Origin: a virus | Direction: 5' to 3' (one strand) | UHGV virus genome: UHGV-0234484 | Length of the DNA stretch: 13,965 nucleotides | In this document: positions 1 to 13,965 of the stretch, piece by piece | Layout: the number at the start of each line of letters is the position of its first letter | Numbering within the stretch: position 1 is the first letter of the stretch | Notes under the pieces: generated by a model | What the model saw: only the letters and a program-made list of their open reading frames with translations | What the model was told of the DNA's origin: nothing | The model's database searches: none | Position numbers and translations under genes: made by a program

Positions 1-2
1 CC

Positions 3-362
3 AGCATCATCCAGGATAAGGCGAAAAAGGTGTTGGCGCTGAAAGTGGATCCGGAGTCGCCGGAGTCTTTTATGTTACGCCCAAAACGTCACCGCTGGGT
101 TAATGAAAAGTACACGCGCTGGGTTAAGACGCAGCCGTGCGCATGTTGTGGAAAACCTGCTGATGATCCCCACCACCTGATAGGCCACGGTCAGGGGGGA
201 ATGGGTACAAAAGCGCATGACCTTTTTGTGTTGCCTTTGTGCAGAAAGCATCACGACGAGCTGCATGCGGATACCGTGGCATTTGAAGAGAAGTATGGCT
301 CCCAGCTGGAGCTGATATTTCGTTTTATCGATCGCGCACTGGCGATTGGTGTGCTGGCCTGA
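3..362 (+). CDS. nin-region phage protein, DUF968/HNH-like C-terminal domain; 5' end lies outside the window
   Basis: Reading frame is open from the window edge (codons from position 3) to the stop at 360-362; the listed start at 30 is a GTG inside an open frame. The translation carries a Cys/His cluster (CACCGKP...DPHHL...[12 protein letters not shown]) typical of His-Me/HNH-like zinc-binding motifs found in DUF968 proteins, which sit just upstream of Q in lambdoid prophages. Family assignment is from memory. Confidence 0.6.
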
Positions 363-379
363 TTTTGTGGAGAAAGTTA

Positions 380-763
380 ATGCGTGATATTCAGATGGTT
401 CTTGAACGTTGGGGAGCGTGGGCGGCTAATAATCATGAAGATGTGACCTGGTCGTCCATTGCCGCCGGTTTTAAGGGATTAATTCCTTCAAAAGTAAAAT
501 CTCGCCCGCAATGTTGTGACGATGACGCGATGATCATTTGCGGGTGCATGGCCCGTCTGAAAAAGAACAACAGCGATTTACACGATTTATTAGTAGATTA
601 TTATGTATGTGGTATGACATTCATGTCACTGTCAAGTAAGCATTGCTGCTCGGATGGTTATATCGGGAAAAGGTTACAGAAGGCTGAGGGCATAATTGAA
701 GGGATGTTAATGGCATTAGATATCCGGTTAGATATGGATATCGTTGCTAATAATTCTAATTGA
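380..763 (+). CDS. quuD: late-gene antiterminator Q, small Q family (phage 82 / DLP12 QuuD-like), 127 aa
   Basis: ATG at 380 is preceded by a GGAGA Shine-Dalgarno at 369-373; the six-frame ORF begins at an upstream TTG at 365. The product has Cys-rich zinc-binding patches (CCDDD...CGC, KHCC) and sits between the nin region and the lysis cassette. Recognised from memory as the DLP12-type small Q; not confirmed by search. Confidence 0.75.
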
Positions 764-900
764 TATGCAATTGTTTACTAAAAGTTATTAAAAATGGGGC
801 GTGGAAACGCCCCCAAAATAAAGGGTAATATATAACAGAAGGTTTATATAGTAAGAAGCAAGGTAGTGCTTCTAAATGAAGTGGCTTGAGGGCTCCACTT
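764..900 (+). promoter_or_regulatory. candidate late promoter (pR') and Q-utilisation region downstream of Q
   Basis: AT-rich non-coding stretch immediately after Q and before a + strand hairpin/U-tract at 901-941. In lambdoid phages pR' and qut lie directly downstream of Q. I could not pin down exact -35/-10 hexamers by eye. Confidence 0.3.
787..814 (-). terminator. rho-independent terminator on the minus strand; likely 3' end of the nmpC / IpeX-like transcript
   Basis: Inverted repeat GGGGCG-TGGAAA-CGCCCC at 796-813. On the minus strand the hairpin is followed by AUUUUUAAUAA (complement of 787-795); on the + strand no U-tract follows it. Confidence 0.5.
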
Positions 901-951
901 ATATGTTGCGGAGGCAAAGCCTCCCGCAACATATCTTTTTCGTAAGTCAGA
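789..951 (-). ncRNA. ipeX: IpeX-like regulatory 3' UTR of the porin gene (inhibitor of porin expression)
   Basis: About 160 nt untranslated stretch between the nmpC stop (952) and the minus-strand terminator at 787-814, containing a long near-perfect inverted repeat at 901-934. Published work on DLP12 nmpC and PA-2 lc places ipeX in the UTR between the porin stop codon and its terminator. Positional and structural inference only. Confidence 0.4.
901..941 (+). terminator. hairpin plus U-tract on the + strand downstream of Q (tR'-like candidate)
   Basis: Inverted repeat ATATGTTGCGGAGGC / GCCTCCCGCAACATAT at 901-934 with one bulge, followed by CTTTTT at 935-940. The U-tract is on the + strand only. 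Confidence 0.4.
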
Positions 952-2034
952 TTAGAACTGATAAACCAGACCTACAGCGACGATGTCGTCGGTATCAATA
1001 CCAGCTGTTTTGGTAAACTTACTATCGTCAATTAAGTTGATTTTGTAATCAACAAAAGTGGACATGTTTTTATTAAAGTAGTAAGTAGCACCGACATCGA
1101 CATACTTGACTAAGTCTCGGTCACCATGAACACCAAGGTCTTTACCTTTTGACTGAAGGTAAGCAACAGATGGACGCAGACCGAAGTCAAACTGATATTG
1201 TGCTACTGCTTCAAAGTTTTGTGCTTTGTTTGCAATATGGTTATTACCAAAAACGGTCATATTCTGAGTTTCAGAATATGTGGTAGCCAGATAGATATTG
1301 TTCGCATCATATTTCAGGCCTGCAGCCCATACTTCCGCATTTTTGCCGGAGGCATTGAATTTGCTCTTACCATAGGCGACCTGACCGTCAGTGCGATCTG
1401 ATTTAGCATAGGTTGCACCCACGCCGAATCCTTCATACTCATAAGTAGTGGAGAAACCGAAACCATCACCATTGGCTTCAGTTACGTCAGTGCGGTCATT
1501 TTTACCCTGATACTGAGCAGCAAAGTTCAGGCCATCGACCAGACCAAAGAAGTCGTTGTTACGATAAGTTGCAACACCAGTAGTGCGACCAGTCATGAAC
1601 ACATCTGTTTGGGTCCAGGTATCACCACCGAATTCTGGCAGGACGTCAGTCCACGCACCGATGTCGTATGCTACACCGTAGTTACGGCCGTAATCGATTG
1701 AGCCGTAATCACCAAATTTCAGGCCTGCAAATGCAAGACGGGTTTTGTCTTTGGAAGAACCTTGAGATTCAGCACGGTTGCCTTTGAATTCATATTCCCA
1801 CTGACCGAAACCAGTCAGTTGATCGTTGATTTGGGTTTCACCTTTGAAGCCAAGACGGGCATAAGTAGTATCACCATCATCTGCATCATTAGAGGAGAAG
1901 TAGTGCTTGGCATTAACTTTCCCGTATAGATCCAGCTTGTTACTGTCTTTATTATAAATTTCAGCTGCCTGAGCAGACATCGCCATCAGTACTGATGCAG
2001 CTACAGCAGAAATTGCCACTGTTAATTTTTTCAT
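952..2034 (-). CDS. nmpC: outer-membrane general porin, OmpC/PhoE family (NmpC / Lc / OmpD-like), intact, 360 aa
   Basis: N-terminal signal peptide [23 protein letters not shown] then AEIYNKD; porin-like composition rich in G, Y, D, N; C-terminal ...VGLVYQF ending in Phe, as in beta-barrel OMPs. Sits between Q and the lysis genes, as nmpC does in DLP12. No IS interruption is visible. Confidence 0.85.
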
Positions 2035-2460
2035 TGTACGCCCTTTTTTTTGAACTATTATTAAAAAATGATGTCACTGCGCGATAAATATTCATCTAAT
2101 CAATGCGATTATTTCAAGATGTAAGTTTTAGTTTCTCATTTAATTTGTGAAGTAGATCTCTATTTTTATCTAAACCTTTTCTATCTAATCCTATTCATGG
2201 CTCTTGTTTGAACGAAAATAAATCTATTAGCTAATTTATATTAATGGCACTTATTTATAAGAGATCTATAATTCTTTAGCTTAATTTAAACAAACTAAAA
2301 ATAACATCGGAAATTATTCATTGGTTATTTGTTGAAGTTTTCTTATGTATTTGTGGTGGTGTTTTGAACACTCGGTGGCATTCTCACAAATATCATTTAG
2401 TAGTTTACGTACGTAAAAAATTGGTTATGCTGTTAAGAGTGGTTACTTCGTCACACAGCT
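2035..2460 (-). promoter_or_regulatory. AT-rich upstream regulatory region and promoter of the porin gene
   Basis: About 420 bp of very AT-rich non-coding DNA directly upstream of the nmpC start at 2034, with AAGGG about 6 nt before the ATG as an RBS. No ORF of 60 aa or more in any frame. Exact promoter elements not resolved. Confidence 0.4.
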
Positions 2461-2461
2461 T

Positions 2462-2494
2462 AAACCCGCCGTCGAGCGGGTTTTTCCATTTTTT
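2462..2494 (+). terminator. rho-independent terminator on the + strand, about 130 bp upstream of the holin
   Basis: AAACCCGC-CGTCGA-GCGGGTTT stem-loop at 2462-2484 followed by TTCCATTTTTT. No U-tract on the opposite strand. Confidence 0.55.
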
Positions 2495-2623
2495 GAGTCT
2501 CGATATTAGCTGATAACCCAATACCTGAGTTATTCACTGACTCCGAATCTGTTACGTTTCTGCCTTTATTGCGATACGTAGTATCCCCTTAATTTACACC
2601 CGCTTTGTCTGCGAGGTGGGGTT

Positions 2624-2839
2624 ATGAAATCCATGGATAAGTTAACAACGGGTGTCGCCTATGGCACCTCAGCAGGTAGTGCCGGATACTGGTTTTTACA
2701 GCTGCTAGATAAAGTCACGCCCTCACAGTGGGCGGCAATTGGAGTGCTGGGTAGCCTGGTATTTGGCCTGCTGACGTACCTGACAAACCTTTATTTCAAG
2801 ATTAAAGAAGATAAGCGCAAGGCTGCGAGAGGTGGATAA
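2624..2839 (+). CDS. essD: pinholin, phage 21 S21 class, with dual-start motif (Met1 antiholin / Met4 holin), 71 aa
   Basis: Begins MKSMDK (two Met codons three codons apart), then a Gly/Ala-rich TM1 ([15 protein letters not shown]), a second TM ([18 protein letters not shown]) and a charged C-terminus [22 protein letters not shown] Shine-Dalgarno at 2612-2620. Closely matches my memory of S21/EssD. Confidence 0.9.
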
Positions 2840-3336
2840 TGCCTCCATCATTACGAAAAGCTGTTGCTGCTGCTATTGGTGGCGGGGCTATTGCTATAGC
2901 ATCTGTGTTAATCACTGGCCCAAGTGGTAACGATGGTCTGGAAGGTGTGAGACATAATCCTTACAAAGACATAGTTGGTGTATGGACTGTATGTTACGGG
3001 CATACAGGAAAAGACATCATTCCCGGTAAAACGTATACCGAAGCAGAGTGCAAAGCCCTCCTGAATAAAGACCTTGCCACTGTCGCCAGACAAATTAACC
3101 CGTACATCAAAGTCGATATACCGGAAACAACGCGCGGCGCTCTTTACTCGTTCGTCTACAACGTGGGTGCTGGCAATTTCAGAACATCGACGCTTCTTCG
3201 CAAAATCAACCAGGGCGATATCAAAGGCGCATGTGACCAGCTACGTCGCTGGACATACGCTGGCGGTAAGCAATGGAAAGGGCTGATGACTCGCCGTGAG
3301 ATTGAGCGTGAAGTCTGTTTGTGGGGGCAGCAATGA
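2839..3336 (+). CDS. rrrD: SAR endolysin (signal-anchor-release lysozyme, R21 / RrrD-like), 165 aa
   Basis: N-terminal weakly hydrophobic Gly/Ala-rich SAR segment ([20 protein letters not shown]) then a T4-lysozyme-like catalytic region with E-8aa-D-5aa-T spacing ([17 protein letters not shown]). Start ATG overlaps the holin stop (TAATG at 2837-2841). Confidence 0.9.
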
Positions 3337-3797
3337 GCAGGTTAACCGCGATTATCTCCGCTCTGGTTATCTGCATCATCGTCTGTCTGTCATGGGCTGT
3401 TAATCATTACCGTGATAACGCCATTACCTATAAAGAACAGCGCGACAAAAATACCAGAGAACTGAAGCTGGCGAACGCGGCAATTACTGACATGCAGATG
3501 CGTCAGCGTGATGTTGCTGCGCTCGATGCAAAATACACGAAGGAGTTAGCTGATGCGAAAGCTGAAAATGATGCTCTGCGTAATGATGTTGCCGTTGGTC
3601 GTCGTCGGTTGCACATCAAAGCAGTCTGTCAGCCAGTGCGTGAAGCCACCACCGCCTCCGGCGTGGGTAATGCAGCCTCCCCCCGACTTACTGACTCCGC
3701 TGAACGGGATTATTTCACCCTCAGAGAACGAATCGACACAGTGACGAAGCAGGTTGGTTATCTGCAGGAATATGTGAAAAGACAATGCGTTCAGTGA
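3333..3797 (+). CDS. rzpD: i-spanin Rz (inner-membrane spanin subunit)
   Basis: ATG at 3333 overlaps the endolysin TGA (ATGA). N-terminal TM helix ([20 protein letters not shown]) followed by a coiled-coil-like periplasmic domain. The listed ORF start at 3321 is an upstream GTG. Confidence 0.85.
3553..3744 (+). CDS. rzoD: o-spanin Rz1 (outer-membrane lipoprotein), embedded in the +1 frame of Rz
   Basis: Entirely inside Rz in another frame. Lipoprotein signal with lipobox ([14 protein letters not shown]) followed by a proline-rich mature region ([14 protein letters not shown]), the Rz1 hallmark. Confidence 0.85.
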
Positions 3798-3867
3798 CAA
3801 AAAAATCACAATCCGTATCAAAGATGAGTAAAATCTGAACTCATAAACAAATGTTGGATACATATCA

Positions 3868-4425
3868 ATGATACAGGATTGGTTAGATTACCAAAATCTC
3901 GAGACTGCTAAGTCAGCAGCGAGGGCCGCGTGGGAGTCTTTAGAATGGACGAAAATTTCAGCGATTGCCTCTTGGGTTTCTGTAGTGCTCTCTGCAATAA
4001 CCTCAGGCGTAGCTATCTACGCAATGGGTACTTGGAAATCACAAGAGAAAGTAAAAGCTAAACGTGAGATCAAAAAAGCAGCAGGTAAGCTGTATGTAGA
4101 AGTAGGGCTAATGCCACAAATATTCACAAGCAAGAATGTTACTAACGGTCAGGTTGTTTCCAAGTCACCTAATTTTGAAGTGTTGGCTAGCCAAAAAAAT
4201 CAAGGCTATATTGATGAATGGTTAATGCACGAAAAGTTATCGGAACTGTATTTACAGCTCAAATACTTGGGGTATGCCGTAGTTGATGATCTGACTAGCG
4301 CCCAAAAAGATGCGCTAAACGGTTTGGATACACATTTTCAAAATTATTATTCTTACACCGAAAGTAAGGTGAATTTTGAAAAATCTTTAAAGGATTTTTT
4401 GGATAAGATGGACATCTATAAATAG
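3868..4425 (+). CDS. hypothetical membrane-anchored protein, 185 aa, low-GC accessory (moron) gene
   Basis: Clean ORF in lower-GC, AT-rich sequence between the spanins and cos. Predicted single TM segment around residues 29-53 (ISAIASWVSVVLSAITSGVAIYAMG) followed by a Lys-rich stretch and a roughly 130-aa soluble domain. Followed by a terminator. I do not recognise the family. Confidence 0.6.
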   Translation: MIQDWLDYQNLETAKSAARAAWESLEWTKISAIASWVSVVLSAITSGVAIYAMGTWKSQEKVKAKREIKKAAGKLYVEVGLMPQIFTSKNVTNGQVVSKSPNFEVLASQKNQGYIDEWLMHEKLSELYLQLKYLGYAVVDDLTSAQKDALNGLDTHFQNYYSYTESKVNFEKSLKDFLDKMDIYK

Positions 4426-4442
4426 TCAAATCCTATCGGTAA

Positions 4443-4466
4443 GCCGCCTCCGGGCGGTTTTTTATT
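4443..4466 (+). terminator. rho-independent terminator after the 185-aa ORF
   Basis: CCGCC-TCCG-GGCGG stem-loop at 4444-4457 followed by TTTTTTATT, 18 nt after the stop at 4425. Confidence 0.5.
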
Positions 4467-4504
4467 GCCATCACAATGGGCAGGCCCATCGTAACGGCAG
4501 TATC

Positions 4505-4831
4505 TTATATACACCAATGACATCTCTGGATGGTTGGCAGTCCTGTTAGTTGGCCTGCGGTGGACTCGGCCTCGTCAAGCGTAAGAACACATACTTTTTG
4601 GTATCGGCCAGTAGTAAAGCTGGCGTGATTTTTAGGACTGATTAATGGGTTGATTGATTTGCATGAGGCTCGATGAATCCGCGTAAATCTGGCATCACTT
4701 TTTCTGCCTTTCCCGCTGGCCGACTTAAGCAGATTAATAACGAATCCATCGGAATGGGTCGCTAGCCAACTCTTGTACATCGCTTCGCTATCAACATCCT
4801 GTATTTCACTGCTGAAAATAGTAATGCCCAT
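4505..4831 (-). CDS. hypothetical protein, 108 aa, convergent with the 185-aa ORF
   Basis: Minus-strand ORF with ATG at 4829-4831 and TAA at 4505-4507, preceded on its own strand by an AT-rich stretch and GGAAAAAAT before the ATG. Product ends ...QRCHWCI and contains HRASCKS. No recognisable family. It occupies the position where lambda carries bor, but the sequence is unrelated to Bor as I remember it. Confidence 0.45.
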   Translation of the reverse strand: MGITIFSSEIQDVDSEAMYKSWLATHSDGFVINLLKSASGKGRKSDARFTRIHRASCKSINPLISPKNHASFTTGRYQKVCVLTLDEAESTAGQLTGLPTIQRCHWCI

Positions 4832-4989
4832 ATTTTTTCCGTATATGACTAACTGATATGAATATGTATCAGGACTATTTTATGGCAAAACCAGAGTAGA
4901 AGGCCATTGGGTCCGGAGTGTTGATGTGAACAAATTACCCCCCCCTCTAAGTGTAATTGATATGTATTATCATTTTCGGGTCCTTTCCG

Positions 4990-5190
4990 GCGATCCGGAG
5001 CGTTACGGGGCGGAAGGCGCGCGGGTTTTCGCTATTTATGAAAATTTTCCGGTTTAAGGCGTTTCCGTTCTTCTTCGCCGTAACTTAATGTTTTTATTTA
5101 AAACACCCTCTGAAAAGAAAGGAAACGACAGGTGCTGAAAACGAGCTTTTTGGCCTCTGTCGTTTCCTTTCTCTGTTTTTGTCCGTGGAA
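4990..5190 (+). other. cos: cos site (cosQ / cosN / cosB) for terminase-mediated packaging; cosN at about 5008-5019
   Basis: From 5020 onward the sequence (CGCGGGTTTTCGCTATTTATGAAAATTTTCCGGTTTAAGGCGTTTCCGTTCTTCTTCG...) matches my memory of the lambda left end (cosB with R3/I1/R2/R1) almost base for base, up to the nu1 ATG at 5197. The 12 nt just before it read GGGCGGAAGGCG, against lambda cosN GGGCGGCGACCT. Confidence 0.8.
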
Positions 5191-5196
5191 TGAACA

Positions 5197-5716
5197 ATGG
5201 AAGTCAACAAAAAGCAGCTGGCTGACATTTTCGGCGCGAGTATCCGTACCATTCAGAACTGGCAGGAGCAGGGAATGCCCGTTCTGCGGGGTGGTGGCAA
5301 GGGTAATGAAGTGCTTTATGACTCTGCCGCCGCCATAAAATGGTATGCCGAAAGGGATGCTGAAATTGAGAACGAAAAGCTGCGCCGGGAAGTTGAAGAA
5401 CTGCGGCAGGCCAGCGAGACAGATCTCCAGCCAGGGACTATTGAGTACGAACGCCATCGACTTACGCGTGCGCAGGCCGACGCACAGGAGCTGAAAAATG
5501 CCAGAGACTCCGCTGAAGTGGTGGAAACCGCATTCTGTACTTTCGTGCTGTCGCGGATCGCAGGTGAAATTGCCAGTATTCTCGACGGGATCCCCCTGTC
5601 GGTGCAGCGGCGTTTTCCGGAACTGGAAAACCGACATGTTGATTTCCTGAAACGGGATATCATCAAAGCCATGAACAAAGCAGCCGCGCTGGATGAACTG
5701 ATACCGGGGTTGCTGA

Positions 5717-5742
<26 letters not shown>
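5197..5742 (+). CDS. nu1: terminase small subunit Nu1, 181 aa
   Basis: MEVNKKQLADIFGASIRTIQNWQEQGMPVLRGGGKGNEV... corresponds to lambda gpNu1 (winged helix-turn-helix N-terminus) at the same length and the same distance from cos. Confidence 0.95.
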
Positions 5743-9423
<3,681 letters not shown>

Positions 9424-9443
<20 letters not shown>

Positions 9444-10743
9444 TCTCCCGCATATTGCCAGCATGGCCTTTAATGAGCCGCTGATGCTTGAACCCGCCTA
9501 TGCGCGGGTTTTCTTTTGTGCGCTTGCAGGCCAGCTTGGGATCAGCCGCCTGACGGATGCGGTGTCCGGCGACAGCCTGACTGCCCAGGAGGCACTCGCG
9601 ACGCTGGCATTATCCGGTGATGATGACGGACCACGACAGGCCCGCAGTTATCAGGTCATGAACGGCATCGCCGTGCTGCCGGTGTCCGGCACGCTGGTCA
9701 GCCGGACGCGGGCGCTGCAGCCGTACTCGGGGATGACCGGTTACAACGGCATTATCGCCCGTCTGCAACAGGCTGCCAGCGATCCGATGGTGGACGGCAT
9801 TCTGCTGGATATGGACACACCGGGCGGGATGGTGGCGGGAGCATTTGACTGTGCTGACATCATCGCCCGTGTGCGAGACATAAAACCGGTATGGGCGCTG
9901 GCCAACGACATGAACTGCAGTGCAGGTCAGCTGCTTGCCAGTGCCGCCTCCCGGCGTCTGGTCACGCAGACCGCCCGGACAGGCTCCATCGGCGTCATGA
10001 TGGCTCACAGCAATTACGGTGCTGCGCTGGAGAAACAGGGCGTGGAAATCACGCTGATTTACAGCGGCAGCCATAAGGTGGATGGCAATCCCTACAGCCA
10101 TCTTCCGGATGACGTCCGGGAGACACTGCAGTCCCGGATGGACGCAACCCGCCAGATGTTTGCGCAGAAGGTGTCGGCATATACCGGCCTGTCTGTGCAG
10201 GCTGTGCTGGATACCGAGGCTGCAGTGTACAGCGGTCAGGAGGCCATTGATGCCGGACTGGCTGATGAACTTGTTAACAGCACCGATGCGATCACCGTCA
10301 TGCGTGATGCACTGGATGCACGTAAATCCCGTCTCTCAGGAGGGCGAATGACCAAAGAGACTCAATCAACAACTGTTTCAGCCACTGCTTCGCAGGCTGA
10401 CGTTACTGACGTGGTGCCAGCGACGGAGGGCGAAAACGCCAGCGCGGCGCAGCCGGACGTGAACGCGCAGATCACCGCTGCGGTTGCGGCAGAAAACAGC
10501 CGCATTATGGGGATCCTCAACTGTGAGGAGGCTCACGGACGCGAAGAACAGGCGCGCGTTCTGGCAGAAACCCCCGGTATGACCGTGGAAACGGCCCGCC
10601 GCATTCTGGCCGCAGCACCACAGAGTGCACAGGCGCGCAGTGACACTGCGCTGGATCGTCTGATGCAGGGGGCACCGGCACCGCTGGCTGCAGGTAACCC
10701 GGCATCTGATGCCGTTAACGATTTGCTGAACACACCAGTGTAA
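9424..10743 (+). CDS. C: head maturation protease / minor capsid protein C (S49/ClpP-like), 439 aa
   Basis: GTG at 9424 preceded by GAGGAGGAGGAG (9409-9420), overlapping the end of B. Product VTAELRNLPHIASMAFNEPLMLEP... matches lambda gpC. The 477-aa ORF listed from 9310 is an artefactual upstream extension. Confidence 0.9.
10138..10743 (+). CDS. nu3: scaffolding protein Nu3, in-frame internal start within C sharing its C-terminus, 201 aa
   Basis: ATG at 10138 is in the C frame (MDATRQMFAQKVSAYTG...). Lambda expresses Nu3 from exactly this nested arrangement. Expression is inferred from lambda, not visible here. Confidence 0.7.
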   Translation: MDATRQMFAQKVSAYTGLSVQAVLDTEAAVYSGQEAIDAGLADELVNSTDAITVMRDALDARKSRLSGGRMTKETQSTTVSATASQADVTDVVPATEGENASAAQPDVNAQITAAVAAENSRIMGILNCEEAHGREEQARVLAETPGMTVETARRILAAAPQSAQARSDTALDRLMQGAPAPLAAGNPASDAVNDLLNTPV

Positions 10744-10752
10744 GGGATGTTT

Positions 10753-11085
10753 ATGACGAGCAAAGAAACCTTTACCCATTACCAGCCGCTGGGCAACAGT
10801 GACCCGGCTCATACCGCAACCGCGCCAGGCGGATTGAGTGCGAAAGCGCCTGCAATGACCCCGCTGATGCTGGACACCTCCACCCGTAAGCTGGTTGCGT
10901 GGGATGGCACCACCGACGGTGCTGCCGTTGGCATTCTTGCGGTTGCTGCTGACCAGACCAGCACCACGCTGACGTTCTACAAGTCCGGCACGTTCCGTTA
11001 TGAGGATGTGCTCTGGCCGGAGGCTGCCAGCGACGAGACGAAAAAACGGACCGCGTTTGCCGGAACGGCAATCAGCATCGTTTAA
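10753..11085 (+). CDS. D: head decoration protein D, 110 aa
   Basis: [33 protein letters not shown]... matches lambda gpD. Start taken at the ATG at 10753 (third codon of the listed ORF) to give the lambda length. Confidence 0.9.
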
Positions 11086-11104
11086 CCTTACCCTTCATCA
11101 CTAA

Positions 11105-11140
11105 AGGCCGCCTGTGCGGCTTTTTTTACGGGATTTTTTT
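11105..11140 (+). terminator. terminator-like hairpin with U-runs in the D-E intergenic region
   Basis: GGCCGCC-TGT-GCGGC stem-loop at 11106-11120 followed by TTTTTTT, then ACGGGATTTTTTT immediately before the E start codon. Confidence 0.45.
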
Positions 11141-12166
11141 ATGTCGATGTACACAACCGCCCAGCTGCTGGCGGCAAATGAGCAGAAATTTAAGTTTGAT
11201 CCGCTGTTTCTGCGTCTCTTTTTCCGTGAGAGCTATCCCTTCACCACGGAGAAAGTCTATCTCTCACAAATTCCGGGGCTGGTAAACATGGCGCTGTACG
11301 TTTCGCCGATTGTTTCCGGTGAGGTTATCCGCTCCCGTGGCGGCTCCACCTCTGAATTTACGCCGGGATATGTCAAGCCGAAGCATGAGGTGAATCCGCA
11401 GATGACCCTGCGTCGCCTGCCGGATGAAGATCCGCAGAATCTGGCGGACCCGGCTTACCGCCGCCGTCGCATCATTATGCAGAACATGCGTGACGAAGAG
11501 CTGGCCATTGCCCAGGTCGAAGAGATGCAGGCAGTTTCTGCCGTGCTTAAGGGCAAATACACCATGACCGGTGAAGCTTTCGATCCGGTTGAGGTGGATA
11601 TGGGCCGCAGTGCGGCCAACAACATCACGCAGTCCGGCGGCACGGAGTGGAGCAAGCGTGACAAGTCCACGTATGACCCGACCGACGATATCGAAGCCTA
11701 CGCGCTGAACGCCAGCGGAGTGGTGAATATCATCGTGTTTGATCCGAAAGGCTGGGCGCTGTTCCGTTCCTTCAAAGCCGTCAAGGAGAAGCTGGATACC
11801 CGTCGTGGCTCTCATTCCGAGCTGGAGACAGCGGTGAAAGACCTAGGCAAAGCGGTGTCCTACAAGGGGATGTATGGCGATGTGGCCATCGTCGTGTATT
11901 CCGGACAGTACGTGGAAAACGGCGTCAAAAAGAACTTCCTGCCGGACAACACGATGGTGCTGGGGAACACTCAGGCACGCGGTCTGCGCACCTATGGCTG
12001 CATTCAGGATGCGGACGCACAGCGCGAAGGCATTAACGCCTCTGCCCGTTACCCGAAAAACTGGGTGACCACCGGCGATCCGGCGCGTGAGTTCACCATG
12101 ATTCAGTCAGCACCGCTGATGCTGCTGGCTGATCCTGATGAGTTCGTGTCTGTACAACTGGCGTAA
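11141..12166 (+). CDS. E: major capsid protein E (HK97 fold), 341 aa
   Basis: ATG at 11141; MSMYTTAQLLAANEQKFKFDPLFLRLFFRESYPFTTEKVYL... matches lambda gpE. The ORF listed from 11114 carries a 9-codon upstream extension. Confidence 0.95.
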   Translation: MSMYTTAQLLAANEQKFKFDPLFLRLFFRESYPFTTEKVYLSQIPGLVNMALYVSPIVSGEVIRSRGGSTSEFTPGYVKPKHEVNPQMTLRRLPDEDPQNLADPAYRRRRIIMQNMRDEELAIAQVEEMQAVSAVLKGKYTMTGEAFDPVEVDMGRSAANNITQSGGTEWSKRDKSTYDPTDDIEAYALNASGVVNIIVFDPKGWALFRSFKAVKEKLDTRRGSHSELETAVKDLGKAVSYKGMYGDVAIVVYSGQYVENGVKKNFLPDNTMVLGNTQARGLRTYGCIQDADAQREGINASARYPKNWVTTGDPAREFTMIQSAPLMLLADPDEFVSVQLA

Positions 12167-12207
12167 TCATGGCCCTTCGGGGCCATTTTCTCTCTGTGGA
12201 GGAGTTC

Positions 12208-12606
12208 ATGACGAAAGATGAACTGATTGCCCGTCTTCAGGAGCTGGGTGAGCAACTGAACCGCGATGTCAGTTTGACGGGAACGAAAGAAGAACTGGCG
12301 CTTCGTGTGGCAGAGCTGGAAGAAGAGCTTGATGACACGGATGAAACTGCCGGTCAGGACACCCCTCTCAGCCGGGAAAATGTGCTGACCGGGCATGAAA
12401 ATGAGGTGGTATCAGCGCAGCCGGATACCGTGATTCAGGATACGGCTGAACTGGTCACGGTCGTGGCACTGGTGACGCTGCATACTGATGCACTTCACGC
12501 CACGCGGGATAAACCTGTGGCATTTGTGCTGCCGGGAACGGCGTTTCGTGTCTCTGCCGGTGTGGCAGCCGAAATGACAGAACGTGGCCTGGCCAGAATG
12601 CAATAA
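12208..12606 (+). CDS. FI: DNA packaging / head completion protein FI, 132 aa
   Basis: ATG at 12208 preceded by GGAGGAG at 12190-12196; MTKDELIARLQELGEQLNRDVSLTGTKEELALRVAELEEELDD... matches lambda gpFI. Confidence 0.9.
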   Translation: MTKDELIARLQELGEQLNRDVSLTGTKEELALRVAELEEELDDTDETAGQDTPLSRENVLTGHENEVVSAQPDTVIQDTAELVTVVALVTLHTDALHATRDKPVAFVLPGTAFRVSAGVAAEMTERGLARMQ

Positions 12607-12617
12607 CGGGAGGCGCT

Positions 12618-12971
12618 GTGGCTGATTTCGATAACCTGTTCGATGCTGCCATTGCCCGCGCTGATGAAACGATACGCGGGTACATGGGAACGTCAGCCAC
12701 CATGACATCCGGTGAGCAGTCCGGTGCGGTGATACGTGGTGTTTTTGATGACCCTGAAAATATCAGCTATGCCGGACAGGGCGTGCGCGTTGAAGGCTCC
12801 AGCCCGTCCCTGTTTGTCCGGACTGATGAGGTGCGGCAGCTGCGGCGTGGAGACACGCTGACCATCGGTGAGGAAAATTTCTGGGTAGATCGGGTTTCGC
12901 CGGATGATGGCGGAAGCTGTCATCTCTGGCTTGGACGGGGCGTGCCGCCTGCCGTTAACCGTCGCCGCTGA
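12618..12971 (+). CDS. FII: head-tail connector protein FII, 117 aa
   Basis: GTG start at 12618 preceded by GGGAGG; ADFDNLFDAAIARADETIRGYMGTSATMTSGEQSG... matches lambda gpFII. Confidence 0.9.
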   Translation: MADFDNLFDAAIARADETIRGYMGTSATMTSGEQSGAVIRGVFDDPENISYAGQGVRVEGSSPSLFVRTDEVRQLRRGDTLTIGEENFWVDRVSPDDGGSCHLWLGRGVPPAVNRRR

Positions 12972-12982
12972 AAGGGGGATGT

Positions 12983-13561
12983 ATGGCCATAAAAGGTCTT
13001 GAGCAGGCCGTTGAAAACCTCAGCCGTATCAGCAAAACGGCGGTGCCCGGTGCCGCCGCAATGGCCATTAACCGCGTTGCTTCATCCGCGATATCGCAGT
13101 CGGCGTCACAGGTTGCCCGTGAGACAAAGGTACGCCGGAAACTGGTAAAGGAAAGGGCCAGGCTGAAAAGGGCCACGGTCAAAAATCCGCAGGCCAGAAT
13201 CAGGGTTAACCGGGGGGATTTGCCCGTAATCAGGCTGGGTAATGCGCGGGTTGTCCTGTCCCGCCGCAGGCGTCGTAAAAAGGGGCAGCGTTCATCCCTG
13301 AAAGGTGGCGGCAGCGTGCTTGTGGTGGGAAACCGTCGTATTCCCGGCGCGTTTATTCAGCAACTGAAAAATGGCCGGTGGCATGTCATGCAGCGTGTGG
13401 CCGGGAAAAACCGTTACCCCATTGATGTGGTGAAAATCCCGATGGCGGTGCCGCTGACCACGGCGTTTAAACAGAATATTGAGCGGATACGGCGTGAGCG
13501 TCTTCCGAAAGAGCTGGGCTATGCGCTGCAGCATCAACTGAGAATGGTAATAAAGCGATGA
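12983..13561 (+). CDS. Z: tail assembly / tail completion protein Z, 192 aa
   Basis: MAIKGLEQAVENLSRISKTAVPGAAAMAINRVASSAISQ... matches lambda gpZ; very basic mid-region (RRRRRKKGQR). Confidence 0.9.
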   Translation: MAIKGLEQAVENLSRISKTAVPGAAAMAINRVASSAISQSASQVARETKVRRKLVKERARLKRATVKNPQARIRVNRGDLPVIRLGNARVVLSRRRRRKKGQRSSLKGGGSVLVVGNRRIPGAFIQQLKNGRWHVMQRVAGKNRYPIDVVKIPMAVPLTTAFKQNIERIRRERLPKELGYALQHQLRMVIKR

Positions 13562-13953
13562 AACATACTGAACTCCGTGCAGCCGTACTGGATGCACTGG
13601 AGAAGCATGACACCGGGGCGACGCTTTTTGATGGTCGCCCCGCTGTTTTTGATGAGGCGGATTTTCCGGCAATTGCCGTTTATCTCACCGGCGCTGAATA
13701 CACGGGCGAAGAGCTGGACAGCGATACCTGGCAGGCGGAGCTGCATATTGAAGTTTTCCTGCCTGCTCAGGTGCCGGATTCAGAGCTGGATTCGTGGATG
13801 GAGTCCCGGATTTATCCGGTGATGAGCGATATCCCGGCACTGTCAGATTTGATCACCAGTATGGTGGCCAGTGGCTATGACTACCGGCGCGACGATGATG
13901 CGGGCCTGTGGAGTTCAGCCGATCTGACTTATGTCATTACCTATGAAATGTGA
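13558..13953 (+). CDS. U: tail terminator protein U, 131 aa
   Basis: ATG overlaps the Z stop (ATGA at 13558-13561). MKHTELRAAVLDALEKHDTGATLFDGRPAVFDEADFPAIAVYLTGAEY... matches lambda gpU. Confidence 0.9.
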   Translation: MKHTELRAAVLDALEKHDTGATLFDGRPAVFDEADFPAIAVYLTGAEYTGEELDSDTWQAELHIEVFLPAQVPDSELDSWMESRIYPVMSDIPALSDLITSMVASGYDYRRDDDAGLWSSADLTYVITYEM

Positions 13954-13960
13954 GGACGAT

Positions 13961-13965
13961 ATGCC
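13961..13965 (+). CDS. V: start of major tail protein V, truncated by the window end
   Basis: ATGCC (Met-Pro) 8 nt after the U stop, preceded by GAGGA at 13952-13956. Lambda gpV begins MP. Only 5 nt are present, so this is positional inference. Confidence 0.4.

What the first reader, a model, noticed from the sequence alone, without database searches (positions are those of the whole stretch)
380..5196. Mosaic join: DLP12/21-type Q-porin-lysis module fused to an essentially lambda-identical packaging and head module
Q, the pinholin, the SAR endolysin and the porin moron are of the DLP12/phage 21/PA-2 type, not lambda Q, S or R. From cos onward the proteins are near-identical to lambda through to V. 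The switch falls in the 3.8-5.0 kb accessory island, consistent with module exchange at the lysis-cos boundary, and the near-identity of the right-hand block to lambda suggests a recent exchange.
Basis: partly seen in the sequence, partly recalled or inferred. Interest (0 to 1): 0.4.

Follow-up and report, generated by a model that had tools for sequence, protein, structure and literature searches.

The report
Common lambdoid prophage late region
This is the late-gene region of an ordinary E. coli lambda-like prophage whose DLP12-type lysis genes and lambda-type head genes are a long-established, very common combination, not a recent fusion; only a rare 1.2-kb two-gene insert next to the packaging site is unusual.

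Summary
The window really is a mosaic relative to lambda, but an ordinary one. Q is 95% identical to QuuD of DLP12. The pinholin and SAR endolysin are 100% and 96% identical to EssD and RrrD. From cos to U the DNA is 98.2% identical to lambda.

Four details need correcting:
- Q is not Q21-type (33% identity).
- Rz/Rz1 (3333-3727) is already 95.7% identical to lambda, so lambda-likeness first appears at the R|Rz junction, not in the island.
- The island replaces lambda's bor region between two lambda-like flanks.
- The window ends in U, not V.

"Recent exchange" is not supported. DLP12 carries the same join (nohD and the aaaD remnant, 96.8%). Phage PhiR49_1 matches both flanks at about 98%. At least 80% of the window is contiguous in 14 phage records and in 981 of 5,426 complete E. 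coli genomes. About 98% identity is the usual level for this head module, and lambda has the same GC step.

The rare part is 3798-4951, complete in 2 of 5,426 genomes. It encodes a membrane-anchored helical protein of 185 aa and a Cys/His-rich protein of 108 aa, both of unknown function. The cohesive end is a right-half variant (GGGCGGAAGGCG), a kind of variation already described.

The parts
30..362 (+). 3' end of a DUF968 gene. It belongs to the upstream nin-region module. Many relatives, DLP12 included, start matching only at about 345.
   Evidence: Pfam PF06147, E 9e-61. Homology with DLP12 and many phages begins at 345.
380..763 (+). Late antiterminator Q, QuuD (DLP12) type.
   Evidence: PF06530, E 2e-53. 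95% identical to QuuD, 33% to Q21, no detectable similarity to lambda Q.
952..2034 (-). OmpC/NmpC-like porin moron, placed between Q and the late promoter.
   Evidence: PF00267, E 2e-151. NCBIfam OmpC subfamily, 521 bits against a cut-off of 484. DNA identity to DLP12 nmpC is 78-98%, varying along the gene.
2244..2483 (+). Candidate late promoter pR' (2244-2272, ATGGCA-17-TATAAT) and terminator tR' (2462-2483), upstream of the lysis genes.
   Evidence: Consensus scan only. Assignment is by position. The region is 90-92% identical to DLP12.
2624..2839 (+). Class II (phage 21-type) pinholin with dual start (MKSM...).
   Evidence: PF04971, E 2e-35. 100% identical to EssD, 86% to S21.
2839..3336 (+). 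SAR endolysin (RrrD/R21 type).
   Evidence: PF00959. 96% identical to RrrD, 94.5% to R21. N-terminal [20 protein letters not shown] segment and E35/D44/T50 present.
3333..3797 (+). i-spanin Rz, a chimera. Bases 3333-3727 are the lambda/21/DLP12 type (95.7% DNA identity to lambda). Bases 3728-3797 are the C-terminal tail of another allele (C4/PhiR49-like).
   Evidence: PF03245.
3553..3744 (+). o-spanin Rz1, embedded in Rz. Its C-terminal residues change together with the Rz tail.
   Evidence: phrog_3198, E 3e-30. Comparison of Rz1 sequences.
3868..4425 (+). ORF185, a rare moron. The model is a long N-terminal helix containing one hydrophobic, probably membrane-spanning stretch, followed by a helical bundle. 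Function unknown.
   Evidence: 12 homologues among 5.8 billion proteins. 47 representatives in a profile search. phrog_6169, E 1e-13. AlphaFold2 pLDDT 84. No fold match. Homologues sit in the same lysis-to-terminase slot of unrelated prophages.
4441..4460 (+). Intrinsic terminator-like hairpin after ORF185. It also marks the junction between the ORF185 and ORF108 cassettes.
   Evidence: Genomes C4 and FHI_NMBU_03 begin to match at 4441 and 4453.
4505..4831 (-). ORF108, a conserved small protein with invariant His52 and Cys56/80/103/106. It is oriented against late transcription, like bor in lambda. Function unknown.
   Evidence: 10 homologues in Yersinia, Citrobacter, Leclercia and Enterobacter. 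Alignment. Not annotated in strain E28.
4978..5190 (+). cos. cosQ is GGGTCCT at 4978-4984. The cosN cohesive end is 5008-5019, GGGCGGAAGGCG, a right-half variant. Lambda-type cosB follows, up to Nu1.
   Evidence: Alignment with lambda, 21, DLP12 and PhiR49. Positions. The variant recurs in 29 IMG/VR contigs and in phage PhiR46_1.
5197..7642 (+). Terminase small subunit Nu1 (5197-5742) and large subunit A (5717-7642), lambda type.
   Evidence: 98.3% and 99.8% protein identity to lambda. PF07471.
7639..12971 (+). Lambda-type head genes: W, B (portal), C/Nu3, D, E, FI, FII.
   Evidence: 94-100% protein identity to lambda and 38-67% to phage 21. Annotation of the 99.7%-identical E28 locus.
12983..13953 (+). 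Tail genes Z and U. Phage 21 becomes 96-100% identical from 12843 onward.

Best explanation
The window is the late operon of a typical E. coli lambda-like (Lambdavirus-type) prophage.

Inferred by homology, it works as follows:
- A QuuD-type Q protein lets RNA polymerase that starts at the late promoter upstream of the lysis genes read through terminators.
- That polymerase transcribes the pinholin, the SAR endolysin and the Rz/Rz1 spanins, then continues across cos into the lambda-type terminase, head and tail genes.
- The porin lies on the opposite strand between Q and the late promoter. ORF108, also on the opposite strand, lies next to cos. Both are morons, probably expressed from the prophage.

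The pairing of a DLP12-type Q-porin-lysis block with lambda-type cos and head genes is an old and widespread module combination, not a recent event. What is individual to this prophage:
1. A rare two-cassette insert (ORF185 and ORF108) occupies the hypervariable slot between Rz and cosQ, where lambda has bor.
2. An intragenic recombination joint lies in the 3' end of Rz.
3. [quoted passage not shown]
For: Gene content and identities.

The combination is common:
- It occurs in 981 of 5,426 complete E. coli genomes and in 14 phage records, including mEp332, PhiR11_1 and PhiR49_1.
- The left block is present in 2,323 genomes and the right block in 2,967.
- DLP12 has the same order, with nohD/aaaD 96.8% identical to the window.

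Lambda is not unusually close. Relatives sampled across the ranking of the head block lie at 97-98.2% identity.

The slot is combinatorial:
- E300082 carries the same island behind a different Q region that has no porin.
- C4 and FHI_NMBU_03 carry the ORF108 cassette, cos and lambda-type terminase behind a different holin, lysozyme and Q.
- At least five unrelated sequence classes upstream of cos all converge within a few bases of cosQ.

Lambda has the same GC asymmetry: 0.40-0.46 against 0.57.

The window is contiguous in an independent complete genome at 99.7%.
Against: - No expression or induction data exist. The promoter and terminator assignments are consensus matches, and their number does not exceed that in shuffled sequence.
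- Whether this prophage is inducible, and whether the variant cos is cut, was not shown for this sequence. It is inferred from phage PhiR46_1, which carries the same cohesive-end sequence, and from the published tolerance of bp 7-12 (PMC4669245).
- The functions of ORF185 and ORF108 are unknown.
Confidence: 0.9

Rival explanations
1. One reading: a recent recombination at the lysis-cos boundary fused a DLP12/21/PA-2-type Q-porin-lysis module onto a lambda packaging and head module.
For: The left block has no lambda homology up to 3332, and the right block is 98.2% identical to lambda. Identity to DLP12 is lower in the left block (about 90-94%) than identity to lambda in the right block.
Against: - The same join is in DLP12, in 14 phage genomes and in 981 E. 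coli genomes.
- PhiR49_1 matches the left block at 99.8% and the right block at 97.6%.
- About 98% is the background identity for the head module.
- Rz upstream of the island is already lambda-like.
Confidence: 0.05
2. The island (3798-4951) is a prophage-encoded anti-phage or superinfection-exclusion module. ORF185 would act at the inner membrane, and ORF108 would be a zinc-binding partner or an independent moron.
For: - The position is that of lysogenic-conversion genes such as bor.
- It has a moron-like layout: low GC (0.39-0.45), its own terminator, and ORF108 antisense to late transcription.
- ORF185 homologues occupy the same slot in unrelated prophages.
- There is a weak PADLOC hit to PD-Lambda-6 (E 0.0036).
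Against: - The PADLOC hit covers residues 33-105, which include the hydrophobic helix, and it is not reproduced in ten family members.
- There are no Pfam or NCBIfam hits and no fold match.
- The two genes are not always linked. The ORF108 cassette occurs without ORF185, and ORF185 homologues occur without it.
Confidence: 0.15
3. The join is an assembly chimera of two resident prophages.
For: E. coli genomes carry a median of 4 places matching parts of the window, which can confuse assemblers.
Against: An independent complete chromosome (E28) is collinear over all 13,965 bases at 99.7%. E300082 is collinear across 2608-9960, spanning the island and cos.
Confidence: 0.01

Closest known systems
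Cryptic prophage DLP12 of E. coli K-12 (quuD-nmpC-essD-rrrD-rzpD/rzoD-borD-ybcV-ybcW-ylcI-nohD-aaaD)
   Same: The gene order from Q to the terminase genes is the same. Q is 95%, S 100%, R 96% and Nu1 98.9% identical in protein. DNA identity is 94.5% (345-993), 90% (1027-3727) and 96.8% (4952-6024).
   Different: DLP12 is truncated after the aaaD remnant, and its nmpC is interrupted by IS5. It carries borD-ybcV-ybcW-ylcI in the Rz-cos slot instead of ORF185 and ORF108. Its cohesive end is the canonical GGGCGGCGACCT.
Escherichia phage PhiR49_1 (PV340568/PV340569) and similar sequenced phages (PhiR11_1, mEp332, Kati, Turner)
   Same: They have the whole arrangement. PhiR49_1 matches 1-3340 at 99.8% and 4952-13965 at 97.6%.
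   Different: The 3' part of Rz differs, and so does the slot content (a KilA-N protein, YbcV and hypothetical proteins). The cohesive end is canonical.
Bacteriophage lambda (NC_001416)
   Same: The cos-Nu1-A-W-B-C-D-E-FI-FII-Z-U block is 98.2% identical in DNA. The Rz/Rz1 core is 95.7% identical. The GC asymmetry is the same.
   Different: Lambda has its own Q, S and R and no porin. It has bor, lambdap78 and lambdap79 in the Rz-cos slot. Its cohesive end differs at bp 7, 8, 9, 10 and 12.
Bacteriophage 21 (OL657228)
   Same: The pinholin S21 (86%), SAR endolysin R21 (94.5%) and Rz/Rz1 are shared. Z and U are about 99% identical.
   Different: Q21 is only 33% identical. Phage 21 has two tRNA genes instead of a porin. 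Its cosB and head genes are a different allele set, 38-67% identical in protein.

Membership tests
Lambda-type (Lambdavirus) packaging and head module | cosQ, cosN and cosB followed by Nu1, A, W, B, C/Nu3, D, E, FI and FII in lambda order, with high identity to lambda | tested here: met
   98.18% DNA identity over 8,947 bases. All eleven proteins have lambda's length and are 94-100% identical. cosQ GGGTCCT is present.
Lambda-type (Lambdavirus) packaging and head module | 12-base 5' cohesive end with a conserved left half and conserved CG dinucleotides flanking the nick sites | tested here: met
   TTACG|GGGCGGAAGGCG|CGCGGG. The left half and flanks are intact, and bp 7-10 and 12 differ. Variation in bp 7-12 is described as common and tolerated (PMC4669245). 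Cutting was not tested.
Phage 21/DLP12-type pinholin-SAR endolysin lysis cassette | Class II holin of the S21 family with dual start, followed by a lysozyme with an N-terminal signal-anchor-release segment and the E/D/T catalytic triad | tested here: met
   PF04971, E 2e-35, with the MKSM start. R is 94.5% identical to R21, with the Gly/Ala-rich segment at residues 8-27 and E35/D44/T50. Membrane release itself is not testable here.
Q21-type antiterminator | Close sequence relationship to Q of phage 21 | tested here: not met
   33% identity over 88 residues to Q21, against 95% over the full length to QuuD. It is a QuuD-type Q within Pfam PF06530.
PA-2 Lc / DLP12 NmpC prophage porin moron | OmpC-family porin gene on the opposite strand between Q and the late promoter of a lambdoid prophage | tested here: met
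   PF00267, with NCBIfam OmpC subfamily above its cut-off. Position and strand are as for DLP12 nmpC. Direct comparison with PA-2 Lc was not possible because no sequence was at hand.
PD-Lambda-6 anti-phage defence protein (PADLOC) | Significant match to the PD-Lambda-6 profile | tested here: not met
   ORF185 scores only 15.5 bits (E 0.0036) over residues 33-105, which include its hydrophobic helix. Ten family representatives give no such hit.

The most novel reading that the evidence does not exclude
The rare 1.2-kb insert between Rz and cosQ encodes two conserved but uncharacterised small proteins. One is a membrane-anchored helical protein whose homologues keep the same lysis-to-terminase position in unrelated prophages of Citrobacter and other enterobacteria. 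The other is a Cys/His-rich protein. One or both could be a new lysogenic-conversion or superinfection-exclusion function.
Probability: 0.15. Interest if true: 0.4.

Novelty: already known. Interest (0 to 1): 0.1.

Why it matters
It matters little. The arrangement illustrates the textbook modular mosaicism of lambdoid phages, and the result shows that the flagged join is a common, long-standing combination.

Three modest points are useful:
- A base-level map of the module boundaries: about 345, 3333, 3728, about 4441-4453, about 4952-4977 (just upstream of cosQ), and 12843.
- Two rare, unannotated or hypothetical moron genes in the bor slot that could be screened for phenotypes.

Tried and rejected
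- Rfam (E up to 0.1) and tRNA scans of the whole window found nothing.
- Pfam, NCBIfam and PADLOC gave no credible assignment for ORF185 or ORF108. PHROGs placed ORF185 only in an unknown-function family.
- The AlphaFold2 model of ORF185 (pLDDT 84) matched only generic helical bundles in the PDB and BFVD, with no E-value at or below 0.001.
- The PD-Lambda-6 lead was rejected as a probable hydrophobic-helix artefact.
- A literature search for the variant cohesive-end sequence found no phage paper.
- The Casjens and Hendrix lambda review could not be retrieved.
- A paper describing the PhiR phages was not found, so their origin is cited only from the GenBank records.
- GC content was considered as evidence for exchange and rejected, because lambda shows the same step.
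- An assembly chimera was considered and rejected.
Full report
**What is in the window**

The ORF map, the family scans and the annotation of a 99.7%-identical stretch of the E. coli E28 chromosome give the following layout:

| Coordinates | Strand | Feature |
|---|---|---|
| 30-362 | + | 3' end of a DUF968 gene |
| 380-763 | + | Q antiterminator |
| 952-2034 | − | OmpC-family porin |
| 2244-2272 | + | Promoter-like site |
| 2462-2483 | + | Terminator-like hairpin |
| 2624-2839 | + | S21-family holin |
| 2839-3336 | + | Lysozyme |
| 3333-3797 | + | Rz, with Rz1 embedded at 3553-3744 |
| 3798-4951 | both | Accessory island |
| about 4978-5190 | + | cos |
| 5197-13953 | + | Nu1, A, W, B, C/Nu3, D, E, FI, FII, Z, U |

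Only the first five bases of V fall inside the window.

**Checking the observation**

Protein comparisons were made with lambda, phage 21 and DLP12.

- Q is 95% identical to QuuD, only 33% to Q21, and shows no detectable similarity to lambda Q.
- S is 100% identical to EssD and 86% to S21.
- R is 96% identical to RrrD and 94.5% to R21. It keeps the Gly/Ala-rich N-terminal segment and E35/D44/T50.
- Nu1 to U are 94-100% identical to lambda and 38-67% to phage 21, except Z and U, which are about 99% identical to both.

At DNA level, window 5020-13965 matches lambda 13-8959 at 98.18%. The core observation therefore holds.

Four details do not hold:
1. Q is DLP12/QuuD-type, not 21-type.
2. The Rz/Rz1 core (3333-3727) is 95.7% identical to lambda. 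The first switch to lambda-like DNA is at the R|Rz junction. The island is a replacement between two lambda-like flanks, not the place where the switch occurs.
3. The non-lambda gap begins inside Rz. The last 23 or so residues of Rz, and the end of Rz1, come from another allele also seen in strain C4 and PhiR49_1.
4. The block ends in U, not V.

**Is it a special or recent join?**

No, for five reasons.

- The whole-window search finds 14 phage records and 981 of 5,426 complete E. coli genomes with at least 80% of the window in one place.
- PhiR49_1 matches 1-3340 at 99.8% and 4952-13965 at 97.6%. It differs only in the Rz tail and the island.
- DLP12 itself has quuD-nmpC-essD-rrrD-rzpD followed by nohD and an aaaD remnant. 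These match window 4952-6024 at 96.8%. The combination therefore predates the decay of that cryptic prophage.
- The head block alone is present in 2,967 genomes and the left block in 2,323. Head-block relatives sampled across the ranking lie at 97-98.2% identity. Lambda's 98.2% is thus the ordinary level for this conserved module, not a sign of recent transfer.
- GC is 0.39-0.51 across segments from Q to cos, against 0.57 in Nu1-U. Lambda shows the same values: 0.455 from Q to the right end, 0.398 from the Rz end to cosQ, and 0.567 in Nu1-U.

**Fine structure of the mosaic**

Comparison with nine references places boundaries at these positions:

- **About 345:** start of the Q module, where DLP12 and many phages begin to match.
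- **3333:** the R|Rz junction, where lambda joins in.
- **3727/3728:** inside Rz, at the conserved [10 protein letters not shown] stretch.
- **4441-4453:** the terminator after ORF185, where genomes that carry only the ORF108 cassette begin to match.
- **4952-4977:** just upstream of cosQ.
- **12843:** inside FII, where phage 21 becomes 96-100% identical.

Sequences upstream of cos in 29 IMG/VR contigs and several phages fall into at least five unrelated classes. All of them converge within a few bases of cosQ.

The lambda-type cos and head block also occurs behind other Q and lysis modules. E300082 has a different Q and a methyltransferase and lacks the porin. C4 and FHI_NMBU_03 have a different holin, a GH24 lysozyme and a different Q.

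The 45 differences between the window and E28 all lie in four clusters inside the head block, which is typical of conversion patches.

**The island**

The complete island is found in only 2 of 5,426 complete genomes, E28 and E300082.

*ORF185 (3868-4425, + strand)*
- It has 12 homologues among 5.8 billion proteins, named sources being Citrobacter, Klebsiella and Rahnella.
- A full profile search finds 47 representatives.
- It belongs to phrog_6169, a family of unknown function.
- The AlphaFold2 model (pLDDT 84) shows a long N-terminal helix containing a hydrophobic stretch, followed by a helical bundle.
- No structural neighbour is significant.
- A weak PD-Lambda-6 hit covers residues 33-105, which include the hydrophobic helix, and is not reproduced in ten relatives.
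- Homologues sit between the lysis genes and the terminase genes of unrelated prophages.
- It is followed by a terminator-like hairpin at 4441-4460.

*ORF108 (4505-4831, − strand)*
- It is not annotated in E28.
- It has 10 homologues in Yersinia, Citrobacter, Leclercia and Enterobacter, with invariant His52 and Cys56/80/103/106.

The two cassettes occur independently of each other. They occupy the slot where lambda has bor and DLP12 has borD-ybcV-ybcW-ylcI. Their functions remain unknown. A lysogenic-conversion or exclusion role is an inference from position only.

**cos**

[quoted passage not shown] The 12-base end is GGGCGGAAGGCG (5008-5019), against lambda's GGGCGGCGACCT.

The variant is exact in 29 IMG/VR contigs and occurs in phage PhiR46_1. 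It is linked to lambda-type, 21-type and another type of cosB.

Feiss and colleagues report three relevant points (PMC4669245):
- bp 7-12 vary naturally. N15 differs at bp 9 and 12, and Gifsy-1 at bp 8, 9 and 11.
- These positions do not measurably affect cleavage.
- cosQ, the left half and the flanking CG dinucleotides are conserved.

The window fits that rule, with five of the six right-half positions changed.

**How it works (inferred from homology, not shown here)**

QuuD-type Q modifies RNA polymerase at the late promoter upstream of S. Transcription then runs through the terminators into S-R-Rz/Rz1, the ORF185 cassette, cos and the structural genes. The pinholin depolarises the membrane and releases the SAR endolysin. 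The spanins disrupt the outer membrane. Terminase binds cosB, nicks cosN and packages DNA until the next cosQ/cosN. The porin and ORF108 lie antisense to late transcription and are probably expressed from the prophage.

**Verdict**

This is a correct but unremarkable description of lambdoid modularity. The join is already known and very common, and the "recent exchange" inference is not supported. The rare two-gene island and the cohesive-end variant are minor side observations.

Noticed in passing
window 5008-5019 (cosN), with cosQ at 4978-4984: The 12-base cohesive end is GGGCGGAAGGCG, not lambda's GGGCGGCGACCT. It differs at bp 7, 8, 9, 10 and 12. The left half, the flanking CG dinucleotides and cosQ are intact. 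The same allele occurs in 29 IMG/VR contigs and in phage PhiR46_1, next to three different cosB types. This fits the published rule that bp 7-12 are free to vary (PMC4669245).
   Followed up: partly
window 3728-3797 (3' end of Rz) and 3553-3744 (Rz1): Rz is an intragenic chimera. Residues 1 to about 131 are lambda/21/DLP12-type, and the last 23 or so residues are of the allele seen in strain C4 and PhiR49_1. The C-terminus of the embedded Rz1 changes with it (…PSENESTQ instead of …PSERG).
   Followed up: partly
window 4505-4831, minus strand: A 108-aa ORF that is not annotated in the near-identical E28 genome is conserved in Yersinia, Citrobacter, Leclercia and Enterobacter. It has invariant His52 and Cys56/80/103/106, so it may bind a metal. 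It matches no known family.
   Followed up: partly
window 3868-4425: The 185-aa ORF belongs to a very small family (12 close homologues, 47 representatives). Its members keep the same position, between the lysis genes and the terminase genes, in otherwise unrelated prophages. One example is a Citrobacter prophage with an HK97-like terminase.
   Followed up: partly
window 5995-6115, 7084-7180, 9774-10479, 13186-13498: Apart from one difference at base 33, all 45 differences from the E28 prophage lie in the head block, almost all in these four clusters. None lies between 34 and 5994. The pattern suggests short recombination (conversion) patches with other resident lambdoid prophages.
   Followed up: no
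window 12843 (inside FII) to 13965: Phage 21 is 60-74% identical to the window through the head genes and jumps to 96-100% from 12843 onward. This is a sharp head/tail module boundary shared by lambda, phage 21 and this prophage.
   Followed up: no
window about 1000-1500 (porin gene): Identity to DLP12 nmpC drops to 78-80% in 1001-1500, while it is 90-98% elsewhere in the gene. This fits diversification of part of the porin. It was not mapped to loops.
   Followed up: no

What the first reader, a model, noticed from the sequence alone, without database searches (positions are those of the whole stretch)
789..951. IpeX-like structured 3' UTR downstream of the phage porin gene
The porin gene does not terminate right after its stop codon. 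The minus-strand transcript would run about 160 nt through a long near-perfect inverted repeat (901-934) before reaching a canonical hairpin with U-tract at 787-814. This mirrors the published ipeX arrangement in DLP12 nmpC and phage PA-2 lc, where the UTR between the porin stop and its terminator inhibits OmpC/OmpF expression post-transcriptionally. A lysogen of this element would then both add a porin and suppress host porins.
Basis: partly seen in the sequence, partly recalled or inferred. Interest (0 to 1): 0.5.

Follow-up and report, generated by a model that had tools for sequence, protein, structure and literature searches.

The report
IpeX small RNA after phage porin gene
The structured tail of this prophage's porin gene is a copy of the already known IpeX RNA, which shuts down the host's own porins, and its sequence matches the ribosome-binding site of the host ompC message, although published reviews say no such match exists.

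Summary
The porin ORF (952-2034, minus strand) is followed by a 161-nt untranslated tail (951-791). The tail holds a bulged 15-bp hairpin (934-901), two more hairpins, and an intrinsic terminator (813-796 plus a U-run). The minus strand folds with z = -6.3.

The tail is about 93% identical over its full length to the DLP12 quuD-nmpC spacer and to the PA-2 lc 3' region, which are the two published ipeX loci. The gene order is also the same. It is therefore an IpeX allele and already known. About 46% of complete E. coli genomes carry the region.

Compensatory changes support HP1. All one-sided changes are G.U pairs on the minus-strand RNA only.

One new lead emerged. IpeX nt 108-136 (window 844-816) can form 24 bp with ompC -31..-7, covering the Shine-Dalgarno sequence. 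After correction for accessibility this scores -15.4 kcal/mol, better than all 98 control start regions. ompF scores -9.8; ompA and the phage porin score at background. This fits the reported specificity but contradicts reviews stating there is no complementarity. It is untested.

The parts
952..2034 (-). Phage porin gene, an Lc/NmpC-type porin of 360 aa. Its transcript carries the UTR.
   Evidence: ORF. Pfam Porin_1, E 1.9e-151. 91% amino-acid identity to PA-2 Lc.
791..951 (-). IpeX orthologue: the 161-nt 3' UTR from the base after the porin stop codon to the end of the terminator U-run.
   Evidence: About 93% identical over its full length to the DLP12 and PA-2 ipeX loci. Fold z = -6.3.
901..934 (-). 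HP1: a 15-bp G+C-rich stem with one bulge and a 3-nt loop.
   Evidence: Four base pairs show compensatory double changes across 34 variants, and 97.8% of cells are paired.
879..900 (-). HP2. Its apical loop holds CCCUCA, an anti-Shine-Dalgarno-like motif. The stem is 6 bp in this allele and 8 bp in the K-12 allele.
   Evidence: Folds. The loop is almost invariant in the alignment: its one change is C->U at the fifth position (CCCUCA->CCCUUA) in the E. albertii variant L106, so the CCCU core never varies. All 22 of 22 positions are identical in the most divergent lineage, L225.
852..875 (-). HP3: a 7-9 bp stem with a variable loop.
   Evidence: One compensatory pair and six G.U variants. The loop is expanded by 3 nt in L225.
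816..844 (-). Proposed seed, IpeX nt 108-136 (AACCUUCUGUUAUAU-AUUAC-CCUUUAUUU). It is complementary to ompC -31..-7, including the Shine-Dalgarno sequence. Nt 111-131 are complementary to ompF -14..+9.
   Evidence: The + strand 816-848 aligns to the ompC leader with 0 of 500 shuffles as good. 27 of 30 and 28 of 30 positions are conserved in the two divergent lineages.
791..814 (-). Rho-independent terminator of the porin/IpeX transcript: stem 813-796, U-run 795-791.
   Evidence: 99.6% of cells are paired across variants, and changes fall in the loop or give G.U pairs.
380..763 (+). Convergent Q antiterminator gene, giving the same context as quuD in DLP12.
   Evidence: Pfam Phage_antitermQ, E 2.4e-53. 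K-12 annotation.

Best explanation
Window 951-791 (minus strand) is an allele of IpeX, the known prophage-encoded regulatory RNA. IpeX forms the 3' end of the lambdoid porin (lc/nmpC-type) transcript and lowers the host porins OmpC and OmpF after transcription.

Shown here:
- It is homologous to the two loci where ipeX was defined.
- It has the same gene order.
- It has a conserved multi-hairpin architecture ending in an intrinsic terminator.
- Selection acts on the minus-strand RNA.

Inferred mechanism: the weakly structured stretch between HP3 and the terminator (IpeX nt 108-136, window 844-816) acts as an antisense seed. It pairs with the ompC mRNA from -31 to -7 in a 15-bp helix over the Shine-Dalgarno sequence plus a 9-bp helix upstream. 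This would block 30S binding and so translation. A shorter, imperfect match (-14 to +9) would do the same on ompF.

The phage porin's own start region is not matched, so the lysogen would swap host porins for the phage porin. HP1-HP3 and the terminator would mainly stabilise the RNA.
For: Homology:
- The 188-nt spacer is 93.2% identical to PA-2 J02580 and to K-12 over 100% of its length. It is 99.5-100% identical to many lambdoid phages and prophages.
- The three-way alignment has 96% mean column identity.
- The K-12 match lies exactly between quuD and the nmpC stop codon.

Structure:
- Fold z = -6.3 for the window and -8.0 for K-12, with the same architecture.
- Across 34 distinct variants, 96.7% of cells are paired.
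- Five pairs show double-sided changes; 0 of 500 shuffles reach this.
- Every one-sided change is a G.U pair on the minus-strand RNA, which would be A.C on the other strand.

Seed:
- The hybrid with the ompC start region is -26.4 kcal/mol. None of 98 K-12 start regions, 6660 genomic windows or 2000 seed shuffles does as well.
- In a whole-molecule scan corrected for accessibility, ompC scores -15.4. The background mean is -4.1, sd 2.3, best -9.9 (z = -5.0).
- In the same scan ompF scores -9.8 (1 of 98 as good), ompA -5.7 and the phage porin -5.6 (23 of 98 each).
- The MicF-ompF positive control scored with the same energy terms, for its single best duplex, gives hybrid -27.4 and total -18.1. 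The IpeX-ompC duplex is therefore of classical size.
- ompC -40..-1 is 100% identical in 5364 of 5426 complete E. coli genomes.
- The two divergent lineages, L225 and E. albertii L106, change seed C to U opposite G in ompC. Pairing is kept as G.U, with hybrids of -22.0 and -23.7.

Literature:
- IpeX is made as part of the porin transcript and reduces OmpC and OmpF (PMC12197685, PMC5069750, PMC7177473).
- It is described as Hfq-independent for its main target (PMC8313858). That is expected for a long duplex.
Against: No experiment was done on this allele.

Several reviews state that IpeX does not base-pair with ompC or ompF, or has no complementary sequence (PMC3617542, PMC10690425; PMC12197685 says this more weakly). 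They cite the original 2006 study, which I could not read here.

A hybrid-only scan of the whole RNA does not single out ompC: 4 of 98 controls do as well, because the G+C-rich stems give strong spurious hybrids. The signal depends on the accessibility correction or on restricting the scan to the unstructured stretch.

The Gumbel estimate for one window is 6.8e-4, which is not astronomically small. The ompF match is only suggestive (70 of 2000 shuffles; P about 0.013).

Sequence diversity of the family is low, with most variants 93-100% identical, so conservation of the seed is weak evidence by itself.

Part of the seed is drawn into a weak A/U hairpin in the minimum-energy fold.
Confidence: 0.9

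Rival explanations
1. It is IpeX, but it acts indirectly, as the literature says. It would titrate a protein or trigger an envelope response, for example, rather than pairing with ompC or ompF, and the complementarity would be fortuitous.
For: Reviews report no base pairing or no complementary sequence (PMC3617542; PMC10690425). The effect on ompC is described as Hfq-independent (PMC8313858). The hybrid-only whole-RNA scan is not discriminating.
Against: A 24-bp duplex falls exactly on the Shine-Dalgarno sequence of the one experimentally known main target. It beats all 98 control start regions in the accessibility-aware scan and all 2000 seed shuffles. The rank order ompC > ompF >> ompA matches the reported specificity. 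Seed changes in divergent lineages are wobble-preserving. Hfq independence is also expected for a long duplex.
Confidence: 0.3
2. The region is only a spacer holding convergent terminators for the Q transcript and the porin transcript. The hairpins would be there for termination and mRNA 3'-end stability, with no trans-acting role in this phage.
For: On the + strand HP1 is followed by C-TTTTT (936-940), so it looks like a terminator for rightward transcription (sequence). The 813-796 hairpin is a terminator for the porin transcript. Stacked hairpins protect 3' ends.
Against: The region is homologous to a sequence shown experimentally to repress OmpC/OmpF when expressed. Termination does not need HP2, HP3 or the conserved unstructured stretch. 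All one-sided stem changes are G.U only on the minus-strand RNA. A role in stabilisation does not exclude the trans role.
Confidence: 0.07
3. The conserved element is read on the + strand, either as a small protein (PA-2 'ORF1'; window ORF 876-1016) or as a late-promoter/qut element for Q.
For: The PA-2 record annotates ORF1 across this region. A 46-aa ORF exists at 876-1016 on the + strand. The region lies directly after Q.
Against: The ORF differs in length between PA-2 (69 aa) and the window (46 aa) and overlaps the porin gene antisense. No promoter-like site was found on the + strand in 764-951. Better late-promoter and terminator candidates lie at 2244-2272 and 2462-2483, next to the holin gene. 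G.U variants argue for the minus strand.
Confidence: 0.03

Closest known systems
IpeX (ipeX) of cryptic prophage DLP12 (downstream of nmpC) and of phage PA-2 (downstream of lc)
   Same: It is homologous: about 93% identity over the whole 3' UTR. It has the same position directly after the porin stop codon on the porin strand, and the same convergent Q gene. It has the same hairpins and terminator, and a similar length (161 nt here against the published 167 nt). The seed stretch is identical.
   Different: It is a distinct allele with 12-13 substitutions or indels. HP2 is shortened from 8 to 6 bp (CU->AG), the HP1 bulge is shifted, and HP3 loses one closing pair. Unlike K-12, the upstream porin gene is intact, with no IS5 insertion. 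This allele (>=99% identity) is in 640 complete E. coli genomes; the K-12-like allele is in about 1800.
MicF and MicC, the chromosomal antisense sRNAs that block the ompF and ompC start regions
   Same: The proposed mode of action is the same: an accessible stretch pairs across the Shine-Dalgarno region of a porin mRNA. The predicted IpeX-ompC duplex (hybrid -25.8, total -14.3) is of the same order as MicF-ompF computed the same way (hybrid -27.4, total -18.1).
   Different: There is no sequence homology and IpeX is not a member of these families. IpeX is phage-borne, is the 3' end of an mRNA rather than a free-standing gene, and has its seed internal, just before the terminator, rather than at the 5' end. 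Pairing has not been shown experimentally.
3'-UTR-derived sRNAs of enterobacteria (e.g. CpxQ, NarS, MalH, GlnZ)
   Same: The RNA shares its terminator with the parent mRNA, and the regulator is made whenever the upstream gene is transcribed. IpeX is reported to need processing from the longer transcript (PMC12197685).
   Different: No homology. The processing site and the role of RNase E were not tested here. The parent gene and its RNA are carried on a prophage accessory cassette.
DicF and other prophage-encoded sRNAs that regulate core-genome genes
   Same: It is a horizontally acquired RNA that targets host core genes (PMC5069750).
   Different: It has different sequences, targets and genomic context.

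Membership tests
IpeX (prophage porin 3'-UTR RNA) | Sequence homology to the DLP12 and PA-2 ipeX regions | tested here: met
   93.2% identity over 100% of the 188-nt spacer to J02580 (PA-2) and to K-12. Alignment.
IpeX (prophage porin 3'-UTR RNA) | Lies between the stop codon of an lc/nmpC-type porin gene and its Rho-independent terminator, on the porin strand | tested here: met
   Porin stop at 952-954, terminator at 813-791 on the minus strand. The K-12 match falls between quuD and the nmpC stop.
IpeX (prophage porin 3'-UTR RNA) | Lambdoid late-region context: Q antiterminator, convergent porin, lysis cassette | tested here: met
   Pfam hits for Q, porin, P21 holin, lysozyme and Rz. Same order as DLP12.
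IpeX (prophage porin 3'-UTR RNA) | Length of about 167 nt and a stable multi-hairpin fold | tested here: met
   161 nt from stop+1 to the U-run. z = -6.3 for the window and -8.0 for K-12. Covariation in HP1.
IpeX (prophage porin 3'-UTR RNA) | Expression lowers OmpC and OmpF after transcription, but not OmpA | not testable with these tools
   Only an in-silico correlate is available. Predicted pairing energies rank ompC, then ompF, with ompA at background.
IpeX (prophage porin 3'-UTR RNA) | Rfam covariance-model match | not testable with these tools
   No Rfam family matched at gathering score anywhere in the window. At E <= 10 in 600-1200 there were only chance hits. The library appears to hold no IpeX model.
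Anti-Shine-Dalgarno base-pairing sRNAs (works like MicF/MicC) | An accessible stretch complementary to the target start region, beyond chance | tested here: met
   ompC scores -15.4 kcal/mol after accessibility correction, with 0 of 98 controls as good and z = -5.0. 0 of 2000 seed shuffles match the hybrid energy. ompF is borderline (1 of 98; 70 of 2000).
Anti-Shine-Dalgarno base-pairing sRNAs (works like MicF/MicC) | Regulation lost by seed mutation and restored by compensatory target mutation | not testable with these tools
   Requires experiment.

The most novel reading that the evidence does not exclude
IpeX is not an 'indirect, non-pairing' regulator. It would be a conventional antisense RNA: its stretch AACCUUCUGUUAUAU...CCUUUAUUU forms a 24-bp duplex over the ompC Shine-Dalgarno region (-31..-7) and a weaker one on ompF (-14..+9), while sparing the phage porin's own start region. 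The long ompC duplex would explain Hfq independence, and the short ompF duplex would explain Hfq dependence. On the opposite strand the seed looks like a 33-nt copy of the ompC leader. That hints that the phage acquired its regulator by capturing an inverted porin-leader fragment, as has been suggested for micF.
Probability: 0.55. Interest if true: 0.55.

Novelty: already known. Interest (0 to 1): 0.35.

Why it matters
As a genome feature it is ordinary. IpeX has been known since 2006, and this region is present in about 46% of complete E. coli genomes (2510 of 5426).

Recognising it still helps annotation. None of the phage or RefSeq records hit here annotate the RNA; 'annotated features under the match' was 'none' in nearly all rows. 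Lysogens of this phage family probably remodel the outer membrane by gaining an Lc-type porin and losing OmpC/OmpF. That affects phage receptor availability and antibiotic permeability.

The more useful outcome concerns mechanism. How IpeX works is still described as unexplained or non-pairing in reviews up to 2025. A concrete 24-bp duplex with the ompC ribosome-binding site now makes the question testable with a handful of point mutations.

Tried and rejected
- Rfam at gathering score over the whole window, and at E <= 10 on 600-1200: nothing relevant, only chance hits such as sau-19 on HP1.
- The original IpeX paper could not be retrieved by DOI or by the PMC id I recalled. Statements about it rest on secondary papers and, where marked, on my memory.
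- RNAduplex on full-length RNAs gave meaningless giant duplexes.
- A hybrid-only scan of the whole IpeX against control start regions did not discriminate, because the G+C-rich stems hybridise strongly in silico. I replaced it with an accessibility-corrected scan.
- Test of whether the + strand is a decayed porin 5' end: similarity to ompC is limited to 33 nt (816-848) and does not extend into the signal-peptide region. Similarity to ompF and to the phage porin leader is not significant.
- Search for IpeX downstream of related chromosomal porins in Salmonella, Citrobacter, Enterobacter, Klebsiella, Serratia and others: none found. It occurs only in E. coli and E. albertii.
- Search for a phage with the same Q 3' end but no porin, to define the cassette borders: none in the phage collection. 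Only the right border (~2408-2430) could be placed.
- HP4, the weak A/U hairpin from the minimum-energy fold, is not supported. Variation only breaks pairs and always falls in the 5' arm.
- A literature search for RIL-seq, CLASH or IntaRNA data on IpeX found nothing specific.

Full report
**1. What is there**

The window is the late region of a lambdoid prophage.
- DUF968/HNH gene at 30-362.
- Q antiterminator at 380-763 (+), Pfam PF06530.
- A convergent porin gene at 952-2034 (-), Pfam Porin_1.
- P21-type holin at 2624-2839, followed by lysozyme, Rz, Nu1 and the large terminase.

The finding concerns the 188-nt spacer 764-951 between the Q stop and the porin stop.

The inverted repeat at 901-934 has perfect 11-nt arms. 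In the fold it forms a 15-bp stem with one bulge.

A minus-strand terminator hairpin lies at 813-796 (7 pairs, 6 G-C, 4-nt loop) and is followed by AUUUUUAAU.

From the base after the stop codon (951) to the end of the U-run (791) is 161 nt. The minus-strand RNA folds at -53.6 kcal/mol against -31.2 +/- 3.5 for shuffles (z = -6.3). The fold gives HP1 (934-901), HP2 (900-879), HP3 (875-852), a weak A/U hairpin and the terminator.

**2. Identity**

The spacer is 93.2% identical over 100% of its length to the PA-2 lc record J02580 and to K-12 strains. It is 99.5-100% identical to many lambdoid phages and prophages.

In NC_000913.3 the match fills exactly the gap between quuD (ends 574339) and the nmpC stop (574529) in cryptic prophage DLP12. 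In PA-2 it abuts the lc stop. A three-way alignment has 96% mean column identity. The porin is 91% identical to Lc, with differences clustered in a few short stretches.

Papers held here describe IpeX as follows:
- It is a 167-nt RNA of DLP12/PA-2.
- It is made from the porin promoter as part of the porin transcript.
- It lowers OmpC and OmpF (PMC12197685, PMC5069750, PMC7177473, PMC10690425).

The region is therefore an IpeX allele, not merely IpeX-like. Rfam has no matching family.

The spacer occurs in 2510 of 5426 complete E. coli genomes. In 640 of them it is at >=99% identity to this allele, and in about 1800 it is the K-12-like allele. RefSeq and phage records almost never annotate it.

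**3. Comparative structure**

I collected loci with the porin protein and with an HP2 pattern from IMG/VR and from one genome per species. This gave 47 distinct spacers and 34 distinct IpeX cores (alignment A2).

IpeX was found only next to E. coli and E. albertii phage porins. It was not found downstream of chromosomal OmpD-like porins of other genera.

Two lineages are clearly divergent. One is L225, where Q is 86% and the porin 87% identical. The other is E. albertii L106.

Counting pairs on A2 gave these results:
- 96.7% of cells are paired.
- Five pairs carry changes on both sides, four of them in HP1; 0 of 500 shuffles reach this.
- Sliding the 3' partners drops pairing to 37-51%.
- Every one-sided change is a G.U pair on the minus-strand RNA (pairs 20-53, 32-42, 34-40, 54-75, 60-69, 83-101, 149-158). 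These would be A.C mismatches on the + strand, so selection acts on the minus-strand RNA.
- The weak A/U hairpin is not supported. It only loses pairs, and always through changes in its 5' arm.

**4. A mechanistic lead**

The stretch between HP3 and the terminator is the least structured conserved part of the RNA. Compared with real K-12 leaders, IpeX nt 108-122 (AACCUUCUGUUAUAU) pairs with ompC -21..-7 (AUAUAACAGAGGGUU). That helix has 15 contiguous pairs, one of them G.U, and covers the GAGGG Shine-Dalgarno sequence.

IpeX nt 128-136 (CCUUUAUUU) pairs with ompC -31..-23 (AAAUAAAGG). Together the two helices give 24 bp and a hybrid energy of -26.4 kcal/mol.

Controls for the seed stretch:
- 0 of 98 annotated K-12 start regions do as well (best -18.3).
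- 0 of 6660 genomic 60-nt windows do as well (best -22.3).
- 0 of 2000 dinucleotide shuffles of the seed do as well.
- A Gumbel fit gives P of about 7e-4 per window.

Caveat: a hybrid-only scan of the entire RNA does not single out ompC. Four of 98 controls do as well, because the G+C-rich stems hybridise strongly in silico.

I therefore scanned the whole RNA with opening energies for both partners:

| Target | Total energy (kcal/mol) | Controls as good (of 98) |
|---|---|---|
| ompC (IpeX 108-136 with -31..-7) | -15.4 | 0 |
| ompF (IpeX 111-131 with -14..+9) | -9.8 | 1 |
| ompA | -5.7 | 23 |
| Phage porin's own start region | -5.6 | 23 |

The background has mean -4.1, sd 2.3 and best -9.9, so ompC lies at z = -5.0.

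The classical MicF-ompF pair scored with the same energy terms, for its single best duplex, gives hybrid -27.4 and total -18.1. The IpeX-ompC duplex evaluated the same way gives -25.8 and -14.3.

The target site ompC -40..-1 is 100% identical in 5364 of 5426 complete E. coli genomes.

All major alleles keep the seed (hybrid -26.4 to -26.7). The two divergent lineages each carry a C-to-U change opposite a G of ompC, which keeps pairing as G.U (L225 -22.0, L106 -23.7). In L225 the seed is 27/30 identical, against 23/34 for HP1 and 22/31 for linker plus HP3.

Seen from the other strand, window 816-848 aligns to ompC -31..-3 (0 of 500 shuffles as good). The similarity stops there.

**5. How this sits with the literature**

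[quoted passage not shown] Others list it loosely among base-pairing sRNAs (PMC5069750, PMC7177473). No paper I could search shows a duplex.

The original paper was not retrievable. From memory, it reported four things:
- A post-transcriptional effect.
- A requirement for the ompC upstream untranslated region.
- No effect on OmpA.
- Hfq independence for ompC but not for ompF.

All four fit the predicted pairings: a long duplex on ompC, a short imperfect one on ompF, and none on ompA. This remains a prediction. I give it about 0.55.

**6. Rivals**

- Indirect action as stated in the literature (0.3).
- A mere convergent-terminator spacer (0.07). Homology to an experimentally active sequence and the strand-specific G.U pattern argue against it.
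- A + strand ORF or promoter (0.03). The ORF is not conserved in length, and no promoter-like site was found in 764-951.

**7. Verdict**

The feature is a known RNA in a common prophage module, so novelty is 'already known' and intrinsic interest is low. The unexpected complementarity to the ompC ribosome-binding site is what raises the score. It turns a 20-year-old 'mechanism unknown' note into a simple mutational test.

Noticed in passing
window 901-940, + strand: Read on the + strand, HP1 is followed by C-TTTTT (936-940), so it looks like an intrinsic terminator for the rightward Q transcript. The porin terminator lies further left (813-791). The two convergent transcripts would therefore overlap by about 145 nt. 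The Q-mRNA tail would be a perfect antisense of IpeX, a possible sponge during induction, and would carry an ompC-leader look-alike at 816-848.
   Followed up: partly
window 885-890 (HP2 loop), minus strand: The apical loop of HP2 reads CCCUCA, the complement of the GAGGG Shine-Dalgarno sequence. It changes in only one of the 34 variants (CCCUUA in E. albertii L106), and HP2 is 22/22 identical in the most divergent lineage L225. It may be a second, generic anti-Shine-Dalgarno contact. In the accessibility scan it was the best site for ompA and for the phage porin, though only at background energy.
   Followed up: partly
window 2244-2272 and 2462-2483, + strand: A promoter-like site (ATGGCA-17-TATAAT) and a terminator-like hairpin with a T-run lie about 140-380 nt upstream of the holin gene. 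Their spacing recalls the lambda pR'-6S RNA-tR' arrangement. Porin-less phages (cdtI, SfII, SfIV) share DNA with the window only from about 2408-2430 rightwards, which places the right border of the porin cassette there.
   Followed up: partly
window 952-2034 (porin), and L225 3927-5030: Differences from PA-2 Lc (91% identity) and from the L225 porin (87%) cluster in a few short stretches (about aa 181-190, 215-232, 263-268, 335-348). This pattern is expected for surface loops under diversifying selection. Porins 100% identical to the window's porin occur with both IpeX alleles in IMG/VR, so recombination separates the gene from its UTR.
   Followed up: no
L001 6530-8826 (K-12 DLP12): In K-12 the nmpC gene is split by IS5 only 58 bp upstream of its stop codon, so ipeX is cut off from the porin promoter there. 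A K-12 transcriptome preprint nevertheless detects IpeX and reports it repressed in starvation (PMC11230228). This suggests another promoter, possibly reading out of IS5. The window has the intact arrangement.
   Followed up: no
window 3868-4425 (+) and 4505-4831 (-): Two ORFs lie between the lysis cassette and the terminase genes. They are 185 aa and 108 aa and have no Pfam match. The second occupies the position of bor in DLP12 and lambda but did not hit the Bor family.
   Followed up: no

What the first reader, a model, noticed from the sequence alone, without database searches (positions are those of the whole stretch)
764..941. Q-proximal late control region: candidate pR'/qut followed by a + strand hairpin and U-tract
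Directly after Q there is an AT-rich stretch and then a long inverted repeat with a + strand U-tract (901-941). This fits the lambdoid pattern of pR' giving a short transcript that ends at tR' unless Q modifies RNA polymerase. The same DNA on the other strand is the porin 3' UTR, so one segment may serve as late-gene control on one strand and as a porin-regulatory RNA on the other.
Basis: inference. Interest (0 to 1): 0.4.

Follow-up and report, generated by a model that had tools for sequence, protein, structure and literature searches.

The report
Porin 3' UTR, not late promoter
The hairpin and T-run after the phage Q gene are real, but they belong to the already known tail (IpeX region) of the oppositely oriented prophage porin gene, and the phage's late promoter and terminator lie 1.6 kb further on, just before the lysis genes.

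Summary
Positions 764-795 are 16% G+C. Positions 901-934 form a 15-bp bulged hairpin (dG -21.9 kcal/mol, z -7) followed by CTTTTT on the + strand.

The pR'/qut/tR' reading is not supported. The Q protein here (380-763, Pfam PF06530) is 80% identical to Q of Stx phage VT2-Sakai/933W. The homologue of that phage's promoter and first terminator lies at window 2401-2485, beyond the porin gene and 140 bp before the holin. It consists of:
- a -35 hexamer TTTACG (2404-2409) and a -10 hexamer TATGCT (2426-2431);
- a start at A2438;
- a terminator hairpin at 2462-2483 plus a T-run.

In E. coli K-12 DLP12, which is identical over this core, Cappable-seq maps a start at exactly that A. It lists no + strand start in the Q-porin spacer. 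Porin-less relatives (VT2-Sakai, 1720a-02) place this core directly after Q.

Positions 764-951 occur only together with the porin. They are 93% identical to the DLP12/PA-2 ipeX region, the nmpC/lc 3' UTR. K-12 Term-seq shows minus-strand RNA 3' ends at the equivalents of positions 790 and 898.

The + strand hairpin with its T-run is at most a boundary terminator that shields the porin cassette. The region is already known and of low interest.

The parts
380..763 (+). Q antiterminator gene (127 aa, QuuD type, Q21/Q933W family)
   Evidence: Pfam PF06530, E 2.4e-53. 80% identical to VT2-Sakai Q and 50% to 1720a-02 Q. Distant match to the Q21 structures 6P18 and 6JNX. DNA homology to the Stx-phage Q gene ends at 712.
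790..813 (-). Intrinsic terminator of the porin/IpeX transcript: stem 813-796 (GGGGCGT-TTCC-ACGCCCC) and U-run 794-790
   Evidence: Terminator scan hit. dG -13.8 kcal/mol. The stem is invariant and the loop varies in 6 copies. K-12 Term-seq minus-strand 3' ends at 574367 and 574366 equal window 790 and 789.
829..900 (-). Three small stem-loops inside the 3' UTR RNA (829-850, 854-873, 879-900)
   Evidence: The single-sequence fold of 788-951 minus strand gives -53.6 kcal/mol, z -5.95, and there is a consensus fold of 6 copies. Covariation is too sparse to prove them.
901..934 (.). 15-bp bulged hairpin. On the minus strand it is the 5'-proximal stem-loop of the porin 3' UTR (IpeX). On the + strand it is the stem of a possible terminator.
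   Evidence: A K-12 Term-seq minus-strand 3' end at 574476 lies 3 nt past the stem, equal to window 898.
935..941 (+). C-TTTTT-C run after the hairpin. With 901-934 it forms a plausible + strand intrinsic terminator at the porin cassette boundary.
   Evidence: Sequence. 5 T in 4 copies and 4 T in 2 copies. No + strand 3' end is listed here in K-12 Term-seq. Function is inferred only.
952..2034 (-). Porin gene (360 aa, nmpC/lc type)
   Evidence: Pfam Porin_1, E 1.9e-151. Annotated nmpC, lc or OmpD in relatives.
2404..2438 (+). The late promoter pR': -35 TTTACG 2404-2409, 16-bp spacer, -10 TATGCT 2426-2431, start A2438. The palindrome TTTACGTACGTAAA at 2404-2417 is a candidate Q-binding element.
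   Evidence: Homologous to the annotated pR' of VT2-Sakai and SC370. K-12 Cappable-seq start at the same A. Sakai dRNA-seq start 258 nt before the tR' 3' end. The Q-binding-element assignment is inference.
2462..2494 (+). tR': hairpin AAACCCGC-CGTCGA-GCGGGTTT (2462-2483) followed by TTCCATTTTTT. It would end a transcript of about 50 nt.
   Evidence: Terminator scan. 96% identical to the stretch 37 bp after Q in the porin-less phage 1720a-02. Annotated as a terminator in VT2-Sakai and SC370. Phage 21 has its terminator at +3 to +50.
2624..2839 (+). Holin S21 type, the first late gene downstream of pR'/tR'
   Evidence: Pfam PF04971, E 2e-35.

Best explanation
Positions 764-951 are the 3' untranslated and terminator region of a prophage porin gene of the nmpC/lc type. 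This is the segment known in DLP12 and PA-2 as ipeX.

How it works on the minus strand:
- It is transcribed from the porin promoter as the tail of the porin mRNA.
- The RNA begins with the strong 941-901 stem-loop, carries three smaller stem-loops, and ends at the intrinsic terminator 813-796 with its U-run to about 790.
- According to the literature, this roughly 165-nt RNA lowers host OmpC/OmpF synthesis.

The whole block 713-2400 (a new Q 3' end, ipeX, the porin and its upstream region) is a reverse-oriented cargo cassette ("moron") sitting between Q and the late promoter.

The late control element proper is at 2404-2494. It comprises pR' with start A2438, probably a Q-binding site over the -35 region, and a terminator about 50 nt downstream, directly before the holin.

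The + strand hairpin plus CTTTTT at 901-941 is not tR'. At most it stops ordinary, non-antiterminated transcription leaving Q from running antisense into the porin gene.

Status of the steps:
- Shown: the homology, the positions, and the mapped RNA ends in the relatives.
- Inferred: IpeX activity of this particular copy, and the insulating role of the + strand terminator.
For: Location of pR'/tR':
- Q belongs to the Q21/Q933W family and is 80% identical to VT2-Sakai Q.
- Window 2401-2485 matches VT2-Sakai's annotated promoter, qut and terminator immediately after Q. It is 96% identical to the stretch 37 bp after Q in the porin-less 1720a-02 and Stx2_499.
- Relative to VT2-Sakai, homology breaks at 712 and resumes at 2401.
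- The K-12 DLP12 promoter core is identical to the window and has a Cappable-seq start at the predicted A. The Sakai start is 258 nt from the tR' 3' end, which falls on the same A.
- Phage 21 has the same layout: -35, Q-binding element, -10, start, and a terminator ending at +50.

Identity of 764-951:
- It is found in only 36 phage records, all carrying the porin, against 360 records for the pR' core.
- It is 93% identical to the K-12 quuD-nmpC spacer, which is itself 100% identical to the PA-2 lc 3' flank.
- IpeX is described as 167 nt, from DLP12, and made as part of the porin transcript.
- K-12 Term-seq gives abundant minus-strand 3' ends after both hairpins.
- PnmpC is active in K-12 and reads through nmpC::IS5.
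Against: - No experiment was done on this exact sequence. All RNA-end data come from K-12 DLP12 (93% identical in the spacer) and from Sakai.
- The mapped pR' start in K-12 is weak (relative score 1.7, cut-off 1.5), so an even weaker start in the spacer could have been missed.
- The held Cappable-seq file is truncated, and only its + strand list was seen.
- The true pR' scores only 8 of 12 against the sigma-70 consensus, the same as two chance-level candidates in 802-852. Sequence alone therefore cannot exclude a weak promoter there.
- In Sakai the mapped pR' transcript runs 258 nt to a second terminator, so the first hairpin, the one conserved here, may be leaky.
- Rfam has no IpeX family, so no model-based confirmation was possible.
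- Covariation does not discriminate between the strands.
Confidence: 0.85

Rival explanations
1. A late promoter pR' with a qut site lies in 764-900 on the + strand. Its transcript ends at the 901-941 hairpin and U-run unless Q modifies RNA polymerase. Antiterminated transcription then crosses the porin gene antisense to reach the lysis genes.
For: - The position directly after Q is the usual place for pR' in lambda, 21 and 933W.
- A real + strand hairpin with a T-run exists.
- Two weak hexamer pairs exist: TGGAAA-18-TAATAT at 802-831 and GTAATA-16-TATAGT at 825-852, each 8 of 12.
Against: - The homologue of the cognate promoter and terminator is at 2401-2485 and has mapped starts in two relatives.
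- No + strand start is listed in the K-12 spacer.
- The hexamer pairs are at chance level, and one of them lies across the G+C hairpin 796-813.
- None of the motifs shared by the cognate promoters occurs in 764-951.
- The segment is absent from all porin-less phages with this Q family and travels with the porin.
- A late transcript would have to traverse 1.7 kb against the porin gene and then meet a second promoter-terminator unit.
Confidence: 0.03
2. The + strand hairpin and U-run are a working intrinsic terminator that marks the boundary of the porin cassette. It stops unmodified RNA polymerase coming out of Q from colliding with or silencing porin/IpeX transcription. Such polymerase could come from leaky early transcription or from the start mapped inside quuD. 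N-modified polymerase reads through during lytic growth. This adds to the best explanation rather than replacing it.
For: - A stable stem followed by CTTTTT.
- The convergent arrangement with the minus-strand terminator.
- A + strand Cappable-seq start inside quuD, equivalent to window ~607, would feed transcription into this site.
- Inserting an extra rrnB terminator in the K-12 nmpC/quuD spacer had no measurable effect on IS5 transposition, the read-out used there for transcription entering from the quuD side. That fits little read-through, but equally fits little transcription to begin with.
Against: - No + strand 3' end is listed at the K-12 equivalent (574514-574520) in Term-seq.
- The stem base next to the U-run is A/U-rich, and the U-run has only 4-5 residues (4 in two of six copies).
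- SfII has a similar reverse-oriented cargo only 3 bp after Q with no such terminator.
Confidence: 0.35
3. A discrete + strand RNA of about 335 nt starts at the promoter inside Q (~607) and ends at 901-941. It is fully complementary to IpeX and acts as its antisense regulator or sponge.
For: A + strand start is mapped inside quuD in K-12 (relative score 9.3), next to a good consensus match in the window, TTTACA-16-TATTAT at 577-604. The only + strand terminator-like structure downstream of it is 901-941.
Against: - No + strand 3' end was detected.
- The mapped start is only 3 nt after the TATTAT hexamer, which is odd spacing.
- No such RNA has been reported.
- IpeX is far more abundant in the K-12 data.
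Confidence: 0.08

Closest known systems
ipeX / the nmpC-lc 3' UTR of cryptic prophage DLP12 and phage PA-2 (Castillo-Keller, Vuong & Misra 2006, as summarised in PMC12197685, PMC3617542 and PMC5069750)
   Same: - The same position, between the porin stop codon and the convergent Q gene.
- 93% nucleotide identity over all 188 bp, with the same four or five stem-loops and the same minus-strand intrinsic terminator.
- The K-12 and PA-2 copies are identical to each other.
   Different: - Ten substitutions and three indel positions, including a G-to-C change that shifts the bulge in the large hairpin and two changes that shorten the 879-900 stem.
- The porin here is intact (360 aa), as in PA-2, and not IS5-disrupted as in K-12.
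- Regulatory activity of this copy was not tested.
pR'-qut-tR' unit of Stx phages 933W and VT2-Sakai (Sp5), source of the StxS RNA (PMC7547250)
   Same: - The Q protein is 80% identical.
- Window 2401-2485 aligns with the annotated promoter, putative qut and first terminator.
- Shared elements are the -35 TTTACG, the TAAGAGTGGTTAC start region and the CCCGC/GCGGG hairpin with a U-run.
   Different: - In the Stx phages this unit overlaps the 3' end of Q. Here it is 1.64 kb downstream, behind a reverse-oriented porin cassette.
- Homology stops at 2485, so the 258-nt leader, the second terminator and StxS are absent, and the holin follows after 140 bp.
- None of this unit lies in the finding's coordinates.
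Phage 21 late control region (Guo et al. 1991; Yin et al. 2019; annotated in OL657228.1)
   Same: - The same Q family (PF06530).
- The same logic and dimensions: promoter, start, and a terminator ending about +50, followed by an S21-type holin.
   Different: - No detectable DNA similarity in the promoter.
- The phage 21 Q-binding element is a direct repeat, ATTGAGCA/AATGAGCA, between -35 and -10. The window instead has a palindrome, TTTACGTACGTAAA, over the -35.
- Q21 is only distantly related to this Q (E 8e-8).
Morons of lambdoid phages: autonomous cargo genes with their own promoter and terminator (Hendrix and colleagues; from my own knowledge)
   Same: - A porin gene with its own promoter and terminator, opposite in orientation to the flanking phage genes.
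- It is absent from close relatives.
- The same slot holds other cargo in SfII and Stx2a_1447.
   Different: The slot lies between Q and pR' rather than in the better-known late-operon positions. The cassette replaces the last ~50 nt of Q.

Membership tests
Lambdoid pR'-qut-tR' late control unit (claimed for 764-941) | A constitutive sigma-70 promoter with a mapped start on the late-gene strand | tested here: not met
   No scan hit on the + strand in 764-900. Relaxed hexamer pairs are at chance level. No + strand Cappable-seq start lies in the homologous K-12 spacer. This is indirect: K-12 is not this exact sequence.
Lambdoid pR'-qut-tR' late control unit (claimed for 764-941) | A Q-binding element cognate to the adjacent Q, judged by similarity to promoters used by close Q homologues | tested here: not met
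   The motifs shared by the window 2404-2446, K-12 and VT2-Sakai units (TTTACGnnCGTAAA, TAAGAGTGGTTAC) have no match within 4 mismatches that is meaningful in 764-951.
Lambdoid pR'-qut-tR' late control unit (claimed for 764-941) | An intrinsic terminator on the same strand shortly after the start | tested here: met
   The 901-934 hairpin (dG -21.9, z -7) is followed by CTTTTT. Termination activity itself was not tested.
Lambdoid pR'-qut-tR' late control unit (claimed for 764-941) | Late (lysis and morphogenesis) genes follow in the same orientation | tested here: not met
   The next gene is the porin on the opposite strand (952-2034). The holin begins at 2624 and is preceded by its own promoter-terminator unit.
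Lambdoid pR'-qut-tR' late control unit (claimed for 764-941) | Sigma-dependent promoter-proximal pause and Q-dependent read-through | not testable with these tools
   This needs in vitro transcription with and without Q.
Lambdoid pR'-qut-tR' late control unit (as located by me at 2404-2494) | Promoter with a mapped start, homology to the unit used by a close Q homologue, a terminator within ~50 nt, and late genes downstream | tested here: met
   The pause element and the Q response were not tested, and no clear -10-like pause element was recognised by eye.
ipeX / nmpC-lc porin 3' UTR RNA | Lies immediately 3' of an nmpC/lc-type prophage porin stop codon, on the porin strand | tested here: met
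   Porin stop at 952. The segment runs 951 to 790 on the minus strand.
ipeX / nmpC-lc porin 3' UTR RNA | Sequence homology to the DLP12/PA-2 ipeX segment | tested here: met
   93.2% over 188-190 bp to both. K-12 and PA-2 are 100% identical to each other.
ipeX / nmpC-lc porin 3' UTR RNA | Ends at a Rho-independent terminator on the porin strand, giving an RNA of about 167 nt | tested here: met
   Terminator at 813-796 with its U-run. From the stop codon to position 790 is about 163-165 nt. K-12 Term-seq 3' ends fall at the equivalent position. The 167-nt length is from PMC12197685.
ipeX / nmpC-lc porin 3' UTR RNA | Represses OmpC/OmpF expression | not testable with these tools
   Literature only.
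Phage moron (autonomous cargo cassette) | Present or absent between otherwise homologous flanks in related phages, with its own promoter and terminator | tested here: met
   The flanks 380-712 and 2401-2485 are contiguous (86 bp apart) in VT2-Sakai.

The most novel reading that the evidence does not exclude
The + strand hairpin and U-run at 901-941 end a previously undescribed transcript of about 335 nt. That transcript starts at a promoter inside the Q gene (near 607, mapped in K-12 by Cappable-seq). It is fully antisense to IpeX and tunes the prophage's control over host porins. One spacer would then encode two opposing regulatory RNAs.
Probability: 0.08. Interest if true: 0.4.

Novelty: already known. 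Interest (0 to 1): 0.1.

Why it matters
The result has little wider consequence. Its main use is as an annotation correction.

In DLP12/PA-2-type lambdoid prophages, which are present in a large share of E. coli genomes, the Q gene is not followed by its late promoter. A reverse-oriented porin cassette with the IpeX 3' UTR lies between them. The pR'/tR' unit is directly upstream of the S21-type holin.

Anyone modelling late-gene or lysis-gene control, or Q-dependent expression of DLP12 lysis genes, should use 2404-2494 and not the Q-proximal spacer.

The data also show that the junction between Q and pR' is a recurrent landing site for reverse-oriented cargo in this phage group.

Tried and rejected
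- **Rfam scan of 1-3000 at E<=1.** There is no IpeX family. The only hits were two chance matches: sau-19 on the hairpin, and Trp_leader on the 2462-2483 terminator.
- **Covariation to decide which strand's RNA structure is selected.** The six copies are 97% identical. One change gives a G.U pair only on the minus strand (3 sequences) and another gives a G.U pair only on the + strand (1 sequence). The test is uninformative.
- **Consensus promoter scan as evidence against a promoter in 764-900.** This is weak, because the real pR' also falls below the scan threshold at 8 of 12. I therefore relied on homology and mapped starts.
- **Further K-12 RNA-end datasets.** The SMRT-Cappable-seq supplements had no entry near these coordinates. 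The nanopore paper has no held supplements. The Thomason 2015 and Ju 2019 papers and the original IpeX paper (Castillo-Keller 2006) are not held.
- **E. coli genome hits with only the Q end or only the porin end.** These are IS-truncated remnants and say nothing about modular inheritance.
- **A sigma-dependent pause element downstream of A2438.** No convincing -10-like hexamer was recognised by eye. This is left open.
- **ORFs 756-932 (minus strand) and 876-1016 (+ strand; PA-2 'ORF1').** The ATG at 876 is not conserved (AGG in K-12 and others), so I treat them as spurious.
- **A paper search for essD/quuD with loose matching.** It returned only unrelated hits.

Full report
**Layout of the window**

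The left end of the window is the late-control and lysis region of a lambdoid (DLP12/PA-2-like) prophage.

| Coordinates | Strand | Feature |
|---|---|---|
| 30-362 | + | DUF968/HNH gene |
| 380-763 | + | Q antiterminator, 127 aa, Pfam PF06530 |
| 952-2034 | - | 360-aa general porin |
| 2624-2839 | + | S21-type holin |
| 2839-3336 | + | lysozyme |
| 3321-3797 | + | Rz |

The finding covers the convergent spacer between the Q stop codon and the porin stop codon.

**Check of the observation**

- The stretch 764-795 has 15.6% G+C.
- Positions 901-934 form a 15-bp stem with one bulge and an AAA loop. As + strand RNA the free energy is -21.9 kcal/mol with z -7.0, and none of 200 shuffles folds as well.
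- C-TTTTT-C follows on the + strand. On the minus strand the same stem is followed by AAGUGG, so only the + strand reads as a stem followed by a U-run.
- The hairpin is kept in six copies that differ elsewhere. The window's G-to-C change merely moves the bulge.
- The description is therefore accurate and the structure is not a chance feature.

**Where the late promoter is**

The Q protein belongs to the Q21/Q933W family as defined by Yin et al.. It is 80% identical to Q of Stx2 phage VT2-Sakai/933W.

A sensitive DNA search with the porin-holin spacer found 360 phage records.
- Most records match only window 2401-2485.
- In the Stx phages that stretch lies on the 3' end of Q and is annotated 'putative late promoter / putative Q-utilization / rho-independent terminator' (VT2-Sakai; SC370 'pR'').
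- Relative to VT2-Sakai, homology runs 380-712, breaks, and resumes at 2401-2485. The two flanks are 86 bp apart in the Stx phage and 1,688 bp apart here.
- In the porin-less phages 1720a-02 and Stx2_499, a 126-aa Q of the same family is followed after 37 bp by a stretch 94-96% identical to window 2431-2485.

The aligned unit reads as follows:

| Element | Sequence | Coordinates |
|---|---|---|
| -35 hexamer | TTTACG | 2404-2409 |
| spacer | 16 bp | 2410-2425 |
| -10 hexamer | TATGCT | 2426-2431 |
| start region | GTTAAG-A-GTGGTTAC, start at the A | A2438 |
| terminator hairpin | AAACCCGC-CGTCGA-GCGGGTTT | 2462-2483 |
| tail | TTCCATTTTTT | 2484-2494 |

**Experimental anchors in relatives**

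- *K-12 start site.* E. coli K-12 DLP12 is identical to the window over the whole promoter-terminator core. The Cappable-seq list for MG1655 (PMC4782308, U00096.2 coordinates) has a + strand start at 576452. I applied an offset of 777 between U00096.2 and U00096.3 (776-bp IS1 plus 1 bp in ylbE). The offset comes from my own knowledge and is consistent with the sequence context. It gives 577229, the A of TAAG[A]GTGG, 7 nt after TATGCT. That A is window A2438.
- *Sakai start site.* In strain Sakai, dRNA-seq and Term-seq put the pR' start 258 nt upstream of the tR' 3' end (PMC7547250). Counted back from the U-run of the second annotated terminator in VT2-Sakai, this falls on the same conserved A.
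- *No start in the spacer.* The same + strand Cappable-seq list has no entry between 573406 and 575093. There is therefore none in the quuD-nmpC spacer that corresponds to 764-951.
- *Phage 21.* The type member of the Q family is annotated with -35, Q-binding element, -10, start, pause element and a terminator spanning +3 to +50. The dimensions match the unit at 2404-2494, although the DNA is not alignable.

**What 764-951 is**

- The segment occurs in only 36 phage records, the same number that carry the whole Q-porin-holin block. These include PA-2 (the lc gene record) and a 434/DLP12 recombinant.
- It is 93% identical to the K-12 quuD-nmpC spacer, and that spacer is 100% identical to the PA-2 lc 3' flank.
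- This is the ipeX segment. [quoted passage not shown]
- On the minus strand the spacer ends in a clean intrinsic terminator, GGGGCGUUUCCACGCCCC-AUUUUU at 813-790. Its stem is invariant and its loop varies at three of four positions among copies.
- The distance from the porin stop codon to position 790 is about 165 nt.
- K-12 Term-seq (PMC7815308, supplementary file 1) lists abundant minus-strand 3' ends. Those at 574367 and 574366 fall on the last U of that run, equal to window 790 and 789. One at 574476 lies 3 nt after the large hairpin, equal to window 898. No + strand 3' ends are listed at the + strand T-run.
- The nmpC promoter is active in K-12 and reads through nmpC::IS5, which explains those RNAs.
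- The minus-strand RNA 951-788 folds into the large 5' stem-loop, three smaller ones and the terminator (-53.6 kcal/mol, z -5.95).

**The + strand hairpin with its T-run**

It cannot be tR' of this phage, but it may still terminate ordinary transcription leaving Q.
- Points in favour: the structure itself, and a + strand start mapped inside quuD in K-12, at the equivalent of about 607, that would feed into it.
- Points against: no + strand 3' end in Term-seq, an A/U-rich stem base with only 4-5 U, and phage SfII, which carries a different reverse-oriented cargo 3 bp after Q with no such structure.
- I rate a boundary-terminator role at about one in three.
- I rate a discrete antisense-to-IpeX RNA at under one in ten.

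**Limits**

- Nothing was measured on this exact DNA.
- The K-12 pR' start is just above the Cappable-seq cut-off.
- The held start-site file is truncated, and only its + strand part was seen.
- The true pR' is a poor consensus match (8 of 12), so consensus scanning cannot exclude a weak promoter in 802-852.
- In Sakai the homologous first hairpin is evidently not the main 3' end.
- Covariation is too sparse to assign the spacer structures to one strand.

**Verdict**

- The late-control interpretation is misplaced by 1.6 kb.
- The remark about a porin-regulatory RNA on the other strand is correct and corresponds to a known element.
- There is nothing new in kind.

Noticed in passing
window 577-611 (+), inside the Q gene: K-12 Cappable-seq lists a + strand start inside quuD (U00096.2 573406, relative score 9.3), equivalent to window ~607. 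It lies next to a strong consensus match, TTTACA-16-TATTAT (577-604). The mapped start is only 3 nt after the -10 hexamer, which is odd. No annotated transcript corresponds to it.
   Followed up: partly
window ~2035-2070 (+), start ~2068: K-12 has a strong + strand Cappable-seq start (U00096.2 576081, relative score 90) about 33 nt upstream of the porin start codon and divergent from it. It is preceded by TATTAT (2056-2061). Its transcript would run through the 27% G+C region 2035-2400 and into pR'/tR'. No gene or RNA is annotated there.
   Followed up: partly
window 2404-2417: A perfect 14-bp palindrome, TTTACGTACGTAAA, covers the -35 of pR'. VT2-Sakai has TTTACGATCGTAAA, which is also perfectly palindromic with the central dinucleotide swapped. 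SfII and Stx2a_1447 have CGCGTACGCAAAAA. It may be the Q-binding element of Q933W/QuuD-type Q proteins. The phage 21 element is a direct repeat instead.
   Followed up: partly
L018 (SfII) 1767-3982; L004 (Stx2a_1447) 1-977; window 713-2400: The slot between Q and the pR' core holds different reverse-oriented cargo in different phages. Here and in PA-2/DLP12 it is the porin. In SfII it is two hypothetical genes, one of 340 aa with no Pfam hit. In Stx2a_1447 the ORF immediately upstream of the pR' core is an unrelated reverse-oriented 343-aa ORF (Q itself was not located there). The slot is empty in VT2-Sakai, 1720a-02 and phage 21. It looks like a recurrent cargo insertion site.
   Followed up: partly
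window 600-629 (-): A minus-strand promoter-like site, GTGACA-18-CATAAT (10 of 12), lies inside Q. Its position recalls the antisense paQ promoter of lambda and phage 21. No CII-type TTGC-N6-TTGC box was seen by eye.
   Followed up: no
window 713-763 versus L001 615-716: This Q (127 aa, as QuuD) lacks the C-terminal tail of about 17 residues present in Q933W. The cassette junction lies inside the Q reading frame, and the last ~17 codons here are unrelated to those of the Stx-phage Q.
   Followed up: partly
L001 (VT2-Sakai) 764-786 versus 967-995: In Sakai the published pR' transcript is 258 nt and ends at the second terminator. Yet the first hairpin with 7 U at +27 to +49, the one conserved in this window, looks like a good terminator. 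Either it is leaky there, or short products were not scored.
   Followed up: no
window 2565-2590 versus K-12, PhiR26_1, PhiR70_1: A 19-bp indel (CTGCCTTTATTGCGATA region) lies between tR' and the holin start. It is present here and in ev099, Turner and SfII, and absent in K-12 DLP12.
   Followed up: no

What the first reader, a model, noticed from the sequence alone, without database searches (positions are those of the whole stretch)
952..2034. Intact porin moron in antisense orientation inside the late operon path
The porin gene is intact, with signal peptide and C-terminal Phe. This contrasts with E. coli K-12 DLP12, where nmpC is disrupted by IS5, and implies functional lysogenic conversion of the outer membrane. 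It is transcribed opposite to the Q-dependent late transcript, which must pass through it to reach the holin, endolysin and spanin genes. That predicts transcriptional collision and antisense silencing of the porin during induction.
Basis: partly seen in the sequence, partly recalled or inferred. Interest (0 to 1): 0.45.

Follow-up and report, generated by a model that had tools for sequence, protein, structure and literature searches.

The report
Known prophage porin, outside late operon
The window carries an intact copy of the long-known Lc/NmpC porin of lambda-like E. coli prophages, but it most likely lies upstream of the late promoter rather than inside the late transcript, so the predicted collision with late transcription is not supported.

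Summary
Observation confirmed. ORF 952-2034 (minus strand) encodes an intact 360-aa general porin with a 23-residue signal peptide, the PEFGGD eyelet motif and a C-terminal Phe. It is 100% identical to the porin of phages Perceval (strain LF82) and PhiR49_1, 91% identical to Lc of phage PA-2 and 63% to K-12 OmpC. The Q-porin-holin arrangement is found in 2465 of 5426 complete E. coli genomes, and 56 of 64 IMG/VR copies are complete ORFs. The IS5-disrupted K-12 copy is therefore the exception. Expression of this same protein in a lysogen is already published.

The gene is antisense to Q and the lysis genes, but the Q-dependent late promoter most likely lies downstream of it, at 2404-2431, with its start near 2438 and a terminator hairpin at 2462-2491. 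This unit is homologous to the pR' of Stx phage Sp5, whose start site was mapped by dRNA-seq and whose Q is 75% identical to this one. In 71 of 71 informative related loci a Q of this family lies 63-2960 bp upstream of the element, with variable, mostly antisense cargo in between. The porin and pR' are thus divergent units, and no pR' transcript needs to cross the porin. This is a known system of low interest.

The parts
380..763 (+). Antiterminator Q of the QuuD/Q933W type. The ORF listing extends the ORF to a TTG at 365, but relatives start at MRDIQ.
   Evidence: Pfam Phage_antitermQ, E=2.8e-53. It is 95% identical to DLP12 QuuD, 75% to the Stx2-phage Q and 47% to the SfII Q. It is distantly related to the Q21 structures 6P18 and 6JNX (E=7.8e-8).
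796..813 (-). Intrinsic terminator for the porin transcript: a GC hairpin followed by AUUUUUAAU on the minus strand.
   Evidence: Terminator scan. The fold gives -13.8 kcal/mol, z=-2.95.
901..940 (+). Plus-strand intrinsic terminator downstream of Q: a 14-15 bp stem followed by CUUUUU. On the minus strand the same hairpin lies in the porin 3' UTR and has no U tract.
   Evidence: The fold gives -22.6 kcal/mol, z=-4.9, and 0 of 200 shuffles fold as well. Coordinates were checked.
952..2034 (-). Intact Lc/NmpC-type general porin gene. The signal peptide is encoded by 1966-2034 and the mature protein by 955-1965.
   Evidence: It is 91% identical to PA-2 Lc, 63% to K-12 OmpC, and 360/360 identical to the Perceval and PhiR49_1 porins.
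2035..2401 (-). AT-rich (27% GC) porin upstream regulatory region. It contains the 21-mer at 2143-2163 that the PA-2 record annotates as a CRP site. The porin promoter itself was not located.
   Evidence: The region is 94% identical to the PA-2 and DLP12 intergenic regions. The CRP 21-mer matches exactly.
2051..2078 (+). Putative sigma-E promoter of the lysis cassette (TGAACTA-N16-TCACT), with +1 near 2083-2086.
   Evidence: Primer Pdlp12Fw maps to 1962-1981. PMC7918800 describes its amplicon as -121 to +650 relative to the start site reported by Rueggeberg 2015. The match to the sigma-E consensus rests on my own knowledge and is inferred.
2404..2431 (+). Late promoter pR' for this Q family: -35 TTTACG (2404-2409), a 16-nt spacer holding the palindrome ACGTACGT plus an A run (a candidate Q-binding element), and -10 TATGCT (2426-2431). 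The start site is at about A2438.
   Evidence: It is homologous to the pR' of Sakai Sp5. The Sp5 start site is fixed by dRNA-seq, the tR' 3' end at +258 and RNase E cleavage at +173 (PMC7547250), which I mapped onto L005 positions 746, 1003 and 918. Only one copy exists in the window.
2438..2461 (+). Conserved initial transcribed region (AGTGGTTACTTCGTCACACAG...). It is probably the site of the sigma-dependent pause and Q engagement.
   Evidence: It is near-invariant in 53 distinct variants from 118 loci, although the core was the search pattern itself. It is the same 21-mer that the 1986 PA-2 record labels as a second CRP site.
2462..2494 (+). tR'-like intrinsic terminator: an 8-bp GC-rich stem followed by UUUUUCCAUUUUUU. 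It would yield a terminated leader RNA of about 50 nt.
   Evidence: Terminator scan and fold. The hairpin is conserved, with stem and loop variants, in related loci.
2624..3797 (+). Lysis cassette: S21-type holin (2624-2839), SAR-type lysozyme (2839-3336), Rz (3321-3797) and embedded Rz1 (3553-3744).
   Evidence: Pfam Phage_holin_2_1, Phage_lysozyme, Phage_lysis and Rz1. The equivalent genes are annotated in the 434B and DLP12 records.

Best explanation
The ORF is an allele of the lambdoid-prophage porin Lc/NmpC. It is a self-contained moron, with its own regulatory region and terminator, that occupies the variable cargo slot between the antiterminator gene Q and Q's target promoter pR'. In the lysogen it is transcribed leftward from the AT-rich region at 2035-2400, exported through its 23-residue signal peptide, and inserted in the outer membrane as a trimeric 16-strand general porin. 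This changes permeability and the receptor surface. Its sequence variation is concentrated in a few short patches that are likely surface loops. Late transcription most likely starts to the right of the porin at about 2438. Without Q it stops, at least in part, at the hairpin 2462-2491. With Q it continues into holin, endolysin, spanins and the head genes. The porin and the late operon are therefore divergent units, and the terminator at 901-940 shields the porin from unmodified transcription leaving Q. Shown here: ORF integrity, family membership, identity to an expressed prophage porin, homology of 2404-2491 to a mapped pR', and its linkage to this Q family. Inferred: promoter activity and start site in this particular phage, the efficiency of the two terminators, and the porin's phenotype.
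For: Porin identity and integrity. Prevalence and usual intactness: 2465 of 5426 genomes; 56 complete ORFs of 64; many isolated plaque-forming phages carry the module. Expression of the identical or near-identical gene in lysogens. pR' placement: window 2401-2485 matches the DNA that abuts Q in Stx phages, with alignments. In Sp5 the published geometry (+173 RNase E site, +258 3' end) places +1 seven nt after the -10 TATCAT, which corresponds to window A2438. The Q proteins are 75% identical. In 71 of 71 loci with enough upstream DNA, a Q of this family lies 63-2960 bp upstream of the element. Phage SfII has the same layout, Q, two antisense genes, the element, then a different holin. The window holds no second copy and no promoter-like site in 764-951. 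Terminators.
Against: No transcript data exist for this phage. The window -10 (TATGCT) and -35 (TTTACG) match the consensus at only 8 of 12 positions and were not flagged by the consensus scan. The Sakai start site was transferred by sequence geometry, because the paper uses coordinates from NC_002695.1 and I could read only version .2. In Sp5 the homologous first hairpin (+24 to +50) evidently lets RNA polymerase through to +258, so the terminator at 2462-2491 may be weak. The pattern search fixed the conserved core, so conservation of that core is partly by construction. The primary DLP12 papers (Rueggeberg 2013 and 2015) could not be read.
Confidence: 0.85

Rival explanations
1. One reading: pR' lies immediately downstream of Q, as in lambda, at 764-951. 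The Q-modified late transcript would then run antisense through the whole porin gene to reach the lysis genes, colliding with porin transcription and silencing it on induction.
For: In lambda, 21, 82 and the Stx phages pR' abuts Q (general knowledge; the Stx case is seen). The hairpin at 901-940 on the plus strand could be read as a tR'. A GTTTAC at 773-778 aligns with the -35 of the Sakai pR'.
Against: The region 764-900 holds no promoter-like site. The conserved pR' core, leader and terminator of this Q family are absent there and occur only once, at 2404-2491. Homology with the Stx phage ends inside the last codons of Q, at about 739, and resumes at about 2402. That pattern indicates cargo inserted between Q and pR'. 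Other members of the family show the same split with different cargo.
Confidence: 0.05
2. Antisense transcription across the porin does occur during lytic growth, but it comes from N-antiterminated early rightward (pR) transcription. This would read through Q and the 901-940 terminator and dampen porin expression independently of pR'.
For: It is established lambda biology that N-modified polymerase ignores intrinsic terminators and reads beyond Q (my own knowledge). Q and the porin are convergent, with only intrinsic terminators between them.
Against: The N, nut and pR region lies outside the window, so the type of early antitermination used by this phage is unknown. There are no data on read-through. 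The effect would come late in a cell that is already committed to lysis, so any biological consequence is doubtful.
Confidence: 0.3
3. The porin is silent cargo, for example H-NS-silenced AT-rich DNA, and does not contribute to the outer membrane of the lysogen.
For: The upstream region is 27% GC, which is typical of xenogeneically silenced DNA (my own knowledge). K-12 tolerates loss of the gene.
Against: The identical gene in Perceval is among the few prophage genes transcribed above background in LF82. The CFT073 homologues are detected as protein. Complete ORFs are retained in 56 of 64 contigs, and variation is focused in discrete patches, which suggests selection on an exposed protein.
Confidence: 0.1

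Closest known systems
Lc (protein 2) porin of lambdoid phage PA-2 and NmpC of the K-12 cryptic prophage DLP12 (qsr')
   Same: The gene sits in the same position and orientation between the same Q and the S21-type lysis cassette. The protein is 91% identical to Lc. The flanking intergenic DNA is about 94% identical, including the CRP 21-mer and the pR' unit.
   Different: The protein is 360 aa rather than 365 aa, with substitutions and indels clustered at residues 181-187, 218-232, 268-272, 306-310 and 339-350. Unlike K-12 nmpC, it is not interrupted by IS5.
Porin of prophage Perceval (AIEC LF82) and of phage PhiR49_1
   Same: The protein is identical at 360 of 360 residues, and the DNA over 740-2640 is 99.7% identical to Perceval. 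The Perceval gene is reported as a moron expressed in the lysogen.
   Different: Nothing in the porin module differs. The genes downstream of Rz differ from PhiR49_1 (compare).
Chromosomal general porins OmpC, OmpF and PhoE
   Same: The protein shows a full-length Porin_1 match, 63% identity to OmpC, a conserved PEFGGD eyelet motif and a C-terminal YQF.
   Different: It is prophage-borne, its loop regions are shorter than those of OmpC (gaps), and it scores below the PhoE and OmpF equivalog cut-offs.
pR'-tR' unit of the Stx phages Sp5 and 933W (source of the StxS RNA)
   Same: The Q family is the same (75% identity). The -35, spacer palindrome, -10, leader and first hairpin are all homologous.
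   Different: In the Stx phages the unit overlaps the end of Q, and a second terminator at +258 follows it, with tRNA and stx cargo further downstream. In the window the cargo lies upstream of the unit, and only the first hairpin precedes the holin.

Membership tests
General bacterial porin (Pfam Porin_1; OmpC/OmpF/PhoE) | Full-length match to the family profile | tested here: met
   PF00267 matches at E=1.9e-151, profile positions 1-337 of 337. The NCBIfam OmpC subfamily scores 521 bits against a cut-off of 484.
General bacterial porin (Pfam Porin_1; OmpC/OmpF/PhoE) | Cleavable Sec signal peptide and a mature N-terminus of the form AE(I/V)YNKD | tested here: met
   Residues 1-23 end in AQA. 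Mature PDB chains align from residue 24. The PA-2 record annotates the same sig_peptide.
General bacterial porin (Pfam Porin_1; OmpC/OmpF/PhoE) | L3 eyelet motif PEFGGD and a C-terminal aromatic beta-signal ending in Phe | tested here: met
   LPEFGGD lies at residues 132-138 and the C-terminus is VGLVYQF.
General bacterial porin (Pfam Porin_1; OmpC/OmpF/PhoE) | Trimeric 16-strand barrel with channel activity | not tested
   This is inferred from 63% identity to OmpC and gap-poor alignment to solved structures. No model was built because the homology is unambiguous.
Lc/NmpC prophage porin | High identity to Lc/NmpC, and a location between the QuuD-type Q and the S21-type holin on the opposite strand | tested here: met
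   The protein is 91% identical to Lc. The synteny matches PA-2, DLP12 and 434B.
Moron (an autonomous transcription unit inserted in a phage genome and expressed from the prophage) | Absent from the same site in related phages, with discrete junctions | tested here: met
   The Stx phages have Q directly abutting pR'. The junctions in the window lie at about 739 and about 2402. Other cargo occupies the same slot in other loci.
Moron (an autonomous transcription unit inserted in a phage genome and expressed from the prophage) | Its own terminator and promoter | tested here: inconclusive
   A minus-strand terminator lies at 813-796. A conserved upstream region carries the annotated CRP site, but I could not pinpoint the -35, -10 or start site.
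Moron (an autonomous transcription unit inserted in a phage genome and expressed from the prophage) | Expression in the lysogen | not testable with these tools
   This is reported for the identical gene in Perceval/LF82 (PMC9928086) and for the CFT073 homologues.
Gene of the Q-dependent late (pR') transcription unit | Location downstream of pR', whether co-oriented with the late transcript or traversed by it | tested here: not met
   The pR' homologue lies at 2404-2431 with its start near 2438. The porin occupies 952-2034, which is upstream of and divergent from it.
Q-dependent regulatory cassette (Q gene, pR' with Q-binding element, pause element, terminator, late genes) | A Q-family-specific promoter and leader followed by an intrinsic terminator, placed ahead of the lysis genes | tested here: met
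   The element is conserved and linked to this Q family in 71 of 71 loci. The terminator is supported, and the holin starts 130 nt after it.
Q-dependent regulatory cassette (Q gene, pR' with Q-binding element, pause element, terminator, late genes) | Q binding to the element and Q-dependent read-through | not testable with these tools
   There is only an analogy: the Q21 binding element lies within -40 to -1 of pR'21 (bioRxiv 10.1101/651190). A candidate palindrome in the window's promoter covaries with the Q clade.

The most novel reading that the evidence does not exclude
In the QuuD/Q933W family of lambdoid phages, the interval between the Q stop codon and the -35 of pR' is a dedicated cargo slot. 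It holds 0 to 3 kb of almost always antisense-oriented genes: the porin here, and elsewhere Kiwa, PDC-S20, an ATPase with a methylase, and other candidate defence genes. The slot is insulated on one side by the terminator after Q and on the other by a divergent pR'. Q must therefore act on a promoter up to 3 kb away. If this slot has not been described, it would be a useful landmark for finding lysogen-expressed genes. The arrangement itself is well supported here. The probability given is that it is both real and not already described in this form.
Probability: 0.4. Interest if true: 0.35.

Novelty: already known. Interest (0 to 1): 0.12.

Why it matters
The result matters mainly as a correction. 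The Lc/NmpC porin is a textbook lysogenic-conversion gene, and this allele is identical to ones in sequenced, inducible phages, so nothing new is learned about the porin itself. The useful point concerns layout. In this Q family, cargo can sit either upstream of pR', as the porin and the defence genes do, or downstream of tR', as stx does. Only the downstream kind is coupled to prophage induction. That distinction determines whether a moron is a lysogen-expressed trait or an induction-dependent one. It should be checked before predicting transcriptional interference from gene order alone.

Tried and rejected
(1) I looked for a promoter or a second pR' copy in the Q-porin gap (764-951). There was no consensus hit and no copy of the conserved core, even with 3 mismatches allowed. 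Only a GTTTAC hexamer aligns with the -35 of the Sakai pR'.
(2) Rfam, searched at E<=1 over 1-5300, returned only chance miRNA and sRNA hits, so no curated family covers the pR' leader.
(3) I tried to read the primary DLP12 papers (Rueggeberg 2013 and 2015, Toba 2011). None is held. I used primer sequences from a citing paper instead. The reverse primer does not match exactly and probably contains typing errors.
(4) I tried to locate the porin's own -35 and -10 by eye and by the scan, and found no convincing site. I left it unassigned.
(5) The K-12 RefSeq annotation of the quuD-essD interval has no regulatory or ncRNA feature.
(6) PADLOC, Pfam and NCBIfam searches on ORFs 3868-4425 and 4505-4831 gave nothing beyond phrog_6169, a family of unknown function.
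(7) I considered whether the 901-940 hairpin could be a tR'. I rejected this because no promoter or leader precedes it.

Full report
**Observation.** The window is the right arm of a lambda-like prophage. On the plus strand it carries the 3' part of a DUF968/YdfU gene (30-362), the antiterminator Q (380-763), an S21-type holin (2624-2839), a lysozyme (2839-3336), Rz/Rz1 (3321-3797 and 3553-3744), Nu1 (5197-5742), and then the terminase, portal and head genes. On the minus strand, 952-2034 is an uninterrupted 360-codon ORF. It matches Pfam Porin_1 over the whole profile (E=1.9e-151) and passes the NCBIfam OmpC-subfamily cut-off. It aligns with mature OmpC, PhoE and OmpF structures from residue 24 to the last residue. 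The 23-residue signal peptide, the mature start AEIYNKD, the PEFGGD eyelet motif and the C-terminal YQF are all present.

**What the porin is.** It is an allele of the lambdoid-phage porin Lc/NmpC. It is 91% identical to Lc of phage PA-2 and 63% identical to K-12 OmpC. It is identical at all 360 residues to the porins of phage Perceval (prophage of AIEC LF82) and phage PhiR49_1.

- The whole Q-porin-holin segment is 99.7-99.8% identical to those two phages.
- The same segment is about 94% identical to PA-2 and K-12 DLP12 in the intergenic regions.
- The arrangement is very common. A 2-kb query spanning it is at least 80% covered in 2465 of 5426 complete E. coli genomes, and it occurs in dozens of isolated phages.
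- Of 64 IMG/VR contigs that carry the porin start, 56 have complete ORFs (38 of 360 aa, 17 of 365 aa, one of 355 aa) and 8 run off the contig.

The IS5-disrupted K-12 copy is therefore the exception, and intactness is not remarkable. Differences between alleles cluster in five short patches. These coincide with the gapped regions of the alignment with OmpC. From general knowledge of porin structure I take them to be surface loops.

**Expression in lysogens.** Expression is already documented for the identical or near-identical gene. In LF82 the Perceval 'outer membrane porin NmpC' is listed among the prophage genes expressed above local background, at 10-fold (PMC9928086). In CFT073 two nmpC genes are preferentially expressed at 37 C at both RNA and protein level (PMC12890032). 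Lysogenic conversion by PA-2 Lc is classical (my own knowledge).

**Where the late promoter lies.** Four lines of evidence argue against this.

- *No promoter next to Q.* The 189-bp Q-porin gap (764-951) has no promoter-like site. It contains two hairpins instead. One, at 901-940, is a strong plus-strand terminator (-22.6 kcal/mol, z=-4.9, followed by CUUUUU). The other, at 813-796, is a minus-strand terminator with a U tract.
- *Homology to a mapped pR'.* The segment 2401-2485 is the only part of the porin-holin spacer with homologues outside porin-carrying phages. It matches the DNA that overlaps the end of Q in hundreds of Stx phages, and the DNA just upstream of the holin in Shigella phage SfII. 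The Stx-phage Q is 75% identical to the window's Q, and the SfII Q is 47% identical.
- *A published start site fits the element.* In Sakai Sp5 the pR' start was mapped by dRNA-seq. The 3' end lies 258 nt downstream at tR', and RNase E cuts GU/AUU at +173 (PMC7547250). On the Sp5 sequence (L005) the tR' T run ends at 1003 and the GUAUU cut lies at 918/919. Both place +1 at A746, seven nt after a TATCAT -10 (734-739), with a TTTACG -35 sixteen nt upstream. The homologous positions in the window are -35 TTTACG (2404-2409), -10 TATGCT (2426-2431) and +1 at about A2438. A near-invariant leader and a GC-rich hairpin with a T run (2462-2494) follow.
- *Linkage to this Q family.* A scan of IMG/VR for the leader core returned 120 loci. 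In all 71 loci with more than 3.2 kb of upstream DNA, a Q of this family lies upstream, at distances from 63 or 94 bp (direct abutment) to 2960 bp.

The flanks of the element were not part of the search pattern, yet they keep a TAnnnT -10, an A run and the terminator hairpin. An 8-bp palindrome at about -33 to -26 changes with the Q clade: ACGTACGT, ACGATCGT, GCGTACGC or GCGGTCCGC. This palindrome is a plausible Q-binding element, because the Q21 binding element lies within -40 to -1 of its promoter. Homology between the window and Sp5 breaks inside the last codons of Q, at about 739, and resumes at about 2402. The 1.66 kb between those points, comprising the terminators, the porin and its regulatory region, is therefore cargo inserted between Q and pR'.

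**Consequence for the interpretation.** The porin and the late operon are divergent units. Their start points are about 400 bp apart, and a pR' transcript never needs to cross the porin. Primer coordinates from PMC7918800 place the previously reported start of the DLP12 lysis-cassette transcript at about window 2083. That is next to a sigma-E-like TGAACTA-N16-TCACT motif at 2051-2078, which is also to the right of the porin start codon and also points rightward. The predicted collision with the Q-dependent transcript, and the resulting antisense silencing, are therefore not supported. What remains possible is antisense read-through from N-antiterminated early transcription passing Q and the 901-940 terminator. 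The early region lies outside the window, so this could not be examined.

**Caveats.** There are no transcript data for this phage. Its pR' hexamers are weak, matching the consensus at 8 of 12 positions. The Sakai coordinates had to be transferred by geometry, because the paper used an earlier version of the record. In Sp5, polymerase evidently passes the homologous first hairpin to reach +258, so the hairpin at 2462-2494 may be a leaky terminator. A leaky terminator would fit the low constitutive expression of the DLP12 lysis genes reported in the literature (my own recollection of Toba 2011, which I could not read).

**Comparison and novelty.** The porin, its position and its expression in lysogens are all known, so this is a new copy of a known allele. 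The one possibly under-appreciated point concerns the Q-to-pR' interval, which acts as a general cargo slot.

- In other members of the family the slot holds Kiwa (a KwaB homologue at E=2e-150 with a transmembrane partner), a PDC-S20 KAP-type NTPase, a HEC-04-like ATPase with a cytosine methylase, an HNH/PDC-M68A-like protein, and several unknowns.
- This cargo is almost always on the strand opposite to Q.

I could not establish whether this slot has been described before.

**Verdict.** The system is already known and of low interest.

Noticed in passing
window 764-2401; loci L009, L011, L016, L018, L019, L034, L041, L069, L078, L079, L108, L109: The interval between Q and pR' is a variable cargo slot in this Q family, spanning 63 to 2960 bp. 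Apart from the porin it holds Kiwa (KwaB plus a transmembrane partner), a PDC-S20 KAP NTPase, a HEC-04-like ATPase with a C5 methylase, a PDC-M68A/HNH-like protein and unknowns. Nearly all of these genes are antisense to Q.
   Followed up: partly
window 2410-2425 and homologous positions in L006-L125: An 8-bp palindrome followed by an A run lies in the pR' spacer at about -33 to -17. It changes with the Q clade: ACGTACGT with the porin-linked Q, ACGATCGT with the Stx Q, and GCGTACGC or GCGGTCCGC with the Qs that are 45-50% identical. It is a candidate Q-binding element.
   Followed up: partly
window 2438-2458: The 21-mer annotated in the 1986 PA-2 GenBank record as a second CRP-binding site is exactly +1 to +21 of the conserved pR' leader. 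It has only one good CRP half-site (TCACA).
   Followed up: partly
L005 769-795 (Sakai Sp5), homologous to window 2462-2494: In Sp5 the first terminator-like hairpin sits at +24 to +50 of pR', yet the published StxS precursor extends to +258. The hairpin is therefore either a leaky terminator or has another role. In the window it is the only hairpin before the holin.
   Followed up: no
window 2051-2078: A sigma-E-like promoter motif (TGAACTA-N16-TCACT) faces the lysis genes only 17-44 bp from the porin start codon. Its predicted +1, near 2083, agrees with the -121 primer position cited for the RpoE-dependent DLP12 lysis promoter. Its transcript would overlap the porin 5' region head-on.
   Followed up: partly
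window 773-778: A GTTTAC immediately after the Q stop codon aligns with the -35 region of the Sakai pR'. It may be a vestige of the junction where the cargo was inserted, or it may be chance.
   Followed up: no
window 3868-4425 (+) and 4505-4831 (-): Two ORFs of unknown function fill the slot between Rz and Nu1, with a terminator-like hairpin at 4441-4460 between them. K-12 DLP12 has borD and ybcV in this slot, and PhiR49_1 has KilA-N and other genes. The first ORF encodes 185 aa with a predicted membrane segment and matches only phrog_6169. The second encodes 108 aa and matches no family. Neither has a PADLOC, Pfam or NCBIfam hit.
   Followed up: partly
window 1258-1280 (-): A terminator-like 10-bp hairpin followed by a T run lies inside the porin coding sequence on the sense strand. 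It has only 3 GC pairs and is probably a chance match.
   Followed up: no
window 796-940: The Q and porin transcripts are convergent, and each terminator lies beyond the other. Their 3' ends would therefore overlap by about 145 nt.
   Followed up: no

What the first reader, a model, noticed from the sequence alone, without database searches (positions are those of the whole stretch)
3868..4425. Uncharacterised low-GC gene for a membrane-anchored 185-aa protein in the lysis-to-cos moron slot
Between the spanins and cos, lambda carries bor on the opposite strand. Here the slot holds a + strand gene of visibly lower GC than its flanks, with what looks like its own AT-rich upstream region and its own terminator at 4443-4466. 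The product has a short cytoplasmic N-terminus, one predicted TM helix and a roughly 130-aa soluble domain that I cannot place in any family. Self-contained, compositionally foreign single genes in prophage accessory slots often encode superinfection exclusion, abortive infection or other lysogenic-conversion functions. This is the best candidate in the window for an undescribed function, but the function itself is pure inference.
Basis: partly seen in the sequence, partly recalled or inferred. Interest (0 to 1): 0.72.

Follow-up and report, generated by a model that had tools for sequence, protein, structure and literature searches.

The report
Orphan membrane-protein moron after prophage lysis genes
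This is a real, horizontally mobile "add-on" gene of a lambda-like prophage that encodes a small inner-membrane protein from an uncharacterised phage family; it has the layout of genes that prophages express to benefit their host, possibly by blocking other phages, but nothing here shows what it does.

Summary
The gene is real: 3868-4425, + strand, 185 aa, dN/dS 0.17-0.24. It lies between Rz (ends 3797) and cos (~5007) of a lambdoid prophage that is 100% identical to E. coli E28. The low GC, the AT-rich spacer, the terminator and the single TM helix are all confirmed.

- Charge bias across the family predicts N-out/C-in, so the helical-bundle domain is cytoplasmic.
- The terminator is a slot boundary shared with other cargo genes, not private to this gene.

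There is no Pfam or NCBIfam match and no informative structural match. The protein does belong to PHROG 6169 (function unknown). The one PADLOC hit (PD-Lambda-6, E=0.0036) fails in 39 of 40 relatives.

About 90 related loci show a mobile moron cassette. It usually sits after the spanin gene, once sits between tail genes, and is always about 10 GC points below its flanks. It often carries a hairpin terminator, a position-conserved promoter-like motif and an RNA hairpin that masks the ribosome-binding site.

The moron reading is well supported. The anti-phage function remains inference (about 0.4). Interest is moderate.

The parts
3321..3797 (+). Rz i-spanin gene, with Rz1 embedded at 3553-3744. 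This is the left border of the cargo slot. Homology among cassette relatives begins in its 3' end.
   Evidence: Pfam Phage_lysis E=4e-52; ORFs; upstream alignment A4.
3798..3867 (+). AT-rich 70-nt spacer (28.6% GC) that travels with the gene.
   Evidence: A spacer of 70-72 nt is kept in L001, L005, L008 and L010.
3805..3834 (+). Sigma-70 promoter-like site: ATCACA (3805-3810), 18-nt spacer, TAAAAT (3829-3834). T1, A2 and T6 of the -10 hexamer are invariant across 7 relatives down to 52% aa identity. The predicted transcription start near 3841 is inferred, not measured.
   Evidence: By itself the match is not better than shuffles (frac>=0.17).
3810..3820 (+). 5' arm (AAUCCGUAUCA) of a long-range RNA pairing with the start-codon region. 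It lies upstream of the -10-like hexamer, so it would be present only in read-through (late) transcripts.
   Evidence: Fold of 3798-3880: -16.6 kcal/mol, z=-3.6, 1 of 200 shuffles as good. Fold of 3841-3880: -2.0, z=+0.8. The same pairing occurs in L002, L010 and L008 but not in L007, L004 or L006.
3869..3880 (+). 3' arm (UGAUACAGGAUU) of that pairing. It covers the UG of the start codon and codons 2-4.
3868..4425 (+). CDS for a 185-aa bitopic inner-membrane protein, a member of PHROG 6169 (unknown function).
3868..3954 (+). Codons 1-29: acidic N-terminal tail, predicted periplasmic. Part of the conserved 'head' of the family (41% mean pairwise identity), but absent or very short in some members.
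3955..4026 (+). Codons 30-53: the single transmembrane helix (ISAIASWVSVVLSAITSGVAIYAM), 50% Gly/Ala/Ser/Thr.
4027..4116 (+). Codons 54-83: basic juxtamembrane helix holding the family's most conserved motif (W56, Q59, E60 ... M82-P83). Predicted to lie at the cytoplasmic face.
4117..4422 (+). Codons 84-185: helices that, packed against the C-terminal end of the long 2-79 helix, form the helical bundle, predicted cytoplasmic. This is the variable part of the family (10-20% pairwise identity, with indels).
4441..4466 (+). Intrinsic terminator (AAGCCGCC-TCCG-GGCGGTTT plus T run). It is the right border of the slot and is shared with other cargo genes.
   Evidence: A similar hairpin follows 31 of 56 distinct family variants.

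Best explanation
The gene is the cargo of a moron cassette, a mobile add-on transcription unit inserted in the late operon of a lambdoid prophage between Rz and cos.

Shown:
- It is a conserved coding gene.
- The cassette is compositionally foreign and moves among Enterobacterales prophages as a unit: 3' end of Rz, spacer, ORF, terminator.
- The product belongs to PHROG 6169.
- The product has one TM helix, a conserved N-tail/TM/basic juxtamembrane 'head', and a fast-diverging helical bundle.

Inferred:
- Topology is N-out/C-in, which puts the bundle in the cytoplasm.
- The gene is transcribed in the lysogen from its own weak sigma-70 promoter (-10 at 3829-3834).
- Late read-through transcripts carry an extra upstream segment that pairs with the translation start. 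In most relatives the pairing is with the Shine-Dalgarno sequence. If so, the protein is made mainly from the prophage-state transcript. This is the same logic as IS10 'fold-back inhibition' (from my own knowledge, not checked here).

Most likely function (inference only): a prophage-expressed inner-membrane protein that protects the lysogen against other phages. It would act from the cytoplasmic face of the membrane, either by blocking genome entry or, like SieB, by aborting development. The conserved head would be the membrane module and the variable bundle the specificity domain.
For: Real gene: dN/dS 0.17-0.24.

Moron features:
- GC 39.1% against 49-59% in the neighbours. All 55 of 55 distinct family variants are lower than their flanks, mean -10.2 points.
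- Homology among relatives starts in the Rz 3' end and stops right after the terminator.
- An intrinsic terminator is present. 31 of 56 distinct variants have one within 0-73 nt of the stop, and several are bracketed by terminators on both sides.
- The same slot holds other cargo genes in E. coli C4 and FHI_NMBU_03.

Mobility:
- The gene is found behind lysozyme-type and GH19-type lysis cassettes, and in front of Nu1/A, HNH+Terminase_4, DUF1441+GpA and Terminase_2/3 packaging modules.
- In L068 it lies between the tail-tube gene and the G/T/tape-measure genes, with hairpins on both sides.
- In L011 a copy follows a KilA-N gene.

Link to temperate phages: about 90 IMG/VR contigs carry it, but only one phage (deposited as two records) of 50,697 phage records and no plasmid.

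Regulation:
- T-A---T of the -10-like hexamer is invariant in 7 relatives.
- In 25 of 54 distinct variants the best promoter-like match ends 22-27 nt before the ATG.
- The SD-masking hairpin is a family trait. SD paired probability exceeds 0.7 in 74% of 43 family 5' regions, against 15% of 158 neighbouring genes and 11% of shuffles, with compensatory changes.
- The window's read-through RNA folds at -16.6 kcal/mol (z=-3.6), against -2.0 for an RNA starting after the -10.

Topology: 31 K+R on the N side of the TM against 150 on the C side.

Conserved head with variable tail. A relative has the same head and 5' module but a beta-sandwich C-domain.

Precedent: morons are defined by deviating GC, their own promoter and their own terminator. 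HK97 gp15 is an inner-membrane moron protein that excludes phages (PMC3594210).
Against: - No expression, topology or phenotype data exist.
- In the window the promoter-like site is weak (9 of 12 matches, no better than shuffles), and no transcription start is known.
- There is no terminator between Rz and the gene, so it will also be transcribed late.
- The fold-back pairing in the window's own subfamily is significant only in the window and its nearest relative. It is lost in L007, L004 and L006.
- The abundant Salmonella variants have no downstream terminator and sit 50 nt before an HNH gene. Those copies look embedded in the late operon.
- No defence-family match generalises.
- A cytoplasmic domain is not what the known entry-blockers have; for example Cor acts at the FhuA outer-membrane receptor (PMC3594210).
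- The structural matches are generic helical bundles.
Confidence: 0.4

Rival explanations
1. It is a lysogenic-conversion moron unrelated to phage defence. In this reading the prophage-expressed inner-membrane protein changes host envelope physiology, stress tolerance or colonisation, as Bor and Lom do for lambda.
For: All the moron evidence applies equally. Lambda's own occupant of this slot, bor, is a host-fitness gene rather than a defence gene (PMC7067206). No defence model matches.
Against: The family is rare and patchy: 2-9 of 5,426 complete E. coli genomes per variant. Its cytoplasmic domain diverges quickly and is even swapped. That pattern suits an arms-race function better than a housekeeping-like host function. 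There is no signal peptide or lipobox and no predicted surface-exposed domain.
Confidence: 0.25
2. It is a late-expressed accessory of the lysis cassette, for example an antiholin-like or lysis-timing regulator, or a factor acting at or after lysis. It would be transcribed from pR' together with S, R and Rz.
For: In most of the ~95 crude locus maps the gene follows the spanin ORF on the same strand, 35-260 nt downstream. There is no terminator between Rz and the gene in the window. The TM is rich in Gly/Ala/Ser/Thr (50%, family mean 45%), which is reminiscent of SAR or holin helices (from my own knowledge).
Against: It occurs outside lysis cassettes, in the tail slot in L068 and after KilA-N in L011. 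Several variants have a terminator between the spanin and the gene. It goes with unrelated lysis types. It is absent from nearly all sequenced lambdoid phages. GC is about 10 points below the lysis genes. No Pfam holin or lysis family matches. The hairpins that mask the SD or the start codon would, if anything, lower translation from late transcripts.
Confidence: 0.15
3. It is a selfish, toxin-like membrane protein whose translation is kept low by 5' RNA structure. It would serve cassette or prophage retention (addiction) rather than host benefit.
For: SD or start-codon sequestration is typical of toxic small membrane proteins (from my own knowledge), and it is a family trait here. The product is a membrane protein with a weakly hydrophobic TM.
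Against: At 185 aa with a folded domain it is far larger than type I toxins. No antisense RNA or antitoxin partner is conserved next to it; the neighbours differ between loci. Purifying selection acts on the whole protein.
Confidence: 0.07
4. It is a distant homologue of PD-lambda-6, the single 131-aa gene of unknown mechanism that protected E. coli against lambda-vir in the Vassallo et al. screen.
For: The PADLOC model PDLC04020 hits residues 33-105 at E=0.0036. A PHROG model of the same length (phrog_36733, 131 positions) hits the same stretch at E=0.083. PD-lambda-6 is a validated one-gene system annotated 'hypothetical' (PMC9519451 supplement).
Against: Only 1 of 40 family members reaches E<=0.01 against that model. 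The aligned stretch is the TM plus a lysine-rich helix, which is prone to composition-driven matches. The lengths differ (185 vs 131 aa). The PD-lambda-6 sequence itself was not available for a direct comparison.
Confidence: 0.05

Closest known systems
Moron elements of lambdoid phages (HK97 gene 15 as the type case; Juhala et al. 2000; Cumby et al. 2012, PMC3594210)
   Same: A single gene inserted between conserved late genes. Its GC deviates from the neighbours. It is flanked by promoter-like and terminator elements and is mobile between phages. The product is a small inner-membrane protein. A family member (L068) sits in the tail operon next to the chaperone and tape-measure genes, as gene 15 does in HK97.
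   Different: There is no sequence relationship to gp15/YebO (hhalign probability 0.1%). The protein is three times larger and has a folded, predicted cytoplasmic domain. Expression from the prophage and exclusion activity are untested. The terminator is a shared slot boundary rather than a private element.
Lambda/P22 SieB (superinfection exclusion B, an Abi-like membrane protein)
   Same: Similar size (184 aa). Similar architecture: N-terminal membrane anchor, a basic juxtamembrane stretch, and a C-terminal domain of about 100 aa on the cytoplasmic side. It is prophage-encoded.
   Different: No homology (hhalign probability 0.2%; no Pfam SieB hit). SieB has two hydrophobic segments and lies in the early-left region, not the late operon.
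PD-lambda-6 (PADLOC PDLC04020; Vassallo et al. 2022, PMC9519451)
   Same: A single small 'hypothetical' E. coli gene. There is a weak model hit over the TM and juxtamembrane helix (E=0.0036).
   Different: The hit is not reproduced in 39 of 40 relatives. The lengths differ (131 vs 185 aa). The mechanism of PD-lambda-6 is itself unknown.
Lambda bor, the usual occupant of the Rz-to-cos slot
   Same: It occupies the same accessory slot and is an accessory gene expressed in the lysogen (PMC7067206).
   Different: bor is on the opposite strand and encodes an outer-membrane lipoprotein. There is no similarity, and no signal peptide or lipobox here.
IS10/IS50 'fold-back inhibition' of read-through transcripts (from my own knowledge)
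   Same: An upstream segment that is present only in transcripts coming from outside pairs with the translation start, while the element's own transcript starts downstream of that segment.
   Different: Here the arrangement is only predicted from sequence. The transcription start is unknown, and the pairing is not conserved in all close relatives.

Membership tests
Moron (independent add-on transcription unit in a prophage) | An extra gene inserted between genes that are adjacent or differently filled in related phages | tested here: met
   The same flanks hold a 66-aa gene in E. coli C4, two other genes in FHI_NMBU_03 and bor in lambda. Cassette homology is bounded by the Rz 3' end and the terminator.
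Moron (independent add-on transcription unit in a prophage) | [quoted passage not shown] | tested here: met
   39.1% against 49-59% in the neighbours. 55 of 55 distinct family variants are below their flanks, mean -10.2 points.
Moron (independent add-on transcription unit in a prophage) | Own terminator | tested here: met
   Hairpin 4441-4460 plus T run. 31 of 56 variants have one. Caveat: the hairpin is shared with other cargo genes in the same slot.
Moron (independent add-on transcription unit in a prophage) | Own promoter | tested here: inconclusive
   ATCACA-18-TAAAAT at 3805-3834, with invariant T-A---T in 7 relatives. The family-wide -10-like hexamer sits at a fixed distance from the ATG in 25 of 54 variants. 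The window site scores no better than shuffles, and no transcription-start data exist.
Moron (independent add-on transcription unit in a prophage) | Expressed from the repressed prophage | not testable with these tools
   This needs RNA-seq or 5'-end mapping in the lysogen.
PHROG 6169 (phage protein family, unknown function) | Significant full-length match to the family HMM | tested here: met
   E=9.8e-14 over residues 26-180 against profile positions 6-159 of 165. 40 of 40 relatives match, best 6.8e-56.
PD-Lambda-6 (PADLOC PDLC04020) | Significant match to the system's HMM, shared by relatives | tested here: not met
   E=0.0036, partial (profile positions 6-74 of 131). Only 1 of 40 family members reaches E<=0.01.
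PD-Lambda-6 (PADLOC PDLC04020) | Protects against lambda-vir when cloned with its native promoter | not testable with these tools
   This is an experimental criterion (PMC9519451).
SieB (Pfam PF14163; lambda NP_597779) | Sequence or profile similarity to SieB | tested here: not met
   No Pfam hit at E<=1. hhalign of A2 against lambda SieB gives probability 0.2%.
HK97 gp15 / YebO | Sequence or profile similarity to gp15 | tested here: not met
   hhalign probability 0.1%.
Holins, antiholins and spanins (Pfam lysis families) | Match to a holin or lysis family model | tested here: not met
   No such hit at E<=1 for this protein. The neighbouring holin, lysozyme and Rz match strongly in the same call.
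Holins, antiholins and spanins (Pfam lysis families) | Obligatory linkage to a lysis cassette | tested here: not met
   The L068 copy lies between the tail-tube and tape-measure genes. An L011 copy follows KilA-N.
DUF4760 (label that UniRef gives some 161-162-aa relatives) | Match to Pfam DUF4760 | tested here: not met
   The label was seen. No DUF4760 hit for 40 relatives at E<=0.1, nor for the labelled proteins themselves at E<=10, with the Pfam copy at hand.

The most novel reading that the evidence does not exclude
PHROG 6169 and its head-sharing relatives would form an unrecognised modular superfamily of single-gene prophage defence proteins. A conserved N-tail/TM/juxtamembrane 'head' would be fused to swappable cytoplasmic sensor domains (helical bundle or beta-sandwich). 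The gene would be carried on a moron cassette whose 5' RNA structure allows translation from the prophage-state transcript but masks the ribosome-binding site or start codon in late read-through transcripts. The protein would then be made in the lysogen and kept silent during the phage's own lytic growth.
Probability: 0.2. Interest if true: 0.7.

Novelty: new member of a known kind. Interest (0 to 1): 0.45.

Why it matters
Prophage accessory slots are a main reservoir of undiscovered anti-phage and host-fitness genes. This work turns an isolated 'hypothetical protein' into a defined family with several usable features:
- about 50 representatives at 50% identity, all in Enterobacterales prophages;
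- clear cassette boundaries;
- a predicted topology;
- a conserved membrane head with a variable cytoplasmic domain;
- a conserved 5' regulatory module.

If the transcript-origin-dependent masking of the translation start is real, it would explain how a moron sitting inside a strongly transcribed late operon avoids being expressed at the wrong time. The same design could then be searched for in other morons. If the protein has no phage phenotype, it is one more orphan moron, which is ordinary.

Tried and rejected
- Pfam, NCBIfam and PADLOC scans of the protein gave nothing usable except the marginal PD-Lambda-6 hit. That hit was rejected after scanning 40 relatives.
- PDB sequence search gave no hit below E=0.03.
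- The 'DUF4760' label was not reproducible.
- SieB and HK97 gp15 homology were rejected by hhalign.
- A search of GTDB species genomes with the close subfamily found nothing. The alignment of the wide family was too diverse to seed a locus search.
- Plasmids gave no hit.
- Rfam and tRNA scans of the window found nothing.
- The inverted repeat ATGAGT/ACTCAT around the -10 hexamer (3824-3844) was considered as an operator. It was dropped because it is not conserved in L007 or L008.
- The minus-strand ORF 4505-4831 was considered as a partner gene. It was rejected because it occurs without the candidate in other strains, and the candidate's relatives have other neighbours.
- The PD-lambda-6 sequence could not be retrieved for a direct comparison.
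Full report
CONTEXT

The window is the late region of a lambdoid prophage. It is 100% identical to the E. coli E28 chromosome over the part I queried (3700-4900). The gene order is as follows:
- the end of a DUF968 gene;
- the QuuD antiterminator (365-763);
- an OmpC-like porin on the minus strand (952-2034);
- a phage-21-type holin (2624-2839);
- a lysozyme (2839-3336);
- Rz (3321-3797), with Rz1 embedded at 3553-3744;
- the candidate (3868-4425);
- an unannotated minus-strand ORF (4505-4831);
- cos;
- Nu1 (5197-5742), large terminase, portal and the rest of the head genes.

I placed cos at about 5007/5008 by alignment to the lambda cos junction (92.7% identity over 357 nt). The gene therefore does lie in the Rz-to-cos slot. 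In lambda that slot holds bor on the opposite strand.

THE OBSERVATION

- The ORF is as described: + strand, ATG start, 185 aa.
- RefSeq calls it a hypothetical protein (WP_137472414.1).
- It is under purifying selection. dN/dS is 0.17-0.24 at dS 0.34-0.52 against the Citrobacter and Rahnella copies, so it is a real gene.
- Its GC is 39.1%. The lysis genes are 48.6-50.7%, the packaging genes 53-59% and the whole window 52%.
- The 70-nt spacer after Rz is 28.6% GC.
- A GC-rich hairpin with a T run lies at 4441-4466. As RNA it folds at -16 kcal/mol, z=-3.0.
- The protein has one hydrophobic helix at about residues 30-53 and no second candidate.
- AlphaFold2 on an 11-sequence alignment gives a confident all-alpha model (pLDDT 84). 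One long helix (2-79) runs through the membrane, and its C-terminal end packs with the following helices into a helical bundle.

TWO CORRECTIONS

First, topology. Across 40 family representatives, the 15 residues before the TM hold 31 Lys+Arg and 51 Asp+Glu. The 15 residues after it hold 150 Lys+Arg. By the positive-inside rule the short acidic N-tail is periplasmic and the bundle is cytoplasmic. It is a prediction, not a measurement.

Second, the terminator is not private to the gene. In E. coli C4 an Rz gene (81% identical) is followed by an unrelated 66-aa ORF. After that ORF come the same hairpin and right flank, 98.1% identical over 860 nt and starting exactly at window 4441. In strain FHI_NMBU_03 the same right flank follows two other genes. 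The hairpin is a boundary of a cargo slot.

FAMILY

- Pfam and NCBIfam give nothing.
- The protein matches PHROG 6169, a family of unknown function (E=9.8e-14, nearly full length).
- Among 5.8 billion clustered proteins only 12 clusters are close relatives, from E. coli, Citrobacter, Klebsiella, Enterobacter and Rahnella.
- An exhaustive profile search of 1.84 billion representatives finds 47 proteins, mostly 137-196 aa.
- All 40 that I aligned match PHROG 6169.
- The gene is rare. Only 2 of 5,426 complete E. coli genomes hold it (a third, C4, matches only through the flanks), and another family variant occurs in 9. It is always annotated 'hypothetical'.
- The PADLOC hit to PD-Lambda-6 (E=0.0036, residues 33-105) is not reproduced by any of the other 39 members. 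It covers the TM and a lysine-rich helix. I do not accept it as homology.
- PD-lambda-6 is a single 131-aa 'hypothetical' gene, validated against lambda-vir, with no known mechanism (PMC9519451 supplement). I could not get its sequence.
- The UniRef label 'DUF4760' on some relatives is not reproduced with the Pfam copy at hand.
- hhalign against lambda SieB and HK97 gp15 gives probabilities of 0.2% and 0.1%.

SYNTENY AND MOBILITY

I collected 84 further loci (80 from IMG/VR, 4 from GTDB genomes). Together with the contigs of close relatives and Salmonella phage 118970_sal3, these gave crude gene maps. I annotated representative neighbours with Pfam.

In the great majority the gene lies on the late strand, 35-260 nt after the spanin ORF and before the packaging module. 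The surrounding modules differ, however:
- Lysis modules: Phage_lysozyme or GH19 endolysins, and different holins.
- Packaging modules: Nu1/A, HNH+Terminase_4, DUF1441+GpA, or Terminase_2/3.

Among close relatives, DNA homology begins in the last ~60 nt of Rz, runs through the spacer and the ORF, and stops right after the terminator. Beyond that point each locus continues differently.

The gene is not tied to lysis. In L068 it lies between a tail-tube gene (Phage_tail_3, E=9e-44) and the G/T/tape-measure genes, with hairpins on both sides. In L011/L019 there are two paralogues, one of them after a KilA-N gene.

In all 55 distinct variants the gene's GC is below its flanks (mean -10.2 points). 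31 of 56 variants have a strong hairpin plus T run within 0-73 nt of the stop, and several have another one upstream.

The family occurs in only one phage (two records) of 50,697 deposited phage genomes, and in no plasmid.

These are the defining traits of a moron as stated in PMC3594210: deviating GC, own promoter and terminator, and horizontal spread.

REGULATORY SIGNALS

In the window, the consensus scan finds ATCACA-18-TAAAAT at 3805-3834. It is weak and no better than shuffles. Even so, T1, A2 and T6 of the -10 hexamer are invariant in seven relatives down to 52% protein identity.

In the wider family the picture is clearer.
- In 25 of 54 distinct variants the best promoter-like match (GTGnCn-17-TAnAAT) ends 22-27 nt before the ATG.
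- The -10-like hexamer directly abuts an inverted repeat whose 3' arm is the Shine-Dalgarno sequence. Examples are CACCTC/GAGGTG, AGCCC/GGGCT, ATTCCCTT/AAGGGAAT and ATCCTCAT/ATGAGGAT, with compensatory changes.
- The SD paired probability exceeds 0.7 in 74% of 43 distinct family 5' regions. The figure is 15% for 158 neighbouring phage genes and 11% for shuffles (Mann-Whitney p=4e-10; the sequences are related, so this overstates independence).
- A transcript starting the usual 6-8 nt after that -10 would lack the anti-SD arm. For L011 the fold drops from -11.2 to -1.4 kcal/mol.

The window's own subfamily lacks a strong SD hairpin (-1.8 kcal/mol). However, the full spacer RNA (3798-3880) folds at -16.6 kcal/mol (z=-3.6, 1 of 200 shuffles as good). 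It does so by pairing AAUCCGUAUCA (3810-3820, upstream of the -10) with UGAUACAGGAUU (3869-3880, the start codon and codons 2-4). An RNA beginning at 3841 folds at only -2.0. The same pairing exists in L002, L010 and L008 but not in L007, L004 or L006.

My reading is an inference. Read-through late transcripts would mask the translation start, and transcripts from the cassette's own promoter would not. This is the logic known as fold-back inhibition in IS10 (from my own knowledge; a literature search did not retrieve the original paper).

PROTEIN ANATOMY

The conserved part is the N-tail, the TM and the basic juxtamembrane helix. These show 33-41% mean pairwise identity, with near-invariant A49, A52, W56, Q59, E60 and P83. 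The bundle is far more variable (10-20% identity, with indels at residues 84-120). The TM is 50% Gly/Ala/Ser/Thr.

A 179-aa protein in the same slot of strain FHI_NMBU_03 shares the head (HMM E=3e-17) and the same 5' module, but it carries an unrelated C-terminal domain. Its family is another orphan. The predicted fold of that domain is an Ig/ApaG-like beta-sandwich. The head is therefore a module that is combined with different cytoplasmic domains.

MECHANISM

Shown: this is a mobile, compositionally foreign single-gene cassette encoding a bitopic membrane protein of an uncharacterised phage family.

Inferred:
- expression from the prophage;
- N-out/C-in topology;
- translational gating by transcript origin;
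- a role in protecting the lysogen from other phages at the cytoplasmic face of the inner membrane. The conserved head would be the membrane module and the variable bundle the specificity domain.

I give this about 0.4. The rivals are:
- a non-defence lysogenic-conversion function (0.25);
- a late lysis accessory (0.15), weakened by the tail-slot copy, the upstream terminators and the GC gap;
- a toxin-like selfish element (0.07);
- PD-lambda-6 homology (0.05).

VERDICT

The moron interpretation is well supported by comparative evidence. The functional interpretation is untested. This is a new member of a known kind, a moron encoding a membrane protein. It has one feature that is worth testing: the conserved 5' structure placed exactly where it would distinguish the cassette's own transcripts from read-through transcripts. 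Interest is 0.45.

Noticed in passing
window 4505-4831 (- strand): A 108-aa ORF converges on the candidate, in the position where lambda has bor. RefSeq does not annotate it in E28 or E300082. It has protein homologues of 53-99% identity in 8 clusters from Citrobacter, Yersinia, Salmonella and Leclercia. It has no Pfam, PHROG, PADLOC or NCBIfam match. A promoter-like site lies upstream on the minus strand at 4888-4861. It is probably a second, independent orphan cargo gene. It occurs without the candidate in at least 6 other E. coli genomes.
   Followed up: partly
L011-L094 (for example L011:5900-5949, L018, L020, L051, L068:5912-5994) and L098:2461-2556: A 5' module travels with the wider family. 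It has three parts: an element of about 45 nt (AGGCATTACAGCAGGCATTCACTGAGTGCCTGTGATAATGC, containing direct and inverted repeats); a -35/-10-like pair at a fixed distance from the ATG; and an SD-masking hairpin with compensatory changes. The upstream repeat element could be a regulator binding site. I did not study it.
   Followed up: partly
[not shown]
   Followed up: partly
window 4441-4469; L003:5358 onward; many family loci: The hairpin CCGCC-TNNG-GGCGG plus a T run recurs nearly unchanged after, and sometimes before, very different cargo genes in many lambdoid prophages. It behaves as a conserved junction of the cargo slot and may be a recombination linker as well as a terminator.
   Followed up: partly
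L003:5151-5351 (E. coli C4): A different 66-aa cargo gene (MTKIYAKIVSHPSGNLTF...) occupies the same Rz-to-terminator slot. RefSeq does not annotate it there, and it has no Pfam match.
   Followed up: partly
L011 and L019: 3785-4306 and 5941-6501: Two diverged paralogues of the family lie 1.6 kb apart in one Enterobacter prophage. Each has its own downstream hairpin terminator, and the first follows a KilA-N gene.
   Followed up: no
window 952-2034 (- strand) and 2035-2620: An OmpC-like porin gene (360 aa) lies on the opposite strand between Q and the holin. It is followed by a very AT-rich stretch (27-34% GC at about 1950-2550). This is another accessory slot of the same prophage.
   Followed up: no
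window ~5008-5019: The predicted cohesive end GGGCGGAAGGCG differs from lambda's GGGCGGCGACCT at 5 of 12 positions, although the surrounding cos region is 92.7% identical.
   Followed up: no
L002:5633-6098 (E. coli E300082): In this strain Rz and Rz1 are annotated as broken pseudogenes, while the candidate gene next to them is intact (98% DNA identity to the window).
   Followed up: no
L006:4278-5673 and L008:3998-4925: Prophages carrying relatives of the candidate hold other accessory systems between Q and the lysis genes. L006 has a KwaA-domain (Kiwa-like) gene pair and L008 has a HicA/HicB toxin-antitoxin pair.
   Followed up: no

What the first reader, a model, noticed from the sequence alone, without database searches (positions are those of the whole stretch)
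4505..4831. Second orphan ORF, convergent with the 185-aa gene, where lambda has bor
A 108-aa minus-strand ORF with a plausible start context but no family I recognise (C-terminal ...QRCHWCI, one HRASCKS patch). It converges on the 185-aa gene across the terminator at 4443-4466, so the two are not an operon. Two non-lambda genes in a roughly 1.1 kb block, flanked by highly conserved lysis and packaging modules, mark this as the variable accessory island of the element.
Basis: partly seen in the sequence, partly recalled or inferred. Interest (0 to 1): 0.5.

Follow-up and report, generated by a model that had tools for sequence, protein, structure and literature searches.

The report
Unannotated prophage gene, zinc-domain protein
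The 108-codon reading frame is a real, self-contained accessory gene of a lambda-like E. coli prophage that standard annotation mostly misses; it encodes a small, probably zinc-binding protein from a widespread unnamed family whose domain sits at the front of DNA-cutting defence enzymes in other bacteria, and its own function is still only inferred.

Summary
The ORF at 4505-4831 (-) is real. Relatives at 49-65% identity keep it intact, with median dN/dS 0.18 and saturated synonymous sites. It has a conserved sigma-70-type promoter and a Shine-Dalgarno site, and two hairpins follow its stop codon. It occurs in only 8 of 5,426 complete E. coli genomes, next to different neighbours, so it is independent of the 185-aa gene. 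It is not an orphan: a profile search finds 211 clusters, but the family has no Pfam, NCBIfam, PHROG, PADLOC or PDB match. AlphaFold gives a confident alpha/beta fold (pLDDT 93.7) with no significant structural neighbour. Family-wide motifs are H-x3-C and a C-terminal C-x(1-2)-C, which suggest a zinc site. In other bacteria the domain is fused in front of McrA-type HNH nucleases, where it replaces McrA's DNA-reader domain. The gene lies immediately upstream of, and divergent from, small-terminase genes of at least four types; here it is the last gene before cos. The window still holds a decayed start of a foreign terS next to it. My best reading is a prophage moron encoding a nuclease-less DNA-reader-like zinc protein that acts in phage-host conflict. 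The gene is shown; the function is inferred. Interest is moderate.

The parts
4505..4831 (-). Protein-coding gene, 108 aa including the stop codon at 4505-4507. The product is basic (pI 9.05) and has the family motifs H53-x3-C57, C81 and C104-x2-C107.
   Evidence: Searches give the ORF and conservation: H-x3-C (one H-x3-H) in 67/67 members, C-terminal CxxC in 64/67, C81 in 62/67. Searches give dN/dS of 0.07-0.3, median 0.18. One search gives the AF2 model with pLDDT 93.7 and pTM 0.87. One search gives pI and charge.
4861..4888 (-). Sigma-70-type promoter candidate: -35 TTGCCA (4888-4883), a 16-nt spacer, -10 CATATT (4866-4861).
   Evidence: Found by the consensus scan. TTGCCA-16-TATATT recurs in register in eight of the non-identical upstream sequences of relatives, with near-variants in five more, and in the alignment, although coding synonymous sites are saturated. 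No transcript data exist.
4838..4840 (-). Shine-Dalgarno remnant GGA, 6 nt before the ATG. Relatives have GGAG at the same place.
4882..4909 (+). Decayed 5' end of a foreign small-terminase gene: ATGGCAAAACCAGAGTAGAAGGCCATTG, reading M-A-K-P-E-stop-K-A-I. Its ATG overlaps the -35 hexamer of the divergent promoter.
   Evidence: this aligns with the intact terS starts of relatives (MAKPDWG..., MTKPDWEAI...). Those lie 46-51 bp upstream of the homologous gene.
4463..4502 (-). 3'-UTR hairpin 1, an imperfect 19-bp inverted repeat that starts 3 nt after the stop codon.
   Evidence: One search reports inverted repeat I2. folds it as RNA together with hairpin 2: dG -35.9 kcal/mol, z = -4.2. One search shows it conserved in L004. 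In SCU-301 a stop-to-Ser change reads through it, giving a 122-aa product.
4441..4466 (.). GC-rich hairpin 2 plus a T-run on the + strand. It looks like an intrinsic terminator for the 185-aa gene. It is the left edge of the shared module and only a weak terminator for the minus-strand gene, which has no U-tract.
   Evidence: The 65-bp twin-hairpin element (4441-4505) also occurs without the ORF in about 93 other E. coli genomes. In the two checked it lies behind another post-lysis accessory gene.
4441..4965 (.). The mobile module as a whole: hairpins, gene, promoter, terS remnant and a non-lambda spacer up to the point where lambda cosQ/cosN homology starts.
   Evidence: Searches show the module shared with C4 and SCU-301 from 4441/4453 onward at 97-99% identity. 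One search shows lambda homology from 4966.

Best explanation
The ORF is a moron: a self-contained accessory transcription unit that modular recombination placed at the right end of a lambda-like prophage genome, between the lysis cassette and cos/Nu1. It runs antisense to the late operon from its own sigma-70 promoter, so it is probably made in the lysogen, or early after infection, rather than as a late protein. The product is a small, basic alpha/beta protein. It most likely holds one zinc ion through His53, Cys57, Cys104 and Cys107, with Cys81 as a fifth conserved residue. It belongs to a widespread family that has not been described. The same domain forms the N-terminal module of McrA-type HNH nucleases, HNH_2 nucleases and NOV_C-domain proteins. 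There it takes the place of McrA's DNA-modification reader, so I infer that it recognises nucleic acid. On that reading the phage protein is a reader without a nuclease: it binds DNA, possibly a particular modification or structure, without cutting it. This would affect a phage-host or phage-phage conflict, either by shielding the phage's own DNA from nucleases or by blocking incoming DNA. Shown: a real gene under purifying selection, independent mobility, conserved expression signals, the family and its fusions, and a confident fold. Inferred: zinc binding, DNA binding, timing of expression and biological role. Rough likelihoods: real autonomous accessory gene >0.9; zinc site about 0.7; nucleic-acid binding about 0.45; a role in defence or anti-defence about 0.35. 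The overall confidence of 0.5 is for the statement as a whole.
For: Gene reality: homologues at 49-65% identity keep a 105-108-aa frame. Synonymous sites are saturated while pN is about 0.3. Median dN/dS is 0.18, and codon positions 1/2/3 vary in 67/54/104 of 106 codons. Autonomy: the module 4441-4965 sits behind three different upstream genes in E28, C4 and SCU-301. It is present in 8 of 5,426 complete E. coli genomes. Its GC is 45.6% against 52% for the window. Expression signals: TTGCCA-16-(C/T)ATATT and GGAG are kept in register across diverged relatives, and twin 3' hairpins follow the stop. Family: 211 representative clusters at E<=1e-3 and 134 proteins in the second search, named 'hypothetical' wherever named, apart from one JGI 'restriction protein A' label. 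W22, G29, H53 and K79 are invariant; C57, C81, C104 and C107 are in >=62 of 67 members. Fold: pLDDT 93.7, pTM 0.87. Fusions: of 55 longer relatives, 7 carry HNH, 7 HNH_2 and 2 NOV_C. In the six HNH-fused relatives scanned one by one, PADLOC models (Type IV mREase in four, other HNH/REase models in two) cover only the C-terminal nuclease part. The Vibrio relative matches EcoKMcrA 6GHC residues 175-267 at E 2e-24. So the domain occupies the place of McrA's N-terminal specificity domain; domain-separated sensor/nuclease architecture is the rule for such enzymes (PMC7145662 and PMC6765204). Mobile, conflict-type settings: prophage accessory slot, cargo of 4.5-kb Col156/MOBQ plasmids, a Vibrio plasmid locus among many small ORFs and a toxin-antitoxin pair, and a locus beside AAA_15/AAA_21 ATPase, NurA and a toxin-antitoxin pair. 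A McrA-like 287-aa HNH gene lies next to it in 4 of 41 related loci. Charge: pI 9.05, residues 35-79 have 11 K/R against 1 D/E; family median pI is 8.75.
Confidence: 0.5

Rival explanations
1. It is an anti-restriction or anti-defence factor. A reader-only copy of the sensor domain of McrA-type nucleases would occupy their DNA targets, or poison their dimers, and so protect the phage or plasmid when it enters a new host. This is a specific version of the conflict role in the best explanation.
For: The domain is shared with Type-IV-like HNH nucleases. It is carried by mobile elements that must survive entry: prophages and small mobilizable plasmids. It has its own host-type promoter and, in cos phages, is the gene nearest the right DNA end. 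That end is the first in under the accepted last-in-first-out view of lambda ejection (described in PMC10287942).
Against: The first-in argument fails for the headful-packaging relatives. It is also contested for lambda itself, where about 50% ejection from either end was seen in vitro (PMC10287942). No enterobacterial nuclease carrying this domain was found here: the plasmid search gave only a Vibrio fusion. Lambda-like DNA carries only host methylation. There is no assay.
Confidence: 0.12
2. It is an accessory factor of DNA packaging or cos/pac recognition that works with the small terminase.
For: Its position is strikingly fixed, immediately upstream of and divergent from small-terminase genes of at least four types. 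These are lambda Nu1 (10 loci), Terminase_2 (9), a 'MATPDWEAI' type (3), DUF1441 (7) and HNH plus Terminase_4 (1). Its promoter overlaps the terS start codon.
Against: It is transcribed against the late operon from a sigma-70 promoter. It is absent from almost all phages that use the same Nu1/A/cos: 8 genomes against 4,357 with the Nu1-proximal DNA. Lambda packages without it. Homologues also occur on 4.5-kb plasmids and in non-phage chromosomal sites. Conserved position is expected for any gene at a module boundary when modules are exchanged by recombination.
Confidence: 0.07
3. It is a distant Ada-N-type zinc domain that senses or repairs alkylated DNA, or regulates transcription in response to it.
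Confidence: 0.05
4. It forms a two-gene unit with the convergent 185-aa membrane protein, for example toxin/antitoxin or sensor/effector.
For: The two genes are neighbours in the same non-lambda block in E28 and E300082. The 185-aa protein has a faint PD-Lambda-6 match (E 0.0036).
Against: The genes converge on a terminator. Six of the eight E. coli copies have other genes in place of the 185-aa gene. No relative elsewhere showed a called gene of that size beside it. GC contents differ, 39% against 46%.
Confidence: 0.04
5. It is a spurious ORF, and the conservation belongs to DNA or RNA signals near cos.
For: NCBI's pipeline leaves it unannotated in 7 of 8 complete E. coli genomes. No family library knows it.
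Against: The frame is kept at 49-65% protein identity with saturated synonymous change and dN/dS of 0.13-0.49. Hundreds of relatives have invariant residues. The fold is predicted with high confidence. No Rfam family matches. Relatives occur far from any cos site.
Confidence: 0.02

Closest known systems
N-terminal specificity domain (NEco) of EcoKMcrA, and sensor domains of modification-dependent HNH restriction enzymes in general (PMC7145662, PMC6765204)
   Same: Same architectural position. In relatives such as Vibrio WP_242014617.1 the domain sits directly in front of an HNH domain that matches EcoKMcrA residues 175-267 (E 2e-24) and PADLOC's Type IV model.
Ada N-terminal zinc domain (Pfam PF02805; PDB 1ADN/1EYF/1U8B)
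   Different: Not significant by profile comparison or by Pfam. His replaces the methyl-acceptor cysteine. There is an extra strand-loop insert with a fifth cysteine.
Lambda bor and other morons of the lysis-to-terminase interval (for example LT-II toxin loci 3' of a lysis gene, PMC3252337)
   Same: The same interval of a lambdoid prophage. Like lambda bor it is antisense to the late operon. It has its own promoter-like site, is present in some relatives and absent in others, and has a lower GC.
   Different: Unrelated protein (E 0.32). It has no hydrophobic N-terminus and no lipobox by eye, so it is cytoplasmic rather than an envelope protein. It lies at the cos-proximal end of the interval, not directly after Rz.
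Pfam DUF6233 (PF19746)
   Same: The only Pfam family hit repeatedly, and weakly, by family members, at the H-x3-C motif (5 of 67 members, best E 0.076; P0017 E 0.0016).
   Different: All hits are below the gathering score, and the window protein gives none. DUF6233 is itself uncharacterised, and no paper in the library mentions it.

Membership tests
Prophage moron (independent accessory transcription unit between genes that are adjacent in related phages) | Present in some closely related phages and absent in others, with conserved flanks | tested here: met
   8 of 5,426 complete E. coli genomes carry it, against 4,357 that match the adjacent Nu1-proximal DNA. Lambda lacks it. The same module sits behind different genes in E28, C4 and SCU-301.
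Prophage moron (independent accessory transcription unit between genes that are adjacent in related phages) | Own promoter | tested here: inconclusive
   TTGCCA-16-CATATT at 4888-4861 is conserved in register in relatives at about 50% protein identity. No transcript data are available.
Prophage moron (independent accessory transcription unit between genes that are adjacent in related phages) | Own terminator | tested here: inconclusive
   Two stable hairpins follow the stop codon (dG -35.9 kcal/mol, z -4.2). The U-tract lies on the other strand.
Prophage moron (independent accessory transcription unit between genes that are adjacent in related phages) | Base composition different from the neighbouring phage genes | tested here: met
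   GC 45.6% and GC3 44% against Nu1 53%/57% and A 54%/61%.
Ada_Zn_binding (PF02805) | Match to the family profile | tested here: not met
   No PF02805 hit for the window protein or for any of 67 relatives at E<=10. hhalign against a 45-sequence Ada profile gives P 0.14.
Ada_Zn_binding (PF02805) | Four cysteine zinc ligands including the nucleophilic Cys38 | tested here: not met
   The position that aligns with Cys38 is His in 67 of 67 members.
Ada_Zn_binding (PF02805) | Fold similarity to N-Ada | tested here: inconclusive
Type IV modification-dependent restriction enzyme, McrA type | HNH catalytic domain | tested here: not met
   The 108-aa protein has no HNH match in Pfam or PADLOC. Only longer relatives carry one.
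Type IV modification-dependent restriction enzyme, McrA type | N-terminal domain that reads a DNA modification | not testable with these tools
   The domain occupies that position in fused relatives. Binding specificity needs biochemistry.
Bor/Iss outer-membrane lipoprotein | Signal peptide with lipobox, and sequence similarity to Bor | tested here: not met
   BLASTP against lambda Bor gives E 0.32. The N-terminus MGITIFSSEIQDVDSE shows no lipobox by eye, and the maximum 15-residue hydropathy is 0.73.
DUF6233 (PF19746) | Profile match above the gathering score (27.6 bits) | tested here: not met
   No hit for the window protein. Relatives score at most 19 bits.
Terminase-associated HNH packaging factor (HK97 gp74 type; from my own knowledge of the literature) | HNH motif, co-oriented with the terminase genes in the late operon | tested here: not met
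   There is no HNH domain. The gene is divergent from the terminase genes.

The most novel reading that the evidence does not exclude
The family would be a new class of zinc-dependent DNA (or DNA-modification) reader domain used by McrA-type Type IV restriction nucleases. In cos phages it would sit at the DNA end that enters the cell first.
Probability: 0.1. Interest if true: 0.7.

Novelty: new member of a known kind. Interest (0 to 1): 0.4.

Why it matters
The finding points to a concrete annotation gap. A gene under clear purifying selection is left uncalled in 7 of 8 complete E. coli genomes. Its family has hundreds of clusters across many phyla but no entry in Pfam, NCBIfam, PHROGs, PADLOC or the PDB. 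Because the domain replaces the known reader domain in McrA-type nucleases, it is a ready candidate for the architecture-guided discovery of new restriction specificities that has worked for PUA, EVE and winged-helix fusions (PMC6765204, PMC11037411). A stand-alone copy in prophages and mobilizable plasmids would then be a candidate modulator of such nucleases. The decayed terS start beside the gene is a small, clean record of how a module moved between phages with unrelated packaging systems.

Tried and rejected
1. Direct family searches of the 108-aa protein against Pfam, PHROGs, NCBIfam and PADLOC gave nothing. A profile search against PDB sequences gave nothing at E<=10.
3. I built a 45-sequence Ada N-domain profile to test my Ada hypothesis. 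It was not significant, so I dropped it as a membership claim.
4. Comparisons with EcoKMcrA NEco and with lambda Bor were negative.
5. I looked for a conserved same-strand partner gene. The 61-aa and 120-aa ORFs downstream in relatives have no family hits and no counterpart in the window.
6. A 112-aa minus-strand ORF in the same slot of strain M10 is unrelated.
7. Non-phage contexts (Brucella, an unidentified genome (GCA_964479165.1), Chloroflexi, Paraburkholderia) show no shared neighbour.
8. The alignment of distant members was too diverse for a locus search, so I used the close alignment instead.
9. The Rfam scan of 3700-5300 gave only chance microRNA-model hits on the cosB hairpin.
10. A literature search for DUF6233 found nothing.

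Full report

Yes. The window has an ATG-initiated ORF of 108 codons at 4505-4831 on the minus strand, ending ...QRCHWCI. It converges with the 185-aa gene (3868-4425, +) on a GC hairpin at 4441-4460 followed by a T-run.

The window is a lambda-like E. coli prophage. It is 100% identical over 3800-5200 to the chromosome of strain E28. Homology to phage lambda stops at the end of Rz and resumes at 4966 (lambda 48460, 94% identity), running through cosQ, cosN, cosB and Nu1. The cohesive-end junction is at 5007|5008.

Lambda's bor lies directly after Rz. That is the slot of the 185-aa gene. The 108-aa ORF is the last gene before cos, 177 bp from the DNA end.

**2. Is it a gene?**

Yes, for four reasons:
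- A first search found eight homologues at 53-99% identity in Citrobacter, Yersinia, Salmonella and Leclercia.
- Forty viral contigs and one Citrobacter genome add to these, giving 25 distinct proteins. They are nearly all 105-108 aa, and only one copy is truncated.
- Between lineages, synonymous sites are saturated (pS 0.65-0.84) while pN is about 0.3.
- For the 35 unsaturated pairs, median dN/dS is 0.18. Codon positions 1/2/3 vary in 67/54/104 of 106 codons.

All six E. coli copies I read are intact. Five encode 108 aa. The SCU-301 copy encodes 122 aa because its stop codon is changed to Ser. NCBI's pipeline annotated only that 122-aa variant; in the other seven genomes nothing is annotated under the ORF. 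No Rfam family matches the region.

**3. Is it an independent unit?**

Yes. The stretch from 4441/4453 to Nu1 is shared at 97-99% identity with strains C4, SCU-301 and others. In those strains, different genes precede it in place of the 185-aa gene. Only 8 of 5,426 complete E. coli genomes carry the module, whereas 4,357 match the neighbouring Nu1-proximal DNA. GC is 45.6%, against 52% for the window and 39% for the 185-aa gene.

The expression signals upstream and downstream are these:
- A sigma-70-type site, TTGCCA-16-CATATT, lies at 4888-4861. The same hexamers recur in register, with spacers of 16 or sometimes fewer bases, together with a GGAG ribosome-binding site, in relatives whose coding sequence is only about 50% identical.
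- Downstream, two hairpins (4463-4502 and 4441-4460) fold with dG -35.9 kcal/mol and z = -4.2.
- The U-tract belongs to the plus strand, so termination of the minus-strand transcript is not established.

This 65-bp twin-hairpin element also occurs alone in about 93 other E. coli genomes. In the two I checked it lies behind another post-lysis accessory gene, so it looks like a recurrent module boundary.

**4. A recombination scar.**

In relatives with other packaging systems, the gene starts 46-51 bp from the start codon of a divergent small-terminase gene (MAKPDWG..., MTKPDWEAI...). That ATG overlaps the -35 hexamer.

The window keeps a decayed copy of that terS start at 4882-4909, reading ATG GCA AAA CCA GAG TAG AAG GCC ATT. 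The module therefore came from a phage with a different terminase and was joined to lambda-type cos/Nu1 just inside terS.

Across the 41 related loci, the divergent upstream neighbour is:

| Upstream neighbour | Loci | Distance to the gene |
|---|---|---|
| Lambda Nu1 (cos lies in between) | 10 | 337-368 bp |
| Terminase_2 type | 9 | 46-85 bp |
| 'MATPDWEAI' type | 3 | 51 bp |
| DUF1441 | 7 | 334 bp |
| HNH plus Terminase_4 | 1 | 11 bp to the longest reading frame |

The position at the lysis/packaging boundary is strongly conserved. The simplest reading is synteny preserved under modular exchange, because this interval is a recognised cargo site (for example the LT-II loci 3' of a lysis gene; PMC3252337).

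**5. What is the protein?**

No named family matches in Pfam, PHROGs, NCBIfam or PADLOC. It is not an orphan, however:
- A profile search of 1.84 billion representatives gave 211 clusters at E<=1e-3.
- A second search gave 134 proteins from Chloroflexi, Planctomycetota, Brucella, Paraburkholderia and others. Those that carry a name are called 'hypothetical', apart from one JGI label of 5-methylcytosine-specific restriction protein A.

In 67 stand-alone members, W22, G29, H53 and K79 are invariant. H-x3-C is present in 67/67 (one is H-x3-H), a C-terminal C-x(1-2)-C in 64/67 and C81 in 62/67. This pattern suggests a structural zinc site, which is an inference.

The protein is basic (pI 9.05; residues 35-79 have 11 K/R against 1 D/E). 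The family median pI is 8.75.

**6. Leads tested and not upheld.**

- DUF6233 is the only repeated Pfam hit, and it is weak (5 of 67 members, E >= 0.076).
- There is no similarity to EcoKMcrA's NEco domain (E 0.34) or to Bor (E 0.32).

**7. What the relatives say about function.**

Of 55 longer relatives, 7 carry HNH, 7 HNH_2 and 2 NOV_C domains. Others carry SIMPL, a protein kinase, a YgjP-like peptidase or an HTH.

I scanned six HNH-fused relatives one by one. In each, the new domain is N-terminal, or central in the 329-aa P0023, and the PADLOC models cover only the C-terminal HNH part. Four match the Type IV mREase model over profile positions 159-258 of 277; two match other HNH/REase models. 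The Vibrio relative matches EcoKMcrA (6GHC) residues 175-267 at E 2e-24.

The domain therefore takes the place of McrA's N-terminal specificity domain. In this enzyme class, sensor and nuclease are separable modules, and the N-terminal one sets the specificity (PMC7145662, PMC6765204). By analogy, I infer that the domain recognises nucleic acid.

Stand-alone copies occur in these settings:
- the prophage accessory slot;
- 4.5-4.7-kb Col156/MOBQ mobilizable plasmids, at 43-46% identity;
- a locus beside an AAA_15/AAA_21 ATPase, NurA and a toxin-antitoxin pair.

The fused Vibrio copy lies among many small ORFs and a toxin-antitoxin pair on a plasmid. In 4 of 41 related loci a 287-aa McrA-like HNH gene is adjacent, in two different orientations. 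Against a uniform conflict role, some copies sit among housekeeping genes.

**8. Most likely mechanism and rivals.**

I commit to this reading: an autonomously transcribed prophage moron that encodes a zinc-stabilised, nuclease-less DNA-reader-like protein and acts in phage-host or phage-phage conflict. My sub-likelihoods are:
- real accessory gene: above 0.9;
- zinc site: about 0.7;
- nucleic-acid binding: about 0.45;
- conflict role: about 0.35.

The rivals are:
- A dedicated anti-restriction decoy (0.12). It is attractive because in cos phages the gene sits at the DNA end that enters first under the accepted last-in-first-out view. That view is contested (PMC10287942), and the argument does not hold for headful-packaging relatives.
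- A packaging accessory factor (0.07). The gene is rare among Nu1/A phages, it runs antisense to the late operon, and homologues occur outside phages.
- An Ada-like alkylation sensor (0.05).
- A two-gene unit with the 185-aa protein (0.04). The pairing is not conserved.
- A spurious ORF (0.02). The substitution pattern refutes it.

**9. Novelty and verdict.**

As a kind of thing, a moron in the lysis-terminase interval of a lambdoid prophage, this is ordinary. The protein family, however, is undescribed, has a confidently predicted fold without a detectable solved relative, and is a plausible new sensor module of McrA-type nucleases. Its interpretation is largely right, except for 'orphan' and the loose bor analogy. 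I rate the interest as moderate (0.4).

Noticed in passing
window 4882-4909 (+): A decayed start of a foreign small-terminase gene (ATGGCAAAACCAGAGTAG..., M-A-K-P-E-stop) lies next to lambda-type cos/Nu1. It is a recombination scar showing that the module came from a phage with a different packaging system.
   Followed up: yes
window 4441-4505: A 65-bp element of two hairpins recurs at 83-95% identity in about 93 other complete E. coli genomes without the 108-aa gene. In the two checked it lies just downstream of another post-lysis accessory gene (one is a DUF4145 protein). It looks like a shared module boundary or terminator cassette.
   Followed up: partly
window 3868-4425 (+): The neighbouring 185-aa gene matches phrog_6169 (E 1e-13, unknown function) and faintly matches the PADLOC PD-Lambda-6 model (E 0.0036, N-terminal part only). 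It has a hydrophobic stretch at about residues 29-56 and the lowest GC in the region (39%). It is present with this module in only 2 of the 8 E. coli genomes.
   Followed up: partly
window 4505-4831; RefSeq records NZ_CM143889.1, NZ_CP010121.1, NZ_CM128602.1, NZ_CP019455.1, NZ_CP148382.1, NZ_CP148366.1, NZ_LR778147.1: NCBI's pipeline leaves the intact 108-aa gene unannotated in 7 of 8 complete genomes. Only the 122-aa read-through variant of SCU-301 (WP_096987142.1, stop TAA changed to TCA) is called.
   Followed up: yes
window 5008-5019: The cohesive-end sequence differs from lambda's (GGGCGGAAGGCG against GGGCGGCGACCT), while the flanking cosQ and cosB sequences are about 94% identical.
   Followed up: no
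window 952-2034 (-): A 360-aa ORF upstream of the lysis cassette is annotated 'porin OmpC' in the identical E28 prophage. It is a prophage-borne porin gene on the strand opposite to the late genes.
   Followed up: no
L042 3042-3905 (-), L051, L067 4652-5515 (-), L072: A 287-aa protein has an unassigned N-terminal region and a McrA-like HNH domain (PADLOC Type IV model E 2e-4; 6GHC E 0.016). It lies next to homologues of the 108-aa gene in 4 of 41 related loci, in two different orientations.
   Followed up: partly
L026 1983-2306 (-) (NC_011093.1) and L027 923-1246 (-): Homologues at 43-46% identity are one of only two cargo genes on 4.5-4.7-kb Col156/MOBQ mobilizable plasmids of Salmonella and E. 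coli. They converge with a 111-aa protein whose N-terminus looks like a signal peptide.
   Followed up: partly
L018 6001-6297 (+): In a Brucella-group genome a 98-aa family member sits on the same strand between the two propionyl-CoA carboxylase subunit genes. This is a housekeeping setting at odds with a purely mobile-element role.
   Followed up: no
L035 774-905 (+) (NZ_LR778147.1): A 43-codon ORF that lies about where cos should be, by its position relative to Nu1, is annotated 'DNA-packaging protein' (WP_115423981.1). This is probably an annotation artefact.
   Followed up: no

Follow-up and report, generated by a model that had tools for sequence, protein, structure and literature searches.

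The cos sites of lambda-like phages are conserved in cosQ, in cosN's left half and in the CG pairs at the nicks (PMC4669245, Feiss et al. 2015). Differences in bp 7-12 of cosN are described as 'common' among these phages, with N15 and phiD326 departing from lambda at positions 9 and 12, and Gifsy-1 at positions 8, 9 and 11 (PMC4669245). Mutations in cosN's right half have minimal phenotypes and no measurable effect on cos cleavage. More specifically, the change G2C lowers the yield by a factor of about ten, but the symmetric C11G is silent, an asymmetry that is attributed to TerS at cosB, which anchors TerL for nicking of the bottom strand (PMC4669245). Lambda TerL gives the same yield on cosN-lambda as on cosN-N15, and chromosomes with ends mismatched at 2 of the 12 positions are viable, with a yield about fourfold lower (PMC4669245). 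These published tolerance tests spanned single changes, position 7 not being among them, and the 2-bp N15 allele (PMC4669245). For phage LLS/mEp213, the putative cohesive end GGGCGGCGCGCT has been reported (PMC12315714).

We analysed a stretch of 13,965 nucleotides from the virus genome UHGV-0234484 (hereafter the window), which represents the late region of an E. coli lambdoid prophage residing in the chromosome and which over its full length is 99.7% identical to E. coli strain E28. The region 5' of cos comprises, in order, a DUF968 gene, a QuuD antiterminator, a minus-strand ompC-like porin gene, an essD/rrrD/Rz lysis cassette and two ORFs, and the region 3' of cos carries nu1, A, W, B, C, D, E, FI, FII, Z and U, all as intact ORFs. 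The porin gene, flanked by the Q-type antiterminator on one side and the lysis genes on the other, is cargo of the lysogenic-conversion type. The minus-strand ORF between Rz and cos lacks an annotation in the near-identical RefSeq genome, and phages that are otherwise alike vary strongly in the stretch 5' of cos. An Rfam search of the window gave no match. The features of the region are collected in Table 1.

Table 1. Positions, strands and supporting evidence for the cos elements and selected genes of the window.
Feature	Position	Strand	Basis
Porin gene, OmpC family, 360 aa	952..2034	-	Pfam Porin_1, E = 1.9e-151
ORF between Rz and cos, 185 aa	3868..4425	+	no Pfam match
ORF between Rz and cos, 108 aa	4505..4831	-	no Pfam match
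cosQ (GGGTCCT), packaging-termination element	4978..4984	+	exact match; lambda-equivalent -29 to -23; role per PMC4669245
cosN nicking region ACG / GGGCGGAAGGCG / CG	5005..5021	.	alignment to annotated lambda/DE3 cos
Predicted 12-nt 5' cohesive end GGGCGGAAGGCG	5008..5019	+	alignment
Variant right half AAGGCG (lambda CGACCT)	5014..5019	+	five substitutions inherited as one block
I2, cosN-R3 segment, same as lambda	5020..5059	+	alignment
cosB R3 CGTTTCCGTTCTTCTT, putative TerS binding site	5060..5075	+	lambda positions 53-68; same as lambda in alignment
I1/IHF region	between R3 and R2		cosB architecture per PMC4669245
cosB R2, inverted R element	5117..5129	-	sequence match; architecture per PMC4669245
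cosB R1	5159..5173	+	sequence match
nu1 (TerS), 181 aa	5197..5742	+	Pfam Phage_Nu1, E = 5.5e-101
A (TerL, gpA), 641 aa	5717..7642	+	Pfam GpA_ATPase and GpA_nuclease

The 12-mer GGGCGGAAGGCG occurs once in the window, preceded by GTTACG and followed by CGCGGGTTTTCGC. Its lambda counterpart is GGGCGGCGACCT, labelled 'cos site' in the record of phage DE3/lambda. In a direct alignment to this record, the two cos sites are collinear and of equal length, the substitutions being C>A at cohesive-end position 7, G>A at 8, A>G at 9, C>G at 10 and T>G at 12, while positions 1-6 and C11 are the same as in lambda. All changes fall within bp 7-12 and leave the flanks and cosQ unaltered, which makes the site a right-half variant. 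It stands apart from phages whose ends are identical to those of lambda, 21, 434 and phi80, as 5 of the 12 positions of GGGCGGAAGGCG differ. From 5020 to the start of nu1 (cos positions 13-189), 173 of 177 bases match lambda, with no indels. Five changes within 6 bp are thus followed by four within 177 bp, and our own binomial estimate, based on a per-site divergence of 2.3%, gives P ~3e-8, so that the clustering is not due to chance. The alignment bears out a sequence-only reading of this locus, which had given the lambda cosN correctly, as the annotated DE3/lambda site shows, and had proposed five substitutions in cosN's right half beside an intact left half, together with a near base-for-base match to lambda from 5020 through cosB and into nu1.

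The remaining elements of the site follow lambda closely. The pattern ACG/GGGCGG....../CG (slashes at the nicks) of lambda-like cos sites is present, cosQ is located 20 nt 5' of ACG/GGGCGG as in lambda, and the flanking CG dinucleotides and the distance to R3 are the same. R3, I1, the inverted R2 and R1 are found at the fixed distance from cosN, adjoining the TerS and TerL genes. Nu1 differs from its lambda homologue by three residues (V46A, A75T and L132I; 178/181 identical) and gpA by I459V as the sole difference (640/641; 99.8% identical), in agreement with the earlier proposal that terminase and cosB are essentially lambda-like.

Compared with the described systems, the window shares cosQ, cosN's left half, the CG flanks, I2, R3/R2/R1 and their spacing with lambda. 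N15 and phiD326 (cohesive end GGGCGGCGTCCG, confirmed directly for N15) are likewise natural right-half variants that have G12 and keep C11, and their cosN is cut by lambda TerL as well as cosN-lambda (PMC4669245). N15, however, is 2 positions off lambda and has a simple cosB of its own specificity, whereas the window is 5 positions off and has a lambda-specific, three-R cosB. The Gifsy-1-type cosN, as well as CAGCGT and CAGACT from Citrobacter and Kosakonia, also vary within bp 7-12 and share A8 and G9 with the window. In contrast, C11 is altered in the Gifsy-1 type but retained in the window, whereas C7 and T12 stay as in lambda in the Gifsy-1 type and positions 7, 10 and 12 are changed in the window. 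The end of LLS/mEp213 is a further right-half variant in a phage with a lambda-like TerL, but differs from lambda at positions 9 and 10 only, and the head genes of this phage are unlike those of lambda.

The nearest relatives of the window allele were found in other E. coli prophages, whose cohesive-end alleles include GGGCGGCAGGCG, GGGCGTCAGGCG and GGGCGGCGACCG (loci with these alleles: L340-L358 from IMG/VR, L338 from E. coli ETEC1718, L339 from APEC E19035 and L337 from FDAARGOS_1295). Of these, GGGCGGCAGGCG (4 IMG/VR contigs) and GGGCGTCAGGCG (15 contigs) are one or two bases off the window allele and sit in similar cos backgrounds, but have C at position 7 where the window has A. The commoner of the two also carries the left-half change G6T, although selection is said to act on the left half. 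The right halves CAGGCG and CGACCG are intermediate between the lambda type and AAGGCG. Due to these near relatives, AAGGCG is best seen as the far end of a small allelic series rather than as an isolated oddity.

The spread of the allele was assessed in several collections. For E. coli, we built a 43-mer such that only the variant seeds a megablast hit and searched 5,426 complete genomes. The variant 43-mer was found at 193 places in 177 of these genomes, 16 of the places being on plasmids, and the lambda-type 43-mer at 7,428 places in 4,105 of them, both counts being approximate as they come from BLAST seeds. At an identity of at least 99%, 150 records of the variant 43-mer were obtained. 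In IMG/VR, an exact scan for the variant returned 93 contigs, of which 83 hold true cos sites and 10 match by chance in unrelated DNA. A degenerate scan in which the six right-half positions were left free returned at least 120 contigs, and among the matches listed, 112 carried CGACCT, 7 AAGGCG and 1 CGACCG. Among the cos haplotypes, 83 in number, cosQ is (nearly) invariant, and I2 positions 26-34 and 39-41 are (nearly) invariant although they had been left free in the search pattern.

PLSDB contributed 23 carriers, mostly plasmids of ~46 kb (phage-plasmids), from E. coli, E. fergusonii, E. albertii and Shigella sonnei. Because the 43-mer recurs in 177 of the 5,426 E. coli genomes, in 23 plasmids and in 83 IMG/VR contigs, an assembly artefact is ruled out. 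Among deposited phages, the allele was found only in YDC107_1, classified as Ravinvirus, and in PhiR46_1, whose host field reads ECOR13; regarding PhiR46_1 as a propagating phage rests on this host field of the record. Since the site is internal in both records, we infer the termini that go with the allele. The ~46 kb elements (PhiR46_1, L128; YDC107_1, L129; PLSDB entries H98-H120), which are assigned to Ravinvirus or filed as plasmids, have a lambda-type three-R cosB and a lambda-like Nu1/A, and not the simple cosB of N15. A literature search for the 12-mer returned only an unrelated Ginkgo paper, and a search for PhiR46_1 or an ECOR phage by accession and name returned nothing relevant. A dedicated earlier survey, outside the reach of the 12-mer search, is reportedly that of Vahanian, Oh, Sippy and Feiss (2017, Virology 509:140-145).

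Beyond Escherichia, we scanned GTDB at one genome per species with the degenerate pattern, which gave 118 hits. Most of these were chance matches in high-GC genomes, and a downstream motif of the TATTTATGA type was therefore required. The right halves that passed this filter were CGACCT, CGTCCG (N15 type), CAGACT, CAGCGT (Gifsy-1 type), CGGCCT and AAGGCG, the last one in a single Escherichia species only. Across species, positions 7 and 11 are the most conserved of the right half and position 9 is the most variable, and the one unusual feature of the window allele is its change at position 7. As a separate observation, the cos regions of L204 (Raphidiopsis brookii D9, ACYB01000015.1) and L211 (Aeromicrobium sp. 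PE09-221, a 3,062-bp contig) are exactly those of lambda over the spacer, cosN and the first 40 downstream bases, and most likely represent lambda or cosmid-vector contamination of the assemblies of a cyanobacterium and an actinobacterium.

The AAGGCG block was found on very different cosQ-cosN spacers and on three backgrounds. The first is a cosB with a lambda-type R3. The second, carried by L048, L009 and L102, has a cosB that resembles that of phage 21: it contains three CATGTCGG repeats and shows 86.8% identity to X02501, the phage 21 cos record. In the third, the site adjoins an N15/Monarch-like TerS (L071 and L261). The presence of the block on the 21-like and the N15/Monarch-like backgrounds indicates free reassortment of cosN's right half with respect to packaging specificity. 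In L071 (IMG/VR 2645728091_000007), no TerL-sized ORF was found within 3 kb downstream of the variant cos, while the TerS gene is intact; the terminase gene of this contig may be disrupted, or the arrangement may be different. In a comparison of 10 variant with 103 lambda-type loci, the five substitutions were perfectly linked and flanking sites were loosely associated, for instance G at -10 and C at +97. We also considered a linked haplotype imported from a diverged lineage. In a scan from -150 to +760, these five sites were the only ones in perfect linkage, and a long imported tract was rejected on this ground.

Taken together, we regard it as highly probable, as judged from sequence comparison, that 4978-5173 is a working lambda-type cos of a chromosomal E. 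coli lambdoid prophage that carries a natural right-half allele of cosN. The cohesive ends of this phage very probably differ from those of lambda, and they are most likely 12-nt 5' ends of altered sequence, produced without a change in terminase specificity. More specifically, TerS (Nu1) would bind R3, R2 and R1 of the lambda-specific cosB, and bound TerS would anchor TerL (gpA) at a fixed distance from cosN. TerL would then nick at the lambda positions, cutting the top strand before 5008 and the bottom strand after 5019, which would give virion DNA with 12-nt 5' overhangs of GGGCGGAAGGCG and its complement. This anchoring would render nicking insensitive to sequence in the cosB-proximal half of cosN, where the five changes are located. 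A change in terminase would thus not be needed, and no such change is seen; the phage life cycle should be unaffected, since its own ends stay perfectly complementary.

To describe the annealing of the ends, we calculated duplex energies with DNA nearest-neighbour parameters. The predicted values are -18.6 kcal/mol for a variant + variant duplex and -19.0 kcal/mol for a lambda + lambda duplex, compared to about -9.5 kcal/mol for lambda + variant, which reflects the cost of the five differing positions in cross-annealing. In the predicted hybrid, only the six GGGCGG pairs form and the bottom-strand nick is left unpaired. Judged by these energies, cyclisation of the phage's own chromosome should be normal, whereas a chromosome with one lambda-type and one variant end should cyclise poorly. 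Such chromosomes could come from hybrid concatemers or from tandem heterologous prophages. The likely consequence of the allele is therefore poor annealing to lambda-type ends in chimeric chromosomes, and not a packaging barrier.

These predictions bear on a possible role of the ends in isolation. Cohesive-end alleles could represent compatibility groups, in which single-crossover recombinants with mixed ends cannot cyclise and the allele is kept for the partial isolation that results. Hybrid ends that pair over 6 bp only would fit this explanation, as would the roughly fourfold loss of yield caused by a 2-bp mismatch alone (PMC4669245). The right half also looks two-state within Escherichia despite a very diverse cosB, with few discrete types among 83 distinct haplotypes (76 CGACCT, 6 AAGGCG and 1 CGACCG). 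Yet the flanks, TerS and TerL are undifferentiated between the allele classes, which points to extensive gene flow, and intermediate right halves (CAGGCG and CGACCG) occur. Furthermore, the mean diversity of bp 7-12 across species is 0.28 at the filtered GTDB sites, about that of the cosQ-cosN spacer (0.30), which fits relaxed constraint; because of this match, we do not claim selection for discrete end types, and consider maintenance of the allele for isolation very unlikely. That the Escherichia alleles CGACCT, AAGGCG and (G/T)CAGGCG act as end-compatibility groups and form a partial recombination barrier is a proposal to which we assign a low probability. If it were true, the mismatches at 5 of the 12 positions would prevent chromosomes cut between a lambda-type and a variant cos from cyclising. 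Selection would in that case remove single-crossover recombinants between groups, along with transduction from tandem heterologous prophages, and the ends would constitute a built-in, so far uncharacterised partial barrier to recombination in otherwise freely mosaic phages.

Another explanation places the difference in the terminase. The variant cosN might need or reflect a co-adapted terminase with altered nicking specificity, such that lambda terminase fails on it and a packaging barrier arises. To assess this, we extracted TerL wherever a fetched locus had a recognisable cos and sufficient downstream DNA, and aligned the resulting 68 proteins. The TerL of the window is 100% identical to that of L078, which adjoins a lambda-type CGACCT cosN, and among the 7 variant and 37 lambda-type proteins that are more than 95% identical to that of the window, no TerL column tells the alleles apart. 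I459V is frequent next to lambda-type cosN as well, with 19 of those 37 loci carrying it. With no discriminating residue in the alignment, co-evolution of the terminase with the allele was rejected, and by this comparison, in which the same TerL stands beside both alleles and no residue is associated with either, a cosN-specific TerL is not required. Altered specificity would nevertheless be conceivable for a site with five of six right-half bases changed, including position 7, which is rarely altered elsewhere, given that the published tolerance tests were limited to single changes and the 2-bp N15 allele. Against it stand, besides the TerL comparison, a Nu1 that is only three residues from lambda, the occurrence of the allele with three TerS/cosB classes and the tolerance of the right half in published genetics (PMC4669245), and we consider it highly improbable.

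The expectation in the sequence-only reading that the change bears on nicking specificity, or on cross-packaging and cosmid compatibility, was thus not borne out, given the TerL shared with L078, the lack of a TerL column that tracks the allele, the three cosB/TerS backgrounds of the allele, the published right-half tolerance and the equal use of cosN-N15 by lambda TerL (PMC4669245). As cosB is lambda-specific, lambda terminase is expected to package a cosmid or phage with the variant cos.

Least probable of all is a decaying, non-functional cos of a defective prophage with the clustered changes as mutational debris: although only a prophage is seen in the window and many lambdoid prophages of E. 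coli are defective, an identical 6-bp block is found again in hundreds of independent genomes with diverse flanks and in phage-plasmids, all adjoining cos elements are intact, as are 11 packaging and head genes, and decay would not have spared 170 flanking bases.

The allele is maintained, not decaying. As a natural right-half allele of a lambda-type cos, GGGCGGAAGGCG is recurrent, is located in the change-tolerant half of cosN, and is real and fairly ordinary. It represents a further, more extreme and fairly common form of a polymorphism already described in lambda-like phages, and leaves the current understanding of the terminase mechanism unaltered. With changes at 5 of 6 positions, it provides an unusually extreme natural test of the published rule that terminase does not read the cosB-proximal half of cosN, and the allele can be used as a reagent to determine how many cohesive-end mismatches cyclisation tolerates. 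Tools for termini or annotation that are keyed to GGGCGGCGACCT will overlook the variant sites. As a whole, roughly 2-3% of the lambda-like cos sites of E. coli, and many N15-like phage-plasmids as well, carry a sticky end other than the textbook lambda one.
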